In this document: positions 1 through 64,000 of the stretch, piece by piece
Layout of the letters: the number at the start of each line of letters is the position of its first letter
How positions within the stretch are numbered: the first letter of the stretch is position 1
Origin: Deltaproteobacteria bacterium
GTDB lineage: Bacteria; Myxococcota; Kuafuiibacteriia; Kuafuiibacteriales; Kuafuiibacteriaceae
Direction: 5' to 3'
Length of the DNA: 64,000 bases
Assembly (NCBI GenBank): GCA_040218735.1
Contig: JAVJQW010000021.1
Location: forward strand, 27,629-91,628
Position numbers and translations under genes: made by a program
Notes under the pieces: generated by a model
What the model was told of the DNA's origin: nothing
Database searches by the model: none
What the model saw: the letters and a program-made list of their open reading frames with translations, nothing else

Positions 1-8509: not shown

Positions 8510-9568
8510 ATGGGGTCGTCGATGATACGTCGTCTGGCCACAGATGGATCCATCCTGAGCCGGTCGTGGTATGCCGATCCCGTGCGCAGGGCGTGGCGGC
8601 GCGTGATGGGGATCGTGTTGGCGATCTTCGTCACGTTGATGGTCGCGGAGCTCGCGGCGAGCTTTCTGCTCCCGGCTCCCTACGTCGACCGTGCGCCGCT
8701 CGTCCAGGTCGCGCCGCACCCCGTCCTCGCGTACAAGCTCGTCCCGCGGCAGCGGACGTTCTCGTACCAGGCGACCGTCCTGACCGACGACGACGGCCTG
8801 CGGATCCTCCCCGCGACCACGGCCACGTCGTCGTGGGTGTTCCTCGGGGGCTCGGAGACCTTCGGCAAGGGCGTCGAGGCCGAGCGCACGTACCCGGCGC
8901 TCGTGCAGTCGGCGCTCGGCGTCCGTGCAACGAATGCGGGTGTCCCGGACTACAACATCGATCAGAGCGTGCTGTGGCTGGAGCGTGACGGCGGCGCGCC
9001 CGACGTCGTCGTGCTCGCGTTCTATTGGAACGATTTGTTCCCCGAGGCCGGCCTGAACCGCGACGCGCCCCCGGTGCGGGAGTGGGCTCCGCGCGCGGTG
9101 CTCAAACAGACCGGTCTCCTCGAGCGCGTCGCTCCGCTCTACACGCGGAGCCGCGTCGCCTATGTGGCGCGCAACGCGCTCAAGGAACGCGTGGGCCGGT
9201 GGCGCGGGCACCCCGAGCAGGTGTGGCGCGACGCGCTCCTCGAAGGCCCATCGCGACCCGAGATCGAGCGCGCGTGGACGAGGGTCACCGAGCAGCTCGA
9301 TCGATTCCGAACGCTCGCAGCCGAGCGAGGTTTTCGCCCGGTCGTCCTCGCGCTCCCCATCGAACACGCGGTCGAACGTGGCGGTCCGTTCCCGGTCGTC
9401 GAGCGCATCCGCGCGCTCACGGCGGACCTCGAGGTGGTCGACGCCACGCCTGCGCTCTTAGCGAGTCACCGCGCGGGTGAGCAGCCGTACATCCCGTGGG
9501 ACGGACGCCCTTCGCCCGCGGGCCACGCCGCGATCGCAAAGGCCCTCGTCGAGGCGTTAGAGCGCTAG
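8510..9568 (+). CDS. SGNH/GDSL-type hydrolase family membrane protein
   Basis: N-terminal TM segment, then a hydrolase-like domain. Only the 3' third of the 1185-aa artefactual ORF 6011-9568 is coding. Confidence 0.5.
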   Translation: MGSSMIRRLATDGSILSRSWYADPVRRAWRRVMGIVLAIFVTLMVAELAASFLLPAPYVDRAPLVQVAPHPVLAYKLVPRQRTFSYQATVLTDDDGLRILPATTATSSWVFLGGSETFGKGVEAERTYPALVQSALGVRATNAGVPDYNIDQSVLWLERDGGAPDVVVLAFYWNDLFPEAGLNRDAPPVREWAPRAVLKQTGLLERVAPLYTRSRVAYVARNALKERVGRWRGHPEQVWRDALLEGPSRPEIERAWTRVTEQLDRFRTLAAERGFRPVVLALPIEHAVERGGPFPVVERIRALTADLEVVDATPALLASHRAGEQPYIPWDGRPSPAGHAAIAKALVEALER

Positions 9569-10860
9569 CGGCGTGAGGTCCGCGAAGATGCCGGCCGAGT
9601 TGTTGCCGAACCCGAACAGGATGCGCTCGCGCGCCGGGTCGTAGATGGCGCTGCACGACGACCGCACGCGATCGTTGCCGATCGGGAGCTGGTGCCAGCG
9701 CTCCTGCCCGGGATCGAGATCGAGGATCCACAGCTGTGTCTTCGTCGTGCGCCCGTCCGGCGTGCCGCCCCACACGAAGAAGCGGCGGTTCTTCGTGTCC
9801 ATCGCGGAGCAGCCGTTGCGCCGGCCCGACGCCGAGTCACTCGAGCCGAAGAGCTGGCTCCACGTCGGCGGGGTCGTCGACAGGTCGAGCGCCCAGGTGT
9901 CGGTGGCGGCGTTGACCGGGTCGCCCGCGACGGCCTGCTGTCCGCCGGAGAAGAGGATCAAGCGGTCGGCGGCTTCGTCGACCGCGAGGAAGAAGCCGTA
10001 GCGCGGCGACGGCGCTTCGCCGCTCGTGGCGATGGGGCCGTACTCGTTCGTGGTGAGGTCGAACGCGAAGAGCTCGTTGGTGAGCCCGGGGTGGAAGCCG
10101 CCGAACGAGAGCAGGCGTGACCGTGGTTCGTCGTAGACGAGGCCGTGCAGCGTGGCGCCTTCGTTGGGGGCGCCCGACGGGCTCACCTGACGCACGGACG
10201 TCGTCGCGGAGCTCGCGTCGATCTCCACCAACGAGAACGGCAGCTCGTTCGCCGGCCCCGATCCCCCTTCGTAGTACGCGCCGAGCCCAGGGACGAACGC
10301 GACCCGGCCGGCCGCGAGCAGGGGAGCGCCGCCGTTGTCGAGCTGCGTCCAGCTCTCGGCGTTCAGGTCGAAGCGCCAGAGGTCGTCGACGACGGTGAAC
10401 TGCCGAGGCACGAACGAGAAGCCGCCGAACAGGTAGAGCGCGTCCGGCTCCGCGGGGTCGATCCACATGGCGGGGTGCTCGCGTGCGTCGGGGCCGACGG
10501 TCCACTCGATCGGCGCACCGAAGGCGAGCGCTTCGACGGTGATCGTGCGCTGCGTTTCGTCGCCGCACGCCGCGCGGACGTCGACGGCGTAGGTCCCGGG
10601 GTCGTACGGCGCGCGCACCTCGTCGGGGCCGAGCACGACGAAGCTCCCCGGCCAGGACAGCTCGACGGCGCTGCCGCCGACCTCGCTCGCTGCAAAGGGG
10701 ACCAGCGCGCCGGCGCGGACGGTGAGATCGTCGGGGACCTCGAGCGCACACACGCCGCCGTCACGTTCGACGCCGCCGTCGCGCGGGGGGCTGTCGCTCG
10801 TGGCGTCGCCGCAGGCGATCAGCACGAGCAGGGGCAGGGCCTGTGCGGTTCTTGACACGC
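9557..10860 (-). CDS. Kelch-repeat lipoprotein
   Basis: Probable GTG start preceding LPLLVLIACGD; repeated Kelch-like blades. Confidence 0.55.
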
Positions 10861-10988
10861 AGCACGACGAAAGCACGCCGCGTACCAGCTCGGATATCGA
10901 CGCCCAACGTAGGCGTCGACGTTCGAAGTGGGCCAGTCGTCCCGTAGTCCGCACGTGCCGATCGAAACGTGATACTCCACCCGACGCG

Positions 10989-11477
10989 ATGCATTCCGCA
11001 CGGTTGACCTACGAGCCGCTCGAAGCGCGGCACGCCGAGGCGCTGTTGTCGCTCGCGCGCGACGCCCACGTGCGCCGGTGGCTCCTCGACGGTGAGATCG
11101 TCCCCGACGCGTGGCCAGAGATCGTGTTGGACGTGGTTCGAGGCGTGCGCGCGGAGCACGGGCTCGACTTCTACGTCGCCTCTGCGGACGGTGCGCCGGT
11201 CGGTTTCTGCGGCTACTTCGTCTTCGAGGAGCACGGTCCCGAGCCGCAGCTCCTCTATGCGCTGCTCGAGCCTCACACGGGCCGAGGGCTCGCCACGGAG
11301 ATGGCCGAGGCGCTGATCGAAGTCGCACGGCGCGCCGGTCGCGACACCATCCTCAGCGCCGTCGACGCCCCCAACGCCGCCTCGATCCGCGTCCTCGAGA
11401 AGGTCGGCTTCGAAGCGACCGGCTCGGTCCCGGGAGCATTCGGCGAGACGATCATGTTCCGGCGGAGCCTCCTATGA
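10989..11477 (+). CDS. GNAT family N-acetyltransferase
   Basis: GNAT motifs; its stop overlaps the rnhA start (ATGA). Confidence 0.7.
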
Positions 11478-11923
11478 GCAACCTCCCGAACGTCCTCCTC
11501 TACACGGACGGCGCGTGCTCCCCGAACCCGGGGCGCGGCGGCTGGGGCGCCGTGCTGCTCTATCCGAAGAAGGACTACCGCAAGGAGATCTCCGGCGGTG
11601 AGCTCGACACCACGAACAACCGCATGGAGATGCAGGCCGCCATCGAGGGCCTCGCCGCGCTCAAGACCCGGTGTCACGTCGACCTGTACACCGACTCGAA
11701 GTACGTCCGGAACGCGTTCGAGAAGAACTGGATCGGTCGCTGGAAGAAGAACGGCTGGCGCACCGCGGACAAGAAGCCCGTGAAGAACGAAGAGCTGTGG
11801 CGCCGGCTGATCGACCTCGTCGAACAGCACGACGTCACCTGGCACTGGGTGAAGGGCCACGCCGGCGACCCCGAGAACGAGCGCGCCGACGAGCTCGCCG
11901 TCAACGCGCGCCTCGCGCTGTGA
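11474..11923 (+). CDS. rnhA: Ribonuclease HI
   Basis: [21 protein letters not shown]...[14 protein letters not shown]...[16 protein letters not shown]: the RNase H catalytic DEDD signature. Confidence 0.9.
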
Positions 11924-11924
11924 C

Positions 11925-13241
11925 CTACCAGCAGACGCCGCGGTACGTGCCCGCGAGTTTGTCGCGGTCCGGGACGTTCACGAGGTCGAGGATCAGCTGA
12001 TCGTCGCGCGCGCTCTCGTGCAGCGTCGCCATCAACGGTTTGTCGCGCAGGCCCACCACCACGACGTCGGCGGCGTCGATCACCGACTTCGCGTCGGTGC
12101 GCATGAGCTGGGAGATGTGCGGGATGCTCTCTTCGATGTAACGCCGGTTCGCGCCCATCAGGCGGGCGACGTTCACCTCGGGGTCGAAGATCTCCAGGTT
12201 GAGGCCCTTGCCGATGAAACGTTCGGCCATCGTCACCAGCGGTGACTCGCGGAGGTCGTCGGTGCCGCTCTTGAACGACAGCCCGATCATCCCGACCTTG
12301 CGTTTGCCGGAGTGCAGCACCCAGTCGATCGCGTGGTCGATGTGGATCTGGTTGCTGGGCATGATGCCCTTCAACATCGGCACCTCGACGTCGTTGGTCT
12401 TTGCGAGCGCCATCAACGCCTTCACGTCCTTCGGCAGGCACGACCCGCCGAACGCGAAGCCCGGCTTCATGTACGCCGGTGAGATGTTGAGCTGCCGGTC
12501 CTCACAGACCAGGCGCATGACTTCGTGTGAGTCGACGCCGAGCGCCTGGCTGATGCGACCCACCTCGTTTGCAAACGTGATCTTCAGCGCGTGGAAGGTG
12601 TTGCAGCACATCTTCAGCATCTCCGCGCTGGTGATCGTCGTCGTGACGAACTCACACGGCAGATGCCCGAACAGCTCGCGCAGCATCTCGGCGGGGCGCT
12701 CGTCGTTGGTGCCGACGACGGTGAACGGCGGGTTGTCGTAGTCCTTGATCGACGAACCCTCGCGCAAGAACTCCGGCTGGAAACACAGCCCGAAGTCCTG
12801 ACCGAGCTTCAGGCCCGAGTGCTCCTCGAGCAGCGGTCCCACCACGTTCTCCACCGTGCCCGGGAGCACCGTCGAGCGCATGACGAACGCGTGGTAGCTC
12901 CCCTTCTTCGCGAGCGCGCGCCCGAGCTGCTCCGCGAGGCGTTTGACCGCCGTGAGGTCCTGGCCGCCCGTGCGTGTCGACGGAGTGCCGACGCAGATCA
13001 ACGAGACGTCGGACTTCTGGACCGCCTCCTCGGCGTCGTTCGTCACCGAGAGGTGGCCGCCCTTCGCCGCGTTGGCGATGAGGTCCTCCATACCTTCCTC
13101 GATGATCGGCGTTTTGCCGCTCGCGAGGAGGTCGAGCTTGGTTTGGTCGATGTCGCAGCCGACGACGTCGTGTCCGTCGCGCGCAAGGCAGCCTGCCGAC
13201 ACCGCGCCGACGTAACCGAGTCCGAAGATGCTGATTCTCAT
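11925..13241 (-). CDS. Nucleotide-sugar 6-dehydrogenase (UDP-glucose/GDP-mannose dehydrogenase family)
   Basis: N-terminal Rossmann motif MRISIFGLGYVGAV; catalytic Cys region GGSCLPKD; 438 aa. Confidence 0.85.
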   Translation of the reverse strand: MRISIFGLGYVGAVSAGCLARDGHDVVGCDIDQTKLDLLASGKTPIIEEGMEDLIANAAKGGHLSVTNDAEEAVQKSDVSLICVGTPSTRTGGQDLTAVKRLAEQLGRALAKKGSYHAFVMRSTVLPGTVENVVGPLLEEHSGLKLGQDFGLCFQPEFLREGSSIKDYDNPPFTVVGTNDERPAEMLRELFGHLPCEFVTTTITSAEMLKMCCNTFHALKITFANEVGRISQALGVDSHEVMRLVCEDRQLNISPAYMKPGFAFGGSCLPKDVKALMALAKTNDVEVPMLKGIMPSNQIHIDHAIDWVLHSGKRKVGMIGLSFKSGTDDLRESPLVTMAERFIGKGLNLEIFDPEVNVARLMGANRRYIEESIPHISQLMRTDAKSVIDAADVVVVGLRDKPLMATLHESARDDQLILDLVNVPDRDKLAGTYRGVCW

Positions 13242-14449
13242 GCCGTCCTCCCGAGCCGTCGGTAGCCTTCGACGGTGTCATCGATGATCTTGTCGAGCCG
13301 CTTCATGGACGCGCCCCAGTCGTGGTGGGAGAGCACGCGCTTTCGGCCGGCTTCGGCGAAGCGTTTGCGCTCGCTTTCGTCGTTCAACAGTCGCAGCACC
13401 GCGTCCGCGTACTCCTCCGGGCGGTTCGCCGTGAGGATGTGCTCCCCCGGCACGCAGTCCACGCCGCCCGCGGCGAGGGTGCTGCACACCGTCGGGACAC
13501 CCATCGCGAGCGCCTCCAGGATCTTGTTCTGCGTGCCGCGCGCGATGTTGAGCGGAGCGACGGTGAGCGCCGCGCTCGTGACGTAAGGCTGCACTTGCGG
13601 CACCGAGCCCGTGACGGTGACGCCGGGGAGCTTGCCGAGATCCTGAATCGCCGGGGACGGGTCCGCGCCGACGATCAACAGCTTCGTCCCGGGGCGCCGC
13701 CGCTGGATGAGCGGCAGGACGTTCGCCGTGAAGTCGAACATGCACTCCTGGTTCGGGTAGTAGTCCATGCGGCCGATGAAGCAGACGGTGTCGCGGTCGT
13801 AGGGCTCATCGGACGGCGAGAACTTGTTTGCGTCCACGCCGTTCGGAAACCAGCCCGTGCGCACGCCGGTGTTGAAGCCGTCGAGCGTCGCGAGCTCGGC
13901 GCGCGTGGTCGCGGTGCAGGTGTCGAACTTCTTCGCGAGCTCGACCTCGGCGAGCTGCATCTTCAGGCCTTCGAGGTAGTAGCCGAGGTTCAGCGGGAAC
14001 GGCTTGAACTGCCCGTACGAGAGCCACTTCTGCGAGTCCATGTCGCCGAAGTCGAGGATCTTCGGGACGCCGCCGACGTCCTCGACGTACTGCGCGACGC
14101 TCGAGCAGTGCACGAAGATGAGATCGAAGCCGACGTCGGCGACCTTCTCCGTGATGCGCGCCTTCAGCTTTCGCGAGTGGAAGTAACCCATCGACGACGG
14201 CCCCATCGTCGGGAGGCGGCGAATCATGCTCGCGGTGCGCAGCGGGTCGTGCACGCGCTCCATGATGTACTCGTGGCAGTGGTCGGCGAGGCCCCGGCCT
14301 TCTTCGGCTTCTTCGTCGGAGCGCACGAGGGATGCGACGGTGACCTGGTGCCCCTGCTCCGTGAGGTGCCGGATCATGTTGAACGGCCGGATCTTGCCGC
14401 CGCGTTTGGGCGGGTAGGGGAAGCGGTGGCAGACGTAGAGAATCTTCAC
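13238..14449 (-). CDS. Glycosyltransferase family 4 (GT-B)
   Basis: GTG start overlaps the asnB-like stop (GTGA). The rest of the 1160-aa ORF 13238-16720 is an out-of-frame artefact over asnB. Confidence 0.8.
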   Translation of the reverse strand: MKILYVCHRFPYPPKRGGKIRPFNMIRHLTEQGHQVTVASLVRSDEEAEEGRGLADHCHEYIMERVHDPLRTASMIRRLPTMGPSSMGYFHSRKLKARITEKVADVGFDLIFVHCSSVAQYVEDVGGVPKILDFGDMDSQKWLSYGQFKPFPLNLGYYLEGLKMQLAEVELAKKFDTCTATTRAELATLDGFNTGVRTGWFPNGVDANKFSPSDEPYDRDTVCFIGRMDYYPNQECMFDFTANVLPLIQRRRPGTKLLIVGADPSPAIQDLGKLPGVTVTGSVPQVQPYVTSAALTVAPLNIARGTQNKILEALAMGVPTVCSTLAAGGVDCVPGEHILTANRPEEYADAVLRLLNDESERKRFAEAGRKRVLSHHDWGASMKRLDKIIDDTVEGYRRLGRTA

Positions 14450-16386
14450 GCGTGGACCTCGGAGCGGATCTGCGCCGACAGGTCCGTGAACGACTGCCGG
14501 TCGAGGTAGAGACGGCACCAGACCTCGAGGAAGAGGAGCGCCAGGATGTGATCGGTGTGGTCCGCCTTGTTGGCGGCGTGCAGCGCGAGTGTCTCCTCGA
14601 CGATCGCCGGGTCGAACAGCCCGCGCCGCTCGACGGCTTCGCGCGAGAGCAAGTGGCCCGTGAGGCCGGCGAGCTCGTGTTTGATCCACGCGCCCATCGG
14701 CGCCCCGAACCCGCGCTTCTTGCGGTAGAGAATCTCGTGCGGGAGGAGGTCGCCGAGCGCCTTCTTCAGAATGTACTTCAGCTCGCGCCCCCGGATCTTG
14801 AACCGCGAGGGCATCGACGCCGACAGCTCCACCAGCTCGGTGTCGAGGAACGGCACGCGGCACTCGAGCGACGTTGCCATCGTCATCTTGTCCGTGAGCA
14901 GCAGCAGGTCGTCGGGCATCTGCGTGGCGAGGTCGACTTCGAACATGCGGCGCACCGCGTCCGGGTTCGAAGACGTGTCGGCGAAGGCGGCGCCTATCGC
15001 GTCGTAGGCTTCGCCCTCGGCGCGCGCGAGGCGATCGATCTGTTCCGGCGCGTAGACACCGACGTAGGACTTGTAGCGCTCCTCGAACGGCAGCTCGTTC
15101 GAAAGCAGGAAGCTCCGCGCGAGGCGTGACACGTTCAGCAGCGGGGAGTGGCGGTCGGCGGGCATTCGCCGCGCGATGGGCGCGACGACGCGTTGGCGGA
15201 GGCGCTTCGGCACGAGCTGGTAGTACTGCCCGTAGAACTCCCCGAGGTAGCGCCGGTAGCCGCCGAACAGCTCGTCGCCGCCGACGCCGCTGAGGATCAC
15301 CGTGACGTCCTTCCGCGCGAACTCCGCGACGAGGTACGTGGTGATGAACGCCGAGTCCGCGATGGGCTCGTCCATGTGCCACAGCAGACGAGGCAGCAGC
15401 TCGACGACGTCGGGGCGGACGACGATCTCCTTGTGGTCGGTGCGGAAGCGCTCCGCGACCTGCCGCGCGAAGGGCAGCTCGTTGTAGTAGCTCCCGGCGC
15501 TGCCGGTGTCGAAGCCGATCGCGTAGGTCTTCACCGGGCGGTCGCTGTGGCGGGACATGAACCCGACGATCGAGCTGGAGTCGATCCCGCCGGAGAGGAA
15601 CGCGCCGAGCGGCACGTCGCTGACCATCTGGGAGACGATCGACTTCTCGAGCGTCGTGAGGAGCGCGTCGACCCACTGGCTCTCGCTCTTGTGGTCGTCG
15701 GTGCGGTCGTCGATGCGCCAGTAGCGATCGATCGAGACGGCCTTCGACTTCAGATCGATCGTCATCGTCGACGCGACCGGGAGCTTTCGGATGCCGTCGA
15801 GGAGGGAGTAGGGCGCCGCGACGTAGCCGAGCGAGAGATACGTGTGCAGGCCGATCGGATCGATGCCCGCGTCGATGCCGGGCACCTCGAGGATCGCCTT
15901 CGCCTCCGAAGCGAACACGATGCGCCCCGCGGTCTGGTGGTAGTAGATCGGCTTGATGCCGATGCGGTCGCGGGCGATCACCACGCGCCGCTGCTTTTTG
16001 TCGTAGATCGCGAGGCCGAACATCCCTTCGAGCCGCGTGACGAACTTGTCGCCCCACTCGGCGTACGCGTGCAGCGCGGCCTCGGAGTCGCTGTTCGTCG
16101 CGAAGATGTGCCCGCGGCCCTCGAGCTCCTTGCGCAGCTCGCGGAAGTTGTAGATCTCCCCGTTGCAGACGATCCACAGCGTCTTGTCCGCGTTGCTGAT
16201 CGGCTGGTGTCCGCCCGCCAGGTCGATGATCGACAGCCGGCGCATCGCGATCCCCACAGGGCCGTCGCAGTAGGCGCCCGCGTCGTCCGGGCCTCGGTGC
16301 GTGGTGACGTCTCCCATCCGGGCGAGCTGTTCGGGCTCGGGGAGGTGGGCGCCGTCGAGCGACACGATGCCGTGGATGCCGCACAT
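14446..16386 (-). CDS. Asparagine synthase (glutamine-hydrolysing) family amidotransferase
   Basis: N-terminal MCGI (Ntn Cys2); SGGIDSS PP-loop motif; 646 aa. Confidence 0.85.
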   Translation of the reverse strand: MCGIHGIVSLDGAHLPEPEQLARMGDVTTHRGPDDAGAYCDGPVGIAMRRLSIIDLAGGHQPISNADKTLWIVCNGEIYNFRELRKELEGRGHIFATNSDSEAALHAYAEWGDKFVTRLEGMFGLAIYDKKQRRVVIARDRIGIKPIYYHQTAGRIVFASEAKAILEVPGIDAGIDPIGLHTYLSLGYVAAPYSLLDGIRKLPVASTMTIDLKSKAVSIDRYWRIDDRTDDHKSESQWVDALLTTLEKSIVSQMVSDVPLGAFLSGGIDSSSIVGFMSRHSDRPVKTYAIGFDTGSAGSYYNELPFARQVAERFRTDHKEIVVRPDVVELLPRLLWHMDEPIADSAFITTYLVAEFARKDVTVILSGVGGDELFGGYRRYLGEFYGQYYQLVPKRLRQRVVAPIARRMPADRHSPLLNVSRLARSFLLSNELPFEERYKSYVGVYAPEQIDRLARAEGEAYDAIGAAFADTSSNPDAVRRMFEVDLATQMPDDLLLLTDKMTMATSLECRVPFLDTELVELSASMPSRFKIRGRELKYILKKALGDLLPHEILYRKKRGFGAPMGAWIKHELAGLTGHLLSREAVERRGLFDPAIVEETLALHAANKADHTDHILALLFLEVWCRLYLDRQSFTDLSAQIRSEVHA

Positions 16387-16392
16387 GCCGCT

Positions 16393-17256
16393 TCAGCCGA
16401 CCTTCTCGAAGCCCACGTTGAGCCAGGGGAGGAACGCCTCGGCGGGCCAGTCCACGGCGCTCGCTACGCCGCGGTCCACGGCTTGGAGGACGCGGTGCGC
16501 CGCCGACGTCATGAAGCCGCCCACGAGCGGGAGCGCCTCGGCGCGGGAGCCGACGCGCTCGGCGAAGGCGAGCAGCTCGTCGCGCTCGCCCTTCACGAAC
16601 CGCAGCTCGGGGGCCGCGGCGAGGATGGCGCCGAAGGTGATGCCGCGCTCCGCGTCGGGGTTCTTGCCGAGGCGCTCGCGGATCTTCGGGCCGAGGTTGG
16701 GCATCCAGTTCAGCGTCCACGTCTGGCTGTGGACCTCACGGGGCCAGGCGGCGTTGGACGTGCCGGCGACGATCAGGCGGCCGCCTGTCTTCAGGCAGCG
16801 CACCATCTCCCGCAGGTAGGGGCCGCGGTCGCCCTTGATATATTCGAGCGAAGAGCTCGTCATCACGAAGTCGAAGGAGGCGTCCTCGAAGGGGAGATGC
16901 AAGGTGTCTTGCGTGAAGTGGAACTCGGTGAGCTCGGAGACCGCGTACGCCGCCGACCAACGCGGTGCGATGACCTCGTTGCCAGCGTTCGGCTCCACCC
17001 CGACCACGTGTGCGCCCAGGTCATGGGCGATCGCCGCCGCCGAGCACCCGGGGCCGCTGCCGAAGTCGAGGAGGCGAGTCCCGGACCGGACCCCGTGGCC
17101 GGCGACGAAGGGGACGAGGTTCGCGCGGTGGATGTCCACCGACGCCATCTCGAACTCGAGCGTCTTCTTCAGGCTGGCTTCGCTCGAGCCGGCGTACTTG
17201 TCGCGCCAGATGGCTTCGATCTCGGCGACGATGCTGGGGTCGGGGATCTGGGGCAC
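16393..17256 (-). CDS. Class I SAM-dependent methyltransferase
   Basis: LLDFGSGPG SAM-binding motif I. Confidence 0.75.
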   Translation of the reverse strand: MPQIPDPSIVAEIEAIWRDKYAGSSEASLKKTLEFEMASVDIHRANLVPFVAGHGVRSGTRLLDFGSGPGCSAAAIAHDLGAHVVGVEPNAGNEVIAPRWSAAYAVSELTEFHFTQDTLHLPFEDASFDFVMTSSSLEYIKGDRGPYLREMVRCLKTGGRLIVAGTSNAAWPREVHSQTWTLNWMPNLGPKIRERLGKNPDAERGITFGAILAAAPELRFVKGERDELLAFAERVGSRAEALPLVGGFMTSAAHRVLQAVDRGVASAVDWPAEAFLPWLNVGFEKVG

Positions 17257-17300
17257 CGCGCGGCATGAGACCGGCGGCCGGCGCCCCCGTCAAGGCGCCC

Positions 17301-19616
17301 TCAGAACTGGAGCACGATGCGCATCTGGTGGCTCTTGCCGCGTGTGAGCTGCAGGGTTCGCGCGACGCGCCGGATGCAGCGCTCCCGGGCCTTGGGGAGC
17401 GGATCCTTCTCGAAGCGCACATCCACGATACGGCCGGCGCGGCTCACGACGAGCACGATGCGGGCCTTGGAGCCCTGCGACGCGGCGCCCTCGAGGCACT
17501 TCGCGAGGCGGTTGCGGACGTCCCGCTTGCTGAGCGTGGGGAGCGCGCTGTCCCGCTTCTCTTCGGCCTTGCGACCGAGTCCGCCGGACCCGCTCGTGCC
17601 GAACGCGAGCCCGTCGTCCGCCGCCTCGGACTCGGCGGCCATCGCGGGCGCCGGCTCCGGGCTGGGGGCGCTGCGCGGCGCGGGGCGCGGCGGGCCTCGG
17701 CGCACGCGGCGCGCACGCTTCGAGTACACGCGGCCGCTGGCCGGCTTCATCATCGCGACCGACGTCGGAGGCGCCACGCCCTTCGGCGTGGGGAGCGGCT
17801 GCGCGACGGTCGTCGACTCACCCGAGTGGTTGCGCACGAGGCTGTCGACCGCGATGAAGCTCGTGTACTTCGTCATCAGGCTGTACTTCAGCCCGAGCGC
17901 GGTGACCTCGGCCTCCACGTTCGTGCGGCCGAGCGTCGCGAGGTCGTCGAGGCGACGCACCTTGTGACGCGCCCACAGCTGCCGGAGCGCTTCGTGCTCG
18001 CGGCGCGCGTCGGACGCCTTCACCGCGATGGACTGCGACCAGCGGCCCTGGCCGTTGTAGCCGGCGAGCGCGATGTGCCCGGACGGCGTGCCGCGGTACT
18101 TGCCGAACACCACGACGGGGCGCTGCGCGAACACGTCGGGGATGCTCTTCGGCTCCACGTCGTACGCGTCGAAGCCGTCGAACGAGACCTTCACGTCGGT
18201 GAGGACCGGCGACTCGATGTACGTCCGGAACTTCTCGGCGGCCTTCGCCGCGCCGGCCTGTCCGAGCACCACGAACGGCGTGCCGCGACCGACGTGCGCC
18301 ATGCCTTCGATGAGGTGGCGGTTCACGGAGTTTCCGATGCCGAACGCAAACAGGTTCGCTTCGCCGAGGTTCTCCGCGATGAGATCGAACGTGCGCTTCT
18401 CGACGGAGACGTACCCGTCGGTGACCACGACCATGCTCGTCGACATGTTCGGCTGCCGCGGCATCGCGAGGGCGCGCTGCATCGCGGGGAGGATCTGCGT
18501 CCCGCCGCCGCCGCGTTGGCGCGTGAGCATCGAGATCGCGCGCTCCTTCCAGGTCGGCGTCGCGGGCACGCTCTGCTCGTTGAGCACCTGGCTGCCGCCG
18601 GAGAAGAACATGATGTTGAAGCGGTCCTCGCGACGGAGGCCGGCGAGCAGCTCCTCGATGACGCGCTTCGCGGTGTTCAGCGGGAAGCCGCGCATCGAGC
18701 CCGAGACGTCGAGGATGAAGATGTACTCACGCGCCGGGACCATCGATGGGTTCAGACGTTTCGGCGGCTGCATCATCATCATGAAGAAATTCTCTTCAGC
18801 GCCCGGAAACATCAGGAGCCCGGTCTGGATGCCGTCGCCCGCGAGGCGGTACTTGAGGATGAAGTCACGGTTGCCGCCGTCGGCGCCGTCGATCTGCACC
18901 GAGGCGTTCGACGTGCCGTTGAACTGCGGTGCGATGCGGTGCGAGGGGCTCGTGACGGCGGAGATCGGCATGCCGGCGGCGATGTTCGCGGTGAGTCCGA
19001 ACGCGTAGGGCGCCTGGCTGCTGCTGAGGTACGGGTTCTTGGTCCACGCTTCGGACTTCGTGGTCGTGCTGCCCTGCGGGCCGTCGTAGCGCGGTCCGAC
19101 CACGGTCGGGTACACGAACTCGTAGACGCCGTCGGTGGGGACGAGCAGCTCGGAGTAGGTCATGTCCACGACGATGACGTCGCCGGGCATGATGTTCGCG
19201 ACGTTCATCGTGAAGACGTTCGGGCGCTCCTGCTCGAGGAGGCTCGCGCTCTTGCCTTCGCGTTTGGCCTGCTCGTAGAGCTTCCGCGCGGCCTTCTTCT
19301 CCTGGATCTTCGCTTCGATGGTGCGGTCGCCGATCGTCATCTTCATCTTGAAGACGGCGGCGCGGGTGGAGCCGGGGAAGACGTAGATCGCCTCGATCGG
19401 CGAGGAGCCCGAGTTCTTGTACGTCTGTTTGACGTTCACGCGGGCGATGACGCCGGCGATGTCGACGTCTGCGTGCGTCGACTGCAGGGGGAGCGCTTCG
19501 GTGTTCGTCTCCCCGATCACCCGGAAGTAGGGCGACTGCGTGCGATCTTCGTCGGCCTGGGCCGGGAGTGCGTAGAGGGTGAGGGCGAGCGCGAGGAGCG
19601 AAAAGCGGCGGACCAT
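17301..19616 (-). CDS. Secreted VIT + von Willebrand A domain protein with a TonB-C/AgmX-like C-terminal domain
   Basis: Signal peptide; vWA MIDAS motif (DVSGSM); 771 aa. Confidence 0.7.
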   Translation of the reverse strand: MVRRFSLLALALTLYALPAQADEDRTQSPYFRVIGETNTEALPLQSTHADVDIAGVIARVNVKQTYKNSGSSPIEAIYVFPGSTRAAVFKMKMTIGDRTIEAKIQEKKAARKLYEQAKREGKSASLLEQERPNVFTMNVANIMPGDVIVVDMTYSELLVPTDGVYEFVYPTVVGPRYDGPQGSTTTKSEAWTKNPYLSSSQAPYAFGLTANIAAGMPISAVTSPSHRIAPQFNGTSNASVQIDGADGGNRDFILKYRLAGDGIQTGLLMFPGAEENFFMMMMQPPKRLNPSMVPAREYIFILDVSGSMRGFPLNTAKRVIEELLAGLRREDRFNIMFFSGGSQVLNEQSVPATPTWKERAISMLTRQRGGGGTQILPAMQRALAMPRQPNMSTSMVVVTDGYVSVEKRTFDLIAENLGEANLFAFGIGNSVNRHLIEGMAHVGRGTPFVVLGQAGAAKAAEKFRTYIESPVLTDVKVSFDGFDAYDVEPKSIPDVFAQRPVVVFGKYRGTPSGHIALAGYNGQGRWSQSIAVKASDARREHEALRQLWARHKVRRLDDLATLGRTNVEAEVTALGLKYSLMTKYTSFIAVDSLVRNHSGESTTVAQPLPTPKGVAPPTSVAMMKPASGRVYSKRARRVRRGPPRPAPRSAPSPEPAPAMAAESEAADDGLAFGTSGSGGLGRKAEEKRDSALPTLSKRDVRNRLAKCLEGAASQGSKARIVLVVSRAGRIVDVRFEKDPLPKARERCIRRVARTLQLTRGKSHQMRIVLQF

Positions 19617-19649
19617 GGACGGTCCGAACGCGCCGGTCGGCGAAACGAT

Positions 19650-20162
19650 CTAACGCCGTTGAATTTTCTCCGCGCGACGCCGCGCCGCCTGAATCGTGGC
19701 GCTCAGGGACGGATCCACGACGGCGTCGAGCTGGGACCGCGCCTCGGCGGTGTCCACGCGGACGAGGGCGTCCACCGCGGAGAGCGCCAGCTCGCGGTCG
19801 GTCTGGTGCATCAGCGGCGTGAGGATGCTCGGCGCCTCCTCGGGGAACGCGCGGGCGACGGCGAACGTGACGTGGTGCATCACGTGTTCGTCGCGGCGCG
19901 CGAGGAGGGTCCGGTACGTCGCTTCGACTTCGGCGTCGGGCCACGCCGCGAGGACGGCGATCGCGCGCTTCCTCAGCGGCGGGAACATCCGGGCGTCGAG
20001 GGCGATCGCGACGAGGCGGGGTTTGGGCGCTTCGACGTGACGTTCGATCTGCGCGCGCGTCGGGGCGTCGTGGTGCGCGAGGAGCAGGCGCGACAACGTG
20101 GAGTCGTCGTCCGCGAGCGCCGTCGCCGGGAACAGGAGGGTCAGGAGGAGGAGCTTCTTCAT
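19650..20162 (-). CDS. Small secreted HEAT-repeat-like protein
   Basis: MKKLLLLTLLFPATALA signal peptide; 170 aa. Confidence 0.45.
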   Translation of the reverse strand: MKKLLLLTLLFPATALADDDSTLSRLLLAHHDAPTRAQIERHVEAPKPRLVAIALDARMFPPLRKRAIAVLAAWPDAEVEATYRTLLARRDEHVMHHVTFAVARAFPEEAPSILTPLMHQTDRELALSAVDALVRVDTAEARSQLDAVVDPSLSATIQAARRRAEKIQRR

Positions 20163-20167
20163 CACGT

Positions 20168-21994
20168 TCACTCCGTCGTCACCGGGTTGGCGCCGATGAC
20201 GTAGCCCTGTCCGGCGGTGAGGGCGTCGTTGTCCGGGCTGGCGAACGGGAACATGAGGTTCCCGAGGTCCGGGCAGTTGTCCGGGAACTGCCCGGCGCTG
20301 CACTGCGGCGTGTCGGGGATCATGTCGGGCGCGCCGGACTGCTCGGTGGTGTGGTCGAGCCCGAGGAAGTGGCCGACTTCGTGCGCGAGGATCGTCGCGG
20401 AGATCTCGTTGCCTTGAACGACCTCGCCGTTGGGGCCCATGAACACCTGGCCGAGGTAGGCGCCCTCCATGACGACGCCGGCGCCGCGCACGCCGTGGAG
20501 CGCGGTGACGCCGGGCGCCCCGGGAGACACGCCGATCGCGTTGCTGTCCGGGACGCGGAACTCCTGGACGATGAAGATGTTGAGCGAGAACCGGTCGCCG
20601 AGGTTCGGACCCGGGTTCTGGGTCGTGAGGCCGAGCTGATAGATCTGCTCGAAGTTGCGGATGATGCGGTTCGCCGACGAGACACCCGGCGGTGAATCGA
20701 AGTGCCGAACGGTGGCGAGCGAGATGCCCCCCGTGGCGAAGATCGTCCCGATCTTCGTGAGCATCGCGTTGATGTCCGGGTTGTTCGGCGCGGTCGCCGC
20801 CGAGTAGCCCGCCACACCGGTGTAGTAGATGTTGATGTCGAGCAGGTTCCCCGGCGCGACCTCCGTGAAGAGGTAGTAACAGGCGTCCTGCGAGGCGGTC
20901 TCGATCTCGAGCGTGTAGTCTCCGGCGATCACGCGGTCGGCGTGCAGCGGCGTCAGCGGCACGTGGAGCGGCGCGACGTTGATCAACCGCCGCGCCGTCT
21001 CGGCGTAGCGGAAGTCCGCGCCATCGAGGTCCCAGGTCTGCGGCCCCGTGACCTGTCGCGGGAGGAGGTAACGACCGTCGCGTGCGACCGCGGTGATCGC
21101 GAACGAGGTCGTGTTGGGGGGGAGCGTGAACGGGATCGACAGCGCGCCGTTGGTCGACGCGAGGCCGCACGTCAGGTCGAACGGGTAGGACGCTGGGGCG
21201 TCGAGCGGCGGGGCGTCGGCGTTGTCGGGGATGCAGACGCCGATGCCGGGCGTGAGCAGCACACACGCGTAACCCGCGCGGCAGTCGCTGCGATCGCCAC
21301 ACGTCAGCGTGCACATCGAGCTCAGCGTGACGCCCGGCGTCTCGGCGAGCGGCGGGATGCACTCGGAGCTCGGGCTGTCGTTGCACCCCACGTTCTCGCA
21401 GTTTCGTCGGGTGCAGTAGCCGTCGGGCCAACCCGGGTGCCGCAGGCACAGGCCGCCGCGACACTCGTTGTTCGCCGTGCACGCCGCGCCCGTCGGCCGA
21501 TCGAGCGGCGGAGGTTCTTCGAGATCCGGGACGCAGACGTCCACGCCGTTTTCGGCTTCGACGCAGGCGTAGCCGGCTCGGCAAGTCGGGTTGCAGGCGC
21601 CCGCGCAGAAGCGGAGGTTGTCGAACTGAAGGCAGGCCCCCTCGGGGCGCGTGCACTCGGCGTCGCTCGCGCAGTTGATCTGGGTGCAGTAGCCGCCGGG
21701 GAACTCACCGCGACGCACGCAGTAGCCGCCGGAACACTCGTCGCTTCGGATGCAGGGGTCGCCGTCGATCTTGCCCATCGGAGGAGGAGGCGGCGGCGGA
21801 GGAGGGGGTGGCGGCGGCGGTGGTGGTGTATCCGGGCCGGCGTCGCGCGGCACGATGATCGGCCCACCGTCGCGCGCGGCGACGCCGCCGTCGAACGCGG
21901 TCCTCGGCGGCTGCAGCAGATCTCCGACCGGAGCGGTGTTGTTGCAGGCGACGAGCGCGCCCATCGTGGCGAGCGCCACCGTGATCCTCGACCT
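20168..21994 (-). CDS. Secreted metzincin-type zinc metalloprotease lipoprotein with Cys-rich repeats and a poly-Pro linker
   Basis: HEVGHFLGLDH (HExxHxxGxxH); P19 linker; repeated Cys-rich modules. Probable start at MRSRITVALATMGALVAC. Confidence 0.65.
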   Translation of the reverse strand, partial: RSRITVALATMGALVACNNTAPVGDLLQPPRTAFDGGVAARDGGPIIVPRDAGPDTPPPPPPPPPPPPPPPPMGKIDGDPCIRSDECSGGYCVRRGEFPGGYCTQINCASDAECTRPEGACLQFDNLRFCAGACNPTCRAGYACVEAENGVDVCVPDLEEPPPLDRPTGAACTANNECRGGLCLRHPGWPDGYCTRRNCENVGCNDSPSSECIPPLAETPGVTLSSMCTLTCGDRSDCRAGYACVLLTPGIGVCIPDNADAPPLDAPASYPFDLTCGLASTNGALSIPFTLPPNTTSFAITAVARDGRYLLPRQVTGPQTWDLDGADFRYAETARRLINVAPLHVPLTPLHADRVIAGDYTLEIETASQDACYYLFTEVAPGNLLDINIYYTGVAGYSAATAPNNPDINAMLTKIGTIFATGGISLATVRHFDSPPGVSSANRIIRNFEQIYQLGLTTQNPGPNLGDRFSLNIFIVQEFRVPDSNAIGVSPGAPGVTALHGVRGAGVVMEGAYLGQVFMGPNGEVVQGNEISATILAHEVGHFLGLDHTTEQSGAPDMIPDTPQCSAGQFPDNCPDLGNLMFPFASPDNDALTAGQGYVIGANPVTTE

Positions 21995-22074
21995 CATTGT
22001 CCGTACGTGCTCCCCCGACCCCGCGCACCTATACTGCACGACGCCCTCGGTGGGTGTAGTCTCCACGATACATC

Positions 22075-22905
22075 GTGACGGCCGCCAACCTCGACGATGA
22101 TACGCGCGCCGTGCGCCAGGCGGACGGGCGCTATGCGCTCGAACTCCCCCGATCCTGGAACTTCCTGACGCCATCCGGCGGTGTGCTCCTCGGCGTCGTG
22201 CTCCGCGCGATGGACGACGCGCTCGCCGAGCCGGCGCAGGAGGTGGTCTCTGCGACGGCGATCTTCACTGAGCCGATCCGCGAGGGACCGCTGGTCATCG
22301 ACGTCGACGTGCTGCGTCGTGGGGGCGCGGCCTCGCAGATCGAAGCCACGCTCGCGAACGAGGGGAAGCGGGGCATGAAGGTCGTCGCGACGTTCGCGCG
22401 GGAGCGCGAGGGCGTGGACGTGACGGGGCGCAACATGCCGAGCGTCCCCGCGCCGGACGCTGCGCGCCCCGCGCCGGTGCGCACGGTGTCGCTGCCGTTC
22501 TTCGAGAACTTCGAGGACCGGATCGCGCTCGGCCACCTCTGGCGGGAGCCGGGCTGGGACGCAAACGACGCCGTCTTCGCGCGGTGGATGCGTTACCTCC
22601 AGCCGCCGCGGCACGCCGACGGCTCGCTCCCCGAGTACGCGCTCCCCGGGATGGCCGACTTGATGCCGCCCGCGTTGCTGCAGGCGCTGGGGCCCGACAC
22701 CCCGCGTTTTCACGCGCCCAGCCTGGACCTGACGATGCACTTCTTCGCGCGGCCGCGGACGGAGTGGGTGCTCCTGTACGTGCGCGCGCTCCGGGCGACG
22801 AAGGGCACGGCGTCGTGCAGCGTGGAGCTGTGGGACGAAGAGGGCCGCCTCCTCGCGTACGCCACGCAGGTGATGATGCTGCGTCGCTGGCCTGGTCGAT
22901 CCTGA
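22075..22905 (+). CDS. Acyl-CoA thioesterase II-like (double hot-dog) protein
   Basis: Length and motif pattern of the TesB-like family. Confidence 0.6.
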   Translation: MTAANLDDDTRAVRQADGRYALELPRSWNFLTPSGGVLLGVVLRAMDDALAEPAQEVVSATAIFTEPIREGPLVIDVDVLRRGGAASQIEATLANEGKRGMKVVATFAREREGVDVTGRNMPSVPAPDAARPAPVRTVSLPFFENFEDRIALGHLWREPGWDANDAVFARWMRYLQPPRHADGSLPEYALPGMADLMPPALLQALGPDTPRFHAPSLDLTMHFFARPRTEWVLLYVRALRATKGTASCSVELWDEEGRLLAYATQVMMLRRWPGRS

Positions 22906-22959
22906 GACACCGCTGGGCGTTCCCCTTCAGTTCAGGGCCCCCCGGCCGTTCTTCACGAC

Positions 22960-23559
22960 TTGATGAGGTACTTCATCGGGGCCGTCGTGGCCGTGTCGTT
23001 CGTGGCTTGTGGGGGCGAGATGTCCGCTGAGGATCTCCCCGAGCCGGCTTTCCATCACGTCGAGGCGTTCGCGACCGAGCGCTACCTGCGTGACGATCAG
23101 ATCGTGCAGGGAGCGATGACGTCGGAGCAGAAGGCGCTGGCGAACCAGCTCCTCGGTCTCGACAAGAAACCCGAGCCGGTCGAGCGCGCGCCCGCGCCGA
23201 AGCCGGTGCGTCGTCGTCGCCCCGCGGTGTACGCGGACGCGCAGGACGACTGGGTGGAAGACCTCGAGCCGGAGCCCGGCGTGTTGTCCGACTTCGAGTT
23301 CCAGGACGCGATTCAGGCGTGGACCGGGATGCGTCGGTGCCTCGCCGAGGCGACGAACCGCGGCGGCGAACGAAGCGGCGCGATCCGCGTGTCGTTCAAG
23401 ATCGACGGCACCGGCACGGTGCGGGCGAGCAAGGTCGTGGATACGAGCAACGCAGTCGCGGCTTCGATCGCACCGTGTGTCGAGCGCCGTGCGCGCCGCA
23501 TTCAGTTCCCTGCGTTCGGCGGGGAGACCATGACGAAGGAAGCGAAGTTCGTCTTCTGA
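22960..23559 (+). CDS. Lipoprotein with an AgmX/PglI (TonB-C-like) C-terminal domain
   Basis: Signal/lipobox VSFVACGG. C-terminal domain resembles the ends of 17301-19616 and the TonB-dependent receptor. Confidence 0.5.
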   Translation: MMRYFIGAVVAVSFVACGGEMSAEDLPEPAFHHVEAFATERYLRDDQIVQGAMTSEQKALANQLLGLDKKPEPVERAPAPKPVRRRRPAVYADAQDDWVEDLEPEPGVLSDFEFQDAIQAWTGMRRCLAEATNRGGERSGAIRVSFKIDGTGTVRASKVVDTSNAVAASIAPCVERRARRIQFPAFGGETMTKEAKFVF

Positions 23560-23566
23560 TTTCGCA

Positions 23567-23628
23567 GAAATTGATTCGAAACTACGTCGGAGTTTCGGTG
23601 GAAATAATCCGAGATTTCGAAATCAATT
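23567..23628. promoter_or_regulatory. AT-rich nested palindrome (outer GAAATTGATTCGAAA / TTTCGAAATCAATT, inner CGAAACT-N7-AGTTTCG); terminator or operator candidate
   Basis: Low-GC island 8 nt after the stop of 22960-23559; perfect inner 7-bp stem. Confidence 0.4.
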
Positions 23629-25077
23629 AGACGGGTGCGCCGCGCCCTGGCCGGTCGGCCGGGTGGGGCCCCCGCGCTCTCGCGCTCGTCCAAGAGGGGC
23701 TCCGCGCGGACAGGGGCGTCTGACGGCCTTCGTCGTTCACAGGCCTGAAACACGGGCTGTTAAGTCTGGATCGCCCGCAATGACGATACGTTAGGCGGAC
23801 CGACGCGCCGTCCCTCCACAGGTCACTCACAGGGCGGGGACGATGTACGACCTTCGTCGGCTCACAATCCACGCACCGTTCACCCACAGAATATTCACAG
23901 CCCGGCTCACAGGTTTCGTGGCGAAAAAAGAAAAAAAGCGAAAAAAGATCGCGAAAAGGGGTTGCAAAGGCAGCGGCCCGGTGAGAGTAATCATCGTGCG
24001 TCTGGCGCACGGCAGTGAGGCTGCTGAGCAAAGGAACGCGCAGGGGGCCTAACCCAAATCGAGGACTTCGGTTCGCGAGGAAGGAAGGCCCAAAAGTTTC
24101 GAGCGGGCTGACCCGGGCAGAGATGTCGAGAGGTCAGGGTGGCCGTCGGGAAGACGCTGAAGACGGTCGAAGCGGACCAGCGCGCAAGCGAAGATCCGCA
24201 GAGGCAACGTCATGAGCGGAGCCCCGCAGGGAACTGCAGGGCACGGTGGTGGCTAGCGCCCGGAGGGAACAAAAACCCGAGGAGGGGAGCGAGCTGCGAG
24301 GCGGGTAACACCAAGCCGCAGGCAACGCGACCTCGTGTGGAGCAAAGCCTCGAAGTCGAGGCACGCCCGAGTGGCAGCCGGTTTCGGCCGGTGATCTCGG
24401 ACGCGCTGAACGGCAAGGGGGCAACTCTTCCCGATGAGGGGAGAAAGGCTGCACGGGGGGAGAAGCCCCTGAACGGCAGACAACCCTGTACGTGGCAGTG
24501 GGGTGGAACAAACCCACGAGCCGCACCGCGGAGCAAACCGTCGAGGGGCTGAGAAAGCCCGAGGGCGGAACGTAGCGAGCGCTTGGGATGTGCTCGTAGT
24601 GAGTGGACGCGGAGCGGTCAGGTCGCGAAGAGGGACGAAACCCCAGGTAGGCCAGCTCCTCGCCGAAAGGCAGGGGGCAGGTTCGGAAGCAAAGGTACTC
24701 TGAGGAGGAGGGCCTAGCGAACGAGGTGAAGCTCCGACAAGCGCTTCGGAGCGGACCGTCGGTGGACATACGAAGCCGTCGCGCACGGAAACAGGCGCAG
24801 CGTCTTCGAGTCGTGACGAACCCAATACGTCACACAGCCACCGGCATAGAGCCTCGTCCATGCAGGCCCAACCTCGAGAGAGGCAGACGACTCGACCATG
24901 GCAACGAGTCGTAGGCAGCAACCGAACCTGGAGTCTACGGAGGGGACTGCGCGTTGCTCAGTTGTCGATCGGTCGAGCGTCAGGCGCTCCTTTTGTTTCT
25001 GCGCTCCCCCGTTCTAGTCTCGGGGTCGATGGCGCCACCCCCCACAACCGAGTGCTCGCGCTGAGGGCCATGCGTTC

Positions 25078-27723
25078 GTGGATCGTGTCCTCGAAGGGCT
25101 CGCACGCCTCGTCACGCGCTACCCGCAGCGCGTCGTCCTCGTCCTCGCGATCCTGACGCTCCCCGTCGCGTTCGTCGCCTCGTCCCTTCAGGTCTCGACG
25201 TCGCGCACCGCGCTCGTCAGCGAGGACGAGCCGCACTGGAAGCGCTACATGGCGTTCGCCCGGGAGTTCGGCATCCCGGAGGACCTGGTGCTGGTCGCCA
25301 AGTCGGACGACCCGGCCGCCATCCACGCCTTCCTCGACGACGTCGCCGGTCAGCTCGGCGGTGACGAACGTGTCGCCGCCGTCTTCCACCGCGTGGACCT
25401 CGCCGCCCTCGAAGCGCGCGCCCCGCTGTTCCTCGACGAAGCCGCGCTCGCGCAGGTCGCGGCGGTCGCCGACCGCCCCGCGCTCGGTGCGCTGTGGAAG
25501 GCGCAGGGTCCGGGGCCTCGGCTCACCGCGCTGGCCGATCTGCTCGAGACGGTGCCCGAGGTGGTCGGACCGTCGGTCACGGAGGCCGACACGGCGCTGC
25601 TCGCTCGGATGCTGGAGGGCCTCACCCTGGAGCTCGCGCGGTTTTCGGAGGGGGGCGCGGCGCCGATGCGTCCGCCGATCGATCCGGCCGCGGTCGCCGA
25701 TGGGCGGGCCCGGGGCATCGACGAGCAGGGGTATTTGAGCGCGCGAAACGGGCGAATCGGGATCATGTTCGTACGCCCGACGTACACCCGCGACGAAATC
25801 GAAGTCGTCGAACCGTTCGTGCAGGCGGTACGCGATGCAGGACAGCTTGCAGCCTCGCGGAACGCGGGGGTGTGGTTCGGGCTCACCGGGATCCCGGCGT
25901 CGCAGATCGACGAGCTGCACACCATCGCGAAGGACACCCTCCTCACGACCGCCGTCGCGCTCGTCGGCGTGGTGCTGTTGTTCCTGCTCTACTTCCCCGC
26001 GTTCCGTCTGCTCGGCTTTGCGCTGATCCCCGTCGGGTTCGGAGTGGTGTGGACGGCGGCGGCGATACGCCTGTCGTTTGGCTACGTGAACCTGATGTCG
26101 TCGATCTTCCTCGTGGTCCTGATCGGGATGGGGATCGACTTCTCGGTACACATCGTCTCGCGGTTCCTCGAAGAGCGCCGACGCGGCGCGTCCCCCGCCG
26201 AGGCCGCGGAGCGCTCCGTCGCACGCGCGGGGCGCGGCGTCGTCACGGGCGCGACGACCTCCGCCGGAGCCTTCCTCGCGGTGGGCTGGTCCGGGTTCCG
26301 CGGCATCGAGGAGCTCGGCATCGCCGCCTCGGTCGGGCTGATCCTCACGCTCGTCTTCGCGGTCACCGCGCTGCCGGCGGTGCTCGCGTGGGGCGGCGAG
26401 GGCATCGACGTCACCAAACGCCGCCGCCTCTCCGTCGCGCCGCTCGTCGACCGAGTGTTGGAGCGGAGCGGGTGGGTCGTCGTCACGGCGGGGATCGTCA
26501 CGCTGCCCTGCCTGATGTGGGCGAGCCGCACCCCGTTCGACTTCAGCCTCCTGAACATGCTCCCGAAGGACGCCGAGAGCGCCCTGTTGATGGCGGAGAT
26601 GATCGAGGAGCGCGACCTCTCGGCGGACGCGGTCGCGCTCGTGACGAGCGACTTGGAGTCGGCGCGGGAGGTCGAGGGCCGGCTCCGGTCGCTCGACACC
26701 GTGTACAGCGTCGTCAGCGCCGCGACGTTCATCCCGCCGAACCAACCCTCGAAGCTGGCTCGCCTGCGGACGATCACCGCCACCCTCGCGGCGACGCGCG
26801 CCGCAGCCACCGCTCCGGAGGGCAATGTGGAGGACGCGCTCGATCGGTTGGAGTCGGTGCTCGAACACTTCTCGGAGCTCGCGTTCGCGCGTGATCACAA
26901 GGACGCGGTGAACCGCCTCGGCGCGAGCCTCGACGCGCTCGACCGCGTTCGTTCGCGCCTCGACGCGGCGCCCGAGGCGACGAAGCAGCACCTCGACGCA
27001 TTCGACGCCGAGGTCGCGCGGCTCCTCACGCGCGCAGGCGAGCAGCTCGAGACGACGCTCCGCGCCGGGCCGCTCACGAGCGCCGACCTCCCCGAGGACC
27101 TGCGCGCACGCTTCGTCAGCGACCAGGGGCGCTACGCGGTGTACGCCGTTCCGAAGGCGAGCATCTGGGATCGGCCCGCGCTCGGGCGGTTCCTCGAAGA
27201 GGTGCGCGCGATCGACGCCGATGCGACCGGGTTCCCGGAGACGTTCTACGAAAACGCCGAGCGCATCCGGCAAGGTTTCTTGCGCGCGGCGCTGTACGCC
27301 GCGATCGCCGTGGTGTTGCTGCTCGGGCTCGACCTCTCGAAACCTTCGCACGTGGCCTCCGCGATGATCCCCGTCGGCCTCGGCGCGGTGTGGATGCTCG
27401 GCGCGATGCACCTGATCGATCTGCCGTACAACCTCGCGAACATCGTCGGGTTGCCGTTGGTGATCGGCGTGGGGATCGACAACGGCGTGCACATCCTCCA
27501 CCGCTTCCGGGAATCGGAGAGTGTGCGGCTCGCCGCCGTCGAGACCGGGAGCGCCGTCGTGTTGTCTTCGCTGACCACGATGGTCGGATTCGGCTCGCTC
27601 GCGCTCGCTTCACACCGCGGCTACTCGAGCCTGGGGCAGATCCTCTTCATCGGCGTGGGCGCGTGTCTCGTCGCGACGCTCACCGTGTTGCTCGCGACGC
27701 TCGCACCGAAGAGGCGACGATGA
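25078..27723 (+). CDS. MMPL/RND-superfamily exporter (HpnN-like)
   Basis: Two 6-TM bundles, each followed by a large periplasmic loop; 881 aa. Confidence 0.85.
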   Translation: MDRVLEGLARLVTRYPQRVVLVLAILTLPVAFVASSLQVSTSRTALVSEDEPHWKRYMAFAREFGIPEDLVLVAKSDDPAAIHAFLDDVAGQLGGDERVAAVFHRVDLAALEARAPLFLDEAALAQVAAVADRPALGALWKAQGPGPRLTALADLLETVPEVVGPSVTEADTALLARMLEGLTLELARFSEGGAAPMRPPIDPAAVADGRARGIDEQGYLSARNGRIGIMFVRPTYTRDEIEVVEPFVQAVRDAGQLAASRNAGVWFGLTGIPASQIDELHTIAKDTLLTTAVALVGVVLLFLLYFPAFRLLGFALIPVGFGVVWTAAAIRLSFGYVNLMSSIFLVVLIGMGIDFSVHIVSRFLEERRRGASPAEAAERSVARAGRGVVTGATTSAGAFLAVGWSGFRGIEELGIAASVGLILTLVFAVTALPAVLAWGGEGIDVTKRRRLSVAPLVDRVLERSGWVVVTAGIVTLPCLMWASRTPFDFSLLNMLPKDAESALLMAEMIEERDLSADAVALVTSDLESAREVEGRLRSLDTVYSVVSAATFIPPNQPSKLARLRTITATLAATRAAATAPEGNVEDALDRLESVLEHFSELAFARDHKDAVNRLGASLDALDRVRSRLDAAPEATKQHLDAFDAEVARLLTRAGEQLETTLRAGPLTSADLPEDLRARFVSDQGRYAVYAVPKASIWDRPALGRFLEEVRAIDADATGFPETFYENAERIRQGFLRAALYAAIAVVLLLGLDLSKPSHVASAMIPVGLGAVWMLGAMHLIDLPYNLANIVGLPLVIGVGIDNGVHILHRFRESESVRLAAVETGSAVVLSSLTTMVGFGSLALASHRGYSSLGQILFIGVGACLVATLTVLLATLAPKRRR

Positions 27724-28538
27724 AGCGCTGGGCGCTGTGTCTGCTCCTGTCGGCGTGCACGACCTACCGCGCGCAGACCTTTCACGCCGAAGCGGACGGG
27801 ACGCTCCCCGACGACGTCGAAGCGCTGCTCGCGATGAGCGACGAGGCGGCGCGCTGGGGGCCGGCCGGCCCTGACCTCCAACAATCGCGCGCCGCCGCGG
27901 AGCACGCGCTCACGCTGGAGCCCGAAAACGGCGAAGCCGCGTGGCGCGTCGCGCGCGCGCTGTTCCACCTCGCGCAGGCCACGGACGACGCTGCCCTCGC
28001 GGGGCGATGCATCGACGTCGCCGAGCTCGCGACCAAGCAGGTCCCGGACGCCGCGATCGCGCACTACTACGCGTCACTCTGTATGGGAGCGCGCGCCGAG
28101 GCGAAGACGGTCGAGGGGCTCGACCTCGTGGAGCGTATGCTCGACGAAGGCAAACGCGCGCTCGCGCTCGACCCGACGGTCCTGCACGGAGGACCGCACC
28201 GCCTCCTCGGCGGCATCTACCTGCGCGCGCCCGCGTGGCCGGCGTCGGTGGGCGACCTCGACGCCGCGCTCGAACACCTGGAGGCCGCGATCGCCATCGC
28301 ACCCGACTGGGCCGAAAACCACCTGCTCCTCGCCGAGGCCCTCCACGCCGACGACCGCGATGACGAGGCGCGCGCCGCGGTCGAGCGCGCGCGGACGCTG
28401 ATGGTGGACCCTGCGTCCGAAGGGTGGCGCGACGCTTGGGCCGAAGATCTGCGGCGCTTGGAGGCCCGGATGGGTACGTCTGCGATTCGCGACCGGCTGT
28501 TGGGTGAACAGGGAGACAGAGAGGACAGAGAGATCTGA
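27720..28538 (+). CDS. TPR-like lipoprotein
   Basis: ATG overlaps the MMPL stop (ATGA); LLLSACTT lipobox. Confidence 0.55.
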   Translation: MKRWALCLLLSACTTYRAQTFHAEADGTLPDDVEALLAMSDEAARWGPAGPDLQQSRAAAEHALTLEPENGEAAWRVARALFHLAQATDDAALAGRCIDVAELATKQVPDAAIAHYYASLCMGARAEAKTVEGLDLVERMLDEGKRALALDPTVLHGGPHRLLGGIYLRAPAWPASVGDLDAALEHLEAAIAIAPDWAENHLLLAEALHADDRDDEARAAVERARTLMVDPASEGWRDAWAEDLRRLEARMGTSAIRDRLLGEQGDREDREI

Positions 28539-28643
28539 TTTCTTTCTTGGGTTCTGAAGAGTTTCTGGACGGTGGGCTTGGCTTCGGCACCTCCCAAACT
28601 CACCGTCTCTTTGTGAATTTTTCTGACCGTGGAACCGCCGCGG

Positions 28644-29198
28644 TCACCCGAAGCAGATTCGCCGGCAGAACTCTTCCTGGTCGCCCTCGGGGCACCGCGG
28701 CACGAACTCCAGCGTGTCGATGATCGGCTCCGGGTCGTCCTCGTCGGCGGCCGCCTCGACCTCGAGGATCAACCGCTCCTCCGCGACCTGCACGCCGATG
28801 GGCGACGGGCACAGGAACACCGGGATGCTGTTTTCGGTGTCGTACATGCCTTCCGCGTCCGGCGCGGGCATCAGCGTCGTGGTGTGCGTCGAGCGCGAGA
28901 CGAGGGTGCCGGCATCGGTGCGGCGCGCGAAGCGGCGGATGAGCGGCTTTTCCTCCGCGCCGAACTTGTCGAGCGAGGCCTCGGTGAAACGCAGGTTCAC
29001 GTAGACGTGAAAGCCACCTTGCGCGCCGGGTTGGAGGACGAGGTCGACGCCGTCGTCGACGGCGATGAAGCCCGCGGAGCCGTCTTCTTCGCCGGCGCCG
29101 ACGATGAGGGCGCCGCTGCCGGGGGGCGGGGGATCGGGAGGCTCGGTGCCCGAGCAGGCGAGGGCGAGCAGCACGAACGCGATGGGCGCGTGTCGCAT
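28644..29198 (-). CDS. Hypothetical lipoprotein
   Basis: MRHAPIAFVLLALACSG; the upstream part of the 326-aa ORF is low-complexity artefact. Confidence 0.45.
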   Translation of the reverse strand: MRHAPIAFVLLALACSGTEPPDPPPPGSGALIVGAGEEDGSAGFIAVDDGVDLVLQPGAQGGFHVYVNLRFTEASLDKFGAEEKPLIRRFARRTDAGTLVSRSTHTTTLMPAPDAEGMYDTENSIPVFLCPSPIGVQVAEERLILEVEAAADEDDPEPIIDTLEFVPRCPEGDQEEFCRRICFG

Positions 29199-29220
29199 CA
29201 CCCTCACCTTACCGGTGAAA

Positions 29221-30930
29221 TCAGCGGTTGGGTCCGCGGAATCGACGCGTGAGCGCGAACCCGCCGAGGCCCAGGAGCGCGAGCAGCGACGCGAGGCCGT
29301 TGCCGGCCGTCTCGGAGGCCGAGCACGCGCAGCCGTTGTCGCCGGCCGTCGAGGACGAGAGGTCCGCCGAGTTGTCGACCTCGATCGTCGGCGGGCCCTC
29401 CTCGCGGAGGAACTCGATGCGACGGCTGTACGGGACCGAGCTACGGTTCTTCGCCGTCCACGCGCCGGTGTTCTCCAGGTAGAAGCGGCGGCCGTCCGGC
29501 AGCTCGAAGATGCCGGGGGTGTTGTTCGCGCCGTCCTGCGTGGCGTCGCAGAGGTACGTGAAGGTCGCGACGTGCTCGCTCTCGACGTCCGGCAGGTCCG
29601 GGTTGAACGAGAAGACCGGGTCACGCGTCATCTCGTCGGGCGACAGCGTCGTGTACATGCGCGTCATCTTCGGCCACTTGTCGAACAGCGCACCGGCGTC
29701 GAGCGTCGGGACGACGATGCGCTCCCACAGCTTGTCGGCGAGCTCGACCGGGTCGAACTGGTACTCCTCGGCGTAGGCCTCGGGGCGATCGCGCTTGTAC
29801 TGGTCGAGGTACGCGTCCGGGAAGTTGTAGAAGTCGTCCGCGACGAACGGGTCGGAGCCGGCGGGGACGGGGAAGTAGGCCTGCAGGACGGTCGTGAGCG
29901 CGCCGCCGAACGTGAAGCCGCGCTGGCGCATGTAGCGGAGGAACTCGACCGCGTCCGTGATGCGCTTGATCTCCTCGTAGCTACCGAACCGGCCGTCGTA
30001 GTTGAGCAGGCCGCGCATCGGCTCCACCGAGCCCGCGTACTCCGTGACGAAGGACTGGCCGTCGGTGGCCTCGTTGGTCGCGGCGATGACGACGTCGTTG
30101 TAGTTGGCGCCGGCGTTGAACCAGTCGATGTGCTCCTCGTTGAGGATCGTGTGGCGGTAGTTGCGCGGGATGGCGCGGTGCTCACCGAGGACCCACACCT
30201 GGATGCCCATGTCGGGGTTGGCGGCGACCGACGTGAGGACGATCGGGATCATCGCGTAGTCGGCCTTGTAGCGGAGCACGACCGGCTGCACGTCGCCGAC
30301 GTCGTTGCCCTTGCGGAGCTTGAGCGCGAGGAAGTAGGCGCCGCTGTAGATGTACGGCTGGACGACGTCCTCGGTGCCGGTCGGGATGAAGTACCCGTTC
30401 TCGACGAGCCAATCGAACATCTCGTCCTTCGTGGACGCGTCGAGGACCACGTAGTCGTACGGGCCGATCGAGTCCTGGAGGACGACGAGCTTCTCACCGC
30501 CCTCGGCGTTCGGCGGGGACTGCGCCGAGTCGTTGAACGAGCCCGCGAGGCGCCCGCCGAACTGGAACTCACAGCTGTCGGGCGTGATGCGATCGACGCG
30601 GTACTTCGGCTGGGTCGTGTTGATGATCTGCGAGAACAGCTCCTCGACGCCGAGCTTGAGCCCCTCTTCGGGGACCGCGGGGAGGGGGAGCAGCCAACCG
30701 AACTCGCTGGCGTCGCCCTGGTACTGGATCTGGATGTGCGCCGTGACCATGCCGTCCTCGTGCGCGAAGACGATCCGCTCGCCGGCCTGGACGACGGGGA
30801 CGCTGGGGTCCGGAGGCGCGAAGCAACCGCACGCGTCGGCGCGGTTCGGAGCGAGCATGACGAGGGCAGTCGCGGAGCAGAGGGCAGCGAGGGTCGTCGT
30901 GGTGCGTGTCATCGCGACGCCATGATACAA
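29221..30930 (-). CDS. DUF2330-like secreted protein with a MYXO-CTERM sorting domain
   Basis: C-terminal GCACSASETAGNGLASLLALLGLGGFALTRRFR (Cys-rich box, TM helix, RR), typical of Myxococcota. Confidence 0.7.
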   Translation of the reverse strand: MYHGVAMTRTTTTLAALCSATALVMLAPNRADACGCFAPPDPSVPVVQAGERIVFAHEDGMVTAHIQIQYQGDASEFGWLLPLPAVPEEGLKLGVEELFSQIINTTQPKYRVDRITPDSCEFQFGGRLAGSFNDSAQSPPNAEGGEKLVVLQDSIGPYDYVVLDASTKDEMFDWLVENGYFIPTGTEDVVQPYIYSGAYFLALKLRKGNDVGDVQPVVLRYKADYAMIPIVLTSVAANPDMGIQVWVLGEHRAIPRNYRHTILNEEHIDWFNAGANYNDVVIAATNEATDGQSFVTEYAGSVEPMRGLLNYDGRFGSYEEIKRITDAVEFLRYMRQRGFTFGGALTTVLQAYFPVPAGSDPFVADDFYNFPDAYLDQYKRDRPEAYAEEYQFDPVELADKLWERIVVPTLDAGALFDKWPKMTRMYTTLSPDEMTRDPVFSFNPDLPDVESEHVATFTYLCDATQDGANNTPGIFELPDGRRFYLENTGAWTAKNRSSVPYSRRIEFLREEGPPTIEVDNSADLSSSTAGDNGCACSASETAGNGLASLLALLGLGGFALTRRFRGPNR

Positions 30931-31132
30931 GTCACGTGCCGTTGGCCAAGGTTCGTCAAAGCGTCTGCCGGCATCAGAATCTCGTGGTTGACGCGATGCG
31001 TTGTCGCAGTTGGCCGTAACCGGAGGGGGAACAGGGCGTAGCTCCTGGGCGTTTTGACCCCCGGTTCGGCGGATCCTTGCGATACCGTCCCGGCTTCCTT
31101 CAGACCCTCCGCTACCCTAACCAGGAGAACCG

Positions 31133-31465
31133 ATGAGCAGCAGCTACTACCAGCCCGAGGACCTCGCCCGATTCACGGAGATGTCGAAGACCAACCCCGA
31201 GGCGTTCGACAACTTCATGAAGTGGTACGCCGGCGCCATGGAGGCCGGCGAGGTCGACGCCAAGACCAAGGCCCTCGTCGCGCTCGCCGTCGCCTTCGCG
31301 ATCCAGGAGCCGTACTGCATCGACTCCTACGCCTCGAAGTGCCTCGACCTCGGCTGGTCGCCCGAACAGATGTGCGAGGCCGTGAACGTCGCGGCCAGCA
31401 TCCGCGGAGGCGGGACGATCGCCCACTGGGTGCAGGCCTGCAACACGATCGAGCGGAAGGGCTGA
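31133..31465 (+). CDS. Carboxymuconolactone decarboxylase (AhpD-like) family protein
   Basis: 110 aa; AhpD-like core with Cys pair EPYCIDSYASKC. Confidence 0.7.
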   Translation: MSSSYYQPEDLARFTEMSKTNPEAFDNFMKWYAGAMEAGEVDAKTKALVALAVAFAIQEPYCIDSYASKCLDLGWSPEQMCEAVNVAASIRGGGTIAHWVQACNTIERKG

Positions 31466-31469
31466 GTCG

Positions 31470-32618
31470 ATGACGCGCCGCCTCGCCGTCCTCGGCGCCG
31501 GGCCCATCGGCATCGAAGCCGCGCTCCTTGGTATGGAGCGAGGCTTCGAGGTCGCGGTGTACGAACGGGATGCGGTCGGCGCGTCGCTCGACGGCTGGGG
31601 ACCCACGCGGTTCTTCAGCCCCTTCGGCATGAACGTCTCGCCGCGCGTGAAGGCGGCGCTCGGCGACGACGCGCCGGACGATGACGCGCTCCTCACGGGG
31701 CCGGACTTCGTTCGGCGTGTGCTCGCGCCGATCGTGGACGGCCCGCTCTCGGGGCGCGTGCACGTGGGCGAGACGGTGGTACAGGTCGGGCGCGATCGCC
31801 TCCTGCGCCACGACAAAGCCGGCCACCCGATCCGCGGCGACCGCGACTTTCGGATCCTGCTCGACGGCCCGGACGGTGAGCACTTCGTCACCGCGGACGT
31901 CGTCCTCGACGCGACGGGCACCACCGTGCCGAGTCACCTCGGTCGCGGCGGGATGCTCGCCGCGGGAGAGCGAACGGTTCGTGCTCGCCTGTGGACGACA
32001 CTCGGTGACGTGCACCGGCGCCTCCCCGAGCTCGACGGTCAGCACGTCTTGATCGTCGGCCACGGGCACTCCGCGGCCAACGCGCTCAACGCGATCGCCG
32101 ACGCGGGGCGCGACGTTCGTGTCACGTGGGCCACGCGCGCGGTGAACACGCGGCCGTGTGTCGAGGTCGCGAACGATCCGCTCGGCGAGCGCGCGGCGAT
32201 CACACGTCGTGCGAACGATCTCGCGCACCGGCCGCCCGAGTGGCTGACGGTGGAGCGGCGCGCGCACGTCGAAGCGATCCGCGCGGTCGAACATTGCGTC
32301 GAGGTGACGCTGTCCGGCGATCGGACCGGCGTCTACGACGCGGTGGCGTCGTTCGTGGGGTATCGTCCCGACACCGAGATGCTCTCGGAGCTCCCGATCG
32401 CGATCTCCCCCGTGACCCAAGGCGCTGCGGGGATCCAGCGCGCGCTCGCGAACGTCACGGATTGTCTTGCGGTGCCGCGCATCGGCGCCGACGATCTGTC
32501 GTCCGGTGAGCCGGGCTTCTACATGATCGGATTCAAGAGCTACGGACGGATGACCGCGTTCCTGCTGAAGGACGGCCTCACCCAGCTCGAGGCGATCTTC
32601 GCGGACGGGCTCGGATGA
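31470..32618 (+). CDS. FAD/NAD(P)-binding oxidoreductase
   Basis: N-terminal Rossmann VLGAGPIGIEAA and a second GHGHSAANA motif. Confidence 0.7.
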   Translation: MTRRLAVLGAGPIGIEAALLGMERGFEVAVYERDAVGASLDGWGPTRFFSPFGMNVSPRVKAALGDDAPDDDALLTGPDFVRRVLAPIVDGPLSGRVHVGETVVQVGRDRLLRHDKAGHPIRGDRDFRILLDGPDGEHFVTADVVLDATGTTVPSHLGRGGMLAAGERTVRARLWTTLGDVHRRLPELDGQHVLIVGHGHSAANALNAIADAGRDVRVTWATRAVNTRPCVEVANDPLGERAAITRRANDLAHRPPEWLTVERRAHVEAIRAVEHCVEVTLSGDRTGVYDAVASFVGYRPDTEMLSELPIAISPVTQGAAGIQRALANVTDCLAVPRIGADDLSSGEPGFYMIGFKSYGRMTAFLLKDGLTQLEAIFADGLG

Positions 32619-33517
32619 GCCAGCTCGTTCAGATCCGCCCGCTGATGCCGGCGGAGGGGACGTTCCCGACCGTCCCGATGAACGCGCTCGATACGCTCTG
32701 GTTCCAGGTCGCAGGGACCATCTGCAACCTGGAGTGCACACACTGCTTCATCTCCTGCAGTCCGCAGAACCACGCGCACGAGATGATGACGCTCGAGCAG
32801 GTGCTCACGTACCTCGACGAGGCGAAGCAGCTCGGCGTGCGTGAGTACTACTTCACCGGCGGCGAGCCGCTGATGAACAAGTCGATCTACGAGATGTTCG
32901 AAGCCTCGCTCGCGCAGGGGCCGACGTCGTTCCTCACCAACGGCGTGCTGATCAAGGACAAGGTCGCCGAGCGCTTGAAGGCGCTGTCCGACGCCTCCGA
33001 CTACTCGTTCGACGTGCGCATCTCGATCGACGGTTACTCTGCGGCCGACAACGATCCGATCCGCGGCGCGGGGACCTACGATCGGATCCTCGCGGGGATC
33101 GAAGCGCTCGCGAACGTCGGCCTCAACCCGGTCATCACCGTCACGGAGGTCTGCGGAGACGCCGCGACGCGCGCCGGGCGAACGCGCTTCCTCGACTTCC
33201 TGAAGAAGATCGGTCTTTCGCAGCCACGCCTGAAGATCCTGCCGCTCCTCCGGATGGGCGCGGAGGAACATCGCGAGCGCGGGTACCACCGCTGGGAGTC
33301 ACTCGCGGGTGCGCACCTGTCGAAGGACGAGCTGTCGGCGCTGCAGTGTTCGTCGTGTCGCATCGCGTGCGCGAGCGGCGTGTACGTGTGCCCGATCCTG
33401 ATCGACGCCCCCGGCGCGCGGATGGGTGACACACTCGCGTCGACGTTGCGTTCGTTCCCGCTCGAGTACCAGGCGTGCTTCACGTGCCACGCGGAGGGGC
33501 TGTCGTGCGCGACGTGA
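32615..33517 (+). CDS. Radical SAM enzyme with a C-terminal SPASM/twitch-like Cys cluster
   Basis: CNLECTHC (Cx3Cx2C); seven C-terminal Cys (CSSCRIACASGVYVCP...CFTCHAEGLSC). Its start overlaps the upstream stop. Confidence 0.8.
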   Translation: MSQLVQIRPLMPAEGTFPTVPMNALDTLWFQVAGTICNLECTHCFISCSPQNHAHEMMTLEQVLTYLDEAKQLGVREYYFTGGEPLMNKSIYEMFEASLAQGPTSFLTNGVLIKDKVAERLKALSDASDYSFDVRISIDGYSAADNDPIRGAGTYDRILAGIEALANVGLNPVITVTEVCGDAATRAGRTRFLDFLKKIGLSQPRLKILPLLRMGAEEHRERGYHRWESLAGAHLSKDELSALQCSSCRIACASGVYVCPILIDAPGARMGDTLASTLRSFPLEYQACFTCHAEGLSCAT

Positions 33518-34296
33518 CGCGCGTGGCGTTCCTCGGCGGGATCTACTCGAACTACCTCGCGCTCGAAGCCGCGATTCGCGAAGCGAAGAAGCGCGGTGTG
33601 GATCAGATCTGGGCGCTCGGTGACTTCGGGGCCTTCGGGCCGCACCCGAACCGCTCCGTCGAGATCCTCCGCGAGCACGACATCCCCGCGATCCAAGGCA
33701 ACTACGAGGAGTCGTTGTCGACGAACGCTGAGGACTGCCACTGCGGCTACACGGATCCGCGCGACAATCACTACGCGCAGATCAGCTACGACTACACGTT
33801 CGAAAACACCGCGTCGGCGTACAAGGCGTGGATGGGGACGCTGCCGAAGCACGCGAGGCTCGAGCTCGACGGGCAGCGGCTGCTGCTCTGTCACGGCTCG
33901 CCGCGGACCATCAACGAGTTCCTCTGGCGGTCGAACACGCCCACGCCGTTCATCGAGCGAATGCTGGTGGAACACGACACCGACCTGGTCGTCTGCACGC
34001 ACACCGGGATTCACTGGGAGCGTCGCGACGATCGAGGACGCGGCGTCGTGAACGTGGGGGCGCTCGGGCGCCCGGCGAACGACGGTCGGACGAACGTGTG
34101 GTTCGCGATCCTCACGGGGCAGGGCGGGCGCGTGGACGTCGAATTCGTGCCTGTCGCGTACGACCACCATCGCCTCGCGCGTGAGATGTCCGATGAGGGA
34201 CTCCCTGACGAGTTCGTCGAAACCATCGAGACGGGGTGGTGGACGACCTGCCTGGAGATCCTCCCTGCGAAGGAGCGCGCCCAGGGCCGCTACTGA
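33514..34296 (+). CDS. Calcineurin-like metallophosphoesterase
   Basis: GTG start overlaps the rSAM stop (GTGA). GDxxD..GNHE-like motifs (ALGDFGAFGP, IQGNYEE). Confidence 0.7.
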   Translation: MTRVAFLGGIYSNYLALEAAIREAKKRGVDQIWALGDFGAFGPHPNRSVEILREHDIPAIQGNYEESLSTNAEDCHCGYTDPRDNHYAQISYDYTFENTASAYKAWMGTLPKHARLELDGQRLLLCHGSPRTINEFLWRSNTPTPFIERMLVEHDTDLVVCTHTGIHWERRDDRGRGVVNVGALGRPANDGRTNVWFAILTGQGGRVDVEFVPVAYDHHRLAREMSDEGLPDEFVETIETGWWTTCLEILPAKERAQGRY

Positions 34297-34377
34297 GTCG
34301 GGCGCGACTGAGGCACGCGCCCCACATCGGCCGATGGCCCCAAACGCTCGGTCCACCCGATTTGTTACCACTAGGGC

Positions 34378-35154
34378 ATGCGAAAGGTGCTCTACGCCGC
34401 GGTCGCCCTGTCCCTCGTCGCCTGTGCCGACGAAGAGAAGAAGGAGGAGGTCGGCGTCGCCGCGAACGAAGCGGTCGCCGAGCCCGAAGCTCCGGGCGCC
34501 GACGTCGCCGAGCTGAAGGAAGACCTCGCGAAGATCGTGGGCGCGGTACGCGACCGTGACGTCGCCGGCCGTCGCGCGACGTGCCTGAAGGCGGTGCCGA
34601 AGATCGAAGCGATGCAGGTGAAGACGCCGGACGACAAGGCGCTCACCGCCGTCGCCACGGACCTGCTCCCGATGTGCGTGGAGATGACCGAGACGAAGAA
34701 GCTCCTCGACAAACTCGCGAACCCGCCGCCGTCGATCCAGCTCACCGGCGCGTACGCGCAGTTCACGCGGGGGGACCTCGTGAAGACCTACAAGAAGGCC
34801 AAGCGCGCCGCGAAGCGGAAGCAGGATCCGGCGCCGTTGTGCTCCGAGATTCGCGTGCTCACCGACCACTTCGGCAGCAAGAAGTCGAAGAAGACGCGCC
34901 GCCTCGTGAAGAAGGCGTCGAAGTTCTGCGACGGCTACGCCCACCTCGCGTCTGCGCGCTACCACATGCGCGTCGTCGACAAGGCCCTCCAGGAGGGCGC
35001 GATGGACGCGCTCGTGAGCTCCTGCGTGCACGGCGTGAAGGAGCTCGCCCACGCGCCCGCCGGGAAGCTGCACGACGCGCTCGAGGCCAAGGCCCAGTCT
35101 CAGTGCGTCGAGGCGGTCGCGATGCAGGGGATGTTGCGATCCGACGCCACCTGA
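34378..35154 (+). CDS. Hypothetical lipoprotein
   Basis: LSLVACADE lipobox; Lys-rich. Confidence 0.45.
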   Translation: MRKVLYAAVALSLVACADEEKKEEVGVAANEAVAEPEAPGADVAELKEDLAKIVGAVRDRDVAGRRATCLKAVPKIEAMQVKTPDDKALTAVATDLLPMCVEMTETKKLLDKLANPPPSIQLTGAYAQFTRGDLVKTYKKAKRAAKRKQDPAPLCSEIRVLTDHFGSKKSKKTRRLVKKASKFCDGYAHLASARYHMRVVDKALQEGAMDALVSSCVHGVKELAHAPAGKLHDALEAKAQSQCVEAVAMQGMLRSDAT

Positions 35155-35170
35155 GTGATTCGAAGGCCCG

Positions 35171-36553
35171 GTGGCCGTCGAGATCCACTTCGAGCACGGG
35201 ACGATCGTCGTCCCGAAGACGGACGAGGTCCCCGAGGCCGTCGACAAGTTCCTGAGCCTCGATCAGCGCAGCGGCAGCTACCGCGCGCCCGCCCAGCAGT
35301 ACCGCGACCTCGTGCTCACGCTGAAGCGTGACGGCGTCGACTTCGACGACCGCGCGCGGCGCTTCGATCCCCTCGCGTTGGAGCTGACCAAGAAGATCGA
35401 TCCCTTCCCGCACCAGGCGGAGGCGCTCGAGAAGTGGTGGACGGCGGGGCGGCGCGGGATCGTCGAGCTCCCCACCGGCGCCGGCAAGACGATCCTCGCG
35501 GTGCTCGCCATGGCGCGGGTGCAGCGGCCCACGCTGGTGGTCGTCCCGACGATCGACCTGCTCACGCAGTGGTCGAAGGTGCTGGAGGAGTTCTTCGGCG
35601 AGTCGATTGGGATGCTCGGCGGCGGGTCGCACGACCGGCAGCCGATCACCGTCGCCACGTACGACTCGGCGCAGATGCAGATCGAGTTCATCGGCAACCA
35701 CTTCGGGTTCCTGGTCTGCGACGAGTGCCACCACCTCCCCGCGCCGGCGTACCGATTCATCGCGGAGGGATCGATCGCACCGTTCAGGCTCGGGCTCACC
35801 GCGACGCTCGAACGCACGGACGGCGGGGAGCAGACGGCGATGAACCTGCTCGGGCCGCTGGTGCATCAGGTCGGGATCGAGACGCTGGAGGGGGACTACC
35901 TCGCGCCGTACGACCTGGAGTCGGTCGGCGTGCACCTGTCCGAGGAGGAGCAGGCGCGCTACGACGCGTCGCGCTCGCAGTACCTGACGTTCCTCCGCGG
36001 GAGCGGCGTGCGGCTCGACCGTCCGCAGGGCTGGGCGCAGTTCATCATGCGCGCGCACCAGAGCGACGAGGGGCGCGCGGCGTTTCGTGCGTATCGTGAG
36101 CAGAAGCGGATCGCGATCGCTTCGGAGGCGAAGCTCGCCGCGCTGTGGGCCGTGCTCGTCAAACACCGCGAGGACCGGACGATCGTCTTCACCGAGGACA
36201 ACGAGACCGTGTACCGGCTCTCGCGGCGGTTCATGTTCCCGGCGATCACGCACCAGACGAAGGCGCCGGAGCGCAAACACTGGCTGACCGCGTTTGCGAA
36301 GGGCGACGTGCGGGTGCTGCTGACCTCGAAGGTGTTGAACGAGGGGGTCGACGTCCCCGAGGCGAACGTCGGCGTGGTGTTGAGCGGGAGCGGGAGCGTG
36401 CGGGAGCACGTGCAGCGGCTCGGGCGGATCCTGCGCAAGCGCCCGGGGAAGCGCGCGGTGCTCTACGAGATCTTCACGGAGGTCGCGGCGGAGGTGAACA
36501 TCACCGAGCGTCGTCGGCAGCACCGCGCCTACCAGAAGGACGAGCCGTGCTGA
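35171..36553 (+). CDS. XPB/Ssl2-like superfamily-2 DNA helicase
   Basis: Walker A GAGKT, DECH box, helicase motif VI; 460 aa. Confidence 0.8.
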   Translation: MAVEIHFEHGTIVVPKTDEVPEAVDKFLSLDQRSGSYRAPAQQYRDLVLTLKRDGVDFDDRARRFDPLALELTKKIDPFPHQAEALEKWWTAGRRGIVELPTGAGKTILAVLAMARVQRPTLVVVPTIDLLTQWSKVLEEFFGESIGMLGGGSHDRQPITVATYDSAQMQIEFIGNHFGFLVCDECHHLPAPAYRFIAEGSIAPFRLGLTATLERTDGGEQTAMNLLGPLVHQVGIETLEGDYLAPYDLESVGVHLSEEEQARYDASRSQYLTFLRGSGVRLDRPQGWAQFIMRAHQSDEGRAAFRAYREQKRIAIASEAKLAALWAVLVKHREDRTIVFTEDNETVYRLSRRFMFPAITHQTKAPERKHWLTAFAKGDVRVLLTSKVLNEGVDVPEANVGVVLSGSGSVREHVQRLGRILRKRPGKRAVLYEIFTEVAAEVNITERRRQHRAYQKDEPC

Positions 36554-37746
36554 CGCGGGACTTGCTGCACTACCGAACGAAGGGCGGCGTGGTGCGCCCG
36601 GTGTACGTGAAGCCGGACGACGCCGAGCGGCTCGCGTACGCGGGGGCCTTGGTGGCGATCGTCGAGGAAGCGCTCGGTGAGGAGCGGGGCGTTCTGACCG
36701 AGGCGCTCGACGGGCGCGCGCGTGGGGAGAAGCGGCAGAAGTTCGCCAAGGGGTTGGTGAAGCTGCTGACGGACCGCATGACGTTCGACGAGCCGCCGAA
36801 GGACGCCGAGGCGCTGCGGCGGACGACGTTCGAGGCGGCGGCTTCGTTGATGCGCAACCTCGAAGAGGACGCGACGATCGCGGACTACGAGGCGGCGCTG
36901 GGTGCGGACCGTGACCTCGAGCTCACGCGCGCGCAGATCTACGCGGACCTCGCCGAGCACCGGAAGTTCTTGGAGTGGAAGGCGCTCGACGCGGCGGGGC
37001 TCCTCGAGCGGTACAACCTCGCGCAGGCGCAGGGGCTCGTGATGTTCGCGCGGCGGTTGTCGATCGCGTTCGAGGAGGTCGACACCGCAGTCGTGCGGCG
37101 GGTGTTCCGGTGGTTGAAGTTCTGCCGGTTGGTCGCCGAGCTCGAGAAACACGGCGACGCGTTTGTGCTGCACGTCGAAGGGCCGGCCGCGATGTTCGAG
37201 AGCTCGAAGAAGTACGGGTTGCAGCTCGCGATCTTCCTCGAGGTGGTGCCGCTGCTCCCGAAGTTCACGCTGGAGGCGGTCGTGGAGCTGCCGCGCCGCG
37301 ACTCGGTGACGTTCATGCTCACGGACGAGGACGGGCTCGTCTCGCCGTTGAAGGCGGTGGTGGGGCACGTGCCGGAGGAGGTGACGACGACGCTCGAGAA
37401 GCTCTCCTCGATCGAGGGGTGGACCGTCGATCTCGAGACGGTGCCGCGCAGCGTGGGGGCGTCGGGCTGGTGTGTCCCGGACCTGCGTTTCTCGAGGACG
37501 GACGGCGCCGAGATCGCGGTCGAGCTGTTCCACGCGTGGCACAAGGGGGCGCTCCTCCGGCGCCTCGACGAGCTCGCGTCGAAGCCGGACGCGGGGCTCT
37601 TCCTCGGCGTGGATCGGGCGGTCGCGAAGAAGAAGGACATCGCGGAGCGCATCGACGATCACCCGCAGGTCTTTGCGTTCAACAAGTTCCCTTCGGTGCG
37701 TGCGTTGACGACCGTGGTGAAGCGGTTCGAAGAAGGGACGTCGTGA
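36547..37746 (+). CDS. DUF790/Bax1-like nuclease partner of XPB
   Basis: GTG start overlaps the XPB stop. Size and position match archaeal/bacterial Bax1. Confidence 0.6.
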   Translation: MLTRDLLHYRTKGGVVRPVYVKPDDAERLAYAGALVAIVEEALGEERGVLTEALDGRARGEKRQKFAKGLVKLLTDRMTFDEPPKDAEALRRTTFEAAASLMRNLEEDATIADYEAALGADRDLELTRAQIYADLAEHRKFLEWKALDAAGLLERYNLAQAQGLVMFARRLSIAFEEVDTAVVRRVFRWLKFCRLVAELEKHGDAFVLHVEGPAAMFESSKKYGLQLAIFLEVVPLLPKFTLEAVVELPRRDSVTFMLTDEDGLVSPLKAVVGHVPEEVTTTLEKLSSIEGWTVDLETVPRSVGASGWCVPDLRFSRTDGAEIAVELFHAWHKGALLRRLDELASKPDAGLFLGVDRAVAKKKDIAERIDDHPQVFAFNKFPSVRALTTVVKRFEEGTS

Positions 37747-39060
37747 CGGACGACGCCCAGACACGCCTGCAGGTGGGCGCCCAGCACCCGGTGATTCGCG
37801 CCGAGCGACCCTTCGTGCTGCGCGTCGGCGACGTCGAGCACGGGCCGTTCATGGGCTCGGTGAGCGTGGGGAGCGCGGCGTCGAACGGGGTGGTGCTCGA
37901 CGATCCGACGGTCTCGCGCTTTCACTTCGAGCTGTCGAGGGACCAGCGGGGGATTCGCATCGTCGACGTCGGGTCGAAGAACGGCACCTTCGTCGGCGAC
38001 GCGCGCGTGCGGGACGCGACGATCGACAGCGGCGCACGGATCCGCGTGGGGGACACCGTGCTCGAGCTGTCCGTCAACGACACGCCGGAGCTGGTGCAGG
38101 ACGACAAACGCTCGGGCTTCGGCGGTTTGATCGGTACGAGCCCTTCGATGCAGGCGTTGTTTCGTCTGCTCGAGAAGCTCGCGGTGGTCGACACGCCGGT
38201 GCTGGTGCAGGGGGAGACGGGCACCGGAGACGGGCACCGGCAAGGACCTCGTGGCGCGCGCGCTGCACGAACAGGGGCGTCGGGCCGCGGGGCCCTTCGT
38301 GGTGTTCGACTGCGGCGCGGTGGCGCCGACGCTCGCGGAGAGTGAGCTGTTCGGTCACGTGCGCGGTGCGTTCACCGGAGCCGACGCCGATCGCGAAGGT
38401 GCGTTCGAGCGCGCCGCGGGCGGGACGTTGTTCCTCGACGAGATCGGAGAGCTCGATTCGGCGCTGCAACCCAAGTTGCTTCGGGCGCTGGAGTCGAAGA
38501 CGGTGCGTCGCGTCGGTGGGGCCGAGGAGCGGGCGGTCGACGTGCGGGTGGTCGCGGCGACGCACCGCGATCTGCGAAAGATGGTGAACGCGGGGACGTT
38601 CCGCGAGGACCTCTTCCACCGCATCGCGGTGTTCCTGCTGCGTGTGCCTCCGCTGCGGGAGCGGCCGGACGACATCGAAGCGCTGGCGCAGCACTTCCTC
38701 GCGCGGGCGCTCGCGGGGACGGACTTCTCGGCGGCGCCGAAGATCACGCCGGCGTCGCTGTCGACGCTCGTGTCGCGTGCGTGGACGGGGAACGTTCGAG
38801 AGCTGCGCAACGTGGTGGAGCGTGCGTTGGTGCTCGGGGATCTGGAGCTCGCGGTGGCCGGCGATCTGTCGTCGGGCCTCGCGGAGCGTGAAGCGGAGGG
38901 CCTCAGCCTGGAGGAGGCGAAGCGGCGCTTCGAGCGGAGTTATCTGGTTCGGCTGCTCGCGCGTCACGACGGGGATCGCGCCGCTGCGGCCACGGAGGCC
39001 GACGTGCACGTGAAGTCACTCGGGCGCCTGCTCAGGCGCCACGGGCTCGTACAGAGCTAG
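37743..39060 (+). pseudogene. FHA-domain sigma-54-dependent transcriptional activator, interrupted by a 13-bp tandem duplication inside the Walker A codons
   Basis: FHA domain (VSRFHFELS...GSKNGTFV). GETGTG followed by the duplicated gagacgggcaccg (38214-38226 and 38227-38239), which shifts the frame. GAFTGA, the AAA+ module and a C-terminal HTH continue in the +1 frame (38251-39060). Confidence 0.7.
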
Positions 39061-39604
39061 CGGCGATCGCGAAGAGGAGCGCGGCTTCGATCCAGGTGTT
39101 GATGCGTACACCGAGGAGCGCGGCGCCGATGACGACGTCCACGGCGTGCAGGGAGACGACGCGGACCGCGACGTAGGCGACGAGCGTCAGGCTCGCGGCG
39201 AGGGCGAGCGCGAGGCGTGCGGAGCGGCGCGCGGTGAAGACGGCGAAGGCTGTGACACCGGTCGCCGCTGCGGCGACGGCGAAGATGATGATGTGCTGCG
39301 CGCCGCGCCGGTCGGCGTAGGCGGTCGAGGAGACGTCGAGCGAACGCACGAGGTGGTCGATGTCGATCGCGCGTGCGAGCGCGAGCAACACACAGACGGT
39401 CGCGACGAAGAGCCAGCCGAAGGCGCGCCAGGCGCGCGCTGGTGCGCGGCGCCCGCGTTCACGAATGGCCCGTAGGCAGGAGCGCACGGTGGCGAGGAGG
39501 TGCTTCGGCGTGAAGGGCGGGGCGTCGTTCTTCTCGCGGTGGGCGGCGCGCGCGGCGAGGACGGCGACGACGAGATAGAGAGCTACCTTGAGCGCGCCGA
39601 GCAT
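39032..39604 (-). CDS. Hypothetical integral membrane protein
   Basis: Four to five hydrophobic segments; convergent 29-nt overlap with the activator gene. Confidence 0.4.
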
Positions 39605-39645
39605 CGCGCGATCTCAACACGGCGGCGGGTCGGTGTCGCGACGGA

Positions 39646-40659
39646 TCAGTGTCGCGGGGGGAGGAAGTGAATTGCGCGCCAGAGGCCTTCGATGAAGCCG
39701 TCGCCCACTTCGCGTGCTTCGAAGTGGTCGGCGATCGCGACGGCGGCGTCGCCGTGGGCGCTCGCGTCTTCGAGGAGGAAGCCCGCGAAGACGATGGGGA
39801 GCGCGTCGTAGGCGCCGGTGCGGCCTTCGTCGCGGATCGTGCGGAGGGTCTTGCCGAGGTCCGAGCCGGCGAGGCCGGAGCGCAGGTCGCCCCACGCGCC
39901 CCACGGGTCGATCACTTCGTGTTGCACGGCGCCGAGCTTCGACAGGCGCGTGTCGTCTTCGCCGTAGGCGAGGCCGACGTAGAAGAGGATGTGAACGAGC
40001 TGGTTGTTGCCGCCGTCTTGGTACTCGCCCTTGAGATCGGCGCCGTCGGTGGGATCGATCGTGCCGTTCAAGCCGCCGGGGATCGCGGCGTTCATGTGGC
40101 CGACGTACTCGGCGATCGCCTGGGTCATCGGCGCGCCGGAGAAGAACGGCGTGCCCTCGACGGTCTGAGTGAAGCGGTGGCCCACGTGCAGGGCCATGAG
40201 GTCCGTCAGGACGTGGTCGAAACGTTCACGATCCGACAGGCGCGGGTCGTCGCGGTAGTGATCGACGAGGCGTTGCGCGCTGTCGACCGCGAGCTGTCCG
40301 CCCGGCGTGCCGTTTGCGATGGCGTCGTCGATCGTGAGGAGCTCGCGCTCGAGGGTCTCGCGGCGCTCCTTCATCGGGATCTTCGCGGCGGCGTCCGCGG
40401 CTTCGGCGACGTACGCGGCCTGCGCGCCCGGGATGAGCTCGAGCGGGACGCCCTGGTGCTGGGAGACGTTCGCGCCGAGGAAGAACGCACCGGCGCCGAT
40501 GAGCGCCGCGACGACGGTCTTGGTGGGGCGGCGCCGCTTTGGGCCGGGGAGCGGCGCGGTGCGCGGTGCGTCGGGTGCCGGGGTTTCGCGGTCCAGCGGG
40601 GCGCCGGAGGAGACGGGGCGGAAGAAGAGACGTCCCGGAGCTTGAAGGGCTTTCAGCAT
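39646..40659 (-). CDS. Hypothetical protein (N-terminal TM anchor)
   Basis: 337-aa ORF with coding-like composition. Confidence 0.45.
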   Translation of the reverse strand: MLKALQAPGRLFFRPVSSGAPLDRETPAPDAPRTAPLPGPKRRRPTKTVVAALIGAGAFFLGANVSQHQGVPLELIPGAQAAYVAEAADAAAKIPMKERRETLERELLTIDDAIANGTPGGQLAVDSAQRLVDHYRDDPRLSDRERFDHVLTDLMALHVGHRFTQTVEGTPFFSGAPMTQAIAEYVGHMNAAIPGGLNGTIDPTDGADLKGEYQDGGNNQLVHILFYVGLAYGEDDTRLSKLGAVQHEVIDPWGAWGDLRSGLAGSDLGKTLRTIRDEGRTGAYDALPIVFAGFLLEDASAHGDAAVAIADHFEAREVGDGFIEGLWRAIHFLPPRH

Positions 40660-40802
40660 GAGCGGGGCTCTCGACCCATCGTGTTTATCGGCGCTTGGGG
40701 TGCTTGGGTTGCTCCGTCGGCTGCCCGAGTGCGCCGCCGGCCGACCGACCCATCCGTCAGGCGGGGGAACGTGGCCCGGGCGCGCGGCGCGTACGGTCGG
40801 CG

Positions 40803-41825
40803 GTGATGCGTCGGTGGTCGTGGCTCCCGATCTTGCTGCTCGCGACGGCTTGTCAGTGCGGCGAGCGCGCCGGGGGCGGGGGTCCGTTCGACGCGGGCGA
40901 GGACGCAGGCGTCGACGCTGGGCGGGCGCGCCTGGACGGGGCGGTCCTGGGTGCGGACGCGGGCTCGGGTTCGGACGCGGGCTCGGGTTCGGACTCGGGC
41001 TCGGATGCGGGGTCGGGCTCGGACGCGGGCTCGGGTTCGGACGCGGGCTCGGGTTCGGACGCGGGCTCGGGCTCGGATGCGGGCTCGGGTTCGGGTTCGG
41101 ACGCGGGCTCGGTTTCGGACGCGGGCTCGGTTTCGGATGCGGGCTCGGGTTCGGACGCGGGCTCGGTTTCGGACGCCGGCCCCGCCACCGACGCCGGCGC
41201 CCCGCGCGACGCCGGCGCCCCGCGCGACGCCGGCGCCCCCCGCGACGCCGGCTCCCCGCGCGACGCCGGACTCCCCCGCGACGCCGGCCCCCCGCGCGAC
41301 GCCGGCCCCCCGCCCGGCACCGGCGATCTCTGGATCGAGGTCGACTACACCAGCGCCTTCTCCCCGCAGTCCCCCGCGTGGAGCTACTCCGTCTCCCCCG
41401 GCTGGCCGCCCTCGAGCTGGGCGTTCACCGGGAGCAACACCAACGGCGCCGAGGCCTGGGACCGCTTCAACAACATGCAGGTCACGAGCGATCCGATCGG
41501 CACCGTCCTGGTGATCGGCGGCTCGTCTCAGCTCCAGCTCATGATCGGCCTCGTCCCGCTCACCACGTACACCGGCGCGACCGTCGAGCTGGAAGGTCGA
41601 AGCCGCGCGACGAGCTCTCCGGTCTTCTTCGACGTCACCAATCCACTGAATGGATGCGGCGCCTCCGGGACGATGAACCAGGACTGGACGCCCGACATCG
41701 TGCAGCTCGACCTCACGGGCTGCTTCATCCCCGGCGGCGCGGTGCAGGCCGTGCGCGTCGATCCCACGAGCGGCACCGTGGCGTTGCGCCGAATGCGCCT
41801 CACGTTGCACGGTGCGCAGTGGTGA
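40803..41825 (+). CDS. Lipoprotein with (DAGSGS)n and (DAGxPR)n low-complexity repeats and a C-terminal globular domain
   Basis: [10 protein letters not shown] lipobox; repeat array spanning 40954-41300. Confidence 0.55.
40954..41175 (+). repeat. About 12 tandem copies of the 18-bp unit ggacgcgggctcgggttc
   Basis: Direct in-frame tandem repeat; followed by 7 copies of the cgcgacgccggcNcc unit. Confidence 0.8.
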
Positions 41826-42382
41826 CGATCCGCATCGCGACCCTCGAAGACGCCGCCGCCATCCGCGCCATCTATGCGCCTCACGTCGCGACGCTCACGT
41901 CGTTCGAGCAATCGGTGCCGCCCCTCGAAGAGATGCTGCGCCGCCTCGCCGCGACCCTCGAACGCACGCCGTGGCTCGTCCTCGACGAAGGGGAGGTCGT
42001 CGGCTACGCGTACGCCGGGCCGTACCGTTCACGGCACGCCTACCAGTGGTCGGTGGAGGCCTCCGTCTACGTCGCCGCTTCCCACCAGCGGCGAGGCATC
42101 GCGCGCCGCCTCTACGCGGCGCTGTTCGCCGCGCTCGAGCTGCAGGGCTTCGTGAACGTCTACGCCGGCATTACGCTCCCGAACGACGCGAGCGAAGCGT
42201 TCCACCGCGCGCTCGGGTTCGAGCCGATCGGCGTGTACCGCGGCGTGGGCTACAAACACGGCGGCTGGCGCGACGTCGCGTGGTCGGCGAAACGCCTCGC
42301 GGCGCCGGACGGTGAGCCGCCTCCGCCGCGGCTGCTCCCCGAAGCGCGCCAAGCGATCGCCACCTGCGTCGCCGCGTTCTGA
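41822..42382 (+). CDS. GNAT acetyltransferase (phosphinothricin-acetyltransferase-like)
   Basis: GTG overlaps the upstream stop; GNAT core RRGIARRLYAALF. Confidence 0.7.
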   Translation: MTIRIATLEDAAAIRAIYAPHVATLTSFEQSVPPLEEMLRRLAATLERTPWLVLDEGEVVGYAYAGPYRSRHAYQWSVEASVYVAASHQRRGIARRLYAALFAALELQGFVNVYAGITLPNDASEAFHRALGFEPIGVYRGVGYKHGGWRDVAWSAKRLAAPDGEPPPPRLLPEARQAIATCVAAF

Positions 42383-42804
42383 GTTGCGCCTGTCGCAACT
42401 CGGCTTGCACTCGGAATCGACCAGCCCCCTCTTCGGAGCCGCCGACGTGTGGCGCGACTCTTGTATCCCACGGCGCCGTGCCCCCGCCCGTTCGACGTCG
42501 GCAGGACCCGATCGTGTTCCCGCGCACGACCCGTCGCCCCGACGCGACGGAGCGCCCCGACCTGAGGCCCGCCGACGCCCCCGCGCGGGTGCGTCCGCAC
42601 GACCGCACCGTCGTGGACCGCAGCGTAGAGACCGGCGGCCGCATTCGCCCCGAGCTGCGCACCGGGGCCGCACGTCGCATCACACCCGCCGGCCTCGGCG
42701 CGGACCGAGGCCTCGGCACCATCCCGGTCGGCGGCCTCACGACGCACGGCGCACCGTCCGACGTCGGCGCTCTACCGGGGCGCACCGGCATCGTCCCGCC
42801 CGCG

Positions 42805-43894
42805 ATGCGGCGCGCGCCGCGCCCGCACGAAGCCGCGGGCCCCTCCGTCACGCGCCCGGATCCGTTTGCGACCCCCGAGCCCGCCCCCCGCGGGCGCGGC
42901 GGCTTCTCCGGCCCGATCGTCGGACCGGGTCAGCTCGACGAAGCCACCGAAGCACGCCTCCTCGCCGAGCACGGCAACGAAGGCGTCATCGCTGCGTACG
43001 GAGGCTTCGACCCGAACCGCCCGCCCGTCCTCCTCGTCCACGGCATCGACGACAGCCCCGAGCGCACGCGCGACGTCGCGGCCGAGCTCGACCGCCGCGG
43101 GATGCAGGTCCTCGTCTTCTTCTACGACGACGCCGACACGCGCACGCACACCAGCGGCGAGCAGCTCGCCCGGCAGATGTCGTCGCTTCGCCAGCAGTAC
43201 GGCGAGGACGCCTCGCTCGACATCGTCGCCCACTCGATGGGCGGCCTCGTCACCCGCTCCGCGCTCAACTCCCTCGCGCAGCCCGGATGGTATGACGGCA
43301 ACCCCAGCACCGCGGGCGCCGAGCCGCGCGCGGGGTTCGACTCGATTCGCTTCCGCGCGCTCGACACCGCGTGGACCGGCTACCCGCACGAGCCGGCCGC
43401 GATGTCCTCACTCGTCCGCGGGTTCCTCGACACGAACCAACACGCCGATGACCGACATGCGCGGCAACAGCCAGATGTTCTCGCACCTCTTCGAGCCGCG
43501 CCTCGACGGCGTCGACATCCGCTCCACCGCCGCCTTCAACATCCCGGGCATCCACGCCCGCGACGCGCACCGCTCCGTGCACGACATGAATGCCGACCAA
43601 CGCGAGCAGCTCGTGGCGTGGCTCGACGGCGGACCAAGACCGACCGACGAAGCCGCGGGTCACCTCGCGAGCTCGTGGGAACAGGACGCTCGCTTCGGCG
43701 CGCTGCGATCCGAAGTGCGCGCGGCGCTTGCGAGCGGGGAGCTGTCGTCGAGCGGCGACCCCGGCGATCTCGCGGCCGTCGCCGACCGTGTGATGCCCTC
43801 CGCGAACGGCTCCCACACCAGCATCCTCACGGACGCGATGTTCCACCGCAGCCTCGTCGACGACCTCGCGGACGAGCTCGCGCCGTCGCCGTAG
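42805..43894 (+). pseudogene. Alpha/beta-hydrolase (lipase-like) gene with an apparent +1 frame change near 43440
   Basis: LLVHGIDDS...AHSMGG nucleophile elbow in frame 1. Plausible protein continues in frame 2 after ...GFLDTN / TPMTDMRGNSQMF. Frame 1 beyond that point is Arg/Pro-rich nonsense. Confidence 0.5.
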
Positions 43895-44590
43895 TCAGGA
43901 TCTCTTGAAGAGCTTCGAGAAGAACGAGCCGAGCCCCGAGTCCTTCTTCGCCGCGCGGCTGTTGATCAGTCGGATGCCGCGCGCCGCCTCGACGTTGTTC
44001 GGCTCCCACTCCAGGCACTTGCGCCACCAGCGCTTCGCTTCATCGGGGCGGTCCGTCGAAAAGTAGATCTGCCCGAGGTAGTTGTACCCGGCGGGCATCG
44101 ACTCCTGCTTCTTCACCGCGGCCTTGATCTCGTCGATCGCCGCTTTGACCTTCTTCTCGCTCTTCTTGCCGAGGTGGAACATCACCCAGCCGTGGTGCGC
44201 CTGGTAGAGCGGGTCGTCCGGGTTGAGGTCCATCGCCTCTTCGAGCTTCTCCTTGGCGACGGGCCAGTCGCGGCGCCGCAGCGCGGCTACCGCGTCGTCG
44301 ACGATCGACTCGGCGCGCAGGATCGCGTTCACGTCCGTGGAGAGCCCCTGCTTCTCCCGGTCCAGGCGCACCATGTATTCGGCGCGCTGCTTGGGGTCCG
44401 TCAGCGTCTCGTAGGCCTCGCCGATGTACTGGAAGATCTCGTCGAGCTTCTGTTTGTCGGGACCGAGGTCCATCCCCGTGTAGGCGTCCGCGTGCCAGCG
44501 CTTCGCGAGGGCGTGGAACGAGGCCTTCAGGCGGTCGGCGTCAGTGTCCGGGTCGGCGCCGAACAGCTGGAAGTAGTCCCGCCGCTGCAT
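43895..44590 (-). CDS. DnaJ (J-domain) plus TPR protein
   Basis: DYFQLFGADPDTDADRLKASFHALAKRWHAD J-domain; TPR-like C-terminus. Confidence 0.6.
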   Translation of the reverse strand: MQRRDYFQLFGADPDTDADRLKASFHALAKRWHADAYTGMDLGPDKQKLDEIFQYIGEAYETLTDPKQRAEYMVRLDREKQGLSTDVNAILRAESIVDDAVAALRRRDWPVAKEKLEEAMDLNPDDPLYQAHHGWVMFHLGKKSEKKVKAAIDEIKAAVKKQESMPAGYNYLGQIYFSTDRPDEAKRWWRKCLEWEPNNVEAARGIRLINSRAAKKDSGLGSFFSKLFKRS

Positions 44591-44715
44591 GTTGGCGTGG
44601 AAGCGTCGAATCTTCTTTCGCGCTTCCGCGGCGTCGGTGGCTTGCTGGCTCAAGGCCCCACGAGTATCACCTCGGTCGGGCGTCGCGTCGAGCCGTTGAC
44701 CCGGATCGAGGCGAG

Positions 44716-45810
44716 GTGACACGTTCAGACGTGGCCGACGGCGACCGCAAGCGTCCCGCCATCCCGGCGGCGGTGACCGAGTCGATCGAGGTCGGGGACG
44801 TCTTCGGCGTCCAGACCGTCCAGCGCGGCAAGTACCTGCTGGATCCACCGTTTGCGCGTACGGCGCCTCCGACCGACGGACGTCCGCGCGCGCGCGTCGG
44901 ACCGTACGAGCTGGTCGGCCGCTTCCCGTCGAGCCGGACCACGATGGTCTTCCTCGCGCACAAGACGTCGCAGTTCGGGATCCTTCGTCGCGCCGTCGTG
45001 AAGTGGGCGGGCCGGCAGCTCGATCAGTTCGCGACGTCGCGCGAGCAGCTCTTGGACGAAGCGCGCGTCATCGCGTTCCTCGAGCACCCGAACCTCGTGA
45101 AGATCCTCGACTTCGCCGAGGACGCCGCCGGCATGTACCTCGCGCTCGAGTACGTGCCCGGTCCGGACCTGCGGCGTGTCTTCTCCGCGTTGATGAAGCG
45201 CAACGAAGCGATGCCCGCGCCGCTCGCGTGTTTCCTCGGCGTCGAGGTGCTGAACGGTCTCGCGCACGCCCACGACGCGGTGGGCCCGGACGGCGCGCCG
45301 CTCGACATCGTGCACCGCGACGTGAACCCGTCGAACGTGCTCGTCTCGAACGACGGGCACGTGAAGCTCACCGACTTCGGCATGGTGCACATGAAGGGGC
45401 GCCTGCAGGCCCCGACCGCGCCGCACATCGTCAAGGGCAAGTACCGGTACATGGCGCCCGAGTACATCCAGGACAACAACCTCACCGCGCAGGCCGACCT
45501 CTACGGCACCGGCCTGATGCTGTTCGAGCTGCTCACCGGCGAGCTGTGTTTCATGGGCGACGAACCGGCGAAGACCATGGGCCGCATCGTCCACCACGGC
45601 GTGCCCTACGACCGCCTCGACAAGGTGAAGATGCCGCGCGCGCTCAAGAAGATCCTCCGCCGCGCCACCGCGCGCGAGCCCAAGGACCGCTACGCGACGG
45701 CGCGCGACATGGCGGCGGATCTCGAGCGGGTGCTGGAGAAGGAGAAGGCGTACGTCTCGGCCTCGGCCTTCGCGGCCTTCCTCGCGCGCATGGAGATGCC
45801 GAAGGTCTGA
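44716..45810 (+). CDS. Ser/Thr protein kinase
   Basis: HRDVNPSN catalytic loop, DFG, APE motifs. Confidence 0.8.
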   Translation: MTRSDVADGDRKRPAIPAAVTESIEVGDVFGVQTVQRGKYLLDPPFARTAPPTDGRPRARVGPYELVGRFPSSRTTMVFLAHKTSQFGILRRAVVKWAGRQLDQFATSREQLLDEARVIAFLEHPNLVKILDFAEDAAGMYLALEYVPGPDLRRVFSALMKRNEAMPAPLACFLGVEVLNGLAHAHDAVGPDGAPLDIVHRDVNPSNVLVSNDGHVKLTDFGMVHMKGRLQAPTAPHIVKGKYRYMAPEYIQDNNLTAQADLYGTGLMLFELLTGELCFMGDEPAKTMGRIVHHGVPYDRLDKVKMPRALKKILRRATAREPKDRYATARDMAADLERVLEKEKAYVSASAFAAFLARMEMPKV

Positions 45811-45905
45811 CTTGCGGCTCTTGCAACTCGCTGCAAGCGCACCCGCTCCTACCCGCTGATTCCCACCGGCTTCCCCTTGGCCCGCAACGTGCTCAACACG
45901 CCCGG

Positions 45906-48671
45906 GTGCGGGTCCGACGTCGTGAGTTCGAAGACACCCTGAGCCGAAGGGGCGGGCAGATCGATGTCCGTCGCCTGTCGCCGAACCTTCGCAGCGAGCT
46001 GCGCTCGCGCGGCGTCAGTGACGACGACCTGCGCACGATCGCCGGCTCGGACCACGTCATCCGCGGCGCCGAATTCGGTCGGCTGTACGACCGGCTCACC
46101 GCTTCGCCGGACGGCGCCGGCCCTGCGTCGCGCGCGGGCGACCTCGGCACGGCCGATCGCCTCTACGGGCTGCTGCGTCGCGAGGCCTCTTCGCAGCGCC
46201 TCGGCGGTGGCGGCGTTGGCCTCGGCGCCCGCTCCGCCGCTGCGCGTCCGACCGACGGCGCGCGTTCCGTCGGCCTCGGCGCACGCCCCGCCGGTGCCCG
46301 CCCCAGCGATGGCGCCGACGAGCCGCGCAGCCCCGACGGCGCTCAGCACAACCACGAGGGTCACGTCCGCAGCGGCGGCACCGGCTCCGCGCACCTCGAC
46401 GTGACGTACGGCGCGGTCGAGTCGCCCGACGTCGACCCGGACGTCGCGCCCCCCGAGGACTCGAACTGGTTCATGGAGATCCTCGAGTTCCTGTTCGGCT
46501 GGCTCGGGATGGAGACCGACACCGACCGCCTGCAGATGCACGGGCAGCAGCTCGCGGATCAGTACGGCTCGGAGTTCGAGGCGTACCGGCAGTCGTTCCT
46601 GGATCGCAACGCGGACCGCACGATGTCGAACGGAATGGGCGTCCCGCCGGAGCGCCTCGAGCGCGCGATGCGGCAGGAGATCGCCGACGACATCGCCGCC
46701 CGGATGCAGACGCAGGGCGTGTCCGCGGAAGAAGCGCAGCAGCGCGCGGGCGTCGTGGTGGACGCGATTTTCGATCGCATCGACAGCAACGCGGAGCGTG
46801 ACGGCGCGCTGGCCGCGGACCTCGGCCTCCCCGCCGCCGACACGCGGCACGGCCAGGCCCTCGCGGTGCGCGTCGCTTCGGCGCGTCGCAGCGCGGAGCG
46901 CCTCGCGGACAGCCACCCCGAGTGGAGTCAGCGCATCGACCGCGCCCTGCAGCCGCCCGCCGACGATCACCCGTGGGTCGCGGCCAACCCCGAGCACGCC
47001 GACGCGGTGCGCGCGGTGGTGATGACCGAGCGCATTCAGACCATCGAGTACCTGATGGCGATGCAGCAGTTCGGCGAGCTCGACAACGTGCCGGACTCGG
47101 TGCTCGACGCGATGCTCGCGGCGCAGGAGGACTACCACGCGAGCGGACGCGCGGTGACGAACGCCGCCGCGGTGTTCGACTCCCTCGACGCCACCCAGCG
47201 CCAGGCCCTCACGGCCGCGATCGAAGGGGTGCCGGAGGACCGTCGCAAGTTCGTCGCGGCGCAGCTCGCGCTCGAGTACGGAGCGCTGTCGTCGTCGGAC
47301 CACGACGAGGTCGCGGGTGCGGTCGCGCGCATCCAGGCGGCGTCGCAGCAGGTGCAGGGCATGAGCGTCGACGAGGCGCAGTCGGCGCTCCAGCGCGGCG
47401 TGCTCGGCCTCGAGCGTACGAACCTTGCGCTCGACTACGGGCGCGGCCAGCAGGTCGACATCCCGGTGTACTTCCACCCGACGCTCTCCGCCGAGGAACG
47501 CACGCAGGCGCAAGGGCTCATCCGCGAGGCGTACGGTCACATGCCGTACCGCGCGATGCAGGCGATCGCAGCGGGCGAGGGCGGTCAGCCCTTCAGCGTC
47601 CAGGTTCTACCGAATGGATCGTTCAACGCGGGCGGCTCGTCCGACCCGTCGCGCCCGACCGGCGACGAGAACACGTGGGCCTACTACAAGACGCGCGACA
47701 ACCAGATCCGCCTGAACATGTCGCTGATGAGCCACGGCATCGAAAACGGCGGCGACGCCGAACGGCAGCGTGTGGTCACGATGATCCTGCACGAGACGGT
47801 GCACGACCTCGACGACCTCGGGAACACCGACAACGATCGCGGCTTCTTCATCCACCACCACGCCGACCGCGCGCGCGACCGAGCGCGCACCAGCGGCGAC
47901 GGCGACCTCGCGCCCGCGTGGGCGCACGTCGCGCGGACGCGCGCGCGCTTCGAGGACATCAGCACCAACGTCGGCGACGACCGGCTCGCCCGGGAGTACT
48001 ACACGCTGGGGCGCCGCACGGACCGCACCGCGGCGGAGGACCAACGGCTCACGCGCCTTGGCGCGCACCTCGCCGCGCGCGCCGGGACCACGACGCCGTA
48101 CTCCGCCGAAGGCGGCGACAACCTGCGCAGCATCCAGATGGGTGAGTGGTGGGCCGAGACCTTCTCGCGCTACCTCAACCCCGAGACGCGCGATCACCTC
48201 CAAGAGGTCGACCCGGTCGCGTTCCAGGCGGCGTCGCGCTACGAAGCCGCGCTCGCGAGCGGGACGGCGCCGGACGAGGCGCTCCGCGACGCGCTGCGCT
48301 TCTCGCTCGCGACCGACGTCGCCGCCCGCCAGGGCGTGTCGATGCTCGAAGACGCGCCGGACGCCGGCCTCGCGGCCGACACGCTGGACGACCTCGACCT
48401 GATCGCGACCGCGTTCGAGGACCACGCGACCGCGCTCGACGGCTGGCAGGCGTACCGAAACGATTCCGGCCTCATCGACACCCGCGGAGACGAAGCCCGC
48501 GCCGGCGTCACGGAGGGCCGCGCGCTCCTCACCGCGATCGCGGCGCGCCGCGGCGAGATCCAGACGGGGAGCCCGGAAGATCGCCGCCTCGCGGCGCTCG
48601 AGACGAGGCTCGGCGCGGCGGTGCAGCGACTGGAAGAGGTGTCGAGCTCGATGGGCTCCGCGGACGACTGA
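45906..48671 (+). CDS. Large hypothetical protein with a zincin-like HExxH motif (MILHETVHDL)
   Basis: About 920 aa, acidic, no signal peptide; probable GTG start. Confidence 0.45.
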   Translation: MRVRRREFEDTLSRRGGQIDVRRLSPNLRSELRSRGVSDDDLRTIAGSDHVIRGAEFGRLYDRLTASPDGAGPASRAGDLGTADRLYGLLRREASSQRLGGGGVGLGARSAAARPTDGARSVGLGARPAGARPSDGADEPRSPDGAQHNHEGHVRSGGTGSAHLDVTYGAVESPDVDPDVAPPEDSNWFMEILEFLFGWLGMETDTDRLQMHGQQLADQYGSEFEAYRQSFLDRNADRTMSNGMGVPPERLERAMRQEIADDIAARMQTQGVSAEEAQQRAGVVVDAIFDRIDSNAERDGALAADLGLPAADTRHGQALAVRVASARRSAERLADSHPEWSQRIDRALQPPADDHPWVAANPEHADAVRAVVMTERIQTIEYLMAMQQFGELDNVPDSVLDAMLAAQEDYHASGRAVTNAAAVFDSLDATQRQALTAAIEGVPEDRRKFVAAQLALEYGALSSSDHDEVAGAVARIQAASQQVQGMSVDEAQSALQRGVLGLERTNLALDYGRGQQVDIPVYFHPTLSAEERTQAQGLIREAYGHMPYRAMQAIAAGEGGQPFSVQVLPNGSFNAGGSSDPSRPTGDENTWAYYKTRDNQIRLNMSLMSHGIENGGDAERQRVVTMILHETVHDLDDLGNTDNDRGFFIHHHADRARDRARTSGDGDLAPAWAHVARTRARFEDISTNVGDDRLAREYYTLGRRTDRTAAEDQRLTRLGAHLAARAGTTTPYSAEGGDNLRSIQMGEWWAETFSRYLNPETRDHLQEVDPVAFQAASRYEAALASGTAPDEALRDALRFSLATDVAARQGVSMLEDAPDAGLAADTLDDLDLIATAFEDHATALDGWQAYRNDSGLIDTRGDEARAGVTEGRALLTAIAARRGEIQTGSPEDRRLAALETRLGAAVQRLEEVSSSMGSADD

Positions 48672-48680
48672 CGGGCGGGC

Positions 48681-50360
48681 TCAGGGCGGCGCGTCGTTTT
48701 CGTAGCCCTCGGCGATCCAGCGATAGATCGTCTGGTACCGCGGGTCCTCGGCGCCGAAGAACAGCTTCGCGGGGTGCGGCTCGTTGTTGCCCTGGGTCGG
48801 GTTCAAGAGCAGCAGGCTCTGGCCCGTGTTGCCGTTTTTGTTGATGCGGTACTGCTCGCCGGTCAGGCCGTTGTCACTCGGCGTCTGGTTGGTGAGCACG
48901 TCGTACAGCTCGTTCGCGTTGCCACCGAAGTAGGCGCCGCCGGGGGCGTTGTCTACGTTCACGCCGTTGACGTGGCAGTTGTAACAACCCGCGCCGCCGT
49001 TGCCCTGATCCGCATAGAGGATCGGCCGGACGTCGTTGTAGAACGACACCGGCTGCAGCGGCGGGCCACCCACGCGCAACCCACCGCCCTGAATCCACCC
49101 GTAGATGAGTTGGTAGGCCGGGTCCTGCGCGTTCACGAAGGCGAAGATCGGGTGGTTCTGATTCCCGTCCGCCTCGTACAGCGGCTTCGTCAGCAGCAAG
49201 CTGTTGCCGGGCGACTGCACGTTCACGCGCTGCGGGTACGACGCCGGATCCAGCGCGCCGTACGCGGCCGCGGGACCGCCGTACAGATCCATCCCGCCCG
49301 CGGGCGTCGCGCCGTTGTAACTCGTGTGGCAACCCAGGCAGCCGAACCCACCGTCGGCGACGAGGCCGAACAACGGATACACCTGCGTGTCGAAGTCCAC
49401 GTCCTGCGGAGGCGGCGGCGGAGGATCGTCCGGCGGCGGCGGGGCGATGCCCGTCTCACCGACGTTCAGCCACGTGAACGAGTCACGCTGCACGTTCGCG
49501 CGCGCCGGACCGAAGTAACGATTCGCCGGGCCGCCCGCGTAGCTCCCGGCGGAGACCTCGATGTCCACGTAGTCCGTTCCGAGCTGCGGGAACTCGACGA
49601 AGTACATGTACAACCCACCCTCGTACTTACCGGTCATGTCGTTGCGACGACGCTGCGTGTACTCCGTGTTCGGCGTGGGTTGGCCGTTGAACAGGAAGAA
49701 GTAGGGACCCTTCACATACCAGTTCGTGTTCGAGTTCCCGCGGAACGTGAACTCATCCTTTTCGACGTTACCCAGCGGCGTCGGCGTGCCGTTGCCCTCG
49801 GTGCCGTCGTCCAGCACACGACCCATCACGACCACGTATTTGCACTGCCCGGTGTTGGGCGCGTGGCACGTGAAGGGCTGATCCCAATTCATGATCCCGA
49901 AGCGCTCCGCGAGCCGCGTGATGTGCTCGGTGTACGCCATCAGGAAGTTCTTCCCGTTGATGTCCGTCCCACCGACCTCGAGCTGCTCGTAGGACTGTAG
50001 GTAGTCCGGCTTCGACGCCGCGAGGATCACGGCGCCGTTCTGCGGGACACGAATCGAGTAGGCCCCGTCGGCTTCCGTTCCGACGGGACCGACCCCGTTG
50101 ACACCGAGCGCGCGGACCGTGGCCCCCGCGAGCGGCACCTGCACCCCTTCGAGGTACGCGTCGAGCCGGTACGCCGTACCGGAGATCGACACGTCGTCGT
50201 TGGGTTGGACCACCGGGCCGCCGTCGCGCGGTCCCATCGGCGTTCCGCCGTCCCGATCTTCATCGGGCGGCGGCATCTGTTCACCGTCGTCCCCGCCGCT
50301 GCAGCCGAACTGCAGACCGGCGGTGACGAAGCACATCGTGATGAGCGCGCGACGCTTCAT
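48681..50360 (-). CDS. Lipoprotein with two Planctomycete-type cytochrome-c (PSCyt1-like) CxxCH modules
   Basis: VYPLF...GGFGCLGCH and VRPILYADQGNGGAGCYNCH; signal/lipobox. Confidence 0.6.
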   Translation of the reverse strand: MKRRALITMCFVTAGLQFGCSGGDDGEQMPPPDEDRDGGTPMGPRDGGPVVQPNDDVSISGTAYRLDAYLEGVQVPLAGATVRALGVNGVGPVGTEADGAYSIRVPQNGAVILAASKPDYLQSYEQLEVGGTDINGKNFLMAYTEHITRLAERFGIMNWDQPFTCHAPNTGQCKYVVVMGRVLDDGTEGNGTPTPLGNVEKDEFTFRGNSNTNWYVKGPYFFLFNGQPTPNTEYTQRRRNDMTGKYEGGLYMYFVEFPQLGTDYVDIEVSAGSYAGGPANRYFGPARANVQRDSFTWLNVGETGIAPPPPDDPPPPPPQDVDFDTQVYPLFGLVADGGFGCLGCHTSYNGATPAGGMDLYGGPAAAYGALDPASYPQRVNVQSPGNSLLLTKPLYEADGNQNHPIFAFVNAQDPAYQLIYGWIQGGGLRVGGPPLQPVSFYNDVRPILYADQGNGGAGCYNCHVNGVNVDNAPGGAYFGGNANELYDVLTNQTPSDNGLTGEQYRINKNGNTGQSLLLLNPTQGNNEPHPAKLFFGAEDPRYQTIYRWIAEGYENDAPP

Positions 50361-50369
50361 AACAACCCC

Positions 50370-52106
50370 CTAGGGCGTGTCGTTGTTGTAGCCCTCTTGG
50401 ATCCAGCGATAAATCATCTGGTACCGCGGGTCCGTGTTGTCGAAGAAGATCTTCACCGGGTGCACCGCGTCGTTCTCGAAGAGCGGCTTGGTGAGCACCA
50501 GGCTCCGACCCGTGTACTGCGGGTCCTTGTCGATGCGGTAGGGCTCGTTGTACGGGCCCGGATCCGTCGGCGCCGTGTTCACGAGCTGCTCGTACAGCGC
50601 GTTGCCATCACCGCCCATGTAGAACCCACCGGGTGCGTTCGTCTCGTCCACGCCGTTCACGTGGCACGTGTAGCAACCAGCGCCGCCGTTGCCCGCGGGC
50701 TGGTAGAGCAGCGGACGCACCTCGTTGTAGAAGCTCACCGGCGGCAACGGCGCGTTGCGAATCGCCCCGTCCTGGATCCACTTCAGGATGAGTTGGTAAC
50801 CCGGCGCCTGATCGCTCGCGAACGCGAAGATCGGGTGGTCCTGGTTGCCGTCGGCCTCGTAGAGCGGACGACGCAGCAGGTAACTCGCCGTCGGATCTTG
50901 CAGGTTCACCCGCTGCGGGTAGTTGTTCGGATCGAGCGACGCGTACGCGACGTCCGGGCCGCCGTACAGGTTCATGCCACCGGCCGGCGTCGCGCCGCCC
51001 TGGTTCGTGTGGCAGCCCTGGCAGCCGAAGCCACCCTGCGCGACCGGGAGGAACAGCGGGTAGATCTGCGAGTCGAAGTCGACGTCACCCACCGGCGGAG
51101 GCGGCGGTGCCACGCCCGTCTCGTAGATCGAAGCCCACGTCACGCCGGCGTTCGGGGCGCGGAACGCAAACACCTGCTGCGGACCGAAGTACCGCGTGTT
51201 GCCGCCGTCGTCGTAGTTGATCGAAACCTGCAGACCGAGCTGCGCGTTCGCCTGACCCATCTGCGGAATCTCGGCGAAGAAGATGTAGTAACCGCCGAGG
51301 TACTCACCCTGGCCGTTCTGATAGACCACCGAGTACTGCGCCGCTGCGGACGACGTGCCGGTGTAGTCGAGGAAGTACGGGCCACGCACGTACCACTCCG
51401 TGTTGTTCGGTCCGTAGATCGAGAAGTCGTCCCGCGCCACGTTGCCGACCGGCCGCACCGTTCCGTTACCCGCCGTGCCGTCGTCCTGAATCTGGCCGAC
51501 GATCGCCGCGTACACACACTGCTCCGTCTCGAGGCCCGGGGTCTGACAGGTGAAGGCCTGGTTGAGGTTCACGTTGTGCGCGCCGGCGATCTCGGCGAGC
51601 CACGCACCCTCCGCGATGAACAGGCGCTTCGCCGGGATCGGATCCTCCGCGGTCGTGATGAGGTTGTACGTCTGGTTGTAACCGGCGGCCGAGGCGGCGA
51701 GGGCGACCTGGCCGTTCGCGGGCAGGCGGAGCTCGTAGTTGCCGTTCGGACCGGACACGACCGTCGCCGGCGGGTTGATGCCGTACGAGATGATCGATCC
51801 GCCCTGCTGGTACTCGTTGTTGCGCGCGAGGTACGTGCCGAGCTTCGTGAGCTGACCGCTGACCACCACCTCGACCGGGGGCGGGACCTCGGGGCCACCG
51901 TCACGCGGCGGACCTGCGTCACGCGGGCCACCGTCGCGCGGGGGCTCGTTCGGCCCGCCGTCACGCGGCACGTTGTTGTTGCCGCCGTCGCGGACGACAT
52001 CCATCCCGGCGTCGCGATCGACGTTCTCGTCGTCGTCGACGTCGTTGCCGGCACAGCCGACCATCAAGAGCACGGCCGCCGCCGCGGTACCCAACTTGCG
52101 AAGCAT
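50370..52106 (-). CDS. Paralogous lipoprotein with two PSCyt1-like CxxCH modules
   Basis: IYPLF..GGFGCQGCH and VRPLLYQPAGNGGAGCYTCH; collinear with 48681-50360. Confidence 0.6.
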   Translation of the reverse strand: MLRKLGTAAAAVLLMVGCAGNDVDDDENVDRDAGMDVVRDGGNNNVPRDGGPNEPPRDGGPRDAGPPRDGGPEVPPPVEVVVSGQLTKLGTYLARNNEYQQGGSIISYGINPPATVVSGPNGNYELRLPANGQVALAASAAGYNQTYNLITTAEDPIPAKRLFIAEGAWLAEIAGAHNVNLNQAFTCQTPGLETEQCVYAAIVGQIQDDGTAGNGTVRPVGNVARDDFSIYGPNNTEWYVRGPYFLDYTGTSSAAAQYSVVYQNGQGEYLGGYYIFFAEIPQMGQANAQLGLQVSINYDDGGNTRYFGPQQVFAFRAPNAGVTWASIYETGVAPPPPPVGDVDFDSQIYPLFLPVAQGGFGCQGCHTNQGGATPAGGMNLYGGPDVAYASLDPNNYPQRVNLQDPTASYLLRRPLYEADGNQDHPIFAFASDQAPGYQLILKWIQDGAIRNAPLPPVSFYNEVRPLLYQPAGNGGAGCYTCHVNGVDETNAPGGFYMGGDGNALYEQLVNTAPTDPGPYNEPYRIDKDPQYTGRSLVLTKPLFENDAVHPVKIFFDNTDPRYQMIYRWIQEGYNNDTP

Positions 52107-52396
52107 GAAGACCCCTTTCCCTTCGGACCCGATGAACGCTCGACCGCTGGATGCAGATCGGGCCGCACCTCTAGACAGCAAGAGTCGTTCCCGCGTGCGG
52201 TAGGCCACACCCCGTGGCTGCGCGCTGCGGATCAGGCTGCCTATATCAGGGGTTAGCGGCGCGTCGCCAGTCCGTGACCGCGGCGGCCCTCACGGATCGG
52301 GGGGCCGGCGCATCACCGGGTGGTGATTCGAGTCCCCAGCGGGGTGGGTCGATCCTCGGATAACCACATCGCGCACAATGTACGACATTTGGGCCA

Positions 52397-54229
52397 ATGG
52401 AGAGCACCACCGCGACTCTGGCCACGCTCGACGCAGGGATCGTCATCGGATTCCTCCTCACGGTGACGGTCATCGGCTACGCCCTATCGAAGGCCGCCTC
52501 GGGCGGGCTGGAGGACTACTTCCTCGGGGGCCGCAAGATCCCCTGGTACGTCCTCGGCATCTCCACCGCCACGAGCAACTTCGACATGGCGGGCACGATG
52601 ATCATCGTCGCGATGGTCTTCACGCTCGGCTACAAGGGCTTCCTCGTGGAGATCCGCGGCGGCGTCGGGCTGTCGCTCGCGTTCCTGATGGTCTTCCTCG
52701 GCAAGTGGCTCCGCCGCAGCCGCGTGATGACCTCCGCCGAGTGGATGAAGCTCCGCTTCGGCACCGACCGCCAGGGCCGCTCCGCGCACCTGCTGTCGGC
52801 GATCGCGAACATCGTCCTCTCCGTCGGCATGATCATCTACTTCTCGAAGGGCGCCGGGAAGTTCCTCACGCACTTCATCCCGCTGTCCGAGGTCACGTGC
52901 ACGTCGATCATGGTCGGCGTCGGTCTGTTCTACACTCTACTCAGTGGATTGTACGGCGTGGTCTTCACCGACGTCGTGCAGATGGTCCTTCTGACCTTCA
53001 CAGCGATCTTCATCTCCTGGAAGGCCTACTTCATCACGGACGACGTCGTGTTCCCCGCCGGCTTCTTCGCGCTCGACGTCAACGCACCCACCGAGCTCGC
53101 CGCGCCGCTCCTCGCGAAGGACGCCTCCACCTGGGAGCCGATCATCGGGTTGTTCGGGCTGTGCGTGTTCATGTGGGTCGTGAGGACCGTGATGGAGGGC
53201 TGCGGCGGAATCGGCGGCTACACGGACCAACGATTCTTCGCCGCGCGCTCCGAGCGCGAGGCGAGCCTCCTGACGCTCGAGAGCATCATCCTCTCCGTGT
53301 TCCGCTGGACGATGGTCGCGGGCCTCGTCGTCATGGGCTACTCGCTGGTGCAGGCCGGCGGCGCGCACGCCGAGGCCATTCAGGCGGACCCGGAGCAGGT
53401 GCTCCCGATCGTCCTCGGCAAGCTCCTCCCCACCGGCATCAAGGGCATCGTGCTCGCCGGTTTGATCGCGGCCGCGATGTCGACGTTCGACTCCACGCTC
53501 AACGCCGGCGCGTCGTACATCGTGAAGGACGTCTACGAGTCGTACATCAACCCGAACGCCACTCAGAAGCAGCTCCTCGACGTGTCGCGCTGGGCGACGA
53601 TCGCGCTGTGTGTCGTGGGTGTCGCGCTCGCCGCCGTCGTCCCGAACATCAACCGCATCTGGGGCCTCATCACCATGGGCATCGGCGCCGGCCTGTTCGT
53701 GCCGCTCGTGCTCCGCTGGTACTGGCCGCGGTTCAACGGCTACGGCTTCGCCGCCGGCACCGCCGCGGGAATGGCCGCCGGCATGATCCTCAACGGCGCG
53801 CTCGCGCTCCCGCTGTACATCGCGTTCCCGTCGACGGTGGCGTCGTCGCTGGTCGTCTCGCTCGTCGTCACGTTCATGACGCCCGCCGTCGCCGAGGAGA
53901 CGCTCGTGCGCTTCTGCGTGCAGATCAACCCGTTCGGTTGGGGGCGCATCAACCGCATCGCGCAGAAGACCGGGAAGCTCGCGGCCGACGACATGTCGGC
54001 GCGCAAGGACGAGAAGAAGCGCGACGCGATCGGCGTCGTCTTCGCCGTGCCGTTCCAGCTGTCGCTGCTCATCAGCGGTATGGCGCTCATCTTCCACGAC
54101 TTCGAGAAGCTCGGGGTCACGCTCTTCATCGCGGGGATCTCGACGGTCGGCCTGTACTTCTTCTGGTTCACGAACCTGAAGTCGGAGGAGGCGTGCGCCG
54201 AAGAGGACGAGGTGTACGACGCCGCCTGA
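52397..54229 (+). CDS. Sodium:solute symporter (SSS) family transporter
   Basis: About 13 TM segments; SSS-like conserved regions. Confidence 0.8.
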   Translation: MESTTATLATLDAGIVIGFLLTVTVIGYALSKAASGGLEDYFLGGRKIPWYVLGISTATSNFDMAGTMIIVAMVFTLGYKGFLVEIRGGVGLSLAFLMVFLGKWLRRSRVMTSAEWMKLRFGTDRQGRSAHLLSAIANIVLSVGMIIYFSKGAGKFLTHFIPLSEVTCTSIMVGVGLFYTLLSGLYGVVFTDVVQMVLLTFTAIFISWKAYFITDDVVFPAGFFALDVNAPTELAAPLLAKDASTWEPIIGLFGLCVFMWVVRTVMEGCGGIGGYTDQRFFAARSEREASLLTLESIILSVFRWTMVAGLVVMGYSLVQAGGAHAEAIQADPEQVLPIVLGKLLPTGIKGIVLAGLIAAAMSTFDSTLNAGASYIVKDVYESYINPNATQKQLLDVSRWATIALCVVGVALAAVVPNINRIWGLITMGIGAGLFVPLVLRWYWPRFNGYGFAAGTAAGMAAGMILNGALALPLYIAFPSTVASSLVVSLVVTFMTPAVAEETLVRFCVQINPFGWGRINRIAQKTGKLAADDMSARKDEKKRDAIGVVFAVPFQLSLLISGMALIFHDFEKLGVTLFIAGISTVGLYFFWFTNLKSEEACAEEDEVYDAA

Positions 54230-54266
54230 CTTGCGGCCCCGGCCGCGCGCTGCAACGGTGACTCGA

Positions 54267-55685
54267 ATGATGCGCGGTCGCACCAGCCTGTTGCTGCTCG
54301 TCGGCGCCGTCGCGTGCGGCGACGACCCCGCGACCGAGTGCACGCCGAACGCCACGCAGTTCTGCACGTGCCCGCACGAAGACGGCCGCATCCTCGGCGA
54401 AGAGACGTGCTCGGCCGAAGGGGCGTGGGGCGAGTGTTCCTGCGTCGTCCCGCGTGACGGCGGACCGCCCCCCGCGCCGCGCGACGGCGGCCGCGTCCGC
54501 GACGCCGGGACCCGCGACGGGGGCGTCCCGTTGTCGTGCACGCCGCTGATGACTCGCCCGGTCACGGAGTGCGCGATCGTCGATCTCGTCGCGGGCTCCA
54601 CGCACACCTGTGTGTTGCGCGCCGCGGGTGAAGTGAACTGCTTCGGCGTCGACGACGACGGACGCCTCGGCCGGGACGGCGTCGCCGCGCCCTCGGCCTG
54701 GACGCGCGACGATCTCCTCCCGGTGCCGGGTCTCGCGGCGACGTCGATCGCCGCGCGCAACGACTACACTTGCGCGATCGACGAGGCGGGCGCCGCGTGG
54801 TGCTTCGGGTCGAACGCGTTCGGCAAGCTCGGCACCGGCACCACCGCCGAAGATCTCGCGAACATCGATCGGCCGACGCGGGTGGTCCAGGTCCGCGCCG
54901 CGCTCCAGCTCGCGCTCGGCGCGAATCACGCGTGCGCGCGTGACCCGGGCGGGCTGTCGTGCTGGGGCTCCAACGAACACGGCCAGCTCGGGCGCAACGT
55001 GGACGGCACCGCGTTGCCCGAAGATCCCACGCCGATGAAGCTCGAACCGCTCGGCCCGGTCGTCGACGTCGCGGCCGGCGACGGCTTCACGTGTGCGATC
55101 AACGCGAGCGGCCGCATCGTGTGTTTTGGTCGCAACGACGAAGGTCAGCTCGGCGACGGGACGATGAACCCGAACAACGCGTCGGTGCCGTCGCTCATCC
55201 CGGGCGAGCGCACGGGGAGCGCCGTCGCCGCGGGCCGGCGCCACACCTGCGCGATCCTCGACGACACCACGGTGTGGTGCTGGGGGAACAACGCCGCCGG
55301 TCAGCTCGCGCTCGAGCTGAGGACGGAGCGCAGCACGACGCCGCAGCGCGTGGACATCACGTTCGACGCGCCGCTCGATCGCGCGGTCGCGATCCGCGCG
55401 GCCGGTGACCAGACCTGCGTGCGACGCGACGACGACACGGTGGTGTGCTGGGGCGCCGCGTCGACGTTCTGCGATCCGGACGGCGGCGGCATCACGGTCG
55501 CCCCGCGCTCCGTGGGCTGGTTCGGACCGTACGCCCGCGCCGTCGGCGTCGGCGACGGCCACGTCTGCGCGCTGCGCCGCGATCGCCTCGTGCAGTGCAT
55601 CGGCGCGAACCTGGGCGGCCAGAGCGCCCCAGAAGCGCCCGACGCGTCGTGCGAGCACGACGACCCGATCGCGATCCTCCCCTGA
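54267..55685 (+). CDS. RCC1-repeat lipoprotein
   Basis: Repeated ..C.G.N..GQLG.. blades; LLLLVGAVACGDD lipobox. Confidence 0.6.
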   Translation: MMRGRTSLLLLVGAVACGDDPATECTPNATQFCTCPHEDGRILGEETCSAEGAWGECSCVVPRDGGPPPAPRDGGRVRDAGTRDGGVPLSCTPLMTRPVTECAIVDLVAGSTHTCVLRAAGEVNCFGVDDDGRLGRDGVAAPSAWTRDDLLPVPGLAATSIAARNDYTCAIDEAGAAWCFGSNAFGKLGTGTTAEDLANIDRPTRVVQVRAALQLALGANHACARDPGGLSCWGSNEHGQLGRNVDGTALPEDPTPMKLEPLGPVVDVAAGDGFTCAINASGRIVCFGRNDEGQLGDGTMNPNNASVPSLIPGERTGSAVAAGRRHTCAILDDTTVWCWGNNAAGQLALELRTERSTTPQRVDITFDAPLDRAVAIRAAGDQTCVRRDDDTVVCWGAASTFCDPDGGGITVAPRSVGWFGPYARAVGVGDGHVCALRRDRLVQCIGANLGGQSAPEAPDASCEHDDPIAILP

Positions 55686-57142
55686 CTAGTTACGACTTGG
55701 CCACATCGCAGGAGGCCCGCGGGGCGGCTCACACGCGGCGAGGTCGAGGAACGTCTTCGTCGACCTGACATCGCTCCCGAGGAGCGATGGGGGAGCGCTC
55801 GGCGCGTGTGACGGCGGTCGGTATCGACTCGAGCGGTTCGTTGGTGGTCGCGGGCTGGTGACGGGGAGAGGGCTCGGCGGACGCCGTGCGCCACGAGGAC
55901 GGGCGTCGTGCTCCTGGATGAAGTCGCAGCGTCGACTCGCGAGGGGGCCGTGCCGGCCGTCGGTCGTTGCGCTGAGATTCGGGCGAGCGTCCTCGCGCTC
56001 AGTTGGCGGAGGATGCTCTCTTGTTCGAAGCTCAGGCGCTCGGGGTGGAGTTCTGAAACTCATTCGCTTCAGTGGAATATACTTGACTCACGCCCGACAA
56101 CACTGTCTGCTCAATCAAGTCGGATGCAGCTTGCGTTTCATCTCAGGACTTGGGGCGGACGACGCAAGGGGGCGGGTCGTAAGCCGGTCGGCGCTCGCGC
56201 CGGCGTTTCGCACCGCACTCGCCCCTCCGTATCCGTACATCAACCGCTGCACGTGACGCTTCGGGTACGGGAAGCCGTTCCGAACCTGAGGACCTCGACC
56301 ATGTTCCGCGCAGTTCGGGTCGCGCTGGAGGCCGGGGCCGAGCGCTTCGGTTTTCGACTCGTGCACTTCTCGGTGCTCCGGAACCACCTGCACCTGATCG
56401 CTGAGGCCGACGACAAGGTGGCGCTCGCGCGGGGGATGAAGGGGTTGAAGGTTCGGGTCGCGCGGGCGATCAACCGGGTCGCGGGACGGCGCGGGACGGT
56501 GTTCTCGGACCGCTACTATGCGCAGGCGCTCCGTTCGCCTTCTCAGACGCGAAACGCGCTGGCCTACGTGCTCAGCAACTTTCGCAAACACGAAGCCCAG
56601 CGGGGGCGGCGGCTCGCGCGGGGCTTCATCGATCCCTGCTCTTCCGCCGCCGCGTTCGACGGGTGGCGCGAGCGCGACGCCGGGCCGTCGACGCTAGCGC
56701 GGGCGGTCGGCTGGATGCTGCGGAAGGGGTGGCGAAAGCGTGGGCTGCTCTCGGTGGCTGCTGTGCCTGGCGAGGGGCTGCCGCGGAGGGCGTGCCTGCG
56801 CGAGTGTAGCCGAGACCTCGGCGCTCTCGGACGTGGGTGACGTGTCCCTCGACGAGCGCGAACCGAACGTGCACGCGCGGCGCCCGCCCGGGTCCAAGCG
56901 TAGCGACCAAAGACCGGCGCGGCTCCCACGCGACTCAGCGCACTGAGTTCCATCCTCGAGCTGTCCTTTGGCACGGCCGTCGTGAGGCCCTCTCCCCGTC
57001 ACCAGCCGGCGATCAAACAACGAACCGCTCGAGCCGACACCGACCGCCGTCACGCCCGCCCCGAGCCGGCCCCCTCCTCGGGAGCGAAGTCACGTCGAGC
57101 TCGAGCGTCGCTGCGTATCCGCCTCGCTCGATGTGGCCAAGT
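55686..57142 (+). mobile_element. 1.46-kb element carrying a Y1/HUH (IS200-RAYT-like) transposase, bounded by a 22-bp perfect terminal IR and ~200-bp imperfect subterminal IRs
   Basis: TAGTTACGACTTGGCCACATCG at 55687-55708 equals the reverse complement of 57119-57140. Inward matches include TCGCTCCCGAGGAG, GTGACGGCGGTCGG..CTCGAGCGGTTCGTTG and GGCTGGTGACGGGGAGAGGG on both arms. Sits exactly between two convergent gene stops. Confidence 0.7.
56124..56840 (+). CDS. Y1 (HUH) transposase, IS200/IS605-TnpA / REP-associated tyrosine transposase-like
   Basis: HUH motif RNHLHLI; catalytic Tyr region SDRYYAQAL; N-terminal extension RRKGAGRKP...HPLHVTLRV. Confidence 0.7.
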   Translation: MQLAFHLRTWGGRRKGAGRKPVGARAGVSHRTRPSVSVHQPLHVTLRVREAVPNLRTSTMFRAVRVALEAGAERFGFRLVHFSVLRNHLHLIAEADDKVALARGMKGLKVRVARAINRVAGRRGTVFSDRYYAQALRSPSQTRNALAYVLSNFRKHEAQRGRRLARGFIDPCSSAAAFDGWRERDAGPSTLARAVGWMLRKGWRKRGLLSVAAVPGEGLPRRACLRECSRDLGALGRG

Positions 57143-57147
57143 CGTAA

Positions 57148-58167
57148 CTAAGAAGGCCGCGGCACCGTGCTTCGGTTGCTGCTCGCGGCGAGGGCGAACT
57201 CGCGCAGCTCGCTCGGTTTGCCCACGACGACGGCGATGTCTCCGGCGCTCAGCTCCGTCGTGCGGTCGAGCGACGTCATGAGGTGGCCGTCGGGCCGGCG
57301 GATGGCGACGATGAGGATGCGGTGGCGCTCCGGGATGTTCAGCGCGCCGAGCGTGCCGTGGTAGCTCGGGTCGTCGCCGATCTCCACGTCCTCGATCTCC
57401 AGCTCCGAGTGGTTGCGGCCCACCGCCTGGTCGACGAGCTGCGCGGCGTGCGGGCTCACCAGCCCCTGCGCCATGCGCGCGCCGCTGATGCCGTACGGGT
57501 TCACGACCGCGCTCGCGCCGGCGCGAATGGCCTTCTGCACCGAGGTCGCCTCGTCGACGCGCGTGATGATGTGGAGGTTCGGGTTCATCTGTCGCGCGGA
57601 CAGCGTGATGAAGATGTTCGTGGCGTCCGAGCCCGTCGCGGCGGCGAGGCCGCGCGCGCGTTCGATCGCAGCTTCGCGCAACACGTCGTCGGCCGTGCCG
57701 TCCTGTTCGAGGCGCATCGCGAGGAGGCGAGAGAGGTCCTCGCCGGCGTGCGGCTCCGGGTCGATGCCCACCACCACGCGCCCGCGGTGACTAAGCTCCT
57801 CGGCGACCTCGTGTCCGAGGCGACCGAGGCCGACGACGATGAAGTGTCCCTGGAGTCGATTCATGGTGCGCCTCCGTCTGCGCGCTTGGATCTGTGCCGC
57901 GAGCTCACCGTCGATCACCCAGCGCGTCACCTGCGTCGCGGTGAACGTCACGAGCCCGACGCCCGAGATGATCAACCCCATGGTGTAGATGCGACCGAGG
58001 TCGGAGAGCGGGTGGACCTCGCCGAACCCGATCGTGGTCATCGTCGTGAGCACCATCCAGGCGCAGTCGAGCCAAGGCCACCCCTCGACGATGCGGTAGC
58101 CGATCGTCCCGCCGATGAGCACCAGCGCGAGCCAGATGACCGACCACCTGAGTTTTCCGAGCAGCAT
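57148..58167 (-). CDS. Potassium channel with an RCK/TrkA domain
   Basis: Two TM helices plus pore TTIGFGE; RCK Rossmann IVVGLGRLG; TrkA-C. Confidence 0.7.
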   Translation of the reverse strand: MLLGKLRWSVIWLALVLIGGTIGYRIVEGWPWLDCAWMVLTTMTTIGFGEVHPLSDLGRIYTMGLIISGVGLVTFTATQVTRWVIDGELAAQIQARRRRRTMNRLQGHFIVVGLGRLGHEVAEELSHRGRVVVGIDPEPHAGEDLSRLLAMRLEQDGTADDVLREAAIERARGLAAATGSDATNIFITLSARQMNPNLHIITRVDEATSVQKAIRAGASAVVNPYGISGARMAQGLVSPHAAQLVDQAVGRNHSELEIEDVEIGDDPSYHGTLGALNIPERHRILIVAIRRPDGHLMTSLDRTTELSAGDIAVVVGKPSELREFALAASSNRSTVPRPS

Positions 58168-58179
58168 GGGGGCGCCCGA

Positions 58180-58590
58180 TCAGTTGCGCCACTCCCAGCG
58201 CACCGAAGGATCCTTCGTCACGCGCTGTCGCCCCGCGAAGCCGGTCGAGAGCGGGTGCCACCACTCCACACGAGGCTCGCCGACGCGCCAGCAGAGGTAC
58301 ACGTACTCACCGTTGCGCAGGGCGGGGAAGTCGACGAGCCCGGCGTCCAGACCCTTCACTTCCACGCCGACCTCGGTGAGCTCTTCGATGCAACGCATCG
58401 CTTCCGCGCGATGCTCTTCGATCTCTTCCGCGGGCACCTTGGAGGCGTCCTCGGCGTGCTGCACGCGGTCGCGGATCCGACGCTGATGCTCGGCCGCGCG
58501 CGACATGAGCTTGCGGACGCGCGGGAGCATCGCGTTCGCTTCGTCCGGCGTGAAATACCGGCGCGGGGGATCGACGTCGCGGAACAGCAT
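58180..58590 (-). CDS. DUF2203-like protein
   Basis: RYFTPDEANAMLP...YVYLCWRVGEPRVEWWH; the N-terminal 84 aa of the ORF is Pro-rich artefact overlapping the GH92 start. Confidence 0.45.
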   Translation of the reverse strand: MLFRDVDPPRRYFTPDEANAMLPRVRKLMSRAAEHQRRIRDRVQHAEDASKVPAEEIEEHRAEAMRCIEELTEVGVEVKGLDAGLVDFPALRNGEYVYLCWRVGEPRVEWWHPLSTGFAGRQRVTKDPSVRWEWRN

Positions 58591-58705
58591 GTCCTCGGGA
58601 TCGTTGTATGCCTGCTCCCTCTCGAGCTGTACAGTTTTGGGGCCGGAGCCCCCTGGGGCGGCCGCCCCTTGTTCGGGGGCCGGTGACCGGCGTACACCAT
58701 CGATC

Positions 58706-60892
58706 GTGCGCAAGGTGGCGATCGGCCTGCTGGTGTTGGCGACGGGGTGCGGGGACGAACCGGTCGAGTCCGGGCCGGACCCCGTGGCCGAAGTGGACGT
58801 GTTCATCGGCACCGGAGGCATCGGCTTCGGGGTGGGCTCCATCCCGCCGGGGCCGACGCACCCCTACGGGCTCGCAAAACCCGGCCCCGAGACCGCGACC
58901 AACGGGGGGGACCCCGGCTTCTCCCACTGCGCCGGCTACTGGTGGGAGGACGACGAAATCCTCTCCTTCGCCCAGATCCACCTCGCGGGCACCGGCGTCC
59001 CCGACTACGGCGTGCTGCGCGTGATGCCGGCGTTGGATCTGCCGGAGCGGGTCCGCGAATCCGACTACCGCGCCGAGCTTCAGCACGGCGCCGAGCGCGC
59101 GGAGCTCGGGCGTTACCGCGTGCGCCTCGCGCCGAGCGGGATCGACGTCGAGATCGCCGCGACGCCGCGCACCTCGCTGTACCGGTTCTCGTACCCCGAG
59201 GGGGGGCGCCGGGAGCTGGTCGTCGATCTGTCGCGCGGCATCGCGCAGGGCGAGACCTTCGACGCCGAGCTGACGGTCGTCGACGCGAAGACGCTGTCGG
59301 GGTGGATCCACCACGCGGGCATGTTGAGCGGCGGCTTCGGCGGGTGGCGGTTGTACTTCGAGCTGCGCTTCGATCGCGACTTCACGATCGAGTGGTTGGA
59401 GGCGGGCGCGCGGAGCCCGGCGAGCGGCACGCTCACCTCCGCGGGCGCGGGCGCGGTGCTCACCTTCGCGGACGGCACGACCGAGGTGCGCACGCAGATC
59501 GGTCTGTCGTTCGTCGACGCCGCGACGGCGCGCGCGAACCTCGACGCGGAGTGGGTGGCGTTCGACCTCGACCGCGCGGTGCAGGAGACGCAGGCGGCGT
59601 GGCGGCCGTTGCTGTCCCGCATCGAGGTGAAGGGCGGGGAGCCGGCGGCGCGCGAGATGTTCTACTCGGCGCTCTACCACGCGCAGATGATGCCGACGTC
59701 GTTGACGGAGACCGGCGGCAAGTACCGCGGCATCGACGGTGAGGTCCGCACGGCGGACGGCTTCGTCTACTACTCGGACTTTTCGCTGTGGGACACGTTC
59801 CGGACGCTGCACCCGCTGCTCACGCTCGTGTACCCGGAGTACCAGCGCGACATGAACGCTTCGATGGAAGCGATGACGATCGCGAGCGGGTCGGTGCCGA
59901 AGTGGCCGCTCGCGACCGGCGAGTCCAACACGATGATCGGCTACCACGGTGAGTCGGTCTTCGTGGATTCGATCACCAAGGGTGTGGGCGGCTTCGACGA
60001 AGACGCGATGTACGCGACGCTGGAGGCGGCGGCGATGGCGCGGCAAGACAGCTTGCGCAAGCGAGATTGCAGCGCGCCGTACCTCGAGCGCGGTTGGTGC
60101 GGCGCCGACGAAGAGGGGCGCTCCGCGAGCAAGACGCTGGAGAATGCCTTCTCGGACTTCCTGCTCGCGCGTTACGCCGAGCACCTGGGCGAGGACGCGG
60201 CGCCGTTCGACGCCCGCGCGGACAACTGGATGAAGGTGTTCGACGCGGACGTCGGCTTCGTGCACGGGCGCAACGCGGACGGCGCGTTCCTCCCGGACTT
60301 CGACGACGAAGCGTTCTCGGACGACTTCGTCGAGGGCAACGCGCGGCAGTGGACGATGTTCGTGCCGCACGACCCGGTCGGGTTGGACGCCGCGATGAGC
60401 GACGGGCTCGTGGCGTGGCTCTCGGGGATCTTCGAGGCGTCGGCGGCGGCGGAGCCGACCCTCCTCCCGGACCTGTGGTACTGGCACGGCAACGAGCCCG
60501 ACATCCACGCGGCGTACATGTTCGCGGAGGTCGGGCGCCCGGATCTCACCGCGCAGTGGGTCGATTGGATTCGCCGCACGCGCTACACCGACGGACCCGA
60601 CGGGCTCGACGGCAACGACGACGGCGGGACACTGTCGGCCTGGTACGTCTTCAGCGCGCTCGGCTTCTATCCGAAGGTCGGTGAGGCGCGTTACGTGATC
60701 GGGACGCCGCTGTTCCCGGAGGTCGTGGTGCGGCTCGGCGACGCGACGTTGACCGTGCGCGCCGAGAACTGGGCGGCCGGCAAGTACGCTGTGGACAAGG
60801 TCACGTTCGACGGCGTGACGGTCGACGGTCCGTACCTGGATCACACACAACTCGCCGCGGGCGGCGAGCTCGTCTTTCACATGGCCGACTGA
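58706..60892 (+). CDS. Glycoside hydrolase family 92 (alpha-1,2-mannosidase-like) lipoprotein
   Basis: VAIGLLVLATGCGD lipobox; GH92 length and conserved blocks. Confidence 0.75.
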   Translation: MRKVAIGLLVLATGCGDEPVESGPDPVAEVDVFIGTGGIGFGVGSIPPGPTHPYGLAKPGPETATNGGDPGFSHCAGYWWEDDEILSFAQIHLAGTGVPDYGVLRVMPALDLPERVRESDYRAELQHGAERAELGRYRVRLAPSGIDVEIAATPRTSLYRFSYPEGGRRELVVDLSRGIAQGETFDAELTVVDAKTLSGWIHHAGMLSGGFGGWRLYFELRFDRDFTIEWLEAGARSPASGTLTSAGAGAVLTFADGTTEVRTQIGLSFVDAATARANLDAEWVAFDLDRAVQETQAAWRPLLSRIEVKGGEPAAREMFYSALYHAQMMPTSLTETGGKYRGIDGEVRTADGFVYYSDFSLWDTFRTLHPLLTLVYPEYQRDMNASMEAMTIASGSVPKWPLATGESNTMIGYHGESVFVDSITKGVGGFDEDAMYATLEAAAMARQDSLRKRDCSAPYLERGWCGADEEGRSASKTLENAFSDFLLARYAEHLGEDAAPFDARADNWMKVFDADVGFVHGRNADGAFLPDFDDEAFSDDFVEGNARQWTMFVPHDPVGLDAAMSDGLVAWLSGIFEASAAAEPTLLPDLWYWHGNEPDIHAAYMFAEVGRPDLTAQWVDWIRRTRYTDGPDGLDGNDDGGTLSAWYVFSALGFYPKVGEARYVIGTPLFPEVVVRLGDATLTVRAENWAAGKYAVDKVTFDGVTVDGPYLDHTQLAAGGELVFHMAD

Positions 60893-61002
60893 CGCAGGTG
60901 ACTCGTGCACGGCGCGCACGTGCGCGCACGTGTTTCGAGGGCGCGAAGCGCGCGACGACGCACGCGCGGTGTTTGGCACCGCGCTTGCGAAGTCCTGTGC
61001 GC

Positions 61003-62364
61003 ATGAAGATCGACAACGAACGGAACTCACTACGACGCACCGTCGGCATCGGCGCGCCCATGCCCGCGCGTCCGCGCGCTCGCGCCGCCGTGGCGCCTCG
61101 GCCGCTCCAGGAGGTGCGCCTGACGGAGCTCGGTCATTCGTTTCAAGAGAACATGGCGCCGCTCGCGACGAAGGTCCTCGACGCTTCGTCGCTGGTGCGG
61201 TTCCAGACCAACGTGGGGGGCCTCGCGAGCCCGCCGCCGCCGTCCGGTACGCCGGGTAACGGGCTGCCGCCGCCTCCCGCGAGCCAGGCCGACGCCTTCG
61301 CGAACCTCCAGGAGCTCGCAGCGGACGCGGAGCCCCTGCCGGACCTCGACATCGACCAGGCGGACGTCGATGCCGTGAACGACCAACTCGAGATCGCGCG
61401 CGCGGCGACCGAGGCGGGGGACTACGCGACGGCGCTCGCGGCTTACGAAGCGTTGGGTTTGCCGGTCGAGGACACCGCCAACCTCACCGACGAGGAGCTC
61501 GCGACCCTGGTCCTCCTCGGCCTCGCCGAGGTCGACGTAGACAACGGCACGTACGAGTTCGACGACTACGATGCCACGTATCAGGAGCTACAGGGCCTCG
61601 CGCTGAATGCGCAGCTGATGGTGGCGATGGCGAACGCCGGCGTCACGCCCTCCGAGAACCCGCCGACCCAAGCCGAGGCGCAGCTCTACATGGAGTCGCT
61701 GGTCGCAGCTGGCGCTTCGACCGAGGAGCTGTTCGCGGCGGCGAGCGCCTTCGTCGAGGGGACCGTCGTGCTCTACAACCACGCCGGAATGACCGGTGAA
61801 CCCGCGTACGGTGCGGACACGCCGCGCTACGTCCTCATGGACGGCGACCAACGCCACGAGTTCGCGGACGAAGCTGACGCGCTCGCGATGGCGAAGGAGC
61901 TGGACGTCCACTACGTGAAGAGCGAGTCGACGTTGCCCGACAGCTGGGACGATGCCTACAGCCTGGACACGAGCGGCGCCCGCCACATCGGAGACTGCGA
62001 AAACACGCTGTACCTCATGAACCAGCTCCTCTCGTACGCCGGATTCGAAGATGTTGGGTCGGCGATGATCAGTGGAGGCGACGACGTGATCGCGCACATG
62101 GTCGGGATCTACCGCGACGGAGAGGACTACTACGTCACCTCCAACGCCGACTTCGCGCGGGTCAACTCCAGCACGACCAACGTCACGAACGCCAGCATCG
62201 AGAAGGCGGTCAAAGCGGCCGCCGTCGACGTCTACGGAACGAGCTTTGGCCTCACCTTCACGTACGCCAAGCAGCCGAGCGGCGCCGCGGGCGACCCAGG
62301 GGTGGAGAGCATGCGCCGCGCTCAGGAGTACGCGACGCTCGGGTACGAAGAGGAGCTGCTGTAA
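61003..62364 (+). CDS. Hypothetical acidic protein (no recognisable domain)
   Basis: 453-aa ORF with coding-like codon usage. Confidence 0.4.
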   Translation: MKIDNERNSLRRTVGIGAPMPARPRARAAVAPRPLQEVRLTELGHSFQENMAPLATKVLDASSLVRFQTNVGGLASPPPPSGTPGNGLPPPPASQADAFANLQELAADAEPLPDLDIDQADVDAVNDQLEIARAATEAGDYATALAAYEALGLPVEDTANLTDEELATLVLLGLAEVDVDNGTYEFDDYDATYQELQGLALNAQLMVAMANAGVTPSENPPTQAEAQLYMESLVAAGASTEELFAAASAFVEGTVVLYNHAGMTGEPAYGADTPRYVLMDGDQRHEFADEADALAMAKELDVHYVKSESTLPDSWDDAYSLDTSGARHIGDCENTLYLMNQLLSYAGFEDVGSAMISGGDDVIAHMVGIYRDGEDYYVTSNADFARVNSSTTNVTNASIEKAVKAAAVDVYGTSFGLTFTYAKQPSGAAGDPGVESMRRAQEYATLGYEEELL

Positions 62365-62529
62365 CCGGCGCCCTCGGGTCGCAGGTCAGCCCCTGCGCGA
62401 CGACATCGTCTCCCGATGAACGACATAACGCCGTGATCTCGATAACTTAGCAACTTCTGACGCGAACCTCCGATAACCTGAGACGAACGCGCCAGGAAGG
62501 TGCGTCCGAGACGACACAGGAGGTGTTGC

Positions 62530-63684
62530 ATGGTCACGGTTTCTCGCACGTCGCCCGAGGCGCCGCGGGTCGAAAGCCCGCGCGTCGAGGAGACGGAGCC
62601 CACCCCCCGTATCACCACGCAGACGGAAGACACACCCGTCGAACAACCCGACGCGACCTTCGGTCGGGTCGACATCGATCGGTCCGAGTTCACGGCCGAG
62701 CCGGACGACGTCGAAGCCGACGATGCGTTGTTCGATCAGATCGACGCGTCCCGCGTGCAAGCTCAGTTGACGACGGGAGACCTCGACCGTCGACCCATCG
62801 CCGCGCGCATGACCGGTGACGGCGGCAAGGCCAACCCGAAGGCCAACCTACGCGCGAGCCCGGCGGCGCAAGCCGCCGCCGCCGAGGCCGATCCGATCGC
62901 TCAGCCCGAGCCGCGGGATCAGCACGCGGACGCGCCGACCGCGCCAGCCGAGGGTGACCTCTTCGTCGATGGCATCGACGAGGAGGACGTCGAGCAGGGC
63001 GCGATCGCCGACTGCTACTTCGCGTCGTCGATGTCGGCGGTCGCGCAGGACCACCCCGAGCTGATCCGAGACGCGATCACCGACAACGGCGACGGCACCT
63101 ACCGCGTTCGTTTCTTCAACGACGACGGCGACCCCGAGTACGTCACCGTCGACGACGAGCTCTACCGCAACGATGCGGGCGGCGTCCTCTACGGGCGAGG
63201 CACGGACGACAGCGAGCTGTGGCCGGCGATCCTCGAGAAGGGCTACGCCCAGTGGCGCGGCGGCTACGACGACATCGGCGAAGGCGGCAACTCCGGCGAC
63301 GCGCTCCGCGCGCTGACCGGGCGCGGCGTCACGTACACGCGCGCCAACGGCGACGCCGACGCGTTGTTCGAAACACTCCGCGACGGCGCCGACGCGGACC
63401 GCCCGATGGTCGCCGGCACCTACGGCGAGGAGAAGGAGAAGAAGTACACCGACTCCGGCATCTCCACGTGGCACGCGTACACCGTGCTCGACGCCGCGGA
63501 GGGCGAGGACGGCGAGCGCTGGGTCACGCTGCGGAACCCGTGGGGGCACGCCGAGTTCGAGGCCGACTACGAGACGGACGTCGACTGGGACGGCGACGGC
63601 ACGCTCGACGGCAACGACGGCATCTTCCGCATGCGCCTCGAGGACTTCCAGCGCTACTACAAGGGCGTCCATGTGGGGCGCTGA
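62530..63684 (+). CDS. Calpain-like cysteine protease (peptidase C2) with an acidic N-terminal extension
   Basis: QGAIADCYFASSMSA (catalytic Cys), WHAYTVLD (His), LRNPWG (Asn); GGAGG RBS. Confidence 0.7.
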   Translation: MVTVSRTSPEAPRVESPRVEETEPTPRITTQTEDTPVEQPDATFGRVDIDRSEFTAEPDDVEADDALFDQIDASRVQAQLTTGDLDRRPIAARMTGDGGKANPKANLRASPAAQAAAAEADPIAQPEPRDQHADAPTAPAEGDLFVDGIDEEDVEQGAIADCYFASSMSAVAQDHPELIRDAITDNGDGTYRVRFFNDDGDPEYVTVDDELYRNDAGGVLYGRGTDDSELWPAILEKGYAQWRGGYDDIGEGGNSGDALRALTGRGVTYTRANGDADALFETLRDGADADRPMVAGTYGEEKEKKYTDSGISTWHAYTVLDAAEGEDGERWVTLRNPWGHAEFEADYETDVDWDGDGTLDGNDGIFRMRLEDFQRYYKGVHVGR

Positions 63685-63695
63685 GGTGTTGCTGA

Positions 63696-64000
63696 TGACG
63701 ATGCTCGTAGCGACACCGAAGTTCGCGACGGTGAAGAGCTCCGCGCAGCTCGCGCCGATCACCGGCGAGTCGTGTGCGTACTGGGAGTGGGCGGCCGGTA
63801 AGGAGGAGGACGGCGTGTGGAGCTATGTGGCGTCGTCACGGCACAGCCGCGAGTCGGTCGCGCTCCGGGTCGACGGCCAACGTGTCGAGGTGCCGATCCC
63901 GCAGCTCCGGCTGTATCTGAAGCCGACGAAGGTGGTGCAGGTGACGTCGCTCGACGCGCTGCCCGAACGCGCGAAGAAGGACGGCGTCCGCGCGGACGAG
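63696..64000 (+). CDS. Hypothetical protein, 5' part (runs off the window)
   Basis: Open frame starting about 10 nt after the calpain stop. Confidence 0.35.

Follow-up and report, generated by a model that had tools for sequence, protein, structure and literature searches.

What is the role of an island of about 1.45 kb that lies between a lipoprotein gene and the gene for an MMPL (HpnN-like) exporter and seems to encode no protein? Our ORF survey of both strands of the window (i.e., the whole 64-kb stretch of DNA analyzed) found no real ORF at 23560-25077, where all translations are low-complexity junk, rich in Arg, Lys, and Glu on the + strand and in Pro and Ser on the - strand. Purines make up 61.2% of the + strand at 23996-24990 against a 1-kb-window mean of 50.5% (sd 2.9), the strongest purine skew anywhere in the window; the GC content there is 64.5% against a mean of 68.8%, and the island contains the lowest-GC kilobase of the window. 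A sequence-only reading of the locus had already described a purine-rich + strand, a lower GC content than in the flanks, and no protein-like ORF, all of which we confirm. The recurrent motifs that it listed are also present, at slightly shifted positions: GGAGCAAA(G/C)CnTCGA at 24339 and 24530 (not 24338 and 24518), CTGAACGGCA at 24406 and 24469, and GTGGCAG at 24371 and 24492. TCACAG occurs four times (23737, 23827, 23895, and 23907) and not five, with the core CACAG found six times within 23738-23908, and the A-rich stretch lies at 23921-23961. The GGAGCAAA and CTGAACGGCA motifs are absent from the rest of the window, the GGAGCAAA module is kept in homologues, and a search of the locus for tandem and dispersed repeats returned short motif recurrences only and no repeat element.

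Most probably, the island comprises a control region and the independent gene that it regulates, whose product is a large structured RNA of an uncatalogued family. It is not the single object that had been assumed: 23640-23995 is regulatory DNA and the RNA spans only about 23997-24990, so that the TCACAG repeats and the A-rich tract are parts of the promoter region and lie outside the RNA. Homologues of the RNA were identified by nhmmer in 63 fetched loci, 57 of which are metagenome contigs obtained from a metagenome scan and subsequent profile searches (23 pattern matches without homology to the RNA were discarded as chance matches). They include a syntenic homologue in L006 (nhmmer E = 1.7e-63) and others in L011, L012, L013, and L015, showing that the family spans Myxococcota MAGs to many metagenomic lineages; relatives apparently occur in many soil, sediment, and marine bacteria. 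The RNA is better conserved than the flanking genes, with 87.6% identity to L011 and 82.7% to L012, compared with 80.2% and 68.9% for the MMPL gene and 72.5% for the lipoprotein gene.

Base pairs of the RNA are maintained through compensatory changes. The + strand folds with an energy of -475.9 kcal/mol (z = -6.45), compared with -406.5 kcal/mol (z = -3.25) for the - strand, and RNAalifold on 5 sequences predicts 286 pairs, 74 of which have changes on both sides. Covariation against relatives, which had been suggested as a check on the locus, supports 229 pairs in a MAFFT-based alignment of 30 representatives (49-86% identical), with compensatory changes in 159. The share of paired cells in this set is 88.3%; it falls to 73.3% on shuffling, and none of 500 shuffles reaches the observed value. 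Related sequences may beat shuffles without any structure, but a control in which the partners were slid leaves only 40-43% of cells paired, a far lower value that disfavors kinship as the sole explanation; the covariation score is likewise 0.441, against 0.192 for shuffled and 0.09-0.13 for slid partners. The RNA and its parts, all on the + strand, are as follows.

About 23997-24990, + strand: RNA gene of ~1 kb, delimited by nhmmer homologues, covariation, fold z-scores, and an adapter-flanked relative.
23997-24043, + strand: 5' strand of the terminal stem, with P1 (23997/8-24008, GCGUCUGGCGC), a middle part (24024-24031, CUGAGCAA), and P2 (24037-24043, CGCGCAG).
24045-24091, + strand: domain A, a hairpin of variable sequence with a UUCG loop.
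24097-24270, + strand: domain B, branched, the most variable domain (helices 2-13).
24277-24476, + strand: domain C, closed by CCG/CGG and by invariant AGGGG/CCCCU (helices 14-23).
24484-24634, + strand: domain D, a three-way junction, the most conserved part (helices 24-31).
24641-24945, + strand: domain E, large and branched (helices 32-47).
24947-24988, + strand: 3' strand of the terminal stem, with P2 (24947-24953, CUGCGCG), the middle part (24954-24961, UUGCUCAG), and P1 (24977-24987, GCGUCAGGCGC).
24975-24999, + strand: terminator-like element, the hairpin GAGCG-UCAGG-CGCUC (24975-24989) followed by the U-tract CUUUUGUUUC.

About 45 nt at each end of the RNA pair as a long interrupted stem (P1, middle, and P2; duplex dG -59.9 kcal/mol) that closes a central junction, from which the five domains radiate. 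This terminal stem forms in every lineage checked despite differing sequences, and covaries both in its middle part (CUGAGCAA/UUGCUCAG vs. GGUCGAAC/GUUCGACC in L006) and in P2 (CGCGCAG/CUGCGCG vs. UGCGUAG/CUACGCG between lineages). Domain B of L098 holds a 400-nt insertion, and in one lineage the RNA extends to ~2 kb with a 1.1-kb insertion rich in UUCG hairpins. In domain C, which contains the first GGAGCAAAGCCUCGAAG module (24339-24353), CTGAACGGCA, and GTGGCAG, 95-99% of cells in the closing helices are paired. Domain D contains the second module, GGAGCAAACCGUCGAGG, and its junction strands are near-invariant in the 30 aligned representatives: GGAG-nAAA (from 24530), AACGUA (24569-74), and GAGUGGA (24600-06). 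The invariance of the CGGAACGUAGCG and GUGGACGC blocks of domain D among metagenome matches is partly an artefact, because both blocks were fixed in the search pattern used to find those matches. Domain E has conserved GAAA tetraloops (CCGAAAGG at 24663-70 and GGAAAC at 24787-92) and an internal loop, CUCU-GAG-GAGG / CCUC-GAG-AGAG. A mutual-information scan for pseudoknots gave isolated pairs outside the nested structure and no stacked helix.

Such an architecture raises the question of catalysis. Large ribozymes typically combine a size and a multidomain layout around a central junction like those seen here with near-invariant unpaired junction strands and GNRA tetraloops, and RNA ends defined inside the terminal stem could reflect processing; the invariant nucleotides at the junctions of domains C and D would then form the active site of a ribozyme or of a catalytic subunit. 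We nevertheless consider this unlikely: Rfam links the RNA neither to RNase P nor to group I/II introns or a self-cleaving class, we saw no sign of a substrate or a splice site, and termination plus nuclease trimming explain the end positions equally well. Group II introns are recognized by 5' GUGYG and 3' AY ends, a domain V hairpin with an AGC triad, and, usually, an RT ORF. A 5' GUGCG is limited to the window clade, with UUGCG, CUGCG, or AUGCG elsewhere, there is no match to Intron_gpII or group-II-D1D4, and no RT ORF is found in the window. In the stand-alone RNA gene that we favor, the near-invariant three-way junction of domain D would instead be a partner- or ligand-binding core.

The 3' end of the RNA appears to combine two functions. 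By sequence, the hairpin at 24975-24989 plus CTTTTGTTTC has the make-up of an intrinsic (Rho-independent) terminator. The hairpin overlaps the 3' strand of P1, which can pair either in the long-range stem or as the local hairpin, and it covaries (ACGCCC-GUC-GGGCGU in L006/L015). Six lineages (the window clade, the L006 clade, L079, L048, the L053 clade, and L025) have a U-tract after the P1 3' strand, and in L048 and L053 this tract comes after the long-range stem itself. We predict a primary transcript that extends from ~23997 as far as the U-tract at 24990-24999. Since transcription would stop at a U-tract downstream of the stem's 3' strand, we propose that stem formation both seals the RNA and ends the transcript, whose ends may afterwards be trimmed within the stem.

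Upstream of the RNA we find the elements of a regulated promoter.

23738-23991, + strand: regulatory DNA with phased CACAG direct repeats, an A-rich tract, and a sigma70-like promoter.
23738-23912, + strand: CACAG direct-repeat array, unit about YYCACAGGYC, with copies at 23738, 23817, 23828, 23885, 23896, and 23908.
23921-23961, + strand: A-rich tract directly 5' of the -35 element, resembling an UP element and putatively acting as one.
23962-23991, + strand: sigma70-like promoter, with -35 TTGCAA (23962-23967), GGTG (23980-23983), and GAGTAAT (23985-23991).

The CACAG copies are all on the + strand and are spaced 11-12 nt apart inside clusters (11, 11, and 12 nt in the window), the nearest lying ~86 nt 5' of the RNA start. 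Six copies in 330 nt, against a background of 0.00045 per nt, correspond to a Poisson p of about 1e-8. Phased same-strand copies at the matching distance (-77 to -91) occur in L011, L012, L015, L062, L094, L027, L083, L078, and L048, whose RNAs are given as only 50-57% identical to that of the window, and L083 carries six copies with spacings of 11, 10, 11, 11, and 12 nt. Apart from one pair at the window edge, no other phased + strand CACAG array that might indicate a regulon is found in the 64 kb. The array consists of tandem direct repeats, phased at 10-11 bp and upstream of a promoter, as do OmpR/PhoB-type arrays, and its copies are presumed to be sites for a transcription activator. The likeness extends to the PhoR sites of Corynebacterium glutamicum (CCTGTGAAaatCCTGTGAA), which share the same-orientation direct repeats and 11-bp phasing: the reverse complement of the window units (CCTGTGAG-ccg-GGCTGTGAA, 23894-23913) agrees with the PhoR optimum at 14/16 positions (PMC3353115). 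Unlike PhoR sites, however, the CACAG sites are 77-260 nt upstream and do not overlap the -35 element, they are oriented opposite to the usual direction of Pho boxes, and arrays also accompany sigma54 promoters, which require another activator class, so that the resemblance may serve as a lead only. The response regulator encoded beside the array in L083 was considered as the CACAG binder and set aside: it combines a receiver with a Fis-HTH domain, and neither the window nor the other loci encode a homologue of it.

Promoter elements are conserved among relatives, although their class differs between lineages. The GGTG at 23980-23983 is conserved and provides an extended -10 TG before the -10-like element GAGTAAT; the layout TTGC/T, N13-14, GGTG, N3, nAnnAAT recurs, with a varying spacer, in L011, L012, L006, L015, L048, and L061, and A/T-rich sequence lies at the matching place in relatives (TTTTTTCGGAAAAAG in L006/L015). 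The positions of TTGCAA, N17, (TG)nGAGTAA(T) are kept across seven sequences. A strict scan for sigma70 promoters, which have -35 and -10 hexamers 16-18 bp apart, called 0 sites, so the RNA start, at about 23996-23998, is a prediction. Canonical sigma54 promoters (TGGCAC-N5-TTGCT with varying N5; searched for as TGGCAC-N5-TTGCW ~12 nt upstream of the start) are present in L053, L062, L063, L027, L086, L090, L100, and L094, and L025 has the sigma54-type motif TGGCACgccacTCGCA; the motif is absent from the window and found only in other lineages. The CACAG repeats are the sole upstream feature common to sigma70-like and sigma54 loci. Transcription would thus start at ~23997 from the sigma70-like promoter, aided by the A-rich tract, while other lineages would use the sigma54 promoter instead, both being controlled by an activator bound to the phased CACAG repeats. 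Through this regulator the RNA would be made on demand for a nutrient or stress signal, and the conserved array offers a route to both the regulator and the inducing signal.

Evidence for a transcript comes from relatives. L067, from a close relative, is a 976-nt insert with Illumina adapters on both sides, and its ends match window positions 24010 and 24982. In 21-22 contigs from many samples and many lineages, the end falls within the 3' strand of the terminal stem, 3-36 nt past the end of the profile, and seven contigs of ~1.04 kb have one 5' terminus in common. From the contig ends, the adapters, and a 23S chimera we infer that these contigs are RNA-derived, and the adapter-flanked insert and the shared ends at the terminal stem point to a discrete transcript in relatives. 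The adapter junction at 24010 would cost P1 its 5' strand, unless it marks a reverse-transcriptase stop at the stem. The chimera, in L084, abuts the 3' part of the RNA; we treat it as an assembly chimera and not as a link to 23S rRNA, because the rRNA alignment is reliable only from model position about 110, where the junction begins. Together, conservation, covariation, a dedicated promoter and terminator, and the defined ends of RNA-derived contigs strongly support the earlier proposal of a transcribed structured RNA.

The same observations bear on a regulatory sponge, i.e., an RNA like 6S, Ms1, or CsrB that sequesters a protein and titrates a global regulator, RNA polymerase, or the 30S subunit in starvation. 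The strong purine bias with recurrent GGAG/GGAGG-like motifs, the inducible-looking promoter architecture (sigma54 in some lineages), and the apparent abundance of the RNA in RNA-derived assemblies would all fit. Sponge RNAs are repetitive and poorly conserved outside short motifs. The new RNA, in contrast, has a unique, nonrepetitive fold with long-range helices and conserved junctions, it lacks a 6S-like central bubble, and its GGAGG motifs vary across the family, which leaves sequestration quite improbable as its function.

We further searched for the island RNA among catalogued families. Rfam 15 (4,227 models, including OLE, GOLLD, ROOL, raiA, HEARO, RNase P, tmRNA, 6S, group I/II introns, and rRNAs) has no match at E <= 1 in 22500-26000 and none at the gathering score in the whole 64-kb window; in 40 related loci it reports only a tRNA and the chimeric 23S fragment, both outside the RNA. 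A tRNA/tmRNA scan of the window found none, and a literature search, which was also run on the CCTGTGAA motif, found no description of such an RNA. The RNA has no homology to any catalogued family, and "large ornate ncRNA of unknown function" is already in use as a loose descriptive class. The marks of a large stable trans-acting ncRNA are all found, i.e., promoter and terminator, conserved structure, variable context, and a discrete transcript, the last in relatives only.

The likeliest role, tentatively assigned by analogy with OLE, raiA, ROOL, and GOLLD, is that of a trans-acting stable scaffold, either the RNA subunit of an RNP or an RNA-only assembly. 6S and Ms1 are abundant, stable, trans-acting RNAs with a 5'/3' closing stem, and they accumulate in particular growth states. 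The raiA-motif RNA is likewise abundant, stable, and trans-acting, with paired ends, and accumulates in particular growth states (PMC11706538, PMC12968392). The new RNA shares the end-pairing closing stem with all three, but they are 180-300 nt long and of simple architecture, and it matches none of their models and has no 6S-type central bubble. OLE RNA (about 600 nt, Bacillota) is another bacterial ncRNA that is large, ornate, and encoded on its own, and its junction nucleotides are highly conserved; it is a stress-related RNP scaffold whose biochemical function is not yet known (PMC9723947, PMC12054373). The new RNA matches OLE neither in sequence nor in structure (Rfam), is ~1.6 times longer, has a long terminal stem that doubles as terminator, and occurs in high-GC Myxococcota and uncultured lineages. 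Since no neighboring gene recurs across the lineages of the fetched loci, nothing resembling a conserved partner of the OLE type is apparent. GOLLD and ROOL, which count among the few elaborate multidomain bacterial ncRNAs of 0.6-0.8 kb and were also discovered from metagenomes, form RNA-only homo-oligomers (PMC12286853), and such an assembly suggests what a 1-kb RNA with no conserved gene beside it might do. They are typically located in phages or prophages, often near tRNAs, whereas the new RNA shows no Rfam match to them, no phage association, and no adjacent tRNA, and its gene is chromosomal with a regulated promoter.

A similar end-paired long stem closes the central junction and radiating domains of 23S rRNA. 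The ends of RNase III-processed rRNA precursors lie inside such a stem, and the ends of L067 fall inside the terminal stem in the same way; the LSU and SSU models, however, have no match on the RNA, and no genomic locus is inside an rRNA operon.

Overall, the balance of evidence leans toward an undescribed class of giant ornate RNA that is widespread in soil, sediment, and marine bacteria, abundant in transcriptomes, ended by a stem-terminator, switched through CACAG sites from sigma70 or sigma54 promoters, and probably serving a new biochemical role. If so, it would be among the largest bacterial nonribosomal RNAs found so far. To our knowledge, few bacterial RNAs other than rRNAs exceed 500 nt, mainly OLE, GOLLD, ROOL, and group II introns, RNase P being smaller. 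Studies of RNA catalysis, of RNA-only assemblies, or of membrane RNPs have grown out of each of these RNAs. An RNA of 1 kb that is conserved, has ~230 covariation-supported pairs and near-invariant junctions, is made from regulated promoters, and lacks a conserved protein neighbor would be far from the catalogued families, and its sequence, ends, structure model, and dozens of homologues are already at hand for experiments. The new roles envisaged are those of a ribozyme, an RNA-only assembly, or the core of an uncharacterized ribonucleoprotein.

The island had also been described as a long 5' leader upstream of the MMPL exporter gene, and the position of the RNA makes this a natural thought. 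Six syntenic loci, with no more than 55-82% identity between their MMPL proteins, have the RNA 34-89 nt upstream of the MMPL gene and in its orientation, with a terminator-like hairpin between them; the RNA shares with riboswitches and long 5' leaders a noncoding, structured, same-strand position upstream of a transporter gene, followed by a terminator. A giant cis-acting riboswitch or attenuator would let a signal-sensing terminator gate read-through into the MMPL gene. Read-through transcription is plausible, since in RNA-free relatives the lipoprotein, MMPL, and TPR genes resemble one operon, and with so short a spacer it may occur in the window clade. The RNA is nevertheless very unlikely to be an MMPL leader, because its homologues sit in unrelated gene neighborhoods. 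Adjacency to the MMPL gene is confined to two clades, those of the window and of L006/L015; in other lineages the flanking genes encode SerA with a secreted protein, cyclophilin with a response regulator, STAS with an RnfC-like/BMC protein, or a lipoprotein, and what lies downstream is in most family members unrelated or encoded on the other strand. Comparably divergent MMPL orthologues (L014, L016-L020) have no such RNA upstream, the terminator-like stem and U-tract precede the MMPL gene, and RNA-derived contigs stop at the terminal stem without running into a coding region. The RNA is 5-10 times the size of an aptamer and discrete, with paired ends, and neither an alternative anti-terminator pairing nor a ligand-dependent switch is evident at its 3' end. 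In addition, the spacer between the terminator and the MMPL gene contains a block, CCCGTTCTAGTCT, conserved in the window, L011, and L012, which resembles a separate promoter.

24993-25020, + strand: possible separate MMPL promoter, TTGTTT (24993-98), N16, TAGTCT (25015-20), overlapping the terminator tail.

Control of the MMPL gene in cis is accordingly given very little weight by us, and the independent RNA gene would leave its neighbor unregulated in cis.

An origin in a mobile or selfish element, as an ORF-less group II intron, a retroelement RNA, or a GOLLD/ROOL-like phage RNA, is scarcely credible. The RNA is patchily present among close MMPL loci, its domains form a central wheel, and the L101 contig joins its 3' end to its 5' end, but no reverse transcriptase, integrase, or terminal-repeat signature lies nearby, the window and each locus hold a single copy, the synteny is stable across the divergent MMPL proteins, no group II model matches, and phage records, plasmids, and viral contigs gave zero matches. 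The L101 junction was also considered as a circular permutation and not accepted as one: the relative L098 lacks it, and a concatemer or an assembly artefact is possible.

The coding capacity of the island was assessed by comparison with relatives. Substitutions by position modulo 3 number 40/45/39 against L011 and 58/62/52 against L012, with 10 and 16 frame-breaking indels, respectively, and therefore show no codon periodicity (chi-square p 0.64-0.78; 0.09 for L006 vs. L015), whereas the adjacent MMPL gene in the same comparison gives 53/26/118 with all gaps in-frame (p 1e-9 to 1e-15). An intact protein gene in homologous loci, which the sequence-only reading would have taken as the sign of a decayed pseudogene, does exist, a gene of 150-175 aa filling the matching slot in L014 and L017-L020; the pseudogene conclusion fails, because this protein does not resemble the window DNA (all tblastn matches at E > 0.1) and the RNA is conserved elsewhere. 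That the island is a decayed or unrecognized protein gene is vanishingly improbable, the slot gene and the ORFs that gene callers placed on the RNA region of L009 (8766-8975) and L015 (3091-3822) being outweighed by the junk translations, the frame-breaking indels, and a nucleotide conservation that exceeds that of the flanking genes and tracks base pairing. The RNA accounts for such spurious "hypothetical protein" calls in MAGs.

The island between the lipoprotein and MMPL exporter genes is composite, and it holds an autonomous, conserved, structured, non-coding RNA gene that is not specific to MMPL genes. As a sequence-only reading had recognized, the ORFs found there are of low complexity only, on both strands, and the + strand is purine-rich and lower in GC: positions 23996-24990 (+) form the most purine-skewed kilobase in the window (61.2% purine, against a mean of 50.5% and sd of 2.9 for 1-kb windows across the 64 kb), with a GC content of 64.5% against a mean of 68.8%. 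This strand folds at -475.9 kcal/mol (z = -6.45 relative to shuffled sequence), and the - strand folds more weakly (-406.5 kcal/mol, z = -3.25). The recurrent motifs described in that reading do exist, although their exact coordinates contained small errors and are corrected in the following list.

Features of the island and its borders (window coordinates)
22960-23559: lipoprotein gene
Upstream of the RNA, + strand: TCACAG, four copies; its core CACAG, six copies
23921-23961: A-rich tract
23997-24043 paired with 24947-24988, + strand: terminal stem (consensus mapped to the window)
24045-24091, + strand: domain A
24097-24270, + strand: domain B
24277-24476, + strand: domain C
24484-24634, + strand: domain D, a three-way junction with near-invariant junction strands
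24641-24945, + strand: domain E
24339 and 24530: GGAGCAAA(G/C)CnTCGA
24371 and 24492: GTGGCAG
24406 and 24469: CTGAACGGCA
24975-24989: hairpin followed by CUUUUGUUUC, a terminator-like site at the RNA 3' end
24993-25020: TTGTTT-N16-TAGTCT
25078-27723: MMPL gene

Using the MMPL protein as query, we took related loci from genomes and public assemblies. The window is identical to Logan contigs of SRR26209547 and related runs, and the genome matches are MAGs labelled Myxococcales, Myxococcota or Deltaproteobacteria. A homologous non-coding region lies between the same lipoprotein and MMPL genes in six loci (the window, its closest relatives L011 and L012, L013 in part, L006, and L015), and the MMPL proteins of these RNA-carrying loci are 82% to 55% identical to that of the window. 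In comparison with its closest relatives, the RNA region lacks codon periodicity and differs by numerous indels of 1-2 nt; changes in the flanking MMPL and lipoprotein genes are strongly biased to third positions, and the gaps there are all in frame. At the nucleotide level the RNA region is conserved above its neighbours, being 87.6% identical to L011 and 82.7% to L012; the MMPL gene reaches 80.2% and 68.9%, and the lipoprotein gene 72.5%.

The same slot is filled in five other loci by an unrelated protein of 150-175 aa without a Pfam match (L014 3391-3888, L017 3449-3964, L018 3459-3977, L019 3449-3973, and L020 3526-3978), which is itself conserved, with sequence stretches MARPTRTLIDAL...YSWTHMGSCNCGHL..., and one further locus (L016) has neither. 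RNA gene and protein gene thus appear mutually exclusive in the single lipoprotein-MMPL slot. An intact protein gene at homologous loci had been proposed as the sign of a pseudogene; such a gene exists, yet its product has no similarity to the window DNA, and the island is therefore not its decayed remnant.

We identified further members of the family by scanning JGI metagenome contigs with two blocks invariant in these six loci (CGGAACGTAGCG and GTGGACGC, separated by N20-30). Iterated profile searches established 57 of the 81 stretches retrieved as true homologues, many of them nearly full length; the remaining pattern matches, with unrelated flanks, were discarded as chance. Thirty representatives (<95% identity cut-off) are 49-86% identical to the window RNA, and a further subgroup is more divergent and lower in GC. 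On the longer contigs, the RNA is found beside a divergent serA, accompanied by either a secreted protein of 627 aa or a cupin-like one; beside cyclophilin and a response regulator; flanked by HtrA-like protease, YggL, and STAS genes and, at its opposite end, by an RnfC-like/BMC gene; or beside a lipoprotein. It occurs in one copy per locus, and phage, plasmid, and viral-contig collections gave zero matches. The RNA is therefore an autonomous gene and not, as had also been suggested, a long 5' leader of the MMPL exporter.

Folding of five full-length sequences with RNAalifold gave 286 pairs, 74 of which have changes on both sides. The consensus of an alignment of the 30 representatives (A2) has 47 helices and 229 pairs, of which 159 vary on both sides. 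Paired cells amount to 88.3%, against 73.3% in shuffled alignments (0/500 shuffles reach the observed value) and 40-43% when the partner is slid by 1-3 columns; the covariation score is 0.441, against 0.192 and 0.09-0.13, respectively. In the terminal stem, P1 and P2 flank a middle segment (duplex dG of -59.9 kcal/mol in the window). The stem pairs the two ends of the RNA and forms in every lineage examined despite differing sequences, for example CUGAGCAA/UUGCUCAG versus GGUCGAAC/GUUCGACC and CGCGCAG/CUGCGCG versus UGCGUAG/CUACGCG; in L048, in L053, and in the L089 group, it is built by the pairing of unrelated strands. The repeated motif GGAGCAAA-SCnUCGARG forms a structural module, kept across the family, of which domains C and D hold one copy each; the recurring GUGGC and AACGG are likewise conserved core segments. 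A mutual-information scan returned no convincing pseudoknot.

Several contigs appear to derive from the RNA itself. One ENA "metagenome" contig (L067, ≥95% identical to the L012 RNA) consists of a 976-nt insert, ending at positions equivalent to window 24010 and 24982, between untrimmed Illumina adapters (1-47 and 1024-1068) whose orientation is consistent with a + strand RNA in a dUTP-stranded library. Adapters become part of an assembled contig only at ends common to many fragments, so these are the physical ends of an abundant molecule, and the presence of adapters on both sides indicates a single full-length library insert. A total of 21-22 contigs, representing many lineages and samples, terminate in the 3' strand of the terminal stem, 3-36 nt past where the profile stops; only three contigs end comparably close to the RNA 5' end. 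Seven contigs, 1,033-1,055 nt long and from different samples, start within 2-3 nt of one position (CGGUUGGCAA...) and have complementary termini. One lineage has a variant of ~2.05 kb, represented by nine contigs with the same two ends, each from a different sample (L050, L032, L035, L041, L046, L054, L058, L071, and L093; 2,027-2,067 nt), in which the terminal stem encloses an extra 1.1-kb region of long UUCG-capped hairpins ahead of the conserved core (L050 1-1135; fold z = -6.5). Contig L084 (709-1502) joins the RNA to 23S rRNA beginning at model position ~110, most likely because two abundant RNAs were assembled into a chimera. From the shared ends, adapters, and rRNA chimera we infer that these contigs are RNA-derived; together with the conserved, covarying fold, they support the earlier suggestion of a transcribed structured RNA. 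In contig L101 (980-1179), ~17 nt link the RNA 3' end to the 5' end, closing P2 with a loop. Such a junction might reflect RNA circularisation, a tandem copy, circular permutation, or faulty assembly. Its relative L098 is without the junction and carries a ~400-nt insertion in domain B.

Upstream of the RNA, three elements occupy fixed positions with variable spacer sequence in the window and its closest relatives, L006, L015, L048, and L061: one that is -35-like (TTGCAA/TTGCGA/TTGTGC), GGTG, which is conserved, and nAnnAA(T), which is -10-like. They would place the transcription start at ~23996-23998, just ahead of the terminal stem. In the window, the A-rich tract directly precedes the -35-like element. 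A strict scan for sigma70 promoters gave no call here, and the promoter therefore remains tentative. At the equivalent place, another clade carries a canonical sigma54 promoter, TGGCAC-N5-TTGCT with variable N5 (L053, ~108-123; L062, L063, L027, L086, L090, L094, and L100); the element in L025 is TGGCACgccacTCGCA. Common to both promoter types is an upstream array of CACAG repeats, always on the RNA strand, spaced by 10-12 nt or multiples, with the proximal unit 77-91 nt ahead of where the RNA begins. The copies in the window (p about 1e-8) form its only phased + strand clusters, and the six in L083 are spaced by 11, 10, 11, 11, and 12 nt. Phased direct repeats typify the sites of winged-helix response regulators. 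In reverse complement, the window repeats read CCTGTGAG-ccg-GGCTGTGAA, which resembles the optimal site of Corynebacterium glutamicum PhoR, CCTGTGAAaatCCTGTGAA (PMC3353115), a similarity we treat as a lead only. Directly upstream of the array and RNA in L083 is a response-regulator gene (1874-2230, - strand; receiver and Fis-type HTH; the visible part lacks an AAA+ domain), with no homologue in the window or the other loci. The only other phased pair in the window, CTGTG at 251 and 263 (251-267, - strand; 12 nt apart), faces a gene past the window edge and may be a further target of the same regulator.

Across lineages, the terminal stem's 3' strand leads into a U-tract; as L048 and L053 have this tract without a good local hairpin, the long-range stem may itself serve to terminate transcription. 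The TTGTTT-N16-TAGTCT element overlaps the terminator tail ahead of the MMPL start codon, includes a conserved block, CCCGTTCTAGTCT, that the window shares with L011 and L012, and may be the MMPL gene's own promoter. In the resulting model, transcription would start at the predicted site under control of a CACAG-binding factor and terminate at the terminal stem, and the RNA ends may then be trimmed.

Searches of Rfam 15 gave zero matches, both on the locus at E <= 1 and across the whole window at gathering score, and no tRNA or tmRNA genes were found. By size and ornateness the closest analogues are the OLE, GOLLD, ROOL, and raiA RNAs, and 23S rRNA and group II introns have a similar layout, with paired ends closing a wheel of domains; the island RNA matches none of these models and, where tested, lacks their defining features. 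As no known model matched and we found no description of such an RNA in the open-access literature, we consider it, within Rfam 15 and that literature, a candidate new class; "large ornate ncRNA of unknown function" is already an existing descriptive category.

For its function, we lean tentatively towards a stable RNA that is produced on demand and acts in trans, as a scaffold or in a ribonucleoprotein (or as an RNA-only assembly). The main alternatives are a ribozyme, which we hold to be unlikely, and a regulator that sequesters a protein, for which the chances seem slim. A leader acting in cis, against which the varied neighbours argue, is highly improbable, an RNA of a mobile element is scarcely credible, and a pseudogene even less so.

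Gene callers place "hypothetical protein" ORFs on the promoter/RNA region (window 23843-24052, + strand, 69 aa; L015 3091-3822, - strand, 243 aa), which are spurious annotations caused by the RNA gene. Farther upstream, a 668-aa ORF (20168-22174, - strand) with a run of 17 prolines, a zinc-metalloprotease-like motif (HEVGHFLGLDH), and Cys-rich repeats appears from its sequence to encode a secreted protease-like protein.

Follow-up and report, generated by a model that had tools for sequence, protein, structure and literature searches.

A four-gene operon that unites a Car1-type protein with an uncharacterised radical SAM enzyme: a putative arsenic-biotransformation module

The four-gene operon described here appears to be an arsenic-biotransformation module that reduces arsenic and then alkylates it, a reading to which we assign a probability of roughly 55%. 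The arsenic link of the operon is well supported, and the chemistry of its radical SAM enzyme and the product are what we infer. The operon lies in the window, i.e., the whole 64-kb stretch of DNA that was analysed, and comprises the following features:

31123 to 31127, + strand: AGGAG, Shine-Dalgarno-like, 5 nt ahead of the operon's first ATG (read off the sequence)
31133 to 31465, + strand: AhpD-like CMD-family thiol protein, 110 aa (Pfam CMD, 49.3 bits)
31470 to 32618, + strand: FAD/NAD(P)H flavoprotein, 382 aa (Pfam Pyr_redox_3, 49 bits)
32615 to 33517, + strand: radical SAM enzyme, 300 aa (Pfam Radical_SAM, 76 bits)
33514 to 34296, + strand: gene 4, putative Car1-type metallophosphoesterase-fold (MPE) protein, 260 aa from the GTG at 33514 (Pfam Metallophos_2, 51 bits)

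The four consecutive + strand ORFs are present as an earlier note on this DNA had described them, and the Pfam assignments agree with its labels (CMD protein, flavin oxidoreductase, radical SAM enzyme, metallophosphoesterase). The note had also listed three 4-nt overlaps. Two of them exist, namely ATGA between the flavoprotein and radical SAM genes (32615-32618) and GTGA between the radical SAM gene and gene 4 (33514-33517), while the junction at 31465/31470 between the CMD and flavoprotein genes turned out to be a 4-nt spacer (TGA gtcg ATG). The start of gene 4 is ambiguous, with in-frame GTG codons at 33475, 33505, and 33514, all of which overlap the radical SAM gene; a homologue that is 97% identical to gene 4 (P0121) has 263 aa, which fits the start at 33505. 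A sigma-70-type promoter was sought on the + strand and was not found, and a riboswitch search detected none, with no Rfam match. Because a search of the 64-kb window revealed no arsM, DUF2064, arsR, acr3, or arsC, the arsenic assignment of the operon rests on orthology and on the Car1-type Cys pair.

Judged by its sequence, gene 4 encodes a Car1-type protein, a putative arsenate or organoarsenate reductase. Car1 is reportedly a metallophosphoesterase-derived arsenate reductase of Rufibacter tibetensis, a description attributed to Shen et al. 2024 (cited in PMC12124457). The plain phosphoesterase label has to be revised, since this relative of Car1 retains only one half of the canonical dinuclear metal site. 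Motif I reads GGIYSN where DxH is normal, and motif III reads GNY where GNH is normal. According to the motif analysis, the canonical metal-A ligands are missing, hence ordinary phosphoesterase chemistry is unlikely. The invariant residues are Cys75-x-Cys77, within a DCHCGY motif, and Cys246. The structure model (pLDDT 86.6) is closest to SapH (3qfm, TM-score 0.79). Plasmid-borne homologues of gene 4 score 110-127 bits vs. 46 bits for the best generic PDB phosphoesterase. Homologues of 28-31% identity sit in annotated ars operons in all five cases inspected:

ars operon 1: ArsR-DUF6428-GNAT-ArsC-hp-Acr3-MPE-MPE
ars operon 2: ArsR-MPE-ArsM
ars operon 3: ArsR-ArsN2-ArsM-MPE-Acr3
ars operon 4: ArsC-ArsM-ArsR-ArsH-MPE-ArsC
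ars operon 5: ArsR-DUF6428-MPE-GNAT-Acr3-ArsC

An ars-operon phosphoesterase of this kind is reportedly ~40% identical to Car1 and keeps the essential Cys74/Cys76 of that enzyme (PMC12124457). Cys75/Cys77 of the window protein align with Cys74/Cys76 of the ars-operon homologues, and the GNY motif is common to both. At motif I the ars-operon homologues carry SDIHxN; the GGIYSN of the window protein at this position counts against the reading of the operon as an arsenic-alkylating system.

The radical SAM enzyme is an uncharacterised twitch/SPASM-like enzyme that matches no named family. It contains the SAM cluster motif C37-x3-C41-x2-C44 and a GGEP motif. The seven C-terminal cysteines pointed out in the earlier note are found in the window protein (C245, C248, C252, C259, C288, C291, and C298), but only five of them (C245, C259, C288, C291, and C298) are invariant in the family alignment, and the SPASM domain of Pfam (PF13186) was not detected in the enzyme. 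All eight cysteines, those of the cluster motif included, are invariant in members down to 25% identity. The HMM classification that had been proposed as a check gave no NCBIfam model at cutoff: the Rv1681 model scores 95 bits (cutoff 380), the MftC model 77.9 bits (cutoff 265), the StsB model 70 bits (cutoff 625), and the ArsS model TIGR04167 54 bits (cutoff 300, core region only). A DUF3641 match was sought in the enzyme as well, and there was none. The structure model (pLDDT 79.5) has its best matches in BlsE, SkfB, anSME, and MoaA, with Foldseek E-values from 2e-10 to 2e-7. For all bacterial C-As bonds known, the maker is a SAM enzyme; the radical SAM enzymes ArsS and ArsL are two examples (PMC12159101, 10.1101/2024.02.01.577332), and ArsS adenosylates arsenic, thereby forming a C-As bond (PMC12159101). 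The enzyme of the operon is probably a C-As bond-forming enzyme too, a chemistry read from its context only. Its position outside ArsS and its architecture, unlike that of ArsL, count against the alkylation reading.

The CMD protein has two invariant cysteines, Cys62 and Cys70, and an ExxC where AhpD canonically has CxxC; aligned against the AhpD structure 5dik, Cys62 matches the second cysteine of CPGC. The protein scores 115.6 bits against the arsenosugar-associated family TIGR04169 ("peroxidase-like"), for which the cutoff is 120, and weakly matches the AhpD domain of the ArsM/AhpD fusion selenoprotein NF041537. Its homologues all fall under the TIGR04169 cutoff and bear generic NCBI names, a point against the alkylation reading. 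By these scores, the CMD protein appears to form a sister group of TIGR04169. In the flavoprotein, GAGPIG and GHGHSA are dinucleotide-binding motifs, and a single cysteine, Cys332, is invariant. Its closest solved structures are those of the bacillithiol disulfide reductase YpdA/Bdr (7a76 and 7a7b), for the N-terminal part only, and it scores 32 bits against the YpdA model (cutoff 340). Presumably, the flavoprotein is the electron source of the AhpD-like protein, of the radical SAM cluster, or of both.

The radical SAM gene occurs in at least 590 loci among 185,579 species-representative genomes. We compared 83 loci, the genome loci among them being the best 80 of the at least 590, a set that is skewed to Acidobacteriota and in which many loci are cut by contig ends. 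In this comparison, the radical SAM gene is joined by a Car1-like gene in 79 of the 83 loci, in several phyla, by a flavoprotein homologue in 63, by a DUF2064 gene in 47, by a CMD homologue in 35, and by a thioredoxin in 16. The association of the radical SAM gene with the Car1-like gene is far beyond chance, and uncultured soil bacteria widely carry the two genes together. The neighbourhood comparison, likewise proposed beforehand, was meant to reveal whether the enzyme is a housekeeping protein with unrelated neighbours in other genomes; the partner genes recur and the neighbours are strongly conserved, which bears out the view of the four genes as a co-functional unit. "Obligate co-translation", on the other hand, was an overstatement, since the gene order varies and the median distance between the radical SAM and MPE genes is ~105 nt over the 83 loci. 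The CMD gene adjoins the flavoprotein gene whatever the order found.

Several of the recurring neighbours are related to arsenic metabolism. In five loci the gene immediately upstream of the radical SAM gene encodes ArsM, and in three more PstSCAB genes lie between the two. The adjacent ArsM proteins possess all four As(III)-binding cysteines and are 42-46% identical to annotated arsenite methyltransferases. That ArsM adjoins only 8 of the 83 loci counts against arsenic alkylation. The DUF2064 neighbours score 57.9-92.2 bits against TIGR04282 of the arsenosugar system (cutoff 134). Phosphate/phosphonate-type importers and a phosphate porin adjoin the radical SAM loci elsewhere, and such phosphate-type transport genes are consistent with arsenate uptake. 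In four loci the cluster also contains GNAT genes, with weak matches to ArsN models (25-35 bits); GNAT enzymes are a known type of arsinothricin resistance determinant. Natural fusions add to this picture. A radical SAM family member is fused to ArsM in P0373 (40% identity; NF008823, 237 bits) and, more distantly, in P0477 (25% identity), and a TIGR04282 protein (163.6 bits, cutoff 134) is fused to a distant family member (30%) in P0506. There are also fusions with the flavoprotein (P0367 and P0385) and with thioredoxin (P0394). The radical SAM-ArsM fusion loci that are closest (L092 and L093) have no Car1-like gene in their vicinity, which speaks against the alkylation reading. A plasmid of a cultured Roseomonas bears a distant version of the cluster, TIGR04282-DUF547-rSAM-rSAM-ABC-MPE. 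In general, the partner set (TIGR04169-like AhpD, TIGR04282-like DUF2064, ArsM, and Pst-type transport) points to arsenic biotransformation.

A three-step scheme may be proposed. In the first step, which is supported by homology, gene 4 would be an MPE-fold protein whose phosphate site has turned into an arsenate reductase site, and the vicinal Cys75 and Cys77 would reduce As(V) to As(III), becoming oxidised themselves; the substrate may be arsenate or a pentavalent organoarsenical intermediate. In the second step, the AhpD-like protein (Cys62 and Cys70) and the flavoprotein (Cys332) would form an NAD(P)H-driven thiol relay that re-reduces the gene 4 reductase, analogous to Lpd/AhpD or TrxR/Trx, and the flavoprotein may also pass electrons to the [4Fe-4S] cluster of the radical SAM enzyme. 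In the third step, the translationally coupled radical SAM enzyme would receive the As(III) species and cleave SAM reductively, and a SAM-derived carbon radical, most likely 5'-deoxyadenosyl as in ArsS, would join arsenic to give a C-As bond. The five extra invariant cysteines of the enzyme could serve as ligands of an auxiliary cluster, as an As(III)-binding site, or as both. Since ArsM and a TIGR04282-related DUF2064 protein join the core in many genomes, the data suggest an arsenosugar-like or other complex organoarsenical as the product.

The same arsenic context would also suit the opposite direction, an anaerobic degradation or detoxification of organoarsenicals in which the Car1-like protein reduces a pentavalent organoarsenical (for example MAs(V), DMAs(V), or an aromatic one) to the trivalent form and the radical SAM enzyme cleaves the C-As bond, doing without oxygen the job of the dioxygenase ArsI. 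To our knowledge, no oxygen-independent C-As lyase has been described. The logic of reducing first and acting afterwards fits equally, and many hosts are Thermoanaerobaculia, Holophagales, Elusimicrobia, and Fibrobacteres, groups that include many anaerobes. We nevertheless regard degradation as unlikely: the radical SAM enzyme is fused or adjacent to ArsM, a builder of C-As bonds, the DUF2064 partners are related to the family travelling with arsenosugar biosynthesis (in P0506 the partner is within it), and no As(III) efflux pump is consistently adjacent. It seems less probable still that the radical SAM enzyme matures gene 4 (e.g., at DCHCGYTDPR), as anSME does with sulfatases, the modified protein being the sole catalyst. 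The near one-to-one pairing (79/83 loci) and the translational coupling speak for such a role, as do the invariant Cys motif and remodelled active site of the partner and the presence of the protein/peptide modifiers SkfB, anSME, and SuiB among the nearest solved folds. Yet Car1-type homologues with the same CxC occur in the five ars operons without a nearby radical SAM gene, and the fusion loci L092 and L093 have no phosphoesterase gene nearby. In some loci the two genes are 1-7 kb apart. A radical SAM-MPE fusion is absent among the fused proteins examined (top 150 representatives), the radical SAM enzyme being fused instead to ArsM, flavoprotein, DUF2064, and thioredoxin.

A phosphorus or nucleotide pathway has a low probability. 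Here a nucleotide or phosphonate-type substrate would be altered by the radical SAM enzyme and the phosphoesterase would take off phosphate, both acting in a response to phosphate starvation. Pst, PhnD/E-type, and aminoethylphosphonate-like ABC importers and a phosphate-selective porin do adjoin ~10 loci and the Roseomonas one, but phosphate transporters are a known entry route of arsenate, which blunts this argument. Among the radical SAM enzymes of solved structure, BlsE, viperin, and MoaA, which act on nucleotides, are some of the closest, and the closest solved fold of gene 4 is the Ap4A hydrolase SapH; gene 4, however, is without the motif I Asp and His and without the catalytic His of GNH, it bears the Cys pair of the arsenate-reductase lineage, and none of the four As(III)-binding cysteines of ArsM is missing from the methyltransferase found next to, or fused with, the radical SAM enzyme. 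Finally, the earlier note had placed the radical SAM enzyme in the frame of peptide and cofactor maturases. A maturase for a RiPP or a redox cofactor, akin to those of mycofactocin, PQQ, or sactipeptides and with an undetected precursor, would account for its Cys-rich C-terminus and for the weak matches to the MftC, StsB, and ScmF models. This proposal is largely refuted and has only a very slight chance of being correct. As the note itself had observed, the operon does not match these pathways: the model matches lie far under the cutoffs and cover the radical SAM core only, and Pfam SPASM is undetected. The note's statement that a precursor peptide ORF is lacking stands too, as none upstream is convincing (the sole candidate, 37 aa at 30906-31019, overlaps the 5' end of the upstream gene, which is on the opposite strand) and no small ORF is conserved in the window or the 83 loci. 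The partner genes belong to arsenic metabolism.

Under the preferred reading, arsenic reduction followed by alkylation, the operon can be compared with several known systems. As in the AhpD relays (Lpd/DlaT/AhpD, TrxR/Trx-type, and YpdA/Bdr), a gene for a CMD-fold thiol protein lies directly upstream of that for a two-Rossmann FAD/NAD(P)H flavoprotein. Unlike in those relays, ExxC stands for CxxC with the second cysteine eight residues later, and the flavoprotein has the single invariant Cys332 and no N-terminal or CxxC redox pair. The radical SAM enzyme shares the overall fold, the CX3CX2C motif, and a C-terminal Cys cluster with the twitch/SPASM enzymes BlsE, SkfB, anSME, and MoaA, but identity is 16-21%, the SPASM match in Pfam is missing, and the genomic partners are different, with no peptide or sugar-nucleotide pathway genes here. 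With the ArsL/ArsM arsinothricin pathway the system has in common a radical SAM enzyme, an ArsM-type methyltransferase, and the GNAT genes of four related loci; the radical SAM-adjacent ArsM scores best on the arsinothricin-type model NF040538, with 337.7 bits, under the cutoff of 500. ArsL itself, a protein of 428 aa, places the cluster motif at residues 194-201 and conserves just three cysteines (PMC8552651), in contrast to 300 aa, residues 37-44, and eight invariant cysteines here.

The likeness to the Car1 type lies in the MPE fold, in the vicinal Cys pair at the same position (Cys75/77 here vs. the reported Cys74/76), in GNY replacing GNH in both the window protein and the ars-operon homologues, and in a neighbour that makes C-As bonds (ArsM in the ars operons, the radical SAM enzyme, as proposed, here). 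The differences are an identity of only 27-33% to the ars-operon homologues, a GG[IP]YSN motif I vs. SDIHxN, a conserved C-terminal addition (GWWTTCLEILPAKER) that holds a third invariant cysteine, and a radical SAM partner instead of Acr3, ArsC, or ArsR. The ArsS/ArsM arsenosugar system differs in that the radical SAM enzyme of the operon is not an ArsS member, that the CMD and DUF2064 proteins appear here as sister groups under the family cutoffs, and that a near-obligatory Car1-like reductase and a flavoprotein are added, for which we know of no description in ArsS systems. Both systems nevertheless combine a radical SAM enzyme of ~300 aa with a Cys-rich C-terminus, ArsM, an AhpD-like small thiol protein, and a DUF2064 partner.

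The four genes under study lie on the + strand, in a window with a GC content of about 68%, and are arranged as follows.

Features of the operon (gene products from Pfam matches, the AGGAG motif from the sequence)
5 nt 5' of the first ATG, + strand: AGGAG
31133-31465, + strand: gene 1, CMD/AhpD-fold protein, 110 aa
31470-32618, + strand: gene 2, two-Rossmann flavoprotein (Pyr_redox_3), 382 aa
32615-33517, + strand: gene 3, radical SAM protein, 300 aa
33514-34296, + strand: gene 4, metallophosphoesterase (MPE) fold

An earlier note on this DNA had described a coupled four-gene operon, which is real apart from one junction: genes 2 and 3 overlap (ATGA), as do genes 3 and 4 (GTGA), whereas genes 1 and 2 are separated by a 4-nt spacer. 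An alternative start of gene 4, GTG at 33505, is suggested because it fits a 263-aa homologue (P0121, 97% identity). The flanking genes are unrelated to the operon. Downstream of it stand a lipoprotein-like ORF and, as its direct downstream neighbours, an XPB-type helicase (35171-36553, +; ResIII, Helicase_C, XPB_DRD) followed by a DUF790 protein (36556-37746, +), which looks like a bacterial XPB/Bax1-like pair; locus L004 shares with the window the helicase and the 258-aa ORF preceding it. Upstream, a divergent gene on the opposite strand (29221-30930, -) encodes a DUF2330 protein of 569 aa whose N-terminus resembles a signal peptide, and the 658-aa antisense ORF that overlaps its gene (29065-31041, +) is most likely a high-GC artefact. 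The search upstream of the operon for a riboswitch gave no Rfam match at E<=1, bar one chance miRNA match, and near the operon no promoter or terminator pattern stood out on the + strand. Neither DUF2064, thioredoxin and ArsM genes nor any classical ars gene occur within the 64-kb window.

By its sequence, the radical SAM enzyme is a member of no named family, yet highly conserved. None of the NCBIfam models reaches its cutoff, the best being Rv1681 with 95 bits vs 380. The ArsS model (TIGR04167) gives 54.3 bits vs a cutoff of 300, with the match limited to residues 23-169. ArsS enzymes bear a C-terminal DUF3641-type cysteine- or selenocysteine-rich domain; none was matched here, the Pfam scan (E<=0.01) giving only Radical_SAM (76 bits) and Fer4_12 and no match to SPASM (PF13186). 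An ArsL-like identity was likewise ruled out by architecture. The family keeps an invariant C37-x3-C41-x2-C44 cluster motif and the SAM-binding GGEP (G82-G83-E84-P85), together with five invariant C-terminal cysteines (C245, C259, C288, C291 and C298, spaced C-x13-C...C-x2-C-x6-C), and all eight cysteines are still invariant in members down to 25% identity. The AlphaFold model (pLDDT 79.5) would place the enzyme nearest to BlsE, SkfB, anSME and MoaA, that is, in the twitch/SPASM group. Among the matches listed, the best 120 each have 63% identity or more; their hosts are Myxococcales, Acidobacteriota and Thermoanaerobaculia, and NCBI gives them no name beyond 'radical SAM protein'. With each GTDB species represented by a single genome (185,579 species), a scan yielded at least 590 loci, and a profile run against 1.84 billion cluster representatives matched 186 clusters at E<=1e-30. 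All 80 loci kept from the species scan are from metagenome-assembled genomes.

The neighbourhood of the radical SAM gene was surveyed in 83 loci (80 from the genome scan, 3 from contig look-ups), with the window proteins and recurrent neighbours as tblastn queries. In these loci, of 65-70% GC, genes were called with a codon log-odds caller trained on tblastn-defined genes. The following counts refer to loci many of which are cut by contig ends, the 80 genome loci being the closest of at least 590 and taxonomically skewed.

Recurrent genes and gene orders (loci out of 83)
MPE-fold gene: 79
flavoprotein gene (FLAV): 63
DUF2064 gene: 47
CMD gene: 35
thioredoxin gene: 16
ArsM-family methyltransferase gene: 8
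DUF547 gene: 6
order DUF2064-CMD-FLAV-rSAM-MPE: 17
order rSAM-MPE-FLAV: 14
order DUF2064-rSAM-MPE-CMD-FLAV: 7
order CMD-FLAV-rSAM-MPE (the form in the window): 6
order rSAM-CMD-FLAV-MPE: also observed

The partner set is thus kept despite rearranged order, a classical signature of functional coupling. This bears out the suggestion of the earlier note that the genes form a coherent, unrecognised pathway.

Several clade-specific neighbours were set aside as synteny: a type III PKS/FAAL/ACP set, ferrochelatase, DUF2911, MacAB-type efflux, cyanophycin synthetase with isoaspartyl dipeptidase, a CDF transporter, RibF and ZnuA. The FAAL-ACP-unknown-type III PKS set (alkylresorcinol/alkylpyrone-like) is divergent, lies ~2-7 kb upstream of the radical SAM gene (L054, L057, L060, L063, L080 and others) and was seen in one Thermoanaerobaculia/Acidobacteriota clade, where it stands beside a DUF2064-ArsM-rSAM-MPE-flavoprotein cluster; it might conceivably be connected with lipids that contain arsenic. 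The ferrochelatase gene (TIGR00109, 297 bits) follows the flavoprotein gene on the same strand in 11 loci of that clade (for example L063:11052-12188, L072:11119-12249 and L081:11080-12225). Six loci (L028, L031, L033, L037, L043 and L062) have, upstream on the opposite strand, a cyanophycin synthetase gene (TIGR02068, 1171 bits) together with an isoaspartyl dipeptidase-like one, a recurrence that is probably lineage synteny. GNAT acetyltransferase genes, one or two per locus, separate the radical SAM gene from the MPE gene at L069:8687-9777, L048:8863-9378, L053:3644-4087 and L059:10857-11294. They were left out of the evidence because their matches to the ArsN1, ArsN2 and PhnO models are weak and non-specific; if the product of the pathway is an amino-acid-like arsenical, they could be self-resistance enzymes. 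ABC importers near the cluster are ambiguous in specificity among aminoethylphosphonate, thiamine, sulfate and molybdate types.

A connection to arsenic emerges from methyltransferase genes next to the radical SAM gene and from natural fusions. A 384-aa methyltransferase is encoded upstream of the radical SAM gene in 8 loci, directly in 5 of them and with the pst transport genes pstS, pstC, pstA and pstB in between in the remaining 3. The arsinothricin-type ArsM model gives it 338 bits and the model for arsenite methyltransferases in general 212; its identity to arsenite methyltransferases annotated by PGAP is 42-46%, and none of the four As(III)-binding cysteine positions (CC, GCG-P, SNCV, GC[IV][ST]GA) is lost. 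In P0373 (618 aa), the radical SAM family of the window is fused to a complete ArsM domain (NF008823, 237 bits), and P0477 is a more distant fusion of the same kind; the radical SAM-ArsM fusion is a single reading frame in two independent metagenome contigs. Further fusions join the radical SAM enzyme to the flavoprotein (P0367, P0385) and to thioredoxin (P0394), while P0506 combines a bona fide TIGR04282 protein (163.6 bits vs 134) with a distant member of the radical SAM family.

The product of gene 4 appears from its sequence to be a Car1-type protein, a putative arsenate reductase, and not an ordinary phosphoesterase. The label of metallophosphoesterase in the earlier note holds for the fold, as indicated by Metallophos_2 (51 bits) and by the structural model (pLDDT 86.6; TM-score 0.77-0.79 to SapH). 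It is not supported for the activity, since the five-motif set (DxH, GD, GNH[DE], H and GHxH) is not kept: the canonical DxH of motif I is replaced by an invariant GGIYSN and the GNH of motif III by GNY. The family, with 69% mean column identity, retains GD, His127, His163 and the motif III Asn; the second His of GHxH is not conserved. These remodelled motifs indicate that metal site A has been lost and site B retained. Invariant in the family is a DC75-H-C77-GY motif, with Cys75/Cys77 present in 22 of 22 sequences, and a third cysteine, C246, is invariant as well.

Homologues of gene 4 on annotated plasmids (27-33% identity, 110-127 bits, compared with only 46 bits for the best generic PDB MPE) were found in ars operons in all five cases inspected.

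Ars operons housing plasmid homologues of gene 4
Mucilaginibacter: ArsR-DUF6428-GNAT-ArsC-hp-Acr3-MPE-MPE
Paraclostridium: ArsR-MPE-ArsM
Adhaeribacter: ArsR-ArsN2-ArsM-MPE-Acr3
Rubrobacter: ArsC-ArsM-ArsR-ArsH-MPE-ArsC
Hymenobacter: ArsR-DUF6428-MPE-GNAT-Acr3-ArsC

The Paraclostridium-type MPE is reported to be ~40% identical to Car1, an arsenate reductase of Rufibacter tibetensis that evolved from a metallophosphoesterase, and to retain Cys74/Cys76, essential for reduction; its host strain methylates arsenate (PMC12124457). In our alignment, Cys75/Cys77 of the window protein coincide with Cys74/Cys76 of the ars-operon homologues and GNY is common to both, the essential role of the pair being taken from PMC12124457; a paralogue without CxC keeps GNH. 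The two groups differ in motif I, where the ars-operon forms have SDIHxN, whereas the window clade and a Roseomonas homologue have GG[IP]YSN. The Mucilaginibacter robiniae plasmid carries tandem MPE genes (L085:7004-8496), the first with DCGC and GNY (Car1-type), the second with canonical GNH and without CxC, so the two paralogues probably differ in function. The arsM gene of the Paraclostridium bifermentans plasmid pHD0315_2-1 (L086:5773-6531) has an in-frame TGA at the fourth As(III)-binding cysteine position (LYCG*VTGA), which suggests a selenocysteine-containing ArsM.

The remaining partners resemble redox and arsenosugar-associated proteins. The gene 1 product has a CMD domain (PF02627, 49.3 bits vs a cutoff of 23) and narrowly misses, over its full length, TIGR04169 ('arsenosugar biosynthesis-associated peroxidase-like protein'; 115.6 bits vs 120). 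It also shows a weak match to the AhpD domain in the model for a selenoprotein with an ArsM/AhpD fusion; NCBI names its close homologues generically as CMD only. The AhpD CxxC is not kept: CPGC of 5dik aligns with E59-P-Y-C62, where the second Cys alone is retained, and a further cysteine, Cys70, is invariant. The DUF2064 neighbour is related to TIGR04282 ('arsenosugar biosynthesis glycosyltransferase'), scoring 58-92 bits vs a cutoff of 134. Because their scores fall below the cutoffs, the CMD and DUF2064 proteins are regarded as sister groups of the ArsS-associated families, not as members. The flavoprotein carries motifs for FAD and NAD(P)H, with Cys332 as its sole invariant cysteine. It is distantly YpdA/Bdr-like: the TIGR04018 model gives 32.1 bits vs 339.9 in the N-terminal Rossmann region only, and the match of its profile to the PDB is confined to residues 2-50.

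A distant version of the cluster is present on plasmid p546-1 of Roseomonas haemaphysalidis 546, with its genes in one direction. It comprises a TIGR04282-family glycosyltransferase, a DUF547 protein, a 459-aa radical SAM protein (L084:7547-8926, after the DUF547 gene and directly upstream of the window-enzyme homologue), that homologue itself (a radical SAM protein of 315 aa, 32% identity, all eight cysteines present), a PhnD/E/C-like ABC importer, and an MPE (32% identical) with GGPYSN and DCGCGF. Since this strain is cultured and its cluster lies on a plasmid, the hypothesis developed below is testable. A match on a Marinobacter plasmid falls in an unannotated stretch of uninformative context.

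Taken together, we favour the reading that the operon serves arsenic organification by a radical SAM enzyme, to which a derived Car1-type reductase is coupled, with a probability of roughly 0.55. For the window, the arsenic assignment has three bases: orthology, since radical SAM genes in arsenic-linked loci are 55-83% identical to its own; the cysteine pair of Car1 type; and the near-cutoff TIGR04169 match. Arsenate would be taken up via phosphate-type transporters, and the Car1-like protein, judging by homology, would reduce As(V) to As(III) via its cysteine pair. The AhpD-like protein (ExxC62, Cys70) and the flavoprotein (Cys332) may return the reductase and/or the radical SAM cluster to the reduced state, a redox role suggested by gene adjacency and by the fusions to flavoprotein and thioredoxin. 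The radical SAM enzyme would then add a SAM-derived radical to As(III) to form a carbon-arsenic bond. This last step is proposed on the basis of the ArsM fusions and adjacency, of partners shared with ArsS, and of the bacterial C-As bonds known so far, for all of which SAM enzymes are responsible, including two of the radical SAM type (PMC12159101; 10.1101/2024.02.01.577332).

Other readings of the same genes appear less probable. The radical SAM enzyme could be an oxygen-independent C-As lyase, with which the arsenic context is compatible; the fusions to ArsM and to DUF2064 fit a lyase poorly, and we regard it as unlikely. The tight pairing of the radical SAM and MPE genes would suit a maturase acting on the MPE-fold protein. 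However, Car1-type proteins occur in five ars operons with no radical SAM gene nearby, the fused proteins examined include no fusion of the radical SAM enzyme to an MPE-fold protein, and the MPE gene is absent near the radical SAM-ArsM fusion loci, so that this option seems more doubtful still. Slightly lower again we place a phosphorus or nucleotide pathway: transporters and fold neighbours point that way, but the catalytic residues are lost and the cysteine signatures are arsenic-specific. For a RiPP or cofactor maturase system there is essentially no support. The earlier note had viewed the enzyme in terms of peptide or cofactor maturases, though it recognised no match of the partner set to the mycofactocin, PQQ or sactipeptide pathways; the maturase framing is not borne out, given scores far below cutoff (MftC 77.9 bits vs 265; StsB 70.2 vs 625) and the outcome of the precursor search. 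As that note had itself reported, no precursor peptide ORF lies upstream: 30931-31132 holds only a 37-aa ORF that runs into the upstream gene, on the opposite strand, at its 5' end, and no precursor-type small ORF is conserved in the window or related loci.

Within the arsenic reading, a more specific proposal is advanced tentatively, and we hold it rather less probable than organification in general. The 300-aa radical SAM family may be a previously unrecognised fourth class of SAM-dependent C-As enzyme, after ArsM, ArsS and ArsL, and the obligate partner of a remodelled Car1-type reductase that hands over As(III); it would make an organoarsenical in Acidobacteriota and Myxococcota or, in reverse, be the missing oxygen-independent C-As lyase. 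To our knowledge, where many soil organoarsenicals come from has yet to be explained. Should the reading hold, there is a large unrecognised reservoir of arsenic-organifying capacity, with at least 590 loci among genomes for 185,579 species, hosted mostly by uncultured Acidobacteriota and Thermoanaerobaculia and in part by Myxococcota, Elusimicrobia and Fibrobacteres. It would also add a new radical SAM chemotype on a metalloid and a second, more derived case of a phosphoesterase fold turned to redox chemistry. The radical SAM and Car1-like pair could serve as a gene marker in arsenic-cycling surveys, which now count only arsM, arsS and similar genes.

Among known systems, the pairing of Car1 with ArsM in the Paraclostridium and Adhaeribacter ars operons is directly analogous to the combination of Car1-like protein and radical SAM enzyme described here. 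The ArsS system is likewise tied genomically to ArsM and to TIGR04169- and TIGR04282-type partners, whose counterparts in the present loci are the below-cutoff sister groups. The ArsS/ArsM arsenosugar and ArsL/ArsM arsinothricin systems are related to the system of this operon, yet distinct from it.

Follow-up and report, generated by a model that had tools for sequence, protein, structure and literature searches.

Disruption of an FHA-domain sigma-54 activator gene by a 13-bp tandem duplication in its Walker A codons in a marine myxobacterial clone

Within the window, by which we mean the whole 64-kb stretch of DNA that was analysed, three genes overlap end to start on the plus strand between 35171 and 39060. 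These encode an XPB-type helicase, a DUF790/Bax1-like protein and a sigma-54 enhancer-binding protein (bEBP) with an FHA domain, the last of which is disrupted by a 13-bp tandem duplication (Table 1). A convergent gene comes next, and as the activator is thus the last gene of the apparent operon, its frameshift has no downstream polar target. A 190-aa ORF with no Pfam match (39032-39604, minus strand) overlaps the 3' end of the activator convergently by 29 nt, with a dN/dS of 0.35 against its orthologue in the metagenome-assembled genome (MAG) E2-BRE-13 where the neighbouring genes have 0.04-0.10. The order XPB-DUF790-activator is kept in relatives at 99%, 95% and 93% DNA identity (loci L088, L001 and L089), and the XPB-DUF790 neighbours were absent beside the 71% orthologue and the other loci with which synteny was compared. 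The idea of a conserved operon logic joining XPB, DUF790 and the activator was rejected, the synteny being confined to the 99%, 95% and 93% relatives.

When one copy of the repeat is deleted, the activator ORF runs uninterrupted from its GTG start to its stop codon and encodes 434 aa, the length of its orthologues; an earlier note on this DNA had given 438 aa for the restored ORF, which is four residues too many. Pfam searches of the repaired protein identified an FHA domain (PF00498, E 3.9e-15, residues 40-103), a Sigma54_activat domain (PF00158, E 3.3e-66, residues 129-294) and an AAA_lid_14 domain (E 2.2e-17, residues 301-381). The C-terminal tail may be helix-turn-helix-like. Pfam HTH_8 was absent from the repaired protein at E <= 0.01, but orthologues conserve the tail, with F392 ... 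L431 invariant, and PF02954 is found in more distant relatives.

Table 1. Features of the activator locus in the window, and other assembled loci in which the doubled 13-mer was read
Feature or locus	Position or source	Strand	Remark
XPB-type helicase with XPB damage-recognition domain	35171-36553	+	upstream, co-oriented
DUF790/Bax1-like protein	36547-37746	+	TGA stop overlaps activator GTG start as GTGA
Disrupted FHA-domain sigma-54 enhancer-binding protein gene, whole	37743-39060	+	GTG start at 37743; 434 aa with one copy removed
Upstream fragment, 200 aa	37743-38345	+	162 native residues + 38 out-of-frame residues
Copy 1 of the 13-bp unit GAGACGGGCACCG	38214-38226	+	codons E158-T159-G160-T161 and first base of G162, Walker A
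Copy 2 of the 13-bp unit	38227-38239	+	the extra copy, absent from all relatives
AAG codon of the invariant Walker A lysine, K163 (repaired numbering)	38242-38244	+	out of the N-terminal frame
Downstream remnant ORF, 269 aa	38251-39060	+	GTG start at 38251; +1 frame open
Loci L083, L086	GCA_040216985.1 (MAG A1-SPW-13), SPW culture		doubled 13-mer
Locus L087	GCA_040220335.1 (MAG C1-SOL-14), SOL culture		doubled 13-mer
Loci L084, L090	Logan SRR26209547, CHI culture		doubled 13-mer
Locus L085	Logan SRR26209612, SPW culture		doubled 13-mer
Locus L091	Logan SRR26209228, further run		doubled 13-mer

The unit GAGACGGGCACCG is present twice in the window sequence, head to tail and without mismatches. 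Tandem Repeats Finder confirmed the exact two-copy duplication that had been reported at 38214-38239, returning a span of 38213-38240 with period 13, 2.2 copies and 100% matches; the slightly longer span arises because a flanking G or GG leaves the register of copy 2 uncertain by 1-2 nt. A search of both strands of the 64-kb window found no further copy of the 13-mer. The expectation by chance was estimated from 200 first-order Markov randomisations of the window, in which perfect tandem duplications of period 13 or more occurred at a mean of 0.005 per 64 kb. The 13-bp repeat is real and far beyond chance.

The duplication falls on the codons for GETGTGK, the Walker A motif of the activator. 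Residues G157, E158, T159, G160, G162 and K163 are invariant across 10-11 aligned orthologues (98-49% identity), and none of these aligned proteins has an insertion; the duplication therefore lies inside the P-loop and cuts the lysine codon off from the N-terminal frame. The earlier statement that the repeat breaks the Walker A of a sigma-54 activator is thus upheld, with the GETGTGK codons interrupted and K163 out of frame. No single frame of the gene as sequenced holds an intact P-loop of the form G-x4-GK, which reappears on deleting one 13-bp copy, and on this basis the locus was classed as a frameshifted (pseudo)gene of the FHA bEBP family. The frame shifts by +1 after GETGTG, and the original frame then reads D-G-H-R-Q-G-P... 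up to a stop at 38345. The second copy had also been described as encoding ETGT and shifting the frame by +1; the shift is correct, but ETGT occurs only in the shifted frame, and the frame that is actually read gives DGHR.

Two products can be derived from the broken gene. The 162 native residues of the upstream fragment comprise the FHA domain, the linker and the start of the AAA+ domain as far as GETGTG. The downstream remnant has the sequence AAGGA 4 nt upstream of its GTG codon, so that translation of the remnant is possible; the IMG annotation starts it instead at 38299, giving 253 aa. The remnant keeps GAFTGA, Walker B, the lid and the C-terminal tail, and is without beta-1 and the P-loop. 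The GAFTGA residues (G204, A205, F206, T207, G208 and A209) and the Walker B residues D228 and E229 are invariant in the alignment and present in the downstream frame, in agreement with the earlier observation that the GAFTGA/AAA+/HTH portion is intact and open in the other frame.

The window belongs to an uncultured marine myxobacterium of the family Ca. Kuafubacteriaceae (Myxococcota) that lives in cultures of the cyanobacterium Coleofasciculus. It does not share the phototrophy of its sister species, Candidatus Photomyxococcus marinus. The type of Ca. P. marinus is MAG E2-BRE-13, with 11.9 Mb and 69% G+C, from the culture of Coleofasciculus sp. BRE (PMC13043013). Four non-phototrophic MAGs, SAH, SPW, CHI and SOL, share dDDH values of 99.4-99.8% with one another and of 57% with the sister Ca. 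P. marinus (PMC13043013), and the host of the window is this SAH/SPW/CHI/SOL clone. The window corresponds to part of contig Ga0573880_001 (11,524,684 bp) of JGI metagenome 3300058926, with which its positions 33299-44060 are identical.

Exactly two copies of the 13-mer were present in 8/8 loci of the strain for which DNA was read, one on the JGI contig, three in two NCBI MAGs and four in assemblies of three Illumina runs (Table 1). The MAG data are Illumina NovaSeq PE150 reads assembled with MEGAHIT, at a coverage of 108x for SPW-13 and 257x for CHI-08 (PMC11785472, PMC13043013). At the protein level, exact records of the 200-aa fragment, including its out-of-frame tail, were found in three NCBI MAGs and in Logan contigs, those of the 269-aa remnant in four NCBI MAGs, and those of the 253-aa form in four Logan contigs. 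The two further NCBI MAGs represented by their split products rather than by DNA are presumably CHI-08 and SAH-06. Compared with window 27743-49078 over lengths of 3.5-20.6 kb, the loci bearing the duplication have no substitution or a single one: none in 20.6 kb for A1-SPW-13, and one in 3.5 kb for C1-SOL-14. As the duplication-bearing assemblies all belong to one clone, they represent independent sequencings and not independent origins. The same clone is found in the separately maintained Coleofasciculus cultures SPW, CHI and SOL, and presumably in SAH. Such near-identity suggests either transfer between the cultures or a very recent common source.

Comparison with other strains, including relatives at about 99%, 95% and 93% identity, found a single copy and an intact 434-aa gene in these relatives. 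The best intact match (P0001, 98% aa identity) lies on JAVKDZ010000003.1 of GCA_040223155.1, MAG E2-BRE-13, which has one copy and is 95.06% identical to the window at the nucleotide level over 13.5 kb. With 122 substitutions in 12.4 kb, a Logan contig of DRR530892 is about 99% identical to the window; it likewise has one copy, and its intact 434-aa activator is one residue off the repaired window protein (P35L). GCA_030429805.1, at 93% DNA identity, has one copy and an intact gene, as do the orthologues at 84-49% aa identity. Among the matches listed in the orthologue-alignment scan, the nearest GTDB species representative is HK-STAS-MYXO-34, at 71% aa identity. An exact look-up in a collection of 15 billion proteins found the repaired protein of the strain in no assembly, and the ancestral state was therefore taken from the 99% relative.

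Comparison with E2-BRE-13 over 13.5 kb and with DRR530892 over 12.4 kb found no uncompensated coding indel other than the 13-bp insertion; the remaining gaps against E2-BRE-13 are intergenic, form compensating pairs or fall within an 18-bp repeat array. Against E2-BRE-13 the dN/dS is 0.064 over the whole activator gene and 0.040 beyond the break, as compared with 0.039 for the XPB gene and 0.10 for the DUF790 gene. Two substitutions could be assigned to the branch of the strain, both synonymous. The broken gene holds no extra stops or indels, and neither dN/dS nor the branch substitutions detected relaxed selection or decay. The low dN/dS and the intact downstream sequence therefore indicate that the gene was under purifying selection until very recently and that its decay has not begun.

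We consider it very probable that the repeat is a genuine and very recent 13-bp slippage duplication that became fixed in one clone and left a null sigma-54 activator, a nascent pseudogene. A recent slipped-strand duplication with pseudogenisation had been named as one possible cause at this locus, and the single-copy, intact genes of the relatives and the low dN/dS support it. The ancestral sequence would have read GG-AGACGGGCACC-GG, with GG dinucleotides 13 nt apart, and the most likely origin of the duplication is primer-template slippage during replication between these GG microhomologies, by which 13 nt were copied again. The junction of the duplication is uncertain by GG, and the microhomology amounts to just 2 nt. 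The junction is also where a 7-bp inverted repeat, CCGGTGC/GCACCGG, ends, the arms of which can pair. Local folding was no stronger than that of shuffled sequences (z 0.15 and -0.07), so that slippage driven by a CCGGTGC/GCACCGG hairpin was rejected and no structural driver is claimed.

The functional consequences of the duplication can be predicted from the motif that it interrupts. The sequence itself shows that the +1 shift after GETGTG puts the catalytic lysine and everything downstream of it out of frame, with termination at 38345. Neither the FHA fragment with its junk tail nor any internally initiated remnant would be expected to bind or hydrolyse ATP, or to remodel the sigma-54 holoenzyme. 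Since the P-loop is not joined to the rest of its domain in either product, neither is likely to be active and the allele would be null; this disruption, together with the established biochemistry of AAA+ proteins and bEBPs, points to loss of function. By analogy with its family, the intact activator may be under phosphothreonine control by a Ser/Thr kinase. As the lesion is a perfect two-copy repeat, precise reversion by reverse slippage is possible in principle.

The same property underlies the suggestion of a phase-variable ON/OFF switch, in which the duplication would form and be precisely excised, toggling a sigma-54 regulon between subpopulations. We regard this as unlikely. A perfect two-copy tandem is a substrate for exact slippage reversion, and the lack of decay after the break would fit an allele that is often ON, although it fits a very recent event equally well. 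There is precedent in the tandem duplications of cap3A in Streptococcus pneumoniae, which, according to the summary of Waite et al. 2001 in PMC11163986, turn the gene OFF and by their reversion turn it ON again. The duplication described here resembles these in that it lies within an ORF and should be OFF, with exact loss expected to restore ON; in cap3A, however, as that account presents it, switching was seen experimentally and involved many different duplications, whereas here a single duplication is fixed in the clone and no revertant was seen. The strain carries two copies in all eight loci, from at least three separately maintained cultures, and a one-copy allele in its background is absent from the 15-billion-protein collection. 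The relatives at 99%, 95% and 93% have one copy and none has three, nor is the repeat tract conserved, and two 13-bp units are few against the multi-copy tracts of short units at classical contingency loci. The possible switch raised in the earlier note thus gained no positive support, there being no copy-number variation among the assembled loci of the clone. Its more specific cap3A-type form, in which an FHA-controlled sigma-54 regulon would be reversibly off in culture-adapted populations with rare revertants below the consensus, appears to us slightly less plausible again.

The intactness of the FHA domain raises a different reading, that of a functional gene fission in which a stand-alone FHA protein and a truncated AAA+/DNA-binding protein are both used. 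The FHA protein may then, for example, bind phosphothreonine as a decoy in a Ser/Thr kinase pathway, and the remnant may act as a repressor or a poison subunit. The 200-aa product retains the whole FHA domain, translation of the remnant could start at its GTG codon, and both annotation pipelines call two genes. We nevertheless judge fission to be highly improbable, because the break lies inside a motif, the P-loop, and not between domains. The last 38 residues of the FHA product are junk, the remnant without beta-1 and Walker A would be unlikely to fold or oligomerise normally, and the split architecture is absent among the best 120 database relatives apart from the strain's own C-terminal remnant. 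The event is also too recent to show selection on the new forms.

A sequencing or assembly artefact, with a true genome holding one copy and an intact 434-aa gene, is very remote. JGI metagenome contigs were scanned for the two alleles with a pattern of conserved flanks and a variable gap; this gave 0 matches, missing the source contig too, and favours neither side. The two-copy junction recurs in the JGI, MEGAHIT MAG and Logan assemblies, three pipelines that drew on at least four separate libraries, high-coverage Illumina PE150 among them. This concordance effectively refutes the error hypothesis; the alternative of sequencing or assembly error that the earlier note had allowed is contradicted by two-copy Illumina assemblies from at least three cultures and by the independent JGI assembly. 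Tandem insertions of 13 bp are not known to be typical errors of the sequencing platform involved. Nor is there a second frame-breaking indel across the compared 13.5 kb, and further neighbouring ORF pairs of the window, where checked, encode distinct proteins with complete domains. A general problem with indel errors in the contig was considered and rejected; the suspicious pairs 52397-54229/54231-55685 and 58505-60892/60898-62364 encode unrelated complete-domain proteins, namely an SSF transporter, an RCC1 protein, a GH92 enzyme and one without a Pfam match. Perfect 10-bp tandems at 18925, 56480 and 60912 were associated with no identified broken ORF. The agreement of the consensus assemblies also points to the two-copy allele as the majority form in the clone.

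Translational recoding, by which a +1 ribosomal frameshift or transcriptional slippage would restore the full-length protein, is scarcely conceivable: a +1 shift anywhere in 38227-38345 would rejoin the frames, but transcriptional slippage would lack the long A/T run that it needs, the local structure is ordinary (z about 0), a shift within the repeat would give GETGTETGTGK, with four extra P-loop residues and Thr at the first-Gly position of G-x4-GK, and the relatives have no frameshift, so that there is no conserved recoding signal.

With the recent slippage duplication as the preferred explanation, both the protein and the lesion can be compared with known systems. FHA-domain sigma-54 enhancer-binding proteins of the Myxococcota, NtrC-like activators with FHA at the N terminus, were reportedly described by Jelsbak, Givskov & Kaiser 2005 PNAS (a reference cited in PMC11980068). 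The activator belongs to the same phylum and has the same order of an FHA domain, an AAA+ domain with GAFTGA and a putative C-terminal DNA-binding tail; hundreds of Myxococcota FHA-bEBP relatives are present in databases, and the fusion of FHA and AAA+ domains is found in all relatives listed. It differs in that the copy in the window is frameshifted in Walker A and is probably inactive, and its position at the end of an XPB-helicase/DUF790 operon is known only from the closest relatives. The AAA+ core aligns end to end with those of ZraR, NtrC, NtrC1, FleQ and PspF (1ojl, 6j7e, 5exx, 1ny6, 2bjw) at E 1e-68 to 1e-58, with ZraR, NtrC, FleQ and NtrC1 at 1e-68 to 1e-62, and all have Walker A, GAFTGA, Walker B and GNVREL (sensor II region) in common. 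In contrast to the activator, these proteins carry receiver, PspA-binding or REC-like modules and not FHA, and they are intact.

Slipped-strand mispairing produces indels at short direct repeats, of which the CTGG hotspot of lacI is the classical example. The lesion is similar to slippage of the lacI type in its short junction microhomology (GG) and its perfect head-to-tail product. It is unlike the lacI CTGG hotspot in having a microhomology of 2 nt, in being a single event and in lacking a pre-existing multi-copy tract.

The mutation is an ordinary strain-specific null mutation, with protein and lesion both typical of their kinds, and its main value lies in the correction of annotation and in guidance for work on the organism; it offers no new mechanism or question. 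The halves of the broken gene are annotated apart, as MEQ8272064/5, MEQ8566327/8, MEQ9542436/7 and MEQ8984555 and in IMG on Ga0573880_001. In NCBI and IMG the N-terminal half is labelled 'FHA domain-containing protein' or 'hypothetical protein', and the C-terminal half 'sigma 54-interacting transcriptional regulator' or 'NtrC family response regulator'. The halves in both databases should carry a flag that they form one frameshifted gene. The locus would provide a clean and datable case in which a microhomology-mediated tandem duplication kills a regulator, the clone concerned having spread through several long-maintained cyanobacterial cultures, while wild and sister lineages, including the phototrophic Ca. 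P. marinus, hold the gene under strong purifying selection. Isolation and physiology work on this myxobacterium should reckon with one sigma-54 activator being probably dead in the culture-borne clone, as judged from its sequence.

Sigma-54 promoters were searched for around the activator and across the window. With up to 2 mismatches allowed, none was found in the intergenic regions flanking the activator, and a nearby sigma-54 promoter as its target was rejected, the perfect site lying 22 kb off. This site, TGGCACCGCGCTTGC at 60974-60988 on the plus strand, is the sole perfect match to TGGCAC-N5-TTGC in the window. It sits 15 nt before an in-frame ATG at 61003, in an ORF of the 450-aa class that extends to 62364 and has no Pfam match. 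A 16-bp perfect palindrome, CACGTGCGCGCACGTG at 60917-60932, starts 57 bp upstream of TGGCACCGCGCTTGC and is separated from it by a gap of 41 nt; it coincides with a 10-bp tandem of two copies of GCGCGCACGT. From this arrangement, CACGTGCGCGCACGTG and TGGCACCGCGCTTGC form a candidate pair of enhancer (UAS) and sigma-54 promoter.

Further repeats were noted in two other ORFs of the window. A putative lipoprotein (40806-41825, plus strand), with a signal peptide ending LLATAC, contains in-frame arrays of 18-bp repeats at 40954-41313, encoding (DAGSGS)n and then (DAGAPR)n. MAG A1-SPW-13 lacks one 18-bp unit of the array and DRR530892 differs by 6 bp, which could be real length variation or a collapse of short reads. 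An ORF at 55908-56840 (plus strand) has a weak match to an IS200-like Y1 transposase (E 4.7e-07) and holds a perfect 10-bp tandem of two copies of CGCGGGACGG at 56480-56499.
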